64,000 nt of DNA, taken from Macrostomum lignano (Eukaryota). A model generated the notes under the pieces. The model worked only from the letters and a program-made list of their open reading frames with translations, made no database searches and was not told the DNA's origin. The DNA lies in assembly GCA_002269645.1 (NCBI GenBank), contig NIVC01000850.1, positions 62,001-126,000 of the forward strand. Reading direction: 5' to 3'. The stretch's first letter is position 1. Every line of letters starts with the position of its first letter. Both the position numbers and the translations under genes were made by a program. Of the stretch, positions 1 through 64,000 are shown in pieces.

Positions 1-759
1 CTACGAATCGAACTCTAAGTAAGTCTGACTGTATCATAACAAATAATAAAATGACCAACAATCAAAAGCATTAACTAAGGACAGAGTAATCCTGAGTTTT
101 ATTGGATGCCAAATAATAACAGAAAACACAACACGCCATGGTCCATGCATAAGCAAGTAAGCGGTCTGAGAATCTAGGAGAGAATAGTGTTGCAGGGTAG
201 CATAAATAGGCCACTTAAATACTGCGGCTGCAATTGATTATTAGTGCAACTTGTACTTATCGAATATAGCTACAGAGATGTGCAGGAGCGATGCTAAGTG
301 ACTAGATAGAAGATAGACAGATTATTATAAGCAGAAGATATAAATAAATTAACATTCCGAGACATTACAATATATAGCTAATGATTTAGGAATAAGCGGT
401 GCATTAGTAAGCTTACTAACCAACACTAACAGATTAATGAATATAAAGTGTTGTTTAAAATTCATTTTAGTTCACAATCTATTTACAAAAATTAACATTG
501 ACTTTTTGGGATCTGGGATTTGGGATTAATGTTTATTGATTTAACAATGGCATGTTGATATGCGCTTGAGTAATAAGTACTTAAGTACTAAAACTTGTTT
601 TAACTGTCTTTGTAATTTGACCCAAATTGTAACTTACAGAAACCATCTGTAATGTAAGAGGCCCTTTAAATGTACTTAAAATTCTCTAAATAAGACATGC
701 AATTATTTTTTGGATATTTCGTTTCTGTAATATGCAGGATTTGTTTGTAATATTAGACC

Positions 760-918
760 CCGTCTGTAATGTACAAGAGTTGTCTGATATATACAAGACC
801 TGTCTGTAATGTACAAGACTTGTCTGTAATGTACAAGACTTGTCTGTAATGTACAAGACCTGTCTGTAATGTACAAGACTTGTCTGTAATGTACAAGACC
901 TGGCTGCAATGTACAACA
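760..918. repeat. 20-bp tandem repeat (TGTCTGTAATGTACAAGACT), ~7 copies
   Basis: Direct reading. Confidence 0.9.
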
Positions 919-1211
919 GGCTTCATAAATTACCCTGTAGCTAAACTCTGAGAAGACAGTGTAGCATTATTATATATGGTGATGGTTAACAGTCAAAAAC
1001 ACGCCTATTACTGAATATGTTGTCAATAAACAATTGACATAATAATGAAATAAGCACAGATTAAAAATGGAAAGTCTACAAGAAAAACAAAAGAACAACA
1101 AATTATAATATCTCAGCTTCAAAAAGTTTAGAATATTATTAAGCAATTAGCAATTGCCATTTTATTATTAATCTCAATTGCGTCTCAATTGCAAACGTAT
1201 CAGGGATTCAA

Positions 1212-3344
1212 TTAGCCCGAATATTTCATGCGTTTCATTGGCACCGGGTGCTGAACCTGCTGCTGCTGCTGACGGCCACCCTGATAGTCGGGCTCCGCAT
1301 CCTGATCAGTCTCCGGGCTGGTTGGAGGACTTGGCGGCAAGTCGTCCTGGTTCACCAGCTGATTGGCCGAGGCAACCGCCTGCTCCAAGTCTGCGAACGT
1401 TTATTTGAAAACAATAAAAACTATAGAAAACAATAGTTGCAAAGGGCGCTAAAGAATCGTTGCTAGGGTCACAAAAAATGGTTGTCAAGGACGCTAGAAA
1501 TGGTTACTAGGGCCACAAAAATGGTTGTCAAGGACGCTAGAAATAGTTACTAGGGTCACAAAATGGTTGTCAAGGACGCTAGAAATAGTTACTAGGGTCA
1601 CAAAATGGTTGTCAAGGACGCTAGAAATAGTTACTAGGGTCACAAAATGGTTGTCAAGGACGCTAGAAATAGTTACTAGGTCACAAAATGGTTGTCAAGG
1701 ACGCTAGAAATAGTTACTAATGTCAGAGAATGGTTGTCAAGGACGCTATAAATGGTTACTAGGGTCACAATGTGGTTGTCAAGGACGCTAGAAATAGTTA
1801 CTAGGGTTACAAAAATGGTTTTTAGGGACGCTAGAAATGGTTACTGGGGTCGCAAAAATGGTTTTGGATGTCAGGGGTACTAAATCGTTGCCAATGTCAC
1901 TAAAAATTATTGTTAGGGTTACTAAGACTGGTTGCCAAGAACGTTAAAATGGTTGTCAGAAACGTCAACTTGGTTGCCATGCACAATCAAATGATTGCCT
2001 AGGAGTACGAGTATATAGCTATTAATGGTGCATAAAATAGATACTAATAACTAGAATATTTAATCAATCAATTTTGCGTACCTTCTAGTTCATTACTAAG
2101 CACCTCGTTCTCGCGATCAATTCTAGCCAGATCGTCGCTCTGGTTGCGGGTGATGCTTTGCAGCTCCTTGATGTAGTCAACCTGCGAATCAAGCAACATA
2201 TACGCGTTTTAGTTTTCAACTAAAACAGGTACAAAAAATAGAAATGTATAGTTTTTGTCTGAACCCAAAACATACAAAATCTTATAAATCTAAAAGTGGT
2301 TGCCAGGGTCCCAAAGAAGTTGTTAGGGACGCTGAAAGGAAGCGAAGCTTTCTAAGGACACCAAGTAGCCCTTTTTAGTTGCTAGGGTAGCTAAGTGTTT
2401 GCTAGGGACGCCAAATGGTTGTTAGTGTAGCTAAGTGGTTGCTGGGGTAGCTAAGTGATTGCTGGGGACGCCAAATGGTTGCTAGGGTAGCTAAGTGGTT
2501 GCTAGGGTAGCTAAGTGGTTGCTGGGGTAGCTAAGTGGTTGCTGGGGTAGCTAAGTGGTTGCTAGGAACGCCAAATGGCTGTTGTTACGGTAGCTACCTG
2601 GTCGCCATGGACGCCAAATGGTTGTTAGAAAAGCTAAGTGGTTGCTAGGGTAGCTATAAAGTGATTGTTAGAGTGGCTAATTGGTTGCTAGGATAGCTAT
2701 AAAGTGGTTGATAGGGTAGCTAACTGGTTGCTAGGAGCCTAATGGTTGCTAGGGACGCCAATGGTTGCTAGGGACGCCAAACGGTTGCTAGGGTAGTACG
2801 TGGTTGCTAGGGACGCCAAATGGTTACTAAAGCTTCCCCACTAATTGCTGAGAAAGATACAATTTGTTGCTAATGACGCCAAATGGTTGCTAGGCAAACT
2901 AACCACTAACTAACATGCAGCCTCGGTGACACTGTTCCGCAGTCCCCAGTCACCCACCGCTCTCTGCAGTATCTGAGCCCTAGAAGCCTTGTCCCGACTG
3001 AGGCCTGGTCCGGTTTGAACTCCGCCGCAACCGTTGCTGCTGGCCGCTCCGCTGCCGCCGCCGCTGCCGCCGCCTCCGCCTCCGCTGCCGCCGCCAGCTC
3101 CGTTGCTGCCAGACGGCGAGGCTGGCAGCGCGTGCAGCAGCCGCTGATAAGAGGCCCGAAGGCTCTGCCTTCGCCGCTTCTCCAACCGATTATGATGGGT
3201 CCGCTTGGCGTCCTCGATTCGATCTCCGGTCAGCTGGGCGCCGGCGGGCACAACGGCCAGCTCGAGATTGTCCTCCAGCTCTTCGTCGTCCTCGCCATCC
3301 TCCTCGAAGTCGTCTATGTCCAGATCGTTCTCGTAATCTTGCAT
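1212..3344 (-). CDS. MAX: Max-like bHLH-leucine zipper transcription factor, 3 exons (2958-3344, 2082-2181, 1212-1390), ~221 aa
   Basis: Basic region KRTHHNRLEKRRRQSLRASYQRL and helix 2 DKASRAQILQRA spliced to VDYIKELQ...DDLARIDRENEVLSNELE match Max (KRAHHNALERKRR...EKASRAQILDKATEYI). GT-AG junctions are in phase (0, 1). C-terminal basic patch PMKRMKY; AATAAA at 1161-1166 on the minus strand. Confidence 0.9.
1465..1860. repeat. 42-bp minisatellite in Max intron 2
   Basis: Unit AAGGACGCTAGAAATAGTTACTAGGGTCACAAAATGGTTGTC, ~9 copies. Confidence 0.92.
2290..2900. repeat. Degenerate ~20-bp repeat in Max intron 1
   Basis: Units GTGGTTGCTAGGGTAGCTAA and TGGTTGCTAGGGACGCCAAA. Confidence 0.85.
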
Positions 3345-3409
3345 GTTGATTTGGTGCTGCTACTGCATGAAGGTTTTATTGACAAAATATTGTTGAAAAT
3401 GTTGTTTCT

Positions 3410-3600
3410 TAAGTAGTTGGCAGATTCTAAAGTAGTTGGCAGATTCTTAAGTAGTTGTCAGATTCTAAAGTAGTTAGCAGATTCTAAAATAGTTGGCAGT
3501 TTCTAAGGTAGGTGGCAGATTCTATGGTAGGTGGCAGTTTCTTACTAGCTGCATGGTAGATTTTAAGGTAGGTAGAAGTTTCTTATGTAGCAGATTCTAG
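3410..3600. repeat. 19-bp tandem repeat upstream of Max
   Basis: Unit AAGTAGTTGGCAGATTCTA. Confidence 0.85.
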
Positions 3601-4544
3601 TGATAGCAGATAATTAAAAAATCACTATATGCTACTTAGATAATAAGTAGTATAAACCCTAAGATAAACTGTCTACATGAAACTATGATTTTGTAGAGAA
3701 AAAAAAGACACCGACAAAAACTTGTTAAAACAAAGGTAGAAGTCCAATATTAGTAAATTTGGAGAAAAATTTGACACAGAACTTAAAACCTAATGATTTT
3801 ATGAACAGCTATAATATGAATATATTTTAATAAAAGAACGCTTTAAATCTAACAGTTGTGCTGATTTTGCACTAAAATACTGGCAATACACAATATTGCG
3901 TTTTATAAACACTTAAAGAGCTACATAGTAGCATAAACCAGATTTGAATTCAGAAAAAAAACATTTAAGAAAAGAACTGATCGGGGTGGGGTAAAAGAGA
4001 TACGACAAAATGAAAAATGAAAAATTAATTCAAATATATTTACACATAAATATATACACTTAATTATATATATTACTAAAAGTAGAGGAACTATCAACTG
4101 AATTGAAAATTTGAAATTTAAATAATCATAACACGGATAAACAAACAAAAACAGTTGACAAATAAACGCGATAAATTGAAAAATACTAAGAAAAATAAAA
4201 AATTAAAAGCAAAAAAACAAAATATTAGAATAGCATAAATCGGTGCACAGATAAAGCCGATATATTAAAGAGCTAGCAAGCTGTCAAAGGACAAAGATAC
4301 GGAAAAAATAGGGACACTATTTGCAGAATTTAAATTAAAATAAGTTAAGCAAAAAAGCACCCAAAAATAAAAAAATGAATGATAATAATGATAATGAATG
4401 AATGAGGTCTGTGATAATTCTCTAGCCAGTGATCAGTGATGCAATTAATAAGAGAAAAGAATACTTAAAACACTAGTGATTGCAAATTGATTATTCGATC
4501 TGTTTGCATGAAAATTCTTTCATGCTTGTGTAATAATTATAACA

Positions 4545-5995
4545 GGGACCTGTGAGGGCTGACTGGGTTAGAGAGTGTACATTGAGGGGTCTGTGAGGGT
4601 TGACTGGGTTAGAGAGTGTACATTGAGGGGCCTGTGAGGGCTGACTGGGTTAGAGAGTGTACATTGAGGGGTCTGAGAGGGTTGACTAAATTAGAGAGTG
4701 TACATAGAGGGGTCTGTGAGGGTTGACTGGGTTAGAGAGTGTACATTGAGGGGCCTGTGAGGGCTGACTGGGTTAGAGAGTGTACATTGAGGGATCTGCT
4801 GAGAGGATAGACTGGGTTAGAGAGTGTACATTGAGGGGTCTGTGAGGGTTGACTGGGTTAGAGAGAGTACATTGAGGGGTCTGTGAGGGCTGACTGGGTT
4901 AGAGAGTGTACATTGAGGGATCTGCTGAGAGGATAGACTGGGTTAGAGAGAGTACATTGAGGGGTCTGTGAGGGCTGACTGGGTTAGAGAGTGTACATTG
5001 AGGGGTCTGAGGGTTGACTGGGTTAGAGAGTGTACATTGAGGGGTCTGAGGGTTGACTGGGTTAGAGAGTGTACATTGAGGGGTCTGTGAGGGCTGACTG
5101 GGTTAGAGAGTGTACATTGAGGGGTCTGAGAGGGCTGACTGGGTTAGAGAGTGTACATTGAGGGGTCTGTGAGGGCTGACTGGGTTAGAGAGTGTACATT
5201 GAGGGATCTGCTGAGAGGGTTGACTGGGTTAGAGAGTGTACATTGAGGGGTCTGAGAGGGTTGACTGGATTAGAGAGTGTACATTGAGGGGTCTGAGAGG
5301 GTTGACTGGATTAGAGAGTGTACATTGAGGGGTCTGAGAGGGTTGACTGGATTAGAGAGTGTACATTGAGGGGTCTGTGAGGGCTGACTGGGTTAGAGAG
5401 TGTACATTGAGGGGTCTGTGAGGGCTGACTGGGTTAGAGAGTGTACATTGAGGGGTCTGTGAGGGCTGACTGGGTTAGAGAGTGTACATTGAGGGGTCTG
5501 TGAGGGCTGACTGGGTTAGAGAGAGTACATTGAGGGGTCTGAGAGGGTCGACTGGGTTAGAGAGTGTACATTGAGGGATCTGCTGAGAGGATTGACTGGG
5601 TTAGAGAGAGTACATTGAGGGGTCTGAGAGGGTTGACTGGGTTAGAGAGTGTACATTGAGGGGTCTGAGAGGGTTGACTAAATTAGAGAGTGTACATTGA
5701 GGGGTCTGAGGGTTGACTGGGTTAGAGAGTGTACATTGAGGGGTCTGTGAGGGCTGACTGGGTTAGAGAGTGTACATTGAGGGGTCTGAGAGGGTTGACT
5801 AAATTAGAGAGTGTACATTGAGGGGTCTGAGGGTTGACTGGGTTAGAGAGTGTACATTGAGGGGTCTGTGAGGGCTGACTGGGTTAGAGAGTGTACATTG
5901 AGGGATCTGCTGAGAGGATTGACTGGGTTAGAGAGTGTACATTGAGGGGTCTGAGAGGGTTGACTGGGTTAGAGAGAGTACATTGGGGGTTTGAG
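4545..5995. repeat. ~41-bp minisatellite, ~35 copies
   Basis: Unit GAGGGCTGACTGGGTTAGAGAGTGTACATTGAGGGGTCTGT. Confidence 0.95.
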
Positions 5996-6376
5996 AGATC
6001 TCACCTCAGTTAATTTATTTTTTCAAGAGAAAACGGTTTGAGAAAGTCCATCCGAGAGAACAATTTCAAAGGGCACCATCGCTATTGAAGGGGCGCCATA
6101 GATATTCAAGGGGCGCCATCGCTCTCCAGGGGGCGCCATAGATATTTTAGGGGCGCAATTCAAGTAGCGCCATTCCAGAGGCGTACATAATATACAAGAT
6201 GTCTGGATTTTTTAAAGTTAACATCAACAGATTAACACTTATTTACGATGTATCGTCAATAATTTTTTGCATTTTAACTTTAACGCTTTTACTCGCAGGG
6301 ATTGAATAGAGATTGCAATATAAAAATGACCTCAGCCGCATTTTACAAGGCTCAATGCAAATTATCTGTTTTATAA

Positions 6377-7246
6377 TCAACTAGATCCAGCACTACTAAT
6401 ACAATCTTGTCGAACTTTCTCTTCGAATAGTCGCAAAGCTCGTTCTCTGCCAGCCAAGCAATTGCAGTGAATAATATACTCTCTAAGTTGAGAGATTTCC
6501 AACTGAGCTAGAGCGTCCGATTCGGCTGTGTGTAGGGGCTCCTCGGACCAATGACTGCCAGTCCAGTGCAGACTGCCCGAGTGCCGATGCCTTGGACTAG
6601 CCAGTTCCAATGGTGTCAAACGACGCAGTCGAACTAATGGTAGATTATTAGCATTGTCACTAGTGGATTCCGTGGTTGCCGTGACAACGGCTAAGCACCC
6701 GGTTAGAGGATTATCAACAGGCTCAATATCCGCCACATCGGCTATGCAGAAAGATTTACCCATTGGCGGCAAATTAACAAACTCTTCGATATCCTCTGCA
6801 TCGGATTCTGCGCTAGGATTTGGCACCACAAATTTGCGACAATCAACAAGATTCGAAACTAATTCCAATGGTTGACCAGTGACATGACAGGTATAATCCA
6901 GTAGTTGAACTCGAAGACTACTCTGTTGATCAATATTATTATCCTCGATAAGATTTTCAATTGCAACTAAGCGAGCTCTGGCATATCGGCCAGCCGATGG
7001 AGAAGTTTGCGGTGCTCTAACTACTAGTAAATCTCCGGTTGCTAGGCTGTCACTAGGCGACACGGGAGCTAGACTGGCTAAAGCGCCACCCAATAGGCGA
7101 GCTTCTGCGGCAGCAAAATTAGCAATGGCACGACTAGACTCAGTTGAGGCGAAGCCGCATACAGTTACGGAGGCTGGCAGAGTGGGCATAGCCAGCTCTG
7201 GCGGTGGCAGGCTATGCACTGAGGTCACGTGGATGTACCAGCGCAT
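6377..7246 (-). CDS. Intronless divergent extended-Tudor-domain-like protein, 289 aa
   Basis: Good gccATG context. Motif order IHVTSVHS...GRYARARLVAI...LRVQLLDY...EEFVNLPPMGKSFCIADV resembles the extended Tudor fold (V.VT.V.SP; WYRA.V; V.F.DYG; F..LP.QA..C.LA.V). Confidence 0.6.
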   Translation of the reverse strand: MRWYIHVTSVHSLPPPELAMPTLPASVTVCGFASTESSRAIANFAAAEARLLGGALASLAPVSPSDSLATGDLLVVRAPQTSPSAGRYARARLVAIENLIEDNNIDQQSSLRVQLLDYTCHVTGQPLELVSNLVDCRKFVVPNPSAESDAEDIEEFVNLPPMGKSFCIADVADIEPVDNPLTGCLAVVTATTESTSDNANNLPLVRLRRLTPLELASPRHRHSGSLHWTGSHWSEEPLHTAESDALAQLEISQLREYIIHCNCLAGRERALRLFEEKVRQDCISSAGSS

Positions 7247-7463
7247 GGCTTATTGTATTAGTGGCTTTGCTTAACTCCTTATAGTATGTTCTTTGGGGTT
7301 ACCTTAAAAATAATAACAATAGTAGGATGTTTAGGTGATTTAAAAGAAACTTGTCTCAGTTTTGCTTTGGTCTATTTATACCATTAACACCCTTAAGGGC
7401 CAACCCCCCAAGGCACAGTTGAAGTGTACATGTTTAATGATAAATAAAGTTATGGCTGCTGTA

Positions 7464-8680
7464 CACTCATACATGCGCAACATTGGGAATCACCCAGCCA
7501 TTTCTATTGGCAACACACACATCATACATGCGCAACCTTGGGAATCACCCAGCCATTTCTATTGGCAACACACACATCATACATGCGCAACCTTGGGAAT
7601 CACCCAGCCATTTCTATTGGCAACACACACATCATACATGCGCAACCTTGGGAATCACTCAGCCATTTCTATTGGCAACACACACATCATACATGCGCAA
7701 CCTTGGGAATCACCCAGCCATTTCTATTGGCAACACACACATCATACATGCGCAACCTTGGGAATCACCCAGCCATTTCTATTGGCAACACACACATCAT
7801 ACATGCGCAACCTTGGGAATCACCCAGCCATTTCTATTGGCAACACACACATCATACATGCGCAACCTTGGGAATCACTCAGCCATTTCTATTGGCAACA
7901 CACACATCATACATGCGCAACCTTGGGAATCACCCAGCCATTTCTATTGGCAACACACACATCATACATGCGCAACCTTGGGAATCACCCAGCCATTTCT
8001 ATTGGCAACACACACATCATACATGCGCAACCTTGGGAATCACTCAGCCATTTCTATTGGCAACACACACATCATACATGCGCAACATTAGGAATCACCC
8101 AGCCATTTCTATTGGCAACACGCACATCATACATGCGCAACCTTGGGAATCACCCAGCCATTTCTATTGGCAACACACACATCATACATGCGCAACCTTG
8201 GGAATCACTCAGCCATTTCTATTGGCAACACACACATCATACATGCGCAACCTTGGGAATCACTCAGCTATTTCTATTGGCAACACACACATCATACATG
8301 CGCAACATTGGGAATCACCCAGCCATTTCTATTGGCAACACGCACATCATACATGCGCAACCTTGGGAATCACCCAGCCATTTCTATTGGCAACACACAC
8401 ATCATACATGCGCAACCTTGGGAATCACTCAGCCGTTTCTATTGGCAACACACACATCATACATGCGCAACATTGGGAATCACCCAGCCATTTCTATTGG
8501 CAACACACACATCATACATGCGCAACCTTGGGAATCACCCAGCCATTTCTATTGGCAACACACACATCATACATGCGCAACCTTGGGAATCACCCAGCCA
8601 TTTCTATTGGCAACACACACATCATACATGCGCAACCTTGGGAATCACTCAGCCATTTCTATTGGCAACACACACATGTA
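7464..8680. repeat. 55-bp minisatellite, ~22 copies
   Basis: Unit CATACATGCGCAACCTTGGGAATCACCCAGCCATTTCTATTGGCAACACACACAT. Confidence 0.96.
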
Positions 8681-11600
8681 AGTCACTATTGGCTGAGAGT
8701 AGTCACGTGACTACTATTCTGTACAATACCAACTTACATGTGTGTGTTGCCAATAGAAATGGCCGGGTGAATTCCTAGGTTGTGCCCAAGCATGTGCACA
8801 CTCTTGCATAAGTGTGTGCCTGTATGTATGACTGCATACCTGTGCCTGCTCAGAAAGTTGGCAGAATGGGTAGTAATGCCTTTTGTTCATACAGACCCCT
8901 ACTTCTAAAAAATCATACCAAATACATAACTTTATTATTGGGCTAATTGGTTAAACTTGGCCTATTAAAATTGTCATTTTATTTTTTAACTTGATTGTTG
9001 GGAACAGATGGCAATATGGTTTCTTAAATAAAATTTCTCTAAAAAAACTATCTATGATATTCTATTTGTTGCAAGCAGGAGTCAATCAAAGCAGGATAGG
9101 ATCCTAGGCAGGATAATCTTGAATTTGGGAATTATAACAAAATTAATCTTAAAACTCTTAGACATTTATACCAAAAGTGCAAACAAGCACAAGTTAAAAT
9201 AATCAATATAATTAGGGGCCTAGTATATCAAATTTAACATAGAAATAGCAATTCCTAAGTAATAATTTATATAGCTCTAATAAAGAGGCTTTTCATATTA
9301 CCAATTCCAGAATCAGAATCAGTTTGGATTTTCCAAGAAAAACAGCAATAAAAGTATTAATTCTGTTAAATGTTTGATTGCCTTAACAGCCTCACTTTGC
9401 ACAATTTTTCACTTTCTTCTTGGCAATTATCATTCAATAATAAAAACTTTATAGCACATATCTCCCTCTAGTTATGGAGACAAAAAGTTATACTTCAAAA
9501 ATTGGTTCTGGTTCTGGAACCAGAACAAGCAATATGAAAAGGCCCAAAGTGTGTAATATTTGCTGAAAAAATATATGCTAAAATTCCATTTTAAAATTGG
9601 ATTGCTCTTTAGTAGAATTAGAAATTATATTTTTTAGGCTTTTTACTAAGTGGATAATTCCATGAGAAATGGACACTTTCAAAGAAATGGAAATCTCTAG
9701 ATTATAGTCTATTTATGATTCTTGCTGATTTTTAATTGCCAAAATAAAGGTTGTATTACATTTTTGTTTAAATTAATTAAAATTTGCTCAAAATCAATAC
9801 AAAACAATTACTTTTCCTATTGGTAATAATATTTTAATAATTATAAAACTATTTACATAGGCCCCAGAATGCAGCCAAGGTCAACTATTCAGGTTTTCAA
9901 TTGTCTGATTTTGATTTGTACCATATGTTATATATTTAGTAATTTGATTTAATCCTGAATATTTTTCTCATCTCTAGTTAAGAGTATACATTGAATGATC
10001 TAAGAGGATTGACTAGGTTAGAGAGTGTACATTGAAGGGTGCCCTATCTCCTGCCTTAGACTATGCCTGCATTGCCAAGGGCTAATCTACATTGGATATT
10101 ATCTATAATATTGGCCATTGATTGCAATAAGATAAAGGCCAATTCTATGTAAAATAAAATCTATAGAATTAAAAATAAATAGTATTCAACTTGAAAAATT
10201 ACTAAATTCAAGTCAATGGTCTAAATTCAAAATGCTACAAATTACAATTGAAGTTGATATATCATACCATAGCATGACAAAAAACACTATATATACTATT
10301 TAATATTATAATGATGACCATGCCTATCTCAAAAGCTTTTTAATATTGATCTATATTTGTAGCTAATAACCATGACAAACTTAGCTTATAGGTTATATTA
10401 ATTTACTTTATATGTTAAATATAAAAATGAGAATTAAGAAATCTTATACTCATAGGCCATAAGCCATATTAGAGCAAATGTATAGGTTTTGTCACATACT
10501 AGATGTATATCTCTAGTCTCTAGAAGACTAGAGAATGCTAAGAAAAGCATTTTAATGTATTTTATAAACCAAGGTTTATTTATTGGCTTTTATCTCCTAG
10601 CTTAAACCCTTGAACTATATCTTTCTATATTATCCTCTATCTCACCCAGTTTTTATTGCCTTTCTCAGAACTCTAGCTAAAAGCTGCCATGTACATTGTT
10701 AATGGACTGGCTAACATACAATATATTATTGCTAGCTAAGCAATTTGTTTATGCCTGCAAGCTTAGGCTTCTAAACTTATTGGCATTATTTTGTTAGACA
10801 ATCCCCAAGCAAGTCAAATTTTGTTTTACAATCCCCATTAAAAAGAGTCAAAAAGGCACTCTAGTATATCAAAAAATAATATTTCATATTTATTTTACAT
10901 TTTATTTACTTTTTGAAGTCCTTTCAAATCATCACTGCAAGGCATTGAAATGTAGCAGTAGCATAGAAAGTTATGGAGATGTAGCTTATATTCAATTGTG
11001 ATATAATCATTTAAATGGTAAAATTATATGTAGGTGATTGTAGGATGAAACCCAAAGTGCTTGTAGGTTCTGAATTATGGTTATATCAATAATAGAATAA
11101 ATAGTATTAGAGGGATTGTACCTCAAAATTGAATGGATTAGTATGGTCTTAAATTCATAGTTTGATTGTGATCATTCTATAAGTATAGAATCCCAATTGA
11201 TATCAAATAGTACATTTCTATAAAAAATCTGCAGGGTTGAGAAAAAATATTTGTTAAGATAAGCTTTTGGGCATTTTTTCGGTTTATAATCATTTTTCCA
11301 CCCACATTTTGGTTCACAATCCCCATGTAATTTTTCATATAAAGGATCATAGCTTGCTTGAAATAAACAAAAATTGTTAAACTGAGCTTATTCATCATTA
11401 CATTAGAAAAAACTGAACGGAATAGCCAACAAATGGTTTCTTTCATGGCATGGCGATGACGAGGATCCTATATATCCACTTCGACTGGGACTTGTTGGCA
11501 ATTGAAATGTCATCTTGAGTTAACATGCGCTCCCAAGTAACTTGATACTTTATTATTCTCTGCACGCTGCCACTCATACATGCGCAACAGTTGGCCGAGT

Positions 11601-14600
11601 CAGCCAATCCGGCCAACCAAGGAGGTTGCAAAATTGCCCACCCAAAAAATACCAAGTAGTAGTACTAAATAGCTGATGAGGCATTTTGACTCAATAAGAC
11701 AGTCATAGTTACTCCTGCCATTTACCCAAAAATATATGTAAATGATTGCAAACCAAAGCTAGCCATGTATTGAGATAGTGATTTATTTCAGATAGAGCTT
11801 GTAAAACACCAAAACCCTGTTGCACACATATGCTAGCTTTGGTTCACGATTATTTACATGTATCTCTTCTATTTAAATGATCATAAACTGAAGTGGATAT
11901 ATAGGATTGTCTTCTTGGATTCATTTTTGGAAATTGAATTCATGCACTAATGCCTTTACACACAAGCTAGCTTTGGTTCACAATCATTTACATGTATTGA
12001 TTTTGTTCAAATGATCATAAACCAAAGTGGATATATAGGATCATCTTTGGATTCTTGGAACTGTAAAATAGATCACTATAACCCCTTTACCTTTTTTCAT
12101 TTGAACATGCAGCTAGTGTTATCATGGATAAATAAAATGGATTGGAGTGCTTGTCTACTATTTTTTTGCATTTTGATGAAATAAACAACAATTGTGTATC
12201 TTCCTTATCTCTCTAATGGGGATTGTCACTAATTTTAATGATCATAAACTGAAAGAATGCAAGCTTTTGCACCCACCTCATTTTTTGTCTTACGATCCCC
12301 CCTCAATATAAAACATATGTCCATTTCACTAGGGGGATTATGAGACAAAAGTGAGAAAGGCTAGAAGCAATTGCATTAGTTATAGAAAATGTCCACTTTT
12401 TGCTTCTGGAGAATGTCCAAGAGTTAGCCAAGACAAAATAGCAGGATATCCATTAGATAAAAATGTGATCAAATTATTAGTTCAAATGGTGAGCCACTTT
12501 TTATGTGTGCCATAAAGACTTGCCACCCCTATAGGAAAAAGTTGTAAAACCGCGGACGGTGTCCGGTGCACTTTTGAAATTTTTCTAAAGCGCAGCGCGC
12601 ACAGGCGCAGCGCCTGCGCGCGCTGCCCTTTCTTACTGGCTGCTGCTCTAGCAAATACATATACATGGAAATGGGTATAATACCTCTGTTGAAAGGGCTT
12701 ATACACTCGTAATTTATTAAGCTTAGAGATGTTCCGAAAATTCAATTTCAATTTTCCAAAATTTGAAATTTTTTAGAGCGAATTTTGATTTTGAAATAAA
12801 ATTTAGAAGTGAAAATTTTGGTAGTGTCTAAAAAGTCACTAAAAATAAACTACTTTCTACTACATATACATGTATTACTTTTTGCTTAAGCAGTAAATTG
12901 AAAGTAAAAAAGTGAGTGTTGATCATACTAAACTTTGTTTTTCTAAATTATGATTTCCGGAAATTTCAATTTTGATTTTGGAAAGTTAGCGAATTTTGAT
13001 TTCGACGAAACTGCAGATCTTTTGGAACATCTCTAATAATCCTAAAGCGCGGTAAAATAGTTTGACTCTTTTCTAAAGTGCGCGTTTGTGGGTTTTTAAC
13101 ATTATTCCAATAGGGCTTGCCACTATCTTTGTTTTTTTGTTGTTTTAATTGAATCATTGATTATTATACCAATAATTTTCTAAAATTTTGAAATATGATC
13201 TTTCTAATAGGCTACAATTTACTATTGGTATAATCGTAATTTGAAACCAGCAAAGCTCTTTTAGTTTTGTCTTACAATCACCTATACATAATTTTACTAT
13301 TTAAATGATTGTATCACAAAAGTGAATAAGCTAGGCCTACATTCCTTTAAAACATAAAACTTGATACTATAATACTATACTTGGAAGTAGTCTTATTTTG
13401 AAGTTTAATTTTAAGAGTAATTTTAATATAACTTATAATTTTGTTATCTTTAAAGGGGGATTATATATCAAAAGTCCAACTCCTATAGAGATAGTACTAT
13501 GTAATTGTAAAACAAAAGAATGCCAACTTATTAAAATCATTTTAGCTACCTTGTCCTTGGCTTTAGTTTTATAAAAAAACTTATATATTATTTTTTGCTA
13601 TTGAACTAAAAGTAAAAAGCTGATTTACTTAGAATATATATATAAGTAAATCTAAAACTAGCCTAGGCCCTTATCTAGTTATTTTAGTATTTGTGAATTA
13701 AATTTATAAAAATCTATATAACTTTTCAAAATTAGTATCTAATGTTTAAGTTAGGCTTACCATTTACTACTTGGGGCCTTAAACAAATTTGACTTTGAAA
13801 TTTATTTTAATAGGGCCTTATTAGATAAGACTAGGCCTAGCCTTTTGTTTCAGAATTGAATTTGTTTCTAGGGTCTAATTTAGAAAAATTCAAAAGATCA
13901 TTTAGCATTAGTAGATATAGGCCTATATATAGATAGACCTATATGGCTATAAAAAGATTTGTCTATGGTATGACCTAGGCTTATAGGCCTATTATAGGAA
14001 AATTTTGGTTAGGCCTAGGTCTTATACGCTATCCATAGGCCTAGCAAAACTCTAATAAAAATAGATAGGCCTATTATAATTTTTTTTATCCTTATAAAAC
14101 TCTTTGAGATTTAAGTCTTTCCAAAGATTAATCTAATACTAAGCTAGGCCTATTTGAAATTAAAATCAGCAATCAAGAATCTCAAATTCAAAAAGCTTTT
14201 AAAATCCTGCTCTAAAAAAAGCAGGAAATAATATAAAGTCCATGACATGATATTATGAAATTAATTTGGCTTTAGTCTAGGCCTAATTTAAATTAGGCCT
14301 ATAATAATATTAAACTAGGGCCTAGTTTATATTCAGTTCAGACTAGAGAATAGAGATTAAGAGATATAGAGCCCATTATGGCATTAGGCCTATTATTATT
14401 ATATCAATTTCAGGCTTTACTTAATTACTAGGCCTATAGACCTATCTCTATATAGTAGCCTGCTAGCTGCTTGTCCACAATTAGGCCTAGGCCTAGTGCA
14501 CCCAACCCTAGACCTAGTATATAGACTAGGCCCCTACAATTACTAGACCCTAGAGTAGGGACTTCAGCGAGGGTCCCATGACTCACTGACTTGCCAATTT

Positions 14601-15160
14601 AACAAACTTGAAACAAGTAGGTTTTTGCAAATGAATCAATTTCCTTTGCAATGTAGTTAAATAACTAACATAGTCTAGTCAGTAGAAGAAGAAAGTAGAA
14701 TAAGAGTTAAAATAGAAATTACGTAATTTTTGGTCAAATGAAAATTACCTGATTGCAAGCGTGTATAACAAACCCCATTTGTGTCGTGTTTATCAATAGG
14801 TTATTAGAATATTGGCATTCTGCTTAGATAGCCCAATGACTTATTACTGTTTTTTGTATGGAGCAGCGCATTTCTCTCAATTTCCTAATTATTATTGGAG
14901 TACCTTTTCACGCGCCTGCCTCAGGTTTGAATGGTTCCACAGTTATGACAATACTAGCGACTAATGGAGACAAAACAAATAAAGCATACTTAACATTGCC
15001 CTTCGCTCTAGATGTACGCGTACATGCAGAATTAATTACTCATGCATTTAACTGCGGGTAAATTCTACATGTACAAGGGTTGGTTAATAAGTTTTGCCGA
15101 AAAAGACACTTCTAATTGCTGTCACCTCAAAATTTTATTTGCGTGTATCATATATCCCCA

Positions 15161-16000
15161 CCTAATGAAATTTCTCAAAGATGTCAGACCGATTGATGCA
15201 TTTCTCCATCCTATGAAACCATGCTGCAAAGCAGTCCCTCGATCTATTCCACCAGAGTGACACAGTATACAGCAATTCCAGCTTCGCTTTCAACGCCTCT
15301 CCAAGCTCTTTGCAAAAGCTCAAGTGCTTTCCCTTGAGATTCTTCTTAATCTTCGGAAAGAAGTCAGCTGGAGCGAGGTTGGGTGAGTTAGGCTGGATGT
15401 GGCAGCAGAGTCATGCAGCTGAGTCGATGCCAGAAACTCCTGTGTCACCCTGGCTCGGACGTTAGAGCGTTTTCATAGTGCAAGAAAAATGGCACGGTCT
15501 CTGGTCTTTGGCCGCTCCTGATGGAGAAATTCCAGCAACCTGGGGCAAGCAAACACTTGAGTACCAATGGAGTCACTGTGGCACCTTCCTCTAGTAGAAT
15601 ATGCGGCAGGATGCCACACCGGCGGAAGAAGACTGCTGTCATGGCCTTGCCGACACTCCTCTCCCGTCAGGAAGTTGATGGGGCATTTCTCTTCGAAGGC
15701 AATCTGCACTGCCTGCTCTGGGATTTCGTCTGTGGGTCATCCCCTGTCAGGATATTGTCCACCAATTTTGAAGCCCCTGCATTGAACTTTTTGAGCATGA
15801 ATTTCGCAAACTCGCGAAACACGCGAGTGATGGGGCACCCAGCGTGCAGACACAATTTCCTCATGCCCAGATGATCATGCAAGATAGGAATGGCACTTGA
15901 ATCCGAAATTCCGACATGTTTTTCAATTTTGGGAACTGTCGCTCGTCGATCTTCATCAAGCAGTCTTCGAACACTGGCCACTGTTGCGTTCGTAATATAG
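15161..16000 (-). mobile_element. Decayed mariner (DD34D) transposase remnant
   Basis: Fragments in shifting frames: VRRLLDEDRRAT...GISDSSAIPILHDHLGMRKL, ARWVPH (frameshifted), ILTGD...DPQTKSQS, KAMTAVFF...GIL, HYENA, SPNLAPADFF and KCINRSDIFEKFH*. Contains frameshifts and stops; TIRs not found. Confidence 0.88.
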
Positions 16001-16872
16001 CCGTATAGTTGGCGCATGCGTGCTTTTACCAGCTGCATGTGTGCAATAAAATATACAGCATCTGTCACCTCGGGGGGAAAGGGTTGGGAGATTGTTGCAT
16101 GACGATTTGCCTGCAATGATACTTTTTGTGCTAACATGCAGATTTTAGTTTTAAAATTACTTTTTTAATTGCAGGCGAGCAGGACTATATACAGTGTAAA
16201 TAAACAGTGTAAATTAGGCAGTTTCCTGAAGACGTCTACTAAGACAAAATGCATTGGCTAAAAAATAATAAACATCTTGTATCTGATGTTCGTCTTTTTT
16301 GTTAAGGATAATTTCCTCCACCTTACACAGAGCACATGCGGTCATTAAAAACGAGTATAAATTGCCCTGTACATGTGTGAAAGCAGCTGTTCCACGTATG
16401 CAGTAATATTACATTACGTAATACCAATACCGTCAGTCAGCTGACGCGCTGACTCACTTGAGCAGCCATGTACGTGGCACGGCGTTTCAACCCAGTGGTG
16501 GTTTCTACTTAAATATACATATGTAAGCAAATTTACACATCCTAGCTTCCATGAAACCATGTAAACAAAACTGCGCTCTCGTTTACAAGTACGTATACAT
16601 GTGCATACATGTACTGCACATGGGCGGTACCCAAAGAACAAAGAGCGCCTTAGTGCTGGCGCCCCTTATGCCCAAGTATGATAAAATATTTTCATAAGAA
16701 TCTGAAGCCTTCTTACGCATATACGTGGTATTTTTTATATGCTCAGTCGATAGCAATATGGAGTCTGAGCTACGCAGTCTATGGCGTAAGTTATTCTCTT
16801 AATTTAGTTTTAAACGATACAAGAGAAATAATTGTTTCATTATTTTTAAAATCTATCAATAGATTAAAAATC

Positions 16873-23378
<6,506 letters not shown>

Positions 23379-23768
23379 TAACTAGCAGCTAGTGTTTAAC
23401 AGGCGAGGCTAGGCTTGTATAGGTTTTCAATAATGTTACAAAAAAGGTCATAGCATATTTCTTAACTTCCATAGTTCCTTTTGACCTTTTAATAAATAGA
23501 TATTGCGTAAGATTTTCGCGTCAAGACTTGAATTCTGTGCTAGCGTATGCAAGAAAGGTAAACAAATGGTTATTCTGTTTAATTTTATAATATAATAACA
23601 AGTTACAGAGGCGTACGCAATGCTGGCAGATAAAAATCATTTACTCATATTTTCTACTGTTATTAAGTGTCAGGCGAAGTAGTATACTTGGTTATTTCTG
23701 GTGAAATGTGCAGGTAATTGTTTTACTTTTAATTATTTCAACTCCCGAGACAATAAAATATATTTGAA

Positions 23769-23972
23769 TCAGCCGCTCATTGGGTATTTGTCCAGCTCGT
23801 GCGGTTTCGGCTCGTTCCAGTACTCGCCTATTGGCTGGCTGAAGGCGTCGTTTCTGCGAAACGGCGTGTCTCTGGCTTTCACCTGGGTCAGTCCCTGGTG
23901 GGGGTGGATTGTTAGCATTGATGTTGCTTGCAATGTTGACAAAATTGCATATTGCCTATCTAATTAATTAAT

Positions 23973-24036
<64 letters not shown>

Positions 24037-24098
24037 GAACGAACTAATGAAATAATTAACTAACTAGCTAAATAACTAGCTAACTGACTGACTGACTG

Positions 24099-24136
<38 letters not shown>

Positions 24137-24166
24137 AAACTAACTAACTAACTAACTGACTGACTG

Positions 24167-24249
<83 letters not shown>

Positions 24250-24285
24250 GACTGACTGACTAACTAACTAACTAACTAACTAACC

Positions 24286-24337
<52 letters not shown>

Positions 24338-24342
24338 GACTG

Positions 24343-24441
<99 letters not shown>

Positions 24442-24454
24442 GACTGACTGACTG

Positions 24455-24493
<39 letters not shown>

Positions 24494-24494
24494 G

Positions 24495-24540
<46 letters not shown>

Positions 24541-24574
24541 CAACTAACTAACTAACTAACTGACTGACTGACTG

Positions 24575-24613
<39 letters not shown>

Positions 24614-24614
24614 G

Positions 24615-24664
<50 letters not shown>

Positions 24665-26266
24665 CAACTAACTAGCTAACTAAGTTGCAGTTTAGTTGTA
24701 AACTCACTGTTGCCCTGTCTCGGTGCTCTGTCCAAAAAGTTATCGGCTGATCAATCTCGTAATTGTGATTCTGAAAAGAATTGGTTATGTTTATTTAAGA
24801 AAATTCTACATGTACACCCACTACTCAGTGGCTATTTGTCAGTAGTCAAATGCAGATTTACTCACCCTAGTTGGCGCTGGCGGCTTAGACACGAATTCGC
24901 GACTAAAAAAGTCGGTTTTTGTCACGGAGGCGGTCACGGGTTCCACCGCTTCGCCGCTGAATTCCTCTTCCGCCTCGCGTCTGTCGGGAATTTCGGAATC
25001 AAAAGATTTTTATTAATTTGATTTGAAACGTTTTTACTAATTATTAACAAATAATAATTAAGTTAAAAATGAGACTTACTCAAACTGCTTTAGCAGCTCC
25101 TGCTCCTGAAGGCGACTTCGAGCACCTTTAATAAGGGATATTAAACTGGAGTAATTTATTAGTAAAATAAATTTATATCAAGGCTGTTCAGTATTGATTA
25201 GAATTATAAGCTTTACCTTGAGTGCATTGGCTTTTAACTTCATGCCTTTTATAATCCGTGTGAGTGACGGTGTCAGATTCTTGAAATCTGTCCAGTGCCA
25301 AGATGCCCTTGTTTCCATGCTTCAGTATGTCGCGTTTCGCTCGATCGTCCACGCCGCTTGTCAGTCGCTGTGTTATAGTTTTTGTAACAAACTTTATTTA
25401 GAATATTCTAGACTGTTAGTATCTAGCATGTGTAAATTATAGTTATTAACTGTAAATAATTTCGATTTTCACAGCATACTATCCATTTTGAGGTACTTTA
25501 GGAGAAAAATACACGTTTTGATTTAATGATACAAAAAAGTTTTAATATTTGTTTTAACTGCTTCCAATTTAAATTTAAAATGGATCAAATTTTAAGTCAC
25601 TAACAACAAAAATCCACTGATTGTACTAAATTTACATAGATTTCAAAGACTATTCTACTGAAATTAAAACAATCATAAAAATGATATTCTTTTTTTACGA
25701 GAATATCATCGTAAATTGAAGCAAAATTGGATTTTAATTGACTAAATAAAATAAAATAAATTTTAATTTTAAATATTTTTTTAAATTTAGTTCTTAGCTG
25801 AATGTAAGCACTGAACAAGCTATTTAACATTACAATACATCCAGTCATTCACGGCAAAATTCTTCTACTTTCTTCATGGTGTAGTAGACATACAGTAAAA
25901 TAGAATTCGCAGTAATTTTTTTCTACTGTCAGAAAGGAAATATTCTGAAAAACTAAAGCTTTTATTTGAAACTACTCGTAATTGCCGAGATTTGTAACCA
26001 AGTAAACTGCAGCAGGTATTTTCTGTATAAAATGGACCAAGATACCGCTTTTAATAAAAAAGCAAAGGATGATTCACTTGCACTTAAAATTGTTTTATTG
26101 AAACTTTTAAGAGTACCTAAAATTTACGTTAAAGATGAGAAAAATTCACGTTTTTGTCCATCCACCAAAAATCTAAGTTTGTACTCACCTCTTCGACCCA
26201 GTTTTCCATTAGACATTTTGAGTCGGAATTTGGAAGTGTCTGCTTCTGTTTCTGTTCTTGAAACAT
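23769..26266 (-). CDS. SPAG8: Sperm-associated antigen 8 homolog (ciliary microtubule inner protein), 6 exons (26189-26266, 25217-25367, 25080-25125, 24866-24980, 24708-24770, 23769-23894), 192 aa
   Basis: Spliced product has KCLMENWVEER, KHGNKGIL, PAPTRNHNYEIDQPITFW and DTPFRRNDAFSQPI, matching SPAG8 (CLLYNWEEER, RHGHRGLL, PAPTKPHDYRQEQPETFW, DTPFRKNCSFSTP). All junctions are GT-AG and in phase. Absent from the supplied ORF track because the exons are short. Confidence 0.9.
23965..24682. repeat. (AACT)n microsatellite in SPAG8 last intron
   Basis: Direct reading, with GACT variants. Confidence 0.97.
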
Positions 26267-26654
26267 TTCTATTAGAACAAGACACGACAAAAAGATATCG
26301 ATTTATTGACAGGAATCAACTGTTGACTGAGTTTCTGTTGTGATTGATAATTTTAACCGAAATAGTCGTAGAATTTAAAATACGGGGCACAGCTAAGTAC
26401 CATAGTAAACAGTTCTAGGACGCTTAAATTATATTTTATTACTTTTAGTGCCTTAAAAAGGTTTTATTTTAAATATTTTTACATTAAAATGTTTAAAAAC
26501 GAATAACTAACTATATAAGTATAAAACCTTTGTTTGAAATACTAAAGCTTCTCCTAGTAGCGATAAAATTTAACTTGCGTAGGTGACAGTTTTTTAGTTC
26601 TGAAAATACAAACGCCTAAATAAGAAATAGTTTTTAATACAAAGCCCTTCTATC
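26267..26654. promoter_or_regulatory. Putative bidirectional promoter between SPAG8 and CATIP with X-box-like motif GTACCATAGTAAAC (26397-26410)
   Basis: The divergent start codons are 388 nt apart. The motif is a degenerate match to the RFX X-box (GTTNCCATGGNAAC). Confidence 0.5.
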
Positions 26655-30725
<4,071 letters not shown>

Positions 30726-31299
30726 GGCGGAGATTCATTATAGAACATTTAAGGTCATCTGAAATACTGTTTCTAAGAAAACAATGATGATCGCTTAGTA
30801 ATAGTAAACGAAGCGTGAATAAATAAACCTGACTTTTGTTACAATCGACTCAAGCAAAATTCAACGAGCCTTCAAAACTTTTCTAAGAAACAACAATCTT
30901 TTTAGTAAGGTCACGTGAGGTCTTTGAACACGCGTAAAAATTACGGGAAATCATTTTTTGGGTCTATTTCGATCCCAACCAAAGCCAGAATTAACCCTCA
31001 CCCCGAAACAGCGTCTGTTGATGCCCTGTTATTATAGGCTCTGTGCACTGTGAATATGCTCTGGAAAGTTATAATTTCATTCTACTTATTGTTTAAACTG
31101 TTTCTTTATTTACATGTACTTTCTATATATTTTTTCTCCCTGTCGAAATAAAAATAAAAGGCAGACTTTTGATTTTTTCTGCCGCAAAGTGAGGCACAAA
31201 TTAAAGCAAAAACAAATTTTGAACATCGATTTATTTTGATATACTATCAATAATAATGCGGTTCATAATTTTCCCAATTCAGACAATCAAACTGAGAAC

Positions 31300-33003
31300 A
31301 GGTCACAGTGAGAATGGGTCACAGTGAGAATGGGTCACAGTGAGAATGGGTCACAGTGAGAATGGGTCACAGTGAGAATGGGTCACAGTGAGAATGGGTC
31401 ACAGTGAGAATGGGTCACAGTGAGAATGGGTCACAGTGAGAATGGGTCACAGTGAGAATGGGTCACAGTGAGAATGGGTCACAGTGAGAATGGGTCACAG
31501 TGAGAATGGGTCACAGTGAGAATGGGTCACAGTGAGAATGGGTCACAGTGAGAATCGGTCACAGTGAGAATGGGTCACAGTGAGAATGGGTCACAGTGAG
31601 AATGGGTCACAGTGAGAATGGGTCACAGTGAGAATGGGTCACAGTGAGAATGGGTCACAGTGAGAATGGGTCACAGTGAGAATGGGTCACAGTGAGAATG
31701 GGTCACAGTGAGAATGGGTCAAAGTGAGAATGGGTCGCAGTGAGAATGGGTCACAGTGAGAATGGGTCACAGTGAGAATGGGTCACAGTGAGAATGGGTC
31801 ACAGTGAGAATGGGTCACAGTGAGAATGGGTCGCAGTGAGAATGGGTCACAGTGAGAATGGGTCACAGTGAGAATGGGTCACAGTGAGAATCGGTCACGG
31901 TGAGAATGGGTCACAGTGAGAATGGGTCACAGTGAGAATCGGTCACAGTGAGAATCGGTCACAGTGAGAATGGGTCACAGTGAGAATGGGTCACAGTGAG
32001 AATGGGTCACAGTGAGAATGGGTCACAGTGAGAATGGGTCACAGTGAGAATGGGTCACAGTGAGAATGGGTCACAGTGAGAATGGGTCACAGTGAGAATG
32101 GGTCACAGTGAGAATGGGTCACAGTGAGAATGGGTCACAGTGAGAATGGGTCACAGTGAGAATGGGTCACAGTGAGAATGGGTCACAGTGAGAATGGGTC
32201 ACAGTGAGAATGGGTCACAGTGAGAATGGGTCACAGTGAGAATGGGTCACAGTGAGAATGGGTCACAGTGAGAATGGGTCACAGTGAGAATGGGTCACAG
32301 TGAGAATGGGTCACAGTGAGAATGGGTCACAGTGAGAATGGGTCACAGTGAGAATGGGTCACAGTGAGAATGGGTCACAGTGAGAATGGGTCACAGTGAG
32401 AATGGGTCACAGTGAGAATGGGTCACAGTGAGAATGGGTCACTGTGAGAATGGGTCACAGTGAGAATGGGTCACAGTGAGAATGGGTTACAGTGAGAATG
32501 GGTCACAGTGAGAATGGGTCACAGTGAGAATGGGTCACAGTGAGAATGGGTCACAGTGAGAATGGGTCACAGTGAGAATGGGTCACAGTGAGAATGGGTC
32601 ACAGTGAGAATGGGTCACAGTGAGAATGGGTCACAGTGAGAATGGTCACAGTGAGAATGGGTCACAGTGAGAATGGGTCACAGTGAGAATGGGTCACAGT
32701 GAGAATGGGTCACAGTGAGAATGGGTCACAGTGAGAATGGGTCACAGTGAGAATGGGTCACAGTGAGAATGGGTCACAGTGAGAATGGGTCACAGTGAGA
32801 ATGGGTCACAGTGAGAATGGGTCACAGTGAGAATGGGTCACAGTGAGAATGGGTCACAGTGAGAATGGGTCACAGTGAGAATGGGTCACAGTGAGAATGG
32901 GTCACAGTGAGAATGGGTCACAGTGAGAATGGGTCGCAGTGAGAATGGGTCACAGTGAGAATGGGTCACAGTGAGAATGGGTCACAGTGAGAATGGGTCA
33001 CAG
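31300..33003. repeat. Highly homogeneous 16-bp satellite (TGAGAATGGGTCACAG)n, ~105 copies
   Basis: Direct reading. Confidence 0.97.
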
Positions 33004-33377
33004 TCAGAAAAGGTGTATGCATTTACGAGCGTATGCATATATGTATGCAGGAGCGAAAAAAAGATTTAATCTTAGGTGGGATTAGGCGGTTTAGTCAGTT
33101 TGGCTCTCACCCGACCATCTACCTGCATGTGCGCGGCCACTTTGTGTTGCTGGCCAATTATGCCTGCAATTTGCAAAGGTGTCCAGAATCTCAGCCTCTG
33201 TCTGGGCCCGAAATCGCCCATTTCCGATTATTTTAAGGAATTCGAAAATCGCTTCTGACGCAAAGCATTGCAATTTCGAAGAAAATAGGAAAAAATGCAA
33301 AGCGAATCCTCAAAAGAGTCCTGATAATTCGCGGAGGATTTTGGCTTTTTAGGAGAAAAAATGTTAGAGGACGGAAA

Positions 33378-33925
<548 letters not shown>

Positions 33926-34291
33926 GGCAAATGCAGTCCCAGGCTCGCGGACAGACCAGTCCTTCGCCACTGTAACTGTGGCCTGTGAGATGAAGCGCAA
34001 GCAGCCCAGCCGCTCAGAGCAGACCGGAGTCAGCTCTAATCTCCCAGCAAATGGGAAGAGCAGCTGAGCCCGGGGACGTCACTCCGACGGGCCTCGGACA
34101 AAATCGATTCTTTTTAAAGTCTGCTTAGCGATTGGCCGAGTCTGCGGCTCCCTACTCCGGGCCTTCTCCCGCCACAGGCATCTCTCCAATTTTGGGGATA
34201 AATGCAGTCTTGATGCAGTTTTTGGCAAACGCGCTCTTAATTTAGATAAACGCAAATTTCTCCCAGGAAACTCAAGAAATCCCAGTTAGTT

Positions 34292-36309
34292 ATGGCTGTA
34301 TTACCTGGCATAGAGTTTTTTCTATTCCTAGTCAAGATTGTTGTCATGGTGACCGGCTTGGCTGGCAACGCCATGGTTATACTGGTGGTTGGCAGCAGCA
34401 AGCAGCTGCACACGAGGGTCAACGCGCTGCTGGTTAATCTGGCGCTGGCCGACATGCTGTCTCTGCTGGTGTGCGTGCCGCACAGCATTCTGGACGACTT
34501 CAAGACTGTCTACAGACCTGCCATTGTCTGTGAGCACCGATTCGCACTCTGTGTCTCATCCTGCATCTCTCTCCGCTGTCTCACCCTTTGTCTCACCCCT
34601 GAATCTCTCCCCTCTGTCTCACTCCTTGTCTCACCCTGCATCTATCTCTTCTGCCTCACCCCGTGTCTCACCTTGCATCTCGTCTCTGTCTCAGCCCGTG
34701 TGTCACCCTGCATCTCTCCTCTATCTCATCCCTTGTCTCACCCTGCATCTCTCTCCTCTGTCTCACCCCGTGTCTCACCCTGCATCTTTTCTCTCTGTCT
34801 CACCCTGCATCTCTCTCTTCTGTCCCACCCAGTGTATCACCCTGCATCTCTCTCTTCTGTCTCATCCCGTGTGTTACCCTGCATCTCTCCTCTCTGTCGC
34901 ACCCCTTGTCTTAACCCTACATCTGTCCTCTATTCTTTGCCCTCTTTGTCTCACCCTGCATCACCCCACTCTGTTTCATCCCTTGTTTTACTTTTCATCT
35001 CTTCTATGTCTCATCCCGTGTCTCAACCCTGCATCTCACCCCCTGTCTCACCCAGCATTTCTCATTTTCATCTCACCCCGTGTCTCACCCTAAATCCATC
35101 TACTCTGTTACAACATGTGTCTCACTCTGCAACTCTGCCTGCATCTCCCCATGTATTTCTCCCCTTCAGCTCTTTCTCTCTCCTTCGAATGAATCCTCAG
35201 TGAGTCTTCTGAGATGTTCCGTAACTTTCACCAAACTTCTACTTGCACCCCTGCCCTGTTTCTTTCTCCTCTTTATTATCCATCTCTCATCGATTCTGCT
35301 AAAACAAATCAATGAACAAAGTAACCACTGCCTTCTTCCCCTAACTCCTGCAGGCAAGCTGGGATTCAGCCTGGAGCACGCATTCACCATGGGCTCCAGC
35401 CTGACGATTGTCCTCATTGCTCTGGAACGCCTTCTGGTGGTCTGCTTCCCGATGCGCGCTCCAGCCCTGCTAGCCAAACGCTCACTGCGCACCAGCTCCG
35501 TTGCCCTGCTGTGGCTGGTGGCTCTGGCCGAGCCCATTCCATTCTTTATCGGCGGCCGGGCGGAAATGTACACCGAATTCGGTCTAGCGGACAACGACAC
35601 CATGGCAACGGAAGCGGTTAACTATTATCACTGCGAACTGCCGCTGCCAAACGATCTCAATGCTACCATGATGTTCCTGCCGCCTGCCGTATTCTACACT
35701 CTGAGCACTGTACTCGAGCTCTACCTGCCCATGGCTCTGATTGCCGTGCTGTACACCGTGGTCCTGCGCAGCCTGTTGAAGTCGTGCAAGCAGCTTCGCG
35801 GCGGAGCGTCGCAGCGTCGGGTGCAGATCAACCAGACTGCCCTGCGGCGCAGGCGTCGGGTCGTGTACGTCAACTGCATAGTGGCTGCGGCCTACTTTCT
35901 CACCACCACCCCGTTTAGAAGCATCGCCCTGTGCTTCTGCAGCAGCGACTGTTACAGTTTGCTCACCTCGGGACCGGCAGGTGGCGACCGAGCCTACTTA
36001 CTCACGCATCTGTTGCGAACTCTGTTCTACCTGAACCACTGCTTAAATCCGGTCATCTACAATCTGGCTAGCAAATCGTTTCGGACTGAGTTTCGTAGAA
36101 AGTTGCGGATTGCCTGCCGCTGCGGCGGAAATGGAAACGGAAACGGAAACGGCCTCTCTGCGGCTCCGCGACAACCGTTGACGAGTGCGGCAGCGGACAA
36201 TCGCTATCGACGGGTTGCCATGGTAACTGACACGCCCGAGCACGCGGCGGCAGTGAATTTTTGCCGACAGTTCACCCGAACTACGCAGATGAACGTGCGG
36301 ATCAACTGA
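34292..36309 (+). CDS. Rhodopsin-family (class A) peptide GPCR, TRH/ETH-receptor-like; exons 34292-34529 and 35354-36309
   Basis: TM1 GLAGNAMV, TM2 NLALADML, TM3 C-K...ALERLLVVCFP, TM7 YLNHCLNPVIYNLASKSFR. A phase-1 intron rejoins VC/KL. An extra upstream exon is possible via the acceptor at 34266. Confidence 0.88.
34550..35170. repeat. Degenerate CT-rich repeat in the GPCR intron
   Basis: Recurring TCTCACCCTGCATCTCT. Confidence 0.8.
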
Positions 36310-36369
36310 GGCCAGAACGGGATGATGTTGACCTGCCGCTGAATGCTTGTGCACCGATTAACTTGGTCA

Positions 36370-37290
36370 GACTATACATACTGTCCCATTGTCAGACTAT
36401 ACCGGTATAGATACTGTCCCATTGTCAGACTATACCGGTATAGATACTGTCCCATTGTCAGACTATACCGGTATAGATACTGTCCCATTGTCAGACTATA
36501 CCGGTATAGATACTGTCCCATTGTCAGACTATACCGGTATAGATACTGTCCCATTGTCAGACTATACCGGTATAGATACTGTCCCATTGTCAGACTATAC
36601 CGGTATAGATACTGTCCCATTGTCAGACTATACCGGTATAGATACTGTCCCATTGTCAGACTATACCGGTATAGATACTGTCCCATTGTCAGACTATACC
36701 GGTATAGATACTGTCCCATTGTCAGACTATACCGGTATATATACTGTCCCATTGTCAGACTATACCGGTATAGATACTGTCCCATTGTCAGACTATACCG
36801 GAATATATACTGTCCCATTGTCAGACTATACCGGTATAGATACTGTCCCATTGTCAGACTATACCGGTATAGATACTGTCCCATTGTCAGACTATACCGG
36901 TATAGATACTGTCCATTGTCAGACTATACCGGTATACATACTGTCCCATTGTCAGACTATACCGGTATAGATACTGTCCCATTGTCAGACTATACCGGAA
37001 TATATACTGTCCCATTGTCAGACTATACCGGTATACATACTGTCCCATTGTCAGACTATACCGGTATATATACTGTCCCATTGTCAGACTATACCGGTAT
37101 AGATACTGTCCCATTGTCAGACTATACCGGTATAGATACTGTCCCATTGTCAGACTATACCGGTATAGATACTGTCCCATTGTCAGACTATATATATATA
37201 CTGTCCCATTGTCAGACTACTGTCCCATTGTCAGACTATATATATACTGTCCCATTGTCAGACTATATATATACTGTCCCATTGTCAGAC
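36370..37290. repeat. 33-bp minisatellite directly after the GPCR stop
   Basis: Unit ACTGTCCCATTGTCAGACTATACCGGTATAGAT. Confidence 0.95.
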
Positions 37291-37807
37291 GATAAATACA
37301 GACTTTGCATCAAATATGTAAATAAAAAATTGTCAGAATTTTCGCAGGCCCTAAAGTTCTGTTTCTAAGAAAGTGAAATCCAAAAGGCCGCTCAAACTCA
37401 GCCGCCTATTCATCACTACACTTTTAATATACAAAAAACATAATTCAGAAACTGACCTGTTTAATTAATCTCCCGTTTAAGTTGACTTCCGGCTGACAGC
37501 CTGAGGTCCGGGTGTTATTTTGAAATTATTACAAAATTAATTTAATCTCCCCCAGGAAACGGGTAGCTAGTAGTTACTAAATTAATTCAGAAATGATGTC
37601 ACTTGACTAAATGAATATTATTGAAAAGCCGAAAAAAAATTATACTCCCAGTCCTTCTGATAAAAGTGTGCATCTTCTATAATAATTATTGAATAATATT
37701 GTTTTTAACTCTTGCCTACTCGTAATACTCTGACATTGTGATATCGTGTTTATTATCGGAGCAGTCCCAGATGTAGTTCAGCTTAATTTGGTGCCGAAAT
37801 TCCAACA

Positions 37808-38302
37808 ATGTGCAGTTTGGGGATGTGCAGTTTGGGGATGTGCAGTTTGGGGATGTGCAGTTTGGGGATGTGCAGTTTGGGGATGTGCAGTTTGGGGATG
37901 TGTAGTTTGGGGATGTGCAGTTTGGGGATGTGCAGTTTGGGGATGTTCAGTTTGGGGATGTGCAGTTTGGGGATGTGCAGTTTGGGGATGTGCAGTTTGG
38001 GAATGTGCAGTTTGGGGATGTGTAGTTTGGGGATGTGCAGTTTGGGGATGTGCAGTTTGGGGATGTGCAGTTTGGGGATGTGCAGTTTGGGGATGTGCAG
38101 TTTGGGGATGTGCAGTTTGGGGATGTGCAGTTTGGGGATGTGCAGTTTGGGGATGTGCAGTTTGGGAATGTGCAGTTTGGGAATGTGCAGTTTGGGGATG
38201 TGTAGTTTGGGGATGTGCAGTTTGGGGATGTGCAGTTTGGGAATGTGCAGTTTGGGGATGTGTAGTTTGGGAATGTGCAGTTTGGGGATGTGCAGTTTGG
38301 GG
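37808..38302. repeat. 15-bp repeat (TGTGCAGTTTGGGGA)n
   Basis: Direct reading. Confidence 0.96.
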
Positions 38303-38929
38303 GCTGTGAAGACTGGTCTCCAATCCGAAAGCTCTCTACAGAATAGCAGTGGTCCCTGGCTTCCAGACAAGAAATTCCCCAGACTGCCTCCGCGCGACGA
38401 AGTCTTTTTTATCTCGAATCTGCTTCGCGCATTCAAGCAAAGCCCCGCATGCAAGAGAACTCACTTTCCCGTGGAAGCGAAATAAACAGAAAAAAATGCA
38501 GCAGGTGCACGAAAAGCTTCAGAGATGAAAAAGAATTTAGTGGGCGGGGACCCTGGCTGACTAGCACCTAATCTATAATGCGGGCGATTTTTCAAATAAA
38601 TCTTATCTGTCAGTGTTTTCCTCTCTTTAATCTGAGTCTTCTCTGTTCGCCTGCAGCCCTATTAAATATTGTCCCTGATGGAACTTGAGAACTACACGTG
38701 AGCCTGCAAAGCTAAAACGCCAAGAGTTAATCCTTCTTTATTGGCGCAGAGCAGCTCACAATGTCTGACTCTCGCATTACGAACCCTGGTTCAATTCCGT
38801 GAGCCGCTGTCGTGCAATTCACACCAAGGCACAGAGTGTACATGCTTGAAGATTAGAGAGTCAGGGCCTCTGTACACCCAAGGACAACTGTCAGGGGTGT
38901 GTGAGCGCGTGTGTGAGTGTCTTTATCTT

Positions 38930-39570
38930 TACTGTGTCTTTCACTCTGTCCTTCACTCTGTCTCACTCTGTCCCTCACTCTGTCCCTCACTCTGTCCCTC
39001 ACTCTGTCCCTCACTCTGTCCTTCACTCTGTCCCTCACTCTGTCCCTCACTCTGTCCATCACTCTGTCCCTCACTCTGTCCATCACTCTGTCCCTCACTC
39101 TGTCCCTCACTCTGTCCCTCACTCTGTCCCTCACTCTGCCCCTCACTCTGTCCCTCACTCTGTCCCTCACTCTGTCCCTCACTCTGTCCCTCACTCTGTT
39201 TCACTCTGTCCCTCACTCTGTCCATCACTCTGTCCCTCACTCTGTCTCTGACTCTGTCCCTCATTCTATCGCTCACTCTGTCCCTGACTCTGTCCCTCAC
39301 TCTATCGCTCACTCTGTCCCTGACTCTGTCCCTCACTCTGTCCCTCACTCTGTCCCTCACTCTGTCCTTCACTCTGTCCATCACTCTGTCCCTCACTCTG
39401 TCTCTCACTCTGTCCCTCACTCTGTCCCTCACTCTGTCCCTCACTCTGTCCCTCACTCTGTCCCTCACTCTGTCCCTCACTCTGTCCCTCACTCTGTCCC
39501 TCACTCTGTCCCTCACTCTGTCTCACTCTGTCCCTCACTCTGTCTCGCTCTGTCCCTCACTCTGTCCCTC
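38930..39570. repeat. 12-bp repeat (TCACTCTGTCCC)n
   Basis: Direct reading. Confidence 0.95.
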
Positions 39571-40102
39571 ACCCTCGTTTAACCTTTCTTTATTCTCATT
39601 CGCAACTAAAGTTCATGCAGAAAGTTAGGCAGATGCAGTAACGACGCTAAAAATTGTTACTGGAAGTTTCTCGGAATTATCAAAACTGTTTCTACACAGT
39701 GCCGGAAATTACTTAAACGTGCAATTTGTAACGCAATCATTTAATTATTCTTCTGCAATAAACGTTGTCATCCAACAATTAGGCAGGTGCGGCAGAGTAA
39801 TACAAAAGAGAATTTACCAATCAGCTTAGACAATATGCCTTGGAGTATTGGGGCGGATTGGAGATCGAGGCGTGGAAGAGAAAATTTGATTGACAATTAA
39901 GGAGGAACCCTACGAATAAACACGAAAAGCGTCCACGCATACGAAAATATGTTTAAATACTTGCGTGCGTAAAATATGTTGCTAGGAAAATCATGACGAA
40001 AGAAACTTTTAACACAAAAACATTGTCCGAATTTGTCTTAACTTGTATAATCATTTCTACGAGTAGTTCCAATATATCGAGTCGGATGACTCACGACAGG
40101 CT

Positions 40103-42985
40103 TCAAGGTCGCGGGCTCTGATTGGCCAGATCGCGCAGCGTTGACTTCGGCTTCTCAACCGGCTTGAACAGCTCCTTGCTGCTCAGCTGCTGGCGGCCTG
40201 GATCGTTTGAGTTCAGCGCAGAGTCGGGCGTCAGACCGACAACGAGATCGCTGAATGCGTCCGGCTTGATCACCGGGTTTGGCTTCGCGGCGGTAGCGGC
40301 GGGATTCAGCGACACCGGCGTCAACAGGTCGGGGCCTCCGCCGCTCGGGACGGAGTTCTGCCTGTCGAATAAGCTGGCGCCGCCGCCTCCAGCAGCGAAG
40401 GGATTCGTGCTGCCCGATGGTGCACCAGTAGGGAGCTGCTGCTGATAGGGATTGTACTGCTGTTGCTGCGGAAACTGCGCTGGTGGAAACTGCTGCTGTT
40501 GCTGCGGAAACTGCACTGGTGGAAACTGCTGCTGTTGCTGCGGAAACTGCACTGGTGGAAACTGCTGCTGTTGCTGCGGAAACTGCTGGTATTGCGGGTT
40601 CTGACCAAAGCCGTAGGACATGACACCGGGTCCACCTGACATTGGCATCATAGCTGGTTGAGGCTGCTGCTGGCTGAACGGATTGCTGGCACTAGCAACT
40701 GGCTGTCCAAATGGATTGAATGAATTGCTGTTGTTGGCACCGAAAGCGCTACTAGTGCTGTTGAAGGCGCTACTAGTGCTGTTGAAAGCGCTACTAGTGC
40801 TGTTGAAGGCGCTACTAGTGCTGGTAAAAGCGCCACTAGGGCTGTTGAAGGCGCTACTAGCAGGTTGCTGGCTAACGGTAACCGACGAACTGAAAATATC
40901 GCCAAGGTCGTCGAGTGAAGCGGCAGACTCGTTCTTTGGCATAGCGCTGGCCGGAATGTCTGGCCCAAGCAGATTCGAGGTGGCCCTGTCTCGAGCGTCC
41001 TGCTGCTGAGCAGACGACTGCTCCGCCGGTTTCGACTCTGTCCCGGTTGGCTCCGCGGATTCGGCAGCGGCAGCCGAAGTGGAGGCTGCTTGTTCCTCCT
41101 TCTGTTGGGCTGAGCGCTCCTTGACGATTCGGAACAGTTCCTGCATCTCCTGCAGGAACGGCATGGCCTGAAATGGAGGAATGTTAAATTGGACGCAAAA
41201 AGAGACTACCGATATGCTTTTTAGGGACAAAGTCACGAATCGAGGAAAAATATAAGATACTCGAAGGATCATGGGGTATTCGGCCTTTTCTGAACCTCAG
41301 GGTGACCATCGAAGGATTAGGGGATATCCAACGAAAGATCAGGGGTATTCATCAAAGGATCAAGGGGTATTTATCAAAGGATCAAGGGGTATTCATCGAA
41401 GGATCAGGGGGTATCCATTGAAGGATCGGGGGGTATCCAGGGCGGTGGTATATATGAAATCGGTGAGGGGTATCAGAGCTATACGAGCGTACATAAAAAC
41501 ACGAAAGCTGAACGAGCTTATAAATAATGAGGGCCAACCCCTCCAGAGGCACAGAGAGTGTACATGCCTGACGGTTAAAAAGTCAAGGGCCCTGTACACC
41601 CTGTGTGAGCGTGTGTGTGTATATGCTCAGGACTACTTCACCCCTCGCTGTCCTACATGCTGCCCAAAATTATAAAGATATAAAAAGCATAAAACTAAAA
41701 TTGTGCAGCCACTCATCATACCGGTTTAATAGTCCGAATTCCGTGAAATCGATGCACGGTCTTGGTGGAGTCATCGGGATCTGGCTCGGTCCGCACAATG
41801 CCCAGGCTGCGCTGGTCCCGAGGGTCTTTCCACACATAGGACACCTGACTGTGCTTGAAGGTCAAGTCTAGCAGGTTAATACCTGGCGGCATCTCTTTCA
41901 GTCTGGTGCCTTCAAAGCTTAAATTGATGATTAGACGCGGTTTGGGATCCTTTCTGGACTTCAGGGTGACCAGTAGTTTCTGCATCGCTTCCTGACAGAT
42001 CTCCTGACCTTTGCTCTTGGCCACCTCCACGCTGCCCATGTACTTGGCGTGGAACTCCTGGCCTTCGCCTTCGAATCTGGACTCTGAAATATGTTGTCAG
42101 GGTAACCAACTAAGAGACATCTCAGGGAGGGTATCCTGCAACCAACTAAGAGACAGCTCAGGGAGGATATCCTGCAACCAACTAAGAGACATCAGGGAGG
42201 ATATCCTGTAACCAACTAAGAGACATCTCAGGGAGGGTATCCTGCAACCAACTAAGAGACAGCTCAGGGAGGATATCCTGCAACCAACTAAGAGACAGCT
42301 CAGGGAGGATATCCTGCAACCAACTAAGAGACATCTCAGGGAGGATATCCTGCAACCAACTAAGAGACAGCTCAGGGAGGATATCCTGCAACCAACTAAG
42401 AGACAGCTCAGGGAGGATATCCTGCAACCAACTAAGAGAAAGCTCAGGGAGGGTATCCTGCAACCAACTAAGAGACAGCTCAGGGAGGATATCCTGCAAC
42501 CAACTAAGAGACAGCTCAGGGAGGATATCCTGCAACCAACTAAGAGACAGCTCAGGGAGGATATCCTGCAACCAACTAAGAGACAGCTCAGGGAGGATAT
42601 CCTGCAACCAACTAAGAGACAGCTCAGGGAGGATATCCTGCAACCAACTAAGAGACATCTCAGGGAGGATATCCTGCAACCAACTAAGAGACAGCTCAGG
42701 GAGGATATCCTGTAACCAACTAAGAGACATCTCAGGGAGGATATCCTGCAACCAACTAAGAGACAGCTCAGGGAGGATATCCTGCAACCAACTAAGAGAC
42801 AGCTCAGGGAGGATATCCTGCAACCAACTAAGAGACAGCTCAGGGAGGATATCCTGCAACTAACTAAGAGACATCAGGGAGTATTGCATACTTGCATCTG
42901 ATTTCAATCGGGTTTATTCTAGAGATGGATAAAATAGCACGAGTCACAGAACAGATGTTCACCTACCCGACTCCGACGCGGACAT
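40103..42985 (-). CDS. DAB: Disabled (Dab1/Dab2)-like PTB-domain endocytic adaptor, 3 exons (42967-42985, 41722-42083, 40103-41167), ~481 aa
   Basis: SRFEGEGQEFHAKYMG...KGQEICQEAMQKL...ELFRIV resembles the Dab PTB (RFKGDGVKYKAKLIG...RGDKMSQDSMMKL...DLFQVI). The tail has three NPF motifs and Q/P-rich repeats. Junctions are in phase; the 19-nt first exon is less certain. Confidence 0.82.
42100..42875. repeat. 36-bp minisatellite in Dab intron 1
   Basis: Unit CAACCAACTAAGAGACAGCTCAGGGAGGATATCCTG. Confidence 0.96.
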
Positions 42986-43929
42986 CCCGTCAGTTGAATC
43001 TGCGAAAGTTCTCCAACAAAAGTATATCGAGTTGGCTGTCAGAAAAGCGCCCAAAAACCTACTCAACTGTCACTTTCTCGCTATTTAACGTATTATCTGG
43101 CTTTCTAGGCCTCTCTGTGCCAGTCTGAGTGTCTCAAAAAACTTTATTGTACAGAAAGGGCTGAAAGAGAAATTTCTTCTTTCACCAAAGGGAAGAAAAA
43201 TGCTACCTTCTTAGATATCTGTGAACTGCCTAAGCAAAATGAAGTTGCAGAGAAAGAAAGCTAATAGAGCTTGGCACGACTTCAATTGCAATTTTAGCAT
43301 TCAGTTTATAAATTTCACTTAACTAGCAGGCCTTTCTAAAATGTCACACCCGCCAACTCTTACAGATTACGCGCTTTTCTAGCCTACCTTATTACTGTTA
43401 ACTAAATTATAGCCTTTACAACCTTTTCACGTGTGCAGTGCAATCCAAGCCATGAGATAAACTGGGTGAGGGTTTGGTGGGGGTTGGTGGGTGTTGATCA
43501 AGGGAGAGAGGCGATTGGCAATGGCAACGCCTGACCCCTGTACCGAGATAACAGCTACAGTATAAAATTAATGCAAATTCACTCTTTAAACTGATAAATA
43601 GCTTTGACTTTGTGAGGCGCGTGTTCAACAGGTTAATGGCATGCTAATTAGGCTGGCCTAGGCTATTATAGGTAAAAAGGTTTTGTTACAAAATAATTTT
43701 CACTTACCTTTGAACTGGCGAAGTCACTGCGCGATTAACTCTACCTACTAGTAGTACGCGATATTTATCTGAAAATTGTCCAAATTACAATAGACTTCAA
43801 CTTGAAGCGAAAATGCTGCAACTTATGTGGCAAAAAAACGCGCTAAAATATCGTGTTTAGAAGGGCGCTCCAAATGGCAAAATACGCTTAAAATATGAAA
43901 CAATACGTTCAAGTCTGTTTTAAGAGGCT

Positions 43930-44420
43930 CTCTTGGGGCCTGTCTCTCATTGTCTGTCTCAGCCTCTGTCTATTGAGGCCTGTTTCTTGGGGCCTGTCTC
44001 TCATTGTCTGTCTCAGTCTCTGTCTATTGAGGCCTGTTTCTTGGGGCCTGTCTCTCATTGTCTGTCTCAGCCTCTGTCTATTGAGGCCTGTTTCTTGGAA
44101 CCTGTCTCTTGGGGTCTGTCTCTTGGGGTCATTCTCTTGGGGTCTGTCTCTTGGGGTATGTCTCTTGGGGTATGTCTCTTGGGGTCTGTCTCTTGGGGTA
44201 TGTCTCTTGGGGTATGTCTCTTGGGGTCTGTCTCTTGGGGTATGTCTCTTGGGGTATGTCTCTTGGGGTATGTCTCTTGGGGTATGTCTCTTGGGGTATG
44301 TCTCTTGGGGTATGTCTCTTGGGGTATGTCTCTTGGAGTCTGTCTCTTGGGATCTGTATTTTATTGTCTGTCTCTTGGCGTCTCTTGGGCGCCCGTCTCT
44401 TATTGTCTGTCTTTTGGGGC
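43930..44420. repeat. GTCTCTTGGG-based repeats (~48-bp then 15-bp units)
   Basis: Direct reading. Confidence 0.88.
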
Positions 44421-44779
44421 CTGTCTCTTTTTAGAATCTGTCTCCTTGCGTCTGTCGTTTACAGTGTGACTCTGCTGCTTGAATATTTTCTCTACGAGTC
44501 TGCCTATCAGGGTCTGTATTTTTTAAAGTGCCTGTCGAGTATTTATAACAAATTATACACAGTAATAGTACAAATAGATAGGCGAAAGGGATAGATTCCG
44601 AGCTCATTTAAAAACTACACGTGACAAACCGTCTGCAGGTGAAAACCCGATACTGTTGACTGCCGGGGACTCCTATTTCGCAACTCCTATTTACCACATT
44701 TCCGAGGCTTGTGAAAATACAAGAAACGAATGGGATGTGTGTGGCTACAGTTACGGCTTTATGGGAACGAGTGTAGGAA

Positions 44780-45410
44780 GGGTGTGGGAATGGGTGTGGG
44801 AATGGGTGTGGGAATGGGTGTGGGAATGAGTGTGGGAATGGGTGTGGGAATGGGTGTGGCAATGAGTGTGGGAATGTGTGTGGGAACGGGTGTGGGAATG
44901 GGTGTTGGAATGGGTGTGGGAATGGGTGTGGGAATGGGTGTGGGAATGGGTGTTGGAATGGGTGTGGGAATTGGTGTGGGAATGGGTGTTGGAATGAGTG
45001 TGGGAATGTGTGTGGGAACGGGTGTGGGAATGGGTGTTGGAATGGGTGTGGGAATGTGTGTGGGAACGGGTGTGGGAATGGGTGTTGGAATGTGTGTGGG
45101 AACGGGTGTGGGAATGGGTGTTGGAATGGGTGTGGGAATGTGTGTGGGAACGGGTGTGGGAATGGGTGTTGGAATGTGTGTGGGAACGGGTGTGGGAATG
45201 GGTGTTGGAATGGGTGTGGGAATGGGTGTGGGAATGGGTGTGGGAATGGGTGTGGGAATGGGTGTGGGAATGGGTGTGGGAATGGGTGTGGGAATGGGTG
45301 TGGGAATGGGTGTGGGAATGGGTGTGGGAATGGGTGTGGGAATGGGTGTGGGAATGGGTGTGGGAATGGGTGTTGGAATGGGTGTGGGAATGGGTGTGGG
45401 AATGGGTGTG
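44780..45410. repeat. 12-bp repeat (GTGTGGGAATGG)n
   Basis: Direct reading. Confidence 0.95.
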
Positions 45411-45843
45411 GTAAGAGGCGTACGGTATGGAGAGTGGGATTAGCTGTGGGAATGGGTGGTGTTGGAAATTGTTTTAGCGGTCAGTTCGAGAATGCAAATG
45501 GCTCATATTTAGCAGAATACCCAAGCGCTAGCTGCTATATGATAATTAGATTTGCTATTATGAGCAATATTTTCTTGTGGAAATCAGAAACAAGAACTCA
45601 AGCAATAAATGACACTGAGGCCTCTCTAGAGAGCAAATAAATACTCCAAACTTGGACTAGCAGAACTGTTACAGAGGCCTACAGAGAGGAGCGACTCTCT
45701 CAGACACACAGCTTAGCAAGGAAAAGCAGGCCTTTAGCCGCGTAGATAAGATGCGATACGGACCAATGCTTGTAGAAATATCAGCACTAGCCAAAGAAGA
45801 CTTGAACAGAATTTTTTGCAGAAGAAAAACTTCGTGACACACA

Positions 45844-48800
45844 ATGAACTCGAATGGTTGTTTAGTATTGTGCTCGGTTATTTTACATGCAGCATCTTTG
45901 TTGGCGGCTGGAGCTGCAGCCGAGGTCACCAGCATCCCCGACAGCGGCGTCACTGGTGCGTTCGCTCTGGAATCGATGCACGACAACTTCACTTGTGTCC
46001 ACGGCTGCAGCTGCCAGCTGGTGGACTACACCAGGAGCCGCTACGCTGTCCTGTGCCAAGGACCTTCCATTAGGGCCATACCGGCCTTTCTAACCGAGGA
46101 TCTGCATCAGATTGAGAGCATGACTCTGCTGAGGACTAGCATCACAAAAATTGGTGAGAACAGTGAATAATAAGGCTGATTTGTTTTACTGCGACTCCTC
46201 TATTTTAATTATTCATTCATGCTGATAATGGCCTGGGTAATTCAAATAAACATCAATCATATTACCAAACTAGTTACAGTCTGGTGGCAAGAGCTGGAAT
46301 ATTGCTGTGATTGATGACCAGAAAAGTACTGTGACTGTGACTCATTACCAAATCGTTCATTTTTTACACTCATATTTTTGTCTGGAACGAAAGTTCGAAC
46401 ATGACTTGTACAAAACCGTGCGTTTGCGTTCACATGCACACTCGTGTAACTGCATTCACACACTCCTATAACTGCATTCACACACTCCTATAACTGCATT
46501 CACACACTCCTACAACTGCATTCACACACTCCAACACTGCATCCACACACTCCAACACTGCATTCACACACCCCTATAACTGCATTCACACACTCCAACA
46601 CTGCATTCACACACTCCTATAACTGCATTCACACACTCCTATAACTGCATTCACACACTCCTATAACTGCATTCACACACTCCTATAACTGCATTCACAC
46701 ACTCCAACACTGCATTCACACACTCCAACACTGCATTCACACACTCCTATAACTGCATTCACACACTCCTATAACTACATTCACACACTCCTATAACTGC
46801 ATTCACACACTCCTATAACTGCATTCACACACTCCTATAACTGCATTCACACACTCCTATAACTGCATTCACACACTCCAACACTGCATTCACACACTCC
46901 AACACTGCATTCACACACTCCAACACTGCATTCACACACTCCAACACTGCATTCACAAACTCCAACACTGCATTCACACACGCCGCAGATTCGCTCAGAA
47001 TGTTCAGCAACCTGATGTACCTCAACTTGAACCAGTCGCTGGTCCAAGCGCTGGACTCAGGCCTGGTAACAACATTCCCGGCAGTCGAGAGTCTCCACAT
47101 CGCCGGCAGTCGCCTAGCTCAACTGTCCGACTTCAACTTGATGCAGCATCCAGCTTTGAGAGACGTCGACTTTAGCGCCAACCAGCTGGACAGTTTTGTC
47201 AGCAAAGGATCCATGTCGTTAAGGACGCTTAAATTGAGCGGCAATCTGTTTACTCGGCTGGACAGTGTGGGAGCCAGCTATGTGGCTCTGAGGCTGCTCA
47301 ATGTCGCACAGAATCGACTGACGCTGAATGGCCTCATCGATTGGGACCCGCCGCCTGAGCTGGAGGTGAGTAGCTGTCTGAGATTGGAGTTGCAGTGGGT
47401 TGGGGGTCTTGGGCGGTGGATTAAGAAGCGTGTGTTTTTGGGTGGTGGGTTGAGGCCTGTGAATTGGGGTGGTGGGTTGAGGCCTGTGAATTGGGGTGGT
47501 GGGTTGAGGCCTGTGTTCTTGGGTGGTGGGTTGAGGCGCGTGTTTTGGGGTGGTGGGTTGAGGCCTGTGTTTTGTGGTGGGGGTTGAGGCGCGTGTTTTG
47601 GGGTGGTGGGTTGAGGCGCGTGTTTTGGGGTGGTGGGTTGAGGCGCGTTTTGGGGTGGTGGGTTGAGGCGCGTGTTTTGGGGTGGGGTTGAGGCGCGTGT
47701 TTTGGGTGGTGGGTTGAGGCGCGTGTTTTGGGTGGTGGGTTGAGGCGCGTGTTTTGGGGTGGTGGGTTGAGGCGCGTGTTTTGGGGTGGTGGGTTGAGGC
47801 GCGTGTTTTGGGGTGGTGGGTTGAGGCGCGTGTTTTGGGGTGGGGGTTGAGGCGCGTGTTTTGGGGTGGGGGTTGAGGCGCGTGTTTTGGGGTGGTTGGT
47901 TGAGGCCTTGTTTTTGGGTGGTGGGTTGAGGCCTATGAATTGGGGTGGTGGGTTGAGGCCTGTGAATTGGGGTGGTGGGTTGAGGCCTGTGTTTTTGGGT
48001 GGTGGGTTGAGGCCTGTGTTCTTGGGTGGTGGGTTGAGGCCTGTGTTTTTGGGTGGTGGGTTGAGGCCTGTGTTTTGTGGTGGTGGGTGTAGGCATGTGT
48101 TTTGTGGTGGTTGGTTGAGGCCAGTGTTTTTGGGTGGTGGGTTGAGGCCTGTGTTCTTGGGTGGTGGGTTGAGGCGCGTGTTTTGGGGTGGTTGGTTGAG
48201 GCCTGTGAATTGGGGTGGTGGGTTGAGGCCTGTGAATTGGGGTGGTGGGTTGAGGCCTGTGAATTGGGGTGGTGGGTTGAGGCCTGTGTTTTGGGGTGGT
48301 GGGTTGAGGCCTGTGTTCTTGGGTGGTGGGTTGAGGCCTGTGTTTTGGGGTGGTGGGTTGAGGCCTGTGTTCTTGGGTGGTGGGTTGAGGCGCGTGTTTT
48401 GGGGTGGTTGGTTGAGGCCTGTGTTTTTGGGTAGTGGGTTGAGGCCTGTGAAATGGGGTGGTGGTTTAGTACTCAGGCCTTTTGTTGTTTATGTTTATGT
48501 TTATTGCTTATGTTTATGTTTGTTTTATACGAGTACTCTTGTAAAGCACAAATGCACTCCTATGTTAGCTTCGAGGGGTTGATTAGTGTTTTGGATTAAT
48601 GGATTAAAATAAATATTCTCAGTTGAAGATATTAGAGTTTAGGTCGTTGTTTCTCAGGTTAAAAGATTAAGGTATTGATTTTTACGTTGTAGAGAGATCA
48701 GCTCCACTAGGGGATTAAATTCTTGACGTATTTTGCTTTCTAGATGGACACGAATTTGACCCAGTTAATCTCATTTTACAACCAACAGGTGCTCGACCTT

Positions 48801-50376
48801 AGCGGCAATCTGCTGGGCGTCGAGTCCGGGACCTTGCGGCGCAGCTCCAACGCCAGTTTCCTGGGCCGGTTGCGCCAACTGCAACAATTGGATCTGAGCG
48901 ACAACCGGCTGACTTCGCTCAAGGCCATCACCGATTGGCTGCCAGCGGACGCCCGGCTGTGGAAATTATCGCTGTCTAAGAACCCGTTTGTGTGCAGCTG
49001 CTCGCTGTACAGAGACAAGCAACGGCTGGCATGGTGGGGAACTGATCCATTATTTATCAATTGCGCTTTTAGTAGGCTAATTTTCTGAAATCAATCACAC
49101 ACGTAACTATACTGGCAAACCATTTTTAGTATATTGGACTAGGGGATGTAGCTTAGTGGTCAGAGCGTCAGACTCACGACTGAAAGGTCGGGGGTTCGAT
49201 TCCAGACCCGCATGGTAACAATTTGTTTCCTTTAGCCAGACACTTGAATCTGCATTGCTTCAGTTCACCCAGCTGTAAAATGAGTGCCAGCATTAGCTGG
49301 GGTAATTGAGGGTGTGTGTGGCGACCCCCTCCCAGTCCTTGTACTGAACAGCCGTACGCAGGCCTCAGATACGCCGCGCAATAGCCGCGGCTGAGCTGTA
49401 GGGGGCACATCTGTCCATTAGGGCCAGATGAAATCAATTATTATTATTTATTCAAATTTGTGCTGAAAACGAATTGCCTCAGCGCTGGCTGGTGGTGGGC
49501 CGATCTCGTCAAATACACCACTCGGCTGTCTCGATCCCGCAGGCAAGGCGTGGTCATCGCCGACACGCCAACCTGCCGTTTGAGCAACGGCAGCGACTGC
49601 CCACTGACGAGGCTGGGCAGCTGGGCTTGCGACGGCGACAACGGCGGCGGATCGTCGGTTACGAAAACCGGACCGACCCTGGCGCCGCGGGAGGATCTGG
49701 CATCGGCCTCTCTGTTGCTCCGCCTGCCAGCCGTGCTCGGTTGACCGCGGCAGCCGCCGCCGCACTCGCCATCCTGGCCGTTGGCGGCGGAGTCTGGGCC
49801 TGCCGACGTCGGCGTCATCAGCAACGCCGACAGAAGCAGCGGCAGCAGCAAGAGCTGGACTCCGAGTGTCCCTACAACACCGTGTCGGTGAAGTCAACCA
49901 ACCTGACAGGCAGCCAGCTGTCTGTGGCCACCTACCGGTCCGGGCTGCCGTATGCATTCGATCCGCAGCGATCGAGGGTGTTTTCCAAGAAACTGCATCC
50001 GCCTGCAGAGCCGGGGGTGCAACAGCAGCAGCAGCAACAGCAGCAGCTGCAGCTGCAGCAACAACTGCAACAACTTGGATCGCGCTGTCAATCGGAGCAA
50101 ATCCTGGGCAGAGGATCAACTCCGTTGCCGCCGATCCCAGACTCAATGACGGGTCAGCAACAGCCGAGACCGGAGGCCTACAGCTACATCGATATGGGCG
50201 GCAACAGCGTCAGCAACTCGTCAGCTTCCATAGACGCCAGCAATACAATGAATTACATGTACGACGAGGTGCAGCAGCGGCCAACAACAGCGCGAGGAGG
50301 TGACGTCAGGGACGGCGCAGTGCCAATCGAGGGATACGTGGACATGTGTTCGAATCACAGTGCAAACGTGGCTTAA
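45844..50376 (+). CDS. Single-pass leucine-rich-repeat transmembrane protein; exons 45844-46153, 46989-47365, 48789-~49006/49033, 49483-50376 (frame switch near 49650-49730)
   Basis: Signal peptide, LRRNT (C..GCSC...VLC), LRRs (LRDVDFSANQL, LRTLKLSGNLF, LQQLDLSDNRL), LRRCT (NPFVCSC...), TM AAAAALAILAVGGGVWAC followed by RRRR, and a tyrosine-motif tail. No TIR domain. Confidence 0.82.
46445..46980. repeat. 21/22-bp repeat in LRR intron 1
   Basis: Unit ACTGCATTCACACACTCC(TATA/AAC); ends ~8 nt before the acceptor. Confidence 0.95.
47430..48470. repeat. G-rich ~27-bp repeat in LRR intron 2
   Basis: Unit GGGTGGTGGGTTGAGGCCTGTGTTTTG and variants. Confidence 0.93.
49142..49452 (+). mobile_element. 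tRNA-derived SINE with CORE-like central domain and (ATT)n tail, in LRR-gene intron
   Basis: A box TAGCTTAGTGG and B box GGTTCGATTCC, but no pairing acceptor stem. Central CCTTTAGCCAGACACTT...CTTCAGTTCACCCAGCTGTAAAATGAG resembles the CORE-SINE consensus. Ends in ATTATTATTATT. Confidence 0.8.
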
Positions 50377-50469
50377 AAGTCAGGATGATCTGAGAGATTT
50401 CAAGCCAAATATGAAGATTCGGAAGACAATTAGGTCTAATACTCGTCGTAAGGGGCTTGGGAGAATTTC

Positions 50470-50985
50470 TTTCCAGAGTTTGAGGATCTGGGAGAATTAC
50501 AAACCGAATTTGAGGATCTGGAAGAATTATGCATCCAGTTTGAGGATCTGGGAGAATTATGAATCCAGTTTGAGGATCTGGGAGAATTATGAATCCAGTT
50601 TGAGGATCTGGGAGAATTATGAATCCAGTTTGAGGATCTGGGAGAATTACAAACCGAATTTAAGGATCCGGGAGAATTTTGAATCCAGTTTGAGGATCTG
50701 GGATAATTAAAACTGAGTTTAAGGATCTGGGATAATTAAGAACCGAGTTTAAGGATCTGGGAGAATTATTAATCCAGTTTGAGGATCTGGAAGAATTAAA
50801 GCCCGAGTTTGAGGATCCGGGAGAATTTTGAATCCAGTTTGAGGATCTGGGATAATTAAAACTGAGTTAAGGATCTGGGATAATTAAGAACCGAGTTTAA
50901 GGATCTGGGAGAATAACATGTAAGAACAAAGTTTGAGCATTTGGGAGAATTACAAACCGAGTTTGAAGATCTGGGAGATTTCAAA
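50470..50985. repeat. 30-bp repeat after the LRR stop codon
   Basis: Unit CAGTTTGAGGATCTGGGAGAATTATGAATC. Confidence 0.9.
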
Positions 50986-51764
50986 GGTCTAACAATCTAA
51001 ATTATTACTCACACACCACATTCCATACATGCCTTAAGTACCTGCTTAAATTGAAATAAAATATCAAAATATTTGACAGATAACTAATCTGCTGCATAAA
51101 AAATTAATGCACCCGCTGTAACAGTACGGGCGTAACCTATAATATGTTAGATATATCTGTAAATAGTTACCCAAAGAAGTTGAACTTTTAAATAAATTTG
51201 AAAATACAAACAATTTGTCAACTGAAGTCCAATTCAGCTACAATATTACAGACTTAAAGAAACTTCCAATTACTCGAAGATGTTGAATTTATTTGGAACT
51301 CAATCAATTTTTTTGCCGCAATATGCTACCACACAAAAACCATAACTGTGAAAATTCGCTCATAAATTTTAGAGACGCATGAAAAAAATAAGTCACGCTT
51401 GCACGCGATACTACTTGACGCAGTGGAATAGAGAGTAAGCATCAACTCGAATTTCAGACATTAAAAAGAAAAATCCAATCACCAAAAAGTGCAAATTAAA
51501 GCAAAAATATAACGCTTTATTAAATCATGCGGGAAAAACGCGCGCATTACTACTAACCAAGGCCTTACAGTAGCGAGTAGGTAAAGTTGCGAAACAGCAT
51601 ATGATAACGCCTTACGAGCATGAAAATGCGCAATAAATTAATTGAAGCTATTATTATGCGCAGGTAGGCCCGAAATCAGAAGAATTAGAAAAAGCAATCA
51701 AAAGTAGTGACGCAACAATAATTTATTGAAATCAAATATAAAGCCGCCCATACAGTGATTTAAA

Positions 51765-52235
51765 CATCCGATATGTATCGAAAAGCACACAAACTGATAA
51801 ATTCACAATCACCCGATATGTATCGAAAAGCACACAAACTGATAAATTCACACTCACCCGATATGTATCGAAAAGCACACAAACTGATAAATTCACACTC
51901 ACCCGATATGTATCGAAAAGCACACAAACTGATAAATTCACACTCACCCGATATGTATCGAAAAGCACACAAACTGATAAATTCACACTCACCCGATATG
52001 TATCGAAAAGCACACAAACTGATAAATTCACAATCACCCGATATGTATCGAAAAGCACACAAACTGATAAATTCACACTCACCCGATATGTATCGAAAAG
52101 CACACAAACTGATAAATTCACACTCACCCGATATGTATCGAAAAGCACACAAACTGATAAATTCACACTCACCCGATATGTATCGAAAAATAGGAAAACA
52201 CAAAAGGAGTCCCATATCCCGATATGTATCGAAAA
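51765..52235. repeat. 45-bp minisatellite 3' of the TARBP1 stop
   Basis: Unit CCGATATGTATCGAAAAGCACACAAACTGATAAATTCACACTCAC. Confidence 0.95.
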
Positions 52236-52277
52236 ACACAAAACTTGACAGCAAAAAAATCAATCCGACCAGCAGCG

Positions 52278-55200
52278 CTACAGATCAGGCGAAGCGGCGG
52301 CGGTACAATCCTCCAGCAGCAGACGCTGTCTTCGATATTCCCACAGCGCCAGAGCGGCCGACACGTGCACATTCAGCGATCGAACTACGCCGGACATTGG
52401 AATCTCCAGACAGGCGTCCAGCTCGCCAATCAAATCCGGCGGAATGCCGCGCTTCTCGTGGCCAAGCAGCAGGAGGCAGCGCCGGGTAGCGGGGAACTGG
52501 AAGCGGTGCATCGGCCGGGAGCGCTCGGTCTGCTCCAGGCCGATCAGGGCGACGCCTTCGGCTCGCTGACGCCGCAGAAAGTCGAGCAACGGCTGGCCGG
52601 GCGGCACCTCGGCGAGGCGGAGCCAGCGGTGGGCGCCAAGCGACAGCTGGTCGAACTCCGGATCGGCTAGAAGTCGAAGGCTCGGCAGGCAGACGTCGGA
52701 GATGCCGAACGATTCGGCAGAGCGGCAGAGGCCGCCCAGATTGTTGGCCTTGTCGATTAGGGAGGCCACAATGATGAGGCCGCCGGCGGCGGAAGCTGCG
52801 CCGACTGCAGTTGCAGGCTGGCTGAAGAAGTGAGAAAGAGAGCATTTGCCGATATGTATCGAATTGAATACAACTTAACAGCATATCATTAACAATTCTT
52901 AGAAGCGCCTTCCGATATGTATCGAAGTGAATATAACTTAACAGCATATCATTAGCAATTCTTAGAAACGCCTTCCGATATGTATCGAATTGAATACAAC
53001 TTAACAGCATATCATTAGCAATTCTTAGTAACGCCTTCCGATATGTATCGAATTGAATATAACTTAACAGCATATCATTAACAATTCTTAGAAACGCCTA
53101 CCGATATGTATCGAAGTGAATATAGCTAAAGCAGAGAGGAGAGAACATTAATAAAAGCACAAAAATCGTAGTAAAGCGTGCCGATATGTATCGAAAATAA
53201 CATTAGAAAAAGTGCACTTACGAGCACTGTTGAGCCGATTGAGGTTTCCGTTGCAAACTACTTAAAGTAGGTTCGTTAACAGCCGACTCCTGCTGCTGCT
53301 CAACTACAGACGAGGCGGCGTTTAACACAGCCGATTCCAGAGCTTCGGCCGCTTGCCATCGATTTGGTAGCAACAGCTGACGCTCCAACGGTTCAATAGA
53401 GGCAGCGGAGTTCACTGTCACCACTGGCTGTTGAGCACTGCATCCGGTAGGCGTGGAGGCGATCGACCACTGATCTGGCAGGATCAGCTCCTCGGCCTGA
53501 AGGCCCCACAGCGCGGGAGCCAGTCGGCAGACCGAATCGAGGCTCAGGTGGCCCCTAGGCAGGAAGTCGCTCAGCCACCAGTGCCGTTCAAGCAGGCCGA
53601 GCTTGCGGAATGCGTGCCGAGAACGGCGGAGAAAATCCGACCGCTGCGCTAAGCGACTTTCCACCGCGGCGTCTGGTGGTTTTTTATTAGGGAAATGAGA
53701 GTGGGATAGTCTCACCCTCACTGTAGGATAATCTCACCCTCCCTGTAGGATAATCTCCCACTCAATGTACGATAATCTCTCCCTCACTGTAGGATAATCT
53801 TCCCCTCACTGTACGATAATCTCCCCTCACTGTAGGATATTCTTAACCTCATTTCAGGATAATCTCCCCCTCACTGTGGGATAATCTCCCACTCACTGTA
53901 GGATAACCCCCCTCACTGTAGGATAATCTCCCACTCACTGTAGGATAATCTCACCCTCACTGTAGGATAATCTCACCCTCACTGTAGGATAATCTCTCCC
54001 TCACTGTAGGATAATCTCCCCCTCACTGTACGATAATCTCCCACTCACTGTAGGATAATCTTCTATCACTGTAGGATAATCTCCCACTCACTGTAGGATA
54101 ATCTCACCCTCACTGTAGGATAATCTCACCCTCACTGTAGGATAATCTTCCATCACTGTAGGATAATCTCCCACTCACTGTAGGATAATCTTCCCCTCAC
54201 TGTACGATAATCTCCCCCTCACTGTAGAATAATCTCCCACTCACTGTAGGAAAATCTCTCCCTCACTGTAGGATATTCTTAACCTCATTTCAGGATAGTC
54301 TCACCCTCACTGTGAGATAATTTCACCCTCACTGTAGGATAATCTCCCCCTCACTGTAGGATAATCTTCCCCTCACTGTAGGATAATCTCCACCTCCCTG
54401 TAGGATAATCTTCCCCTCTCTGTAGGATATTCTTAACCTCATTTCAGGATAATCTCACCCTCACTGTGAGATAATTTCACCCTCACTGTAGGATAATCTC
54501 CCCCTCCCTGTAGGATAATCTCACCCTCCCTGTAGGATAATCTCTCTCACTGTAGGATAATCTCCCCCTCACTGTAGGATAATCTCACCCTCCCTGTAGG
54601 ATAATCTCTCTCTCACTGTAGGATAATCTCCCCCTCACTGTACGATAATCTCCCACTCACTGTAGGATAATCTTCCATCACTGTAGGATAATCTCCCACA
54701 CTTTGTAGGATAATCTTCCCCTCTCTGTACGATAATCTCCCCCTCACTGTAGAATAATCTCCCACTCACTGTAGGAAAATCTCTCCCTCACTGTAGGATA
54801 TTCTTAACCTCATTTCAGGATAATCTCACCCTCACTGTGAGATAATTTCACCCTCACTGTAGGATAATCTCCCCCTCACTGTAGGATAATCTCCCCCTCA
54901 CTGTACGATAATCTCCCCTCACTGTAGGATATTCTTAACCTCATTTCAGGATAATCTCACCCTCACTGTAGTAATCTATTACTACGCTGGTAGAATACAG
55001 TGACCAATAAAATATGATCATCTGTTTAGGATGATAAAGAACACAATCTCATCAAAGAAGATTTTTTCGCAAAATCAACAACCGACTCACCTTTCAATCG
55101 GGCAGCACTGGCGGCCATGGAGCTCAACCGCAGTTCGGCAATTTGAGCATGCAATCGAATTTGCAACTGCTGAGCCAGGCACCAGTCTGCTGCCAGAGTC

Positions 55201-57550
55201 AGCACCCGGGTCACGTGATCGCTCAGTCGGCTGTCCGAATCTGCCAGCAGCTGATTGGCCACGAGAATCGATACGGATAACAGGCACGTGACGAATGCTG
55301 GCCGGCTGTCCGTGGAGAATTTCGACTGCGGATTGGAGATGGGGGAATTGTTGACTGTGTAGCTGATGGGGAATTGTTGACTGTGTAGCTGATGGGGGAA
55401 TTGTTGACTGTGTAGCTGATGGGGAATTGTTGACTGTGTAGCTGATGGGGAATTGTTGACTGTGTAGCTGATGGGGGAATTGTTGACTGTGTAGCTGATG
55501 GGGAATTGTTGACTGTGTAGCTGATGGGGAATTGTTGACTGTGTAGCTGATGGGGAATTGTTGACTGTGTAGCTGATGGGGAATTGTTGACTGTGTAGCT
55601 GATGGGGGAATTGTTGACTGTGTAGCTGATGGGGAATTGTTGACTGTGTAGCTGATGGGGGAATTGTTGACTGTGTAGCTGATGGGGAATTGTTCACTGT
55701 GTAGCTGATGGGGAATTGTTCATTGTGTAGCTGATGGGGAATTGTTCATTGTGTAGCTGATGGGGAATTGTTCACTGTGTAGCTGATGGGGAATTGTTCA
55801 CTGTGTAGCTGATGGGGAATTGTTCACTGTGTAGCTGATGGGGAATTGTTCACTGTGTAGCTGATGGGGAATTGTTCATTGTGTAGCTGATGGGGAATTG
55901 TTCACTGTGTAGCTGATGGGGAATTGTTCACTGTGTAGCTGATGGGGAATTGTTCATTGTGTAGCTGATGGGGAATTGTTCACTGTGTAGCTGATGGGGG
56001 AATTGTTGACTGTGTAGCTGATGGGGGAATTGTTGACTGTGTAGCTGATGGGGGAATTGTTCACTGTGTAGCTGATGGGGGAATTGTTGACTGTGTAGCT
56101 GATGGGGAATTGTTCACTGTGTAGCTGATGGGGAATTGTTCACTGTGTAGCTGATGGGGAATTGTTCACTGTGTAGCTGATGGGGAATTGTTCATTGTGT
56201 AGCTGATGGGGAATTGTTCACTGTGTAGCTGATGGGGGAATTGTTGACTGTGTAGCTGATGGGGGAATTGTTGACTGTGTAGCTGATGGGGGAATTGTTC
56301 ACTGTGTAGCTGATGGGGGAATTGTTCACTGTGTAGCTGATGGGGAATTGTTTACTGTGTAGCTGATGGGGGAATTGTTCACTGTGTAGCTGATGGGGAA
56401 TTGTTCACTGTGTAGCTGATGGGGAATTGTTCACTGTGTGGCTGATGGGGGAATTGTTGACTGTGTAGCTGATGGGGAATTGTTCACTGTGTAGCTAATG
56501 GGGGAATTGTTAATTGTGTAGCTGATGGGGAATTGTTCACTGTGTAGCTGATGGGGAATTGTTCACTGTGTGGCTGATGAGGTATTCAATATCTGGCTGA
56601 TAGGGGAATTCAATATCTAGCTGATAGCGGAATTCGATATTTAGCTGATGGGTGGAATTTAATATCTATCTGATAGCGGAATTAAATATCTAGCTGATAG
56701 GGGAATTCAATATCTAGCTGATAGGGGAATTCAATATCTAGCTGATAGGGGAATTCAATCCCTAGCTCATAGGGGAATTCAATATTTAGCTGATAGGGGA
56801 ATTCAATATTTAGCTGATGGGGGAATTCAATATCTATCTGGTAGGGGAATTAAATATCTAGCTGATAGGGGAATTCCATATCTAGCTGATAGGGGAATTC
56901 AATATCTAGCTGATAGGGGAATTCAATATCTAGCTGATAGGGGAATTCAATCCCTAGCTGATAGGGGAATTCAATATCTAGCTGATAGGGGAATTCAATA
57001 TTTAGCTGATGGGGGAATTCAATATCTAGCTGATAGGGGAATTCAATATCTAGCTGATAGGGGAATTCAATCCCTAGCTGATAGGGGGATTCAATATCTA
57101 GCTGATAGGGGAATTCAATATCTAGCTGATAGGGGAATTCAATCCCTAGCTGATAGGGGGATTCAATATCTAGCTGATAGGGGAATTCAATATCTAGCTG
57201 ATAGGGGAATTCAATCCCTAGCTGATAAGGGAATTCAATGCCTAGCTGATAGGGGAATTCAATATTTAGCTGATGGGGGAATTCAATATCTAGCTGATAG
57301 GGGAATTCAATATCTAGCTGATAGGGGAATTCAATCCCTAGCTGATAGGGGAATTCAACGCCTAGCTGATAGGGGAATTCAACGCCTAGCTGATAGGGGA
57401 ATTCAAGAATCAGTTTTCAGCGTTTTAAATCTAAAAACTGATATTAGTACAAAAAACGCGCATTTACTACTATAAATAAGTAGTAGATTACTAGAAAATG
57501 ATCTAATAAGAGTGAATTACTGCACTAAGTGAGCCGTCTCAGCACTGTTT

Positions 57551-57634
<84 letters not shown>

Positions 57635-59283
57635 GAGAAAGTTTTCTATCTAACTAGTTAAACAAACTCGATTTTTATCGTACAGGAGCATATGTTAATG
57701 CCTAAACAAATTAATTTTCATAAATCTATCCATATTTCTTAGAATACGGAAGTAAAGTCTGCAGTCTCTGCATTCATGGATCAGACGTTGCTGAACGAAA
57801 GATTCAAGCAATGCAAACACTAACTACTCTTTTTAATAAAGTACATTTGATTGATTGATTGAAACTGTTGATATCAGAATCTGCTTATTATCAGGCGCCG
57901 CGCCCGGGTTAAAGCATTAACGTCACATCCAACATCAATTACTAATTATAGGATTAAGAAGAACTCACTAATCGATTTAACCGAGTCTATGAGCTGAGAA
58001 AACATGAAAACACCTTGGACACGCCTTGCATAAATTTGTAGGATAGAAATCAGAACAGAAGTGGCTCAAATGCATTCTCGAATATTCACCATCTGCTCCC
58101 TCTCTTTGCTTTGCCGCTTTTTATTCCTTCCAATCTCTCCAGTCCCTCCATCCCTGTCTCTCCATTCATTTCTACCTTCTGTTAAATTTCTCCTTCAGCT
58201 CTCCCTTTCCCTTCATCACTACTTCTCTCTTCACACCCCCTGTTCATTTCTCCATCTTATTACGCCTCTCCTTCTTCCTTTAGTTCTTGCTCTCGCTCTC
58301 TTCATCCTTCCCTTTTACCTCTCCTACCTTCATTTCTCCCCCTCCCTCTTTCCTTTCATTTCTCCCCCCTCCCTTCATTTCTCCCTCTCCCTCTTTCCTT
58401 TCATTTCTCCCTGTCTCCCTTCATTTCTCCCTCTCATACCTTCTCCCTGTCTCCCTTCAATTCTCCCTTTCTCCCTTCATTTCTCCCTTTCTTCCTACAT
58501 TTCTTCCTATCTCCATTTATCCTTATCTCCCTTCATTTCTCCCTTTCTTCCTACATTTCTCCCTGTCTCCCTTCATTTCTCCCTATCTCCCTTCATCTCT
58601 TCCTCTCTCCCTTCATCTCTCCCTTTCTTCCTACATTTATCCCTCTCTCCCTTCATCTCTTCCTCTCTCCCTTCATCTCTCCCTCTCTCTCCCTTCCTCT
58701 CTCCCTTCATTACCCCTATCTCCCTTCATCTCTCCCTTTCTTCCTACATTTATCCCTATCTCCATTCATCTCTCCCTTTCTTAATACATTTATCCCTCTC
58801 TCCCTTTATCTCTCCCTCTCTTCCTTCATCTCTTTCTCTCTCCCTTCATTCCCCACTCTCTTTATTTCTTCCTCTCCCTTCATCTTCCTTCTTTACCATC
58901 ATTACTCTCTTCCTTTTTCACGCCCCTCCATTTATCTCTTTCTTCTGCATTTCTCCTGAAATTAAGTTCAAGCTGAAACCATGAATCTCTTACCATATAC
59001 GAGTATTTTTTCTGGCAGCTCCCCAGAGAACTCACCGACTCCAGAAGATCATAGAGCATATTGATCGCCCGGGTAGTGCTGTCCAGGCACAGTAGGCTGA
59101 TAATCCATTCGGTCTGACTGCGAACGGAAGCGATCAATTCCGTGCGCAGGCAGTGCACCATCCAGTCCAGGACCAGGTCGGTGTGCTGCGCGTGTGGAGG
59201 TACAAACTCATGGGATTATAAGGATACTTTTTCCTTGGGGAGACAGCAACAGGGAAACAGGCGCGACAGATGGCAGGTTATGT

Positions 59284-59355
<72 letters not shown>

Positions 59356-59356
59356 C

Positions 59357-59403
<47 letters not shown>

Positions 59404-59444
59404 CACAGACACACAGACAGACAGACAGACAGACACACAGACAC

Positions 59445-59475
<31 letters not shown>

Positions 59476-62147
59476 CCAAGCCGCACCAAAGGCAGGTGAG
59501 GCGCCAGGCAGAGCAGAGCGCAGAAGATCCGGTGCTTCTGCCTGTGCGCAGCGGAGTTGGTGAAGTTCTTGTACACCTTGGCCTGGCACAGCCCATCATA
59601 GTGCTGGCGCAGGCGCAGCAGCAGGGAGCGGACGAATCCGCTGTGCCGCTCGCAGGCGCACTGGGGCAGGCGGCAGAGAAACTCCAGACTGGGAACGCGG
59701 TCGCTGCTCTCTCGACTGCGGGGACGGGCCATTGTGGGATATGCAGCAATAGTAGTATATTGGGGTTTTAATAAGAGGCTGGAGAGTAAAAAGGATGATG
59801 GTAAGGAGGTAGCGTGGAAGCTGGGAGGTGTGAAGATAAGAGAGAGTGAAAGAGAGGGCATAGAAAGAGGGTAAATAGAGGGCAGGGGAAGAGGGTAAAG
59901 AGAGGGCAGGGGAAGAGGGTAAAGAGGGCAGGGGAAGAGGGTAAAGAGAGGGCAGGGGAAGAGGGTAAAGAGGGCAGGGGAAGAGGGTAAAGAGAGGGCA
60001 TGGGAAGAGGGTAAAGAGAGGGCAGGGGAAGAGGGTAAAGAGGGCAGGGGAAGAGGGTAAAGAGAGGGCATGGGAAGAGGGTAAAGAGAGGGCAGGGGAA
60101 GAGGGTAAAGAGAGGGCATGGGAAGAGGGTAAAGAGAGGGCAGGGGAAGAGGGTAAAGAGAGGGCAGGGGAAGAGGTTAAGGGTGGGCAGGGGAAGAGGG
60201 TAAGGAGGAGGGGATGAGGGTAAGGAGCGCAGAGAAAGAGGGTAAGGGAGGAGGGTAAGGAGAGGGCTGGGGAAGAGGGTAAGTTGGAGGAGAACTCTTA
60301 ACAGCCGTGTAAAGTAAACAAAAGTATTTGTAAGCAAATGTACAAATGTACAAATGTAATTGTAAACAAATCAAAGCACGCTTACGTGGCGGCCTCCATG
60401 TTAAAAGGCCAGCCTTTATCGTAGGCTGTCTCCAAGTACACGTGCACTCTACCGGCGTAGCGCTGGAATCGACGGTGCACGGGACCGAAGATGAGGCCCG
60501 CCAGCAGCAGTCTGAGTAGGACCTCCTCGTCCCAGGAGCCTCGACAGTCGGCTACTGCGACGGAAGCTGTGGTCAGGAGCTCCCGAGTGAGAGCTTCGGC
60601 CAGGCCTACGCGGTTCTCGCTGCTGGCCAGCACGGAGTCTATGGCCTGAGTAGGGTGCATTGGCATGGAGCAATACAGAGTGAAAAGCCAATGATGCTTC
60701 AGTGGTGCTGCCCCTCCCTGATGCTTCAGAGGTGCTGCCCCCTCCCTGATGCTTCAGTGGATGCTGCTACCCCTCCCTGATGCTTCAGTGCTGCTGCCCC
60801 TCCCTGATGCTTCAGAGGTGCTGCCCCCTCCCTGATGCTTCAGTGGATGCTGCCCCTCCCTGATGCTTCAGTGGATGCTGCCCCCTCCCTGATGCTTCAG
60901 TGGATGCTGCTACCCCTCCCTGATGCTTCAGTGGTGCTGCTGCTGCCCCTCCCTGATGCTTCAGAGGTGCTGCCCCCTCCCTGATGCTTCAGTGGATGCT
61001 GCTACCCCTCCCTGATGCTTCAGTGGTGCTGCTGCCCCTCCCTGATGCTTCAGAGGTGCTGCCCCCTCCCTGATGCTTCAGTGGATGCTGCTGCCCCCTC
61101 CCTGATGCTTCAGTGGATGCTGCTACCCCTCCCTGATGCTTCAGTGGTGCTGCTGCCCCTCCCTGATGCTTCAGAGGTGCTGCCCCTCCCTGATGCTTCA
61201 GAGGTGCTGCCCCCTCCCTGATGCTTCAGAGGTGCTGCCCCTCCCTGATGCTTCAGAGGTGCTGCCCCCTCCCTGATGCTTCAGAGGTGCTGCCCCTCCC
61301 TGATGCTTCAGAGGTGCTGCCCCTCCCTGATGCTTCAGAGGTGCTGCCCCCTCCCTGATGCTTCAGAGGTGCTGCCCCCTCCCTGATGCTTCAGAGGTGC
61401 TGCCCCTCCCTGATGCTTCAGAGGTGCTGCCCCCTCCCTGATGCTTCAGAGGTGCTGCCCCCTCCCTGATGCTTCAGAGGTGCTGCCCCCTCCCTGATGC
61501 TTCAGAGGTGCTGCCCCTCCCTGATGCTTCAGTGGATGCTGCTACTCCCTCCCTGATGCTTCAGTGGATGCTGCTGCCCCCTCCCTGATGCTTCAGCGGT
61601 GACCCCTGCCCCTAGTAGATTCTCATTTCCACAGCGCCCCAACAGAACATCGTAAGCAAAAAGAAACGATCTCTTAACAAAAAACGACACAGTAAAACAA
61701 ACCTCCAGCAATATCTGTCGCCCAGCCGCAGGCGCCGCCGCAGGCAGGCCCAGACAAATCGGCTCAGTAGCCAACAGTCTCAGATAGGCGGCCACAGGGG
61801 GCCAGCAGTGCTGCACAGCTAAATACTCGGATTCCAGCACTCGCCAACCTTGTCGAAGCAAATCTCCAGTGCATTCGATCAACTCGTCAACAGACTGATT
61901 CGAGTCGCGATTTTTAGTTCCCGAACTAAATATGCCGACAGCAATTTCGAATAGTAGTTTCAAGGATTCCGGACGACTGACGAGATGCAAAGATTCTGTT
62001 ATGGCTGGCACAGACTCCAGAATAGATGGAGCATTGAGCAGGCCGTTAGCTGACGATTCACTGCGGCATAAGCAGGTGTGCAACAGGCGCAGGCGCTCCA
62101 CACATTCGGATTCGATACTGCCGCTACCGCCACGCCTGGCTTTGTTG
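52278..62147 (-). CDS. TARBP1: TARBP1/Trm3 tRNA (guanosine-2'-O)-methyltransferase, 3' seven exons (61703-62147, 60386-60645, 59487-59715, 58994-59185, 55091-55325, 53222-53672, 52278-52821); 5' exons not identified in the window
   Basis: SpoU domain [25 protein letters not shown]...GLEQT...[12 protein letters not shown]...[24 protein letters not shown]. Upstream exons contain TARBP1-like [12 protein letters not shown] and [14 protein letters not shown]. Junctions are GT-AG and in phase. Confidence 0.9.
52845..53200. repeat. 63-bp minisatellite in TARBP1 last intron
   Basis: Units begin CCGATATGTATCGA; ~4 copies plus a solo core. Confidence 0.9.
53710..54970. repeat. ~23-bp degenerate repeat in a TARBP1 intron
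   Basis: Unit CTCACTGTAGGATAATCTCCC. Confidence 0.92.
55330..57405. repeat. Compound 26/27-bp then 24-bp minisatellite in a TARBP1 intron
   Basis: GCTGATGGGGAATTGTTCACTGTGTA then TAGCTGATAGGGGAATTCAATATC. Confidence 0.95.
57557..57637. repeat. (GA)n microsatellite
   Basis: Direct reading. Confidence 0.95.
58100..58950. repeat. Degenerate CT-rich repeat in a TARBP1 intron
   Basis: Recurring TCTCCCTTCATTTCTCCC. Confidence 0.82.
59284..59474. repeat. (GACA)n microsatellite in a TARBP1 intron
   Basis: Direct reading. Confidence 0.96.
59830..60290. repeat. Purine-rich 24/26-bp repeat in a TARBP1 intron
   Basis: Unit GAGGGCAGGGGAAGAGGGTAAAGA. Confidence 0.92.
60690..61600. repeat. ~27-bp minisatellite in a TARBP1 intron
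   Basis: Unit CCCTGATGCTTCAGAGGTGCTGCCCCT. Confidence 0.94.
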
Positions 62148-62199
62148 CTGTTGGCGGGATAAATGCCATAGACTATAGGCGATTGCTTAGGGTGGAGGC

Positions 62200-62530
62200 G
62201 ATTCCTAAGGGTGGTGACTGGTGGGGGCGATTCCTAAATGTGGGGTGGAGGCGATTCCTAAATGTGGGGTGGAGGCGATTCCTAAATGTGGGGTGGAGGC
62301 GATTCCTAAATGTGGGGTGGAGGCGATTCCTAAGTGTGTGGGGTGGAGGCGATTCCTAAATGTGGGGTGGAGGCGATTCCTAAATGTGGGGTGGAGGCGA
62401 TTCCTAAATGTGGGGTGGAGGCGATTCCTAAATGTGGGGTGGAGGCGATTCCTAAATGTGGGGTGGAGGCGATTCCTAAATGTGGGGTGGAGGCGATTCC
62501 TAAATGTGGGGTGGAGGCGATTCCTAAGGA
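62200..62530. repeat. 24-bp minisatellite upstream of the most 5' visible TARBP1 exon
   Basis: Unit GCGATTCCTAAATGTGGGGTGGAG. Confidence 0.94.
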
Positions 62531-62599
62531 ATCGGGTAGGGTTGCTCGCTTAACAACAATTAAGTAGAGAGAACTCAAAATTAACATTTTAGTTTTGCC

Positions 62600-64000
62600 A
62601 ATGCATTTCGACCACAATCTCGTCAACTGCAAACTCAAATGCAAGGCTTCAAGACTTTCCTGAGAGCCCGCCTCGGACTAATCTCGTATGCAGCTCTCTG
62701 GCAACTGGTCACTAAGAAAGCCAGAGAGAAGCTGCGTGCGGATGAACTGAGAATATACAAGAAACTCAAGAACCTATGGACCGAGCAAAAATCATCCCAA
62801 GAAATAAAGGCCGTCACCAATCTATTTAAGCATGAGCTTTCGGTTCCCGAACTGAACTGCTTGCAACACTGCTTGCAACATAGCGAAATCCTATACTTCC
62901 AAGAAGAATTAACAAATTTCAAATCGCGGCCGAGATTGAATCTGGGATTAGTAAGTGCCTTCGAGCTAAAATTGCTTTGAGTGGAGAGTTGCCAGATAGT
63001 TTTAGGATTTGTCTCATTGCTGAATTCGATAAGTTCATCTGCCGGGCTCGTGGGTATGTTGGTGCTAGACGTAATAGACTGGTCCATCAGACTCTGGAAA
63101 AGCTTAAGAAAAATAAAGAAATTAAGATTGTTAGCTACGACAAAGGCCATGGTGTTGCCATCATGGATAGCTCTGACTACTTAGGCAAACTTGACGAAAT
63201 TGTGCAGGACAAACTCAAATTTCATTGCCTTGGTGAGGCCAATGAGGTCACTATGATGCACCCCGTGCTTAAAAATGAGATCTTTACAAACTTTTCTTAG
63301 AACCTATGTGAAGTCGCACATTTGCCCTGATACTTTTCAACGGATTACTCTTTGTGGGAGCCAACCTGGCTAGCTGTATGGGCTGTGCAAAGTTCACAAA
63401 AGTGGCTACCCCCTCAGACCCATTGTGTCCATTTTCGACAATGAGGCAAAAAAGGAAGAGTTCTTTAATACCATCAATGCTACCCATAAGAACATCAGGT
63501 TTACTTCTAAGGGTGGTGCTAAAAGACTTCCCTTTCTGCACATTGACGTTGATACGAGTAAAGGTTTGATTCAAACTAGCGTGTTTAGAAAAGCTAGCTT
63601 CACTGGTCTCATGCTTAGGTTCGATGCCCTCTGCCCTAGGCAATGGAAAGACGGTTTGGTATGGTGTTTTCTGCAAAGAGCTTTTTTGATTTGCAGTTCC
63701 TGGAAGCTTTTTCATGAGGAGCTGGAACAGCTTACTCGGCTGTTCATGATGAATGGATACCCTCGTGACCATATTTCCGGCATAATTAATAGGTTTCTCT
63801 GCAAGAAGTTTTCTGGTCAAAATCATACTCAGAAGAATGATCTCAATGATGATCGTAGTCCCGTCATTGTGGTTCCTTATTTAGGCCTCTGCTCCATGGA
63901 GTTTGGGAAGAAAGTAGAAAAATTATTTAGAAGTCACATTGATTCCCAGCTCCAGGTTTTGTTCCGTACGGAAAAGATTGCTCAGTTTGTCTGCAGGTTG
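62600..64000 (+). mobile_element. Penelope-like retroelement remnant (RT pseudogene, runs off window)
   Basis: LKKNKEIKIVSYDKGHGVAIMDSSDY, QPG*LYGLCKVHKSGYPLRPIVS, INATHKNIRFT...LPFLHI...TSVFRK and ELEQL...NGYP are hallmark PLE RT/thumb motifs. Has a stop at 63370, a frameshift near 63290, and no YxDD core. Confidence 0.9.

What the first reader, a model, noticed from the sequence alone, without database searches (positions are those of the whole stretch)
51765..53200. TARBP1 last exon bracketed on both sides by different arrays sharing one palindromic core
Seen: the 45-bp array 3' of the stop (51765-52235) and the 63-bp array in the last intron (52845-53200) are otherwise unrelated. Both start each unit with CCGATATGTATCGA, which contains the hairpin CGATA-TG-TATCG, in the same orientation. 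A 14-mer shared across a 550-nt coding exon is hard to explain by chance. Inference: a common seed was copied across the exon (local hopping or template switching), or the exon lies within an older repeat or element; it could also be a protein-binding site.
Basis: partly seen in the sequence, partly recalled or inferred. Interest (0 to 1): 0.75.

Follow-up and report, generated by a model that had tools for sequence, protein, structure and literature searches.

The report
Two related minisatellites flanking an exon
Two tandem-repeat arrays on either side of the last coding exon of a TARBP1 RNA-methyltransferase gene share a never-varying 15-base core, most likely because both grew from one short sequence that was copied locally; this is a fairly ordinary product of a very repeat-rich genome region, apart from the unexplained perfect conservation of the core.

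Summary
CCGATATGTATCGA occurs 17 times, all exact and all on the + strand: 11 copies in a 45-bp array (51768-52232) and 6 in a 63-bp array (52849-53194). It occurs nowhere else in the 64 kb, even with 3 mismatches allowed. The gene is on the minus strand. Its last exon (52821-52278) encodes the whole SpoU domain of a TARBP1 orthologue. The 63-bp array fills 346 of the 400 nt of the last intron, and the 45-bp array lies in the probable 3'UTR.

The arrays are not wholly unrelated. Their old edge copies keep in-register similarity beyond the core (14/21; empirical p about 3e-4 to 1e-3). The context is a window that is 39% minisatellite, where neighbouring arrays often share words (4/38 near pairs against 1/592 far pairs) and a second putative exon is bracketed in the same way.

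Best reading: one seed of at least 35 nt was duplicated locally across the exon, and each copy then expanded on its own by slippage or unequal exchange. The 'hairpin' is weak (-1.7 kcal/mol). No transposon ends were found.

Two things stay open: why the core is invariant while adjacent bases diverged, and why the same 14-mer sits in arrays on two unrelated eukaryote-like public contigs. Interest is modest.

The parts
51768..52172 (+). Nine homogeneous 45-bp units, each CCGATATGTATCGAAAA + 28 nt. The variant pattern A C C C C A C C C indicates a recent duplication of a 5-unit block.
52173..52218 (+). V45: a divergent 46-nt edge unit with a perfect core and a tail not significantly like the 45-bp unit.
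   Evidence: p=0.13
52219..52268 (+). T45: the terminal, seed-like copy. It has a perfect core, and its tail AAAACACAAAACTTGACAGCA resembles both the 45-bp unit and the intron's 63-bp unit. It is closed by CCGA at 52265-52268, exactly +46 from its core start.
52278..52821 (-). Last coding exon of the TARBP1 orthologue. It holds the whole SpoU/TrmH methyltransferase domain and the stop TAG at 52280-52278.
52822..53221 (-). Last intron, 400 nt, GTAAGT...TTCTTCAG, phase 2. Core-bounded repeat occupies 346 nt of it. Its position is not shared with sea-star TARBP1.
52849..53100 (+). Four 63-bp units, each CCGATATGTATCGAA + 48 nt, 94% alike.
53101..53180 (+). V63: a divergent 80-nt edge unit, clearly derived from the 63-bp unit with an insertion.
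   Evidence: p=3e-4; D4
53181..53221 (+). T63: the terminal copy, a perfect core with the 3'UTR-type extension (CCGATATGTATCGAAAA) plus 24 nt (27 nt after the 14-mer) running to the donor site. The tail is weakly like the 45-bp unit and ends CACTTAC (GTAAGTG on the gene strand).
   Evidence: p about 0.01
53222..53721 (-). Upstream TARBP1 exon. The ORF is open and joins the last exon in frame.
51722..51727 (-). First canonical AATAAA after the stop on the gene strand, about 40 nt beyond the 45-bp array. The array is therefore probably inside the 3'UTR.
51592..51656 (+). Possible degenerate relic of a 63-type unit (AACAGCATATGAT / AACGCCTTACGA...) beyond the 45-bp array. Suggestive only.
   Evidence: D5, D6; rank 2-28 of 3140 tiles, depending on gap costs

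Best explanation
These are two young minisatellites that descend from one short ancestral sequence: the 15-nt core CCGATATGTATCGAA plus at least about 20 further bases. That sequence came to lie in the same orientation on both sides of the last coding exon of a TARBP1 orthologue, once in the last intron and once in the 3'UTR. The likeliest route is a short local duplication, meaning a templated copy over roughly 0.6-1 kb during replication or break repair. This step is inferred.

Each copy then expanded independently by replication slippage or unequal exchange. One became a 45-bp array (nine near-identical units plus two older edge copies). The other became a 63-bp array (four units plus two older edge copies) that now fills almost the whole intron. 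Homogenisation keeps the inner units alike, and the edge copies preserve the older state that still links the two arrays.

The exon itself is not part of the repeat. The core stays invariant either because it is the register in which misalignment and conversion occur, or because something binds it. That last point is unresolved.
For: - Shown: 17 exact, co-oriented cores confined to 1.43 kb of a 64-kb window, with none elsewhere even at 3 mismatches or fewer.
- The 15-mer is the longest word shared among 630 array pairs.
- In-register similarity beyond the core: T45 against U63 matches 14/21 positions (empirical p 3e-4; 1.4e-3 with an A-rich null). By gapped alignment, V63~U63 p=3e-4, U45~T63 p about 0.01, T45~U63 p about 0.02, and U45~T45 p about 0.03.
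- The 45-bp cluster starts at CCGA (the core) and is closed by CCGA exactly one 46-nt unit after its last core. This is the short-direct-repeat signature of the Haber-Louis model of minisatellite birth, as summarised in PMC6947457.
- A 5-unit block duplication inside the 45-bp array shows that unequal exchange is ongoing.
- Local processes dominate here. The window is 38.7% arrays. Array pairs less than 1.5 kb apart share a word of 10 nt or more in 4/38 cases, against 1/592 for distant pairs (Fisher 5e-5). A second putative exon (about 20821-21077) is bracketed by related AATCTCAC arrays.
- No transposon ends or shared flanks were found.
Against: - The extra-core similarities are short and individually modest (p about 1e-3 to 3e-2), and several comparisons were possible.
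- The two consensus units do not align outside the core (p=0.66).
- The copying event itself is not observed, and no sister species or population data were available.
- The same 14-mer occurs in tandem arrays of two other eukaryote-like contigs, so independent seeding from a dispersed motif or family is possible.
- Neutral decay does not explain why all mismatches in the edge copies fall outside the core (P=0.036, 0.007, 0.002).
- The window alone gives only a weak bound on background density: fewer than about 1 array per 21 kb.
Confidence: 0.6

Rival explanations
1. The two arrays were seeded independently by a dispersed repeat family or small mobile element that carries the core (a GTAYCGRTAY-type palindromic motif). 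They are two separate insertions, one in the intron and one in the 3'UTR, and each later expanded.
For: - The exact 14-mer sits in a 52-bp array on metagenome contig L002.
- It also forms the consensus of 10/20-bp motif arrays filling an intron on L003, a eukaryotic contig mis-binned in a Dysgonomonas MAG, with 6 exact and 30 near copies.
- L002 and L003 share a 19-mer with each other, so a real family exists.
- TE-derived tandem repeats are common (PMC6947457; PMC3389668, listed).
Against: - The window shares nothing beyond the 14-15-mer with L002 or L003, so that link could be chance.
- No terminal inverted repeats, target-site duplications or conserved flanks surround either array.
- There are no other copies, exact or degenerate, in the remaining 62.6 kb.
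- The T45~U63 tail similarity is not expected from a 14-nt motif alone.
- Independent insertions would share an orientation only half the time.
Confidence: 0.2
2. The core is a functional binding site, for example for a dimeric or BED-finger-type DNA-binding protein or for an RNA-binding factor acting on the pre-mRNA and 3'UTR. On this view the arrays are kept or recruited because they multiply that site. It can also be combined with the best explanation, as the reason for the core's invariance.
For: - The core is perfectly conserved in all 17 copies while adjacent bases diverged, and there are no degenerate copies at all.
- Both CpGs are intact although CpG o/e is 0.70 in low-GC DNA.
- Each core carries two inverted CGATA half-sites: 18 CGATA and 17 TATCG in 1.43 kb.
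- The motif recurs in arrays of other contigs, where it forms the DRE octamer TATCGATA. That DREF binds DRE comes from the abstract of PMC2475616 (listed).
Against: - The window's core does not contain TATCGATA (0 occurrences).
- The arrays lie in an intron and a 3'UTR, not at a promoter.
- No binding data exist and the organism is unknown.
- Array homogenisation, or a recent origin of all copies, could also give identical cores.
- BEAF-32 is, to my knowledge, confined to drosophilids.
Confidence: 0.1
3. The last intron is a lineage-specific intron built from the repeat, in the manner of an introner or of intron creation by repeat expansion. A piece of the 3'UTR-type repeat carrying GTRAGTG was inserted into the coding sequence and supplied the donor site.
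For: - The repeat occupies 346 of 400 nt and reaches to within 26-27 nt of both splice sites.
- The annotated sea-star TARBP1 exon spans this position without an intron.
- The intron's first 41 nt (T63) carry the 3'UTR-type 17-mer. Their tail aligns weakly with the 45-bp unit, whose end is GTGAGTG on the gene strand.
- Precedents: introner elements that extend nearly to the donor and acceptor (PMC3488318), and repeat expansion creating introns in Cryptococcus (PMC2395259).
Against: - There is only one, very distant outgroup, and intron loss in that lineage is equally possible.
- Other introns in this window are filled by unrelated arrays. The simpler view is that arrays expand inside pre-existing short introns and are stopped by the splice signals.
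- No direct repeat flanks the intron.
- The T63~U45 similarity is weak (p about 0.01 gapped; 10/26 ungapped).
Confidence: 0.08
4. The match is pure chance: two unrelated arrays happen to share a 14-15-mer.
For: There are effectively only two independent unit sequences, and the window holds many arrays (630 pairs compared).
Against: - The next-longest word shared by non-neighbouring arrays is a 12-nt low-complexity C-rich word; most pairs share 3-6 nt.
- By my own arithmetic, a 15-mer shared by units of 45 and 63 nt has probability of about 1e-5 per pair.
- On top of that come the in-register tail similarity, the same orientation and the adjacency.
Confidence: 0.01

Closest known systems
Minisatellite families that share a core (human hypervariable minisatellites, Jeffreys et al. 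1985; cited from my own knowledge)
   Same: Arrays with different unit lengths carry the same 10-15-bp core in the same orientation in every unit. In that case the core was proposed to promote the recombination that builds arrays.
   Different: - The core here is an AT-rich quasi-palindrome with two CpGs, not a G-rich chi-like motif.
- Only two arrays are seen, and they are neighbours.
- Their edge copies share sequence beyond the core, which points to descent by local duplication and not to a genome-wide recombination signal.
Haber-Louis model of minisatellite birth (slippage or unequal exchange between 5-10-bp direct repeats flanking a seed; summarised in PMC6947457)
   Same: The 45-bp cluster begins with CCGA and is closed by CCGA exactly one unit (46 nt) after its last core. 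Later growth by block duplication is visible.
   Different: The direct repeat is only 4 nt. No matching repeat closes the 63-bp array at +63 or +80. The model explains how each array was born, not why two arrays share a seed.
Tandem repeats derived from transposable elements (MITE, Helitron or Helentron internal arrays, e.g. DINE-TR1; PMC6947457, PMC3389668)
   Same: Related arrays turn up at separate sites in introns and UTRs. The motif recurs in arrays of other contigs (L002, L003).
   Different: No terminal inverted repeats, terminal hairpin, target-site duplication or conserved flanks were found. There is no flank homology with L002 or L003.
Introner elements and intron creation by repeat expansion or tandem arrays (PMC3488318; PMC2395259; Zhuo et al. 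2007, known to me only from the reference list of PMC3488318)
   Same: The repeat extends nearly to the donor and acceptor. The intron position is not shared with the one outgroup. The repeat units carry splice-site-like motifs (GGTGAGT, TTTATCAG).
   Different: Neighbouring introns contain unrelated arrays, so there is no single introner family in view. The age of the intron is unknown.
DRE (TATCGATA, the DREF site) and clustered CGATA motifs bound by BEAF-32 in Drosophila (DRE/DREF from PMC2475616, abstract listed; BEAF-32 from my own knowledge)
   Same: Each core has two inverted CGATA half-sites. The L002 and L003 arrays contain perfect TATCGATA.
   Different: The window's core lacks TATCGATA. 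The arrays are not at a promoter or a domain boundary. The organism is unknown and binding is untested.

Membership tests
Minisatellite | Head-to-tail copies of a 10-100-bp unit | tested here: met
   TRF: period 45, 9.4 copies, 99% matches; period 63, 4.4 copies, 94%. Core spacing is 45/46 and 63/80.
Minisatellite | Origin signature: the array is bounded by a short direct repeat (Haber-Louis) | tested here: inconclusive
   Met for the 45-bp cluster: CCGA at 51769 and at 52265, the latter +46 from the last core start. Not met for the 63-bp cluster: CCGAT only at +54, inside the upstream exon.
Core-sharing minisatellite family (Jeffreys type) | The same core in arrays with different unit lengths | tested here: met
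   A 15-mer is shared by the 45-bp and 63-bp units and is the top of 630 array pairs. The same 14-mer occurs in a 52-bp array (L002) and in 10/20-bp arrays (L003).
Core-sharing minisatellite family (Jeffreys type) | Many dispersed loci in one genome carry the core | not testable with these tools
   The source genome is not available. There are no other copies in the 64 kb. It is unknown whether L002 and L003 belong to the same or a related species.
Transposon-derived tandem repeat (MITE / Helitron / Helentron) | Terminal inverted repeats or a terminal hairpin, plus target-site duplication, flanking the array | tested here: not met
   Only chance-level inverted repeats in 51000-53900. The left flanks show no homology to each other or to the units. 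The direct-repeat scan gives no shared flanks.
Transposon-derived tandem repeat (MITE / Helitron / Helentron) | Other copies with homologous non-array flanks | tested here: not met
   None in the window. L002 and L003 match only the 14-15-nt core. A genome-wide test was not possible.
Introner / intron made from a repeat | The repeat extends almost to both splice sites | tested here: met
   The core-bounded repeat at 52849-53194 covers 346 of 400 nt, with 26-27 nt left at each end.
Introner / intron made from a repeat | The intron is absent at the orthologous position in relatives | tested here: inconclusive
   The sea-star annotated exon (L001 9349-9546, aa 72-137) spans the site. This is a single, very distant outgroup, and no closer loci could be obtained.
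Introner / intron made from a repeat | The same element fills many introns of unrelated genes | tested here: not met
   Other introns in the window hold unrelated arrays. A genome-wide test was not possible.
DRE / DREF site | The octamer TATCGATA | tested here: not met
   0 occurrences in the window. The core reads TATCGAA.
BEAF-32-type CGATA cluster | Clustered CGATA motifs in both orientations | tested here: met
   18 CGATA and 17 TATCG within 51760-53200, against 27 and 24 in the other roughly 62.6 kb.
BEAF-32-type CGATA cluster | The organism encodes the factor and the site is bound | not testable with these tools
   The organism is unknown and there are no binding data.
TARBP1 (eukaryotic TrmH/SpoU 2'-O-methyltransferase), the flanked gene | C-terminal SpoU_methylase domain, closest to TARBP1 and not to bacterial TrmH | tested here: met
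   Pfam PF00588 at 6.2e-28. PDB 2HA8 (human TARBP1 domain) at 4.6e-49, against 2.9e-14 for the best TrmH. The best database hit is Acanthaster TARBP1 at 53% identity.

The most novel reading that the evidence does not exclude
The 14-15-nt quasi-palindrome could be a sequence-specific nucleation site for minisatellites. On this reading it is recognised by a protein (a nuclease, a transposase-derived factor or a BED-type factor) or is intrinsically prone to misalignment. It would seed arrays of different unit length at many loci and in more than one species (window 45 and 63 bp; L002 52 bp; L003 10/20 bp), stay invariant while everything around it drifts, and be able to build or inflate introns (the TARBP1 intron here, the array-filled intron on L003).
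Probability: 0.12. Interest if true: 0.7.

Novelty: new member of a known kind. Interest (0 to 1): 0.33.

Why it matters
If the best reading is right, this is a clean small example of how minisatellites are born and spread. A seed is copied a few hundred bases away, across a conserved exon, and then expands into arrays of different period. The array edges still record the history. It also shows that an intron can come to consist almost entirely of one young array.

It matters more if the invariance of the core has a cause beyond recent origin. A motif that is protected, or that directs its own amplification, and that recurs in arrays in other genomes, would be a concrete handle on the old question of whether minisatellite 'cores' are functional. 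For annotation, there is a practical point: the 3'UTR array carries seven consensus 5' splice-site heptamers that could confuse gene prediction or produce cryptic splicing.

Tried and rejected
- Tandem duplication of [intron + last exon] followed by loss of one exon copy: no DNA-level or translated relic of the exon in 50980-51767 or elsewhere.
- A stable hairpin or cruciform as the key feature: the single core folds at -1.7 kcal/mol (4-bp stem), and core-to-core pairing is not better than in shuffles (z -1.4 and -0.8).
- Transposon ends: the inverted and direct repeat scans give only chance-level pairs. The left flanks of both arrays are unrelated to the units (p=0.37, 0.85, 0.62).
- Homology of V63's polypyrimidine insert to the intron's real 3' end: shuffle p=0.04, but 14 of 175 Py-rich ...AG sites elsewhere score as well, so rejected.
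- The 'AAAAGCACA' block of V63 as a 45-type unit: p=0.95.
- A known RNA family: none in the window at Rfam gathering scores.
- Closer orthologous loci or organism identity: the protein database holds only a 53% sea-star hit. Of the two further contigs fetched, one is alga-like at 71% GC, and the other never reached the script folder and went unread.
- Confirming that the L003 MAG comes from the millipede-gut study PMC10823672: the name was not found in the text or the held supplements, so this remains a recollection and not a result.
- The motif in the literature: no paper holds the 14-mer. GTATCGATAC hits are primers and DRE oligos.
- Shared repeats between L003 and the window: none.
- Calibrating the chance rate of the collection hits: not possible because the scans are capped. 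Viral contigs gave 0 hits.
Full report
**What is there.** The region contains two tandem arrays. One has a 45-bp period (TRF 51768-52189, 9.4 copies, 99% matches). The other has a 63-bp period (52849-53124, 4.4 copies, 94%). The 14-mer CCGATATGTATCGA occurs 17 times, always exact and always on the + strand. Eleven copies run from 51768 to 52219 and six from 52849 to 53181, where shuffles predict 0.01. Allowing up to three mismatches adds not a single further site anywhere in the 64 kb, although chance predicts 3.4. The shared word is in fact 15 nt (…CGAA). It is the longest word shared by any of the 630 pairs of arrays in the window.

Each cluster consists of homogeneous units followed, on its right-hand side, by two divergent copies:

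| Label | Coordinates | Description |
|---|---|---|
| U45 | 51768-52172 | nine homogeneous 45-bp units |
| V45 | 52173-52218 | divergent 46-nt edge unit |
| T45 | 52219 onward | terminal copy of the 45-bp cluster |
| U63 | 52849-53100 | four 63-bp units |
| V63 | 53101-53180 | divergent 80-nt edge unit |
| T63 | 53181-53221 | terminal copy, running to the intron's donor site |

**Gene context.** The gene lies on the minus strand. The ORF ending at TAG 52280-52278 encodes a SpoU_methylase domain (Pfam 6.2e-28). It matches the human TARBP1 methyltransferase domain (PDB 2HA8) at 4.6e-49, against 2.9e-14 for the best bacterial TrmH. The best database hit is sea-star TARBP1 at 53% identity.

- The exon begins at 52821, after TTCTTCAG. 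The upstream exon ends at 53222, before GTAAGT. The 400-nt intron is phase 2, and the two frames join.
- The 63-bp cluster occupies 346 of the 400 intron bases.
- The 45-bp cluster starts 45 nt after the stop. The first canonical AATAAA on the gene strand (51727-51722) lies about 40 nt beyond the cluster's far end, so the array is probably all 3'UTR.

**Are the arrays otherwise unrelated?** At the level of the consensus units, yes: the tails do not align (p=0.66). The edge copies tell a different story.

- T45 reads core-AAAACACAAAACTTGACAGCA and the intron unit reads core-ATTGAATACAACTTAACAGCA. They match at 14 of 21 positions in the same register, including 11 of 12 in AACTTRACAGCA.
- Against all 21-mers of the window's own AT-rich non-array DNA, that gives p=3e-4, or 1.4e-3 against A-rich 21-mers only. 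It remains near 1% after allowing for the roughly nine possible cross-array comparisons.
- By gapped alignment with shuffles: V63~U63 p=3e-4, U45~T45 p about 0.03, and U45~T63 p about 0.01. The last alignment runs to the intron's donor site.
- T63 also carries the 3'UTR-type 17-mer CCGATATGTATCGAAAA.
- A possible degenerate 63-type unit lies beyond the 45-bp array at 51592-51656. Its rank among window tiles varies from 2nd to 28th of 3140 with gap costs, so I treat it only as a lead.

**The background.** The window is extraordinary. Forty-three strong arrays cover 38.7% of it, mostly inside introns of genes with GC-rich exons. Relatedness between arrays here is a local property. Pairs less than 1.5 kb apart share a word of 10 nt or more in 4 of 38 cases, against 1 of 592 for distant pairs (Fisher 5e-5).

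One of those cases is a second bracketed exon. A 257-nt open, GC3-rich segment (about 20821-21077, + strand), flanked by AG and GT, has AATCTCAC-type 15-bp arrays in both neighbouring introns, in the same orientation. Abutting 26-bp and 24-bp arrays in another TARBP1 intron share GCTGAT and GGGGAATT. So arrays that resemble their neighbours, even across an exon, are a recurrent feature here. It is not peculiar to TARBP1.

**How it most likely arose.** I conclude that one seed of at least 35 nt was copied locally across the exon and that each copy then expanded on its own.

- *Expansion is directly visible.* The 45-bp array shows the variant pattern A C C C C A C C C, a recent duplication of a 5-unit block. 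The cluster begins with CCGA and is closed by CCGA at 52265-52268, exactly one 46-nt unit after its last core. That is the short-direct-repeat signature of the Haber-Louis model, as summarised in PMC6947457.
- *The copying step is inferred.* It rests on the shared orientation, the tail similarity, the absence of the motif from the other 62.6 kb, and the absence of transposon hallmarks. There are no terminal inverted repeats, no target-site duplications and no shared flanks.
- *A larger duplication is unlikely.* Duplication of [intron + exon] with later loss of one exon copy is not supported, because no exon relic exists downstream.

**What the palindrome does.** As a structure, little. The core folds as a 4-bp stem with a 4-nt loop at -1.7 kcal/mol, and pairing between neighbouring cores is no better than in shuffled sequence.

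As a sequence, however, it is special. In the edge copies every mismatch falls outside the 15-mer (P=0.036, 0.007 and 0.002 in three partly dependent comparisons). No degenerate copy exists. Both CpGs are intact in all copies, although CpG is mildly depleted in low-GC DNA (o/e 0.70). The possible causes are that the core is the register for misalignment and short-tract conversion, that all copies are very young, or that something binds it. I cannot separate these here.

**The motif elsewhere.** I scanned public collections for two cores 25-55 nt apart. Each large collection gave one hit, and viral contigs gave none.

- L002 is a 2.9-kb AT-rich metagenome contig. It has a 52-bp array (3.5 copies) with the exact 14-mer in each unit, and a second GTATCG cluster downstream.
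- L003 is filed under a Dysgonomonas MAG but is plainly eukaryotic. A GC-rich coding exon ends in GTACAG|gtaaga, and the intron that follows is packed with arrays of a 10-bp motif, GTAYCGRTAY, inside higher-order units of 116-136 bp. It holds 6 exact and 30 near copies of the 14-mer. There the 14-mer is the junction of two 10-mers (GTA-CCGATAT-GTATCGA-TAC).
- L002 and L003 share a 19-mer with each other, so they belong to one family. With the window they share only the 14-15 nt that I searched for. I could not calibrate how often a random 14-mer would hit some array in collections of this size.

I regard a real relationship as somewhat more likely than not, because both hits are in the rare eukaryotic fraction of these collections, but it is not shown. 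The L002 and L003 arrays contain the Drosophila DRE octamer TATCGATA; the window's core does not.

**The intron.** In the sea star, the annotated TARBP1 exon (L001 9349-9546, aa 72-137) runs uninterrupted from 49 residues upstream of LILVASLIDK. The intron here sits about 17 residues upstream of that motif. Conversely, the sea star has three introns inside the SpoU domain that this gene lacks. So the array-filled intron is not at a position shared with the only outgroup I could obtain.

Two further observations keep an 'intron built from the repeat' reading alive. T63 weakly resembles the 45-bp unit, whose end is GTGAGTG on the gene strand. And seven of the nine homogeneous 3'UTR units carry GGTGAGT. 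There are precedents: introners (PMC3488318) and repeat expansion creating introns in Cryptococcus (PMC2395259).

The simpler view is that arrays in this genome expand inside existing short introns until the splice signals stop them. Neighbouring introns hold unrelated arrays, which favours that view.

**Verdict.** The 'copied seed' interpretation is the best supported. The 'older element' interpretation is not supported, and the 'binding site' interpretation remains open. This is a new example of a known kind of thing: related minisatellites born from a local seed, in a region unusually rich in them. The residual puzzles are the all-or-none invariance of the core and its recurrence in arrays of other contigs. 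I score interest at about 0.33.

Noticed in passing
window 1-64000: 38.7% of the window is strong tandem arrays (43 arrays). They include roughly 500-bp tetranucleotide tracts (AGAC 22517-23060, CTAA 23956-24683, TATC 27881-28404, AGAT 29867-30338, CAGA 33380-33926) and many 12-55-bp minisatellites, mostly within introns of genes with GC-rich exons.
   Followed up: partly
window 20346-22001: A second putative coding exon (about 20821-21077, + strand; open frame, GC3 0.75) is bracketed by related AATCTCAC(CC) 15-bp arrays in both flanking introns, in the same orientation.
   Followed up: partly
window 55342-57406: Abutting 26-bp and 24-bp arrays in an upstream TARBP1 intron share GCTGAT and GGGGAATT. 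This is another pair of neighbouring arrays with a common core.
   Followed up: no
window 51768-52172 (minus strand): Seven of the nine homogeneous 45-bp units carry the 5' splice-site consensus GGTGAGT and all nine carry TTTATCAG on the gene strand, inside the probable 3'UTR. These are potential cryptic splice sites and a trap for gene prediction.
   Followed up: partly
L003 1-2659 (JAVBJR010001262.1, 'MAG: Dysgonomonas sp. GLO_MAG_00070'): This contig of a bacterial MAG is eukaryotic DNA: a spliced GC-rich exon at about 660-1010, an intron full of GTAYCGRTAY arrays, and a MITE-like inverted repeat in 1-600. It is probably host contamination of the bin.
   Followed up: partly
window 52278-52821 vs L001 9349-16199: This TARBP1 has the whole SpoU domain in one exon, whereas the sea-star gene splits it with three introns. 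That is consistent with intron loss at the 3' end in this lineage.
   Followed up: partly
window 48744-50376 (+): The neighbouring gene encodes an LRR/LRRCT protein with a poly-Q tract and is convergent with TARBP1. Its downstream flank (stop near 50376; not shown to be 3'UTR) carries its own 30-bp array at 50476-50978.
   Followed up: no
window 36373-37219: The 33-bp array unit contains TATACCGGTATAGATAC, which loosely resembles the GTACCGGTAT/GTATCGATAC motif of L003. This may well be coincidence.
   Followed up: no
window 62635-63300: Overlapping ORFs on both strands resemble a degenerate retroelement-type ORF (…KGHGVAIMDSSDYLGKLDEIV…), but there is no Pfam hit.
   Followed up: no
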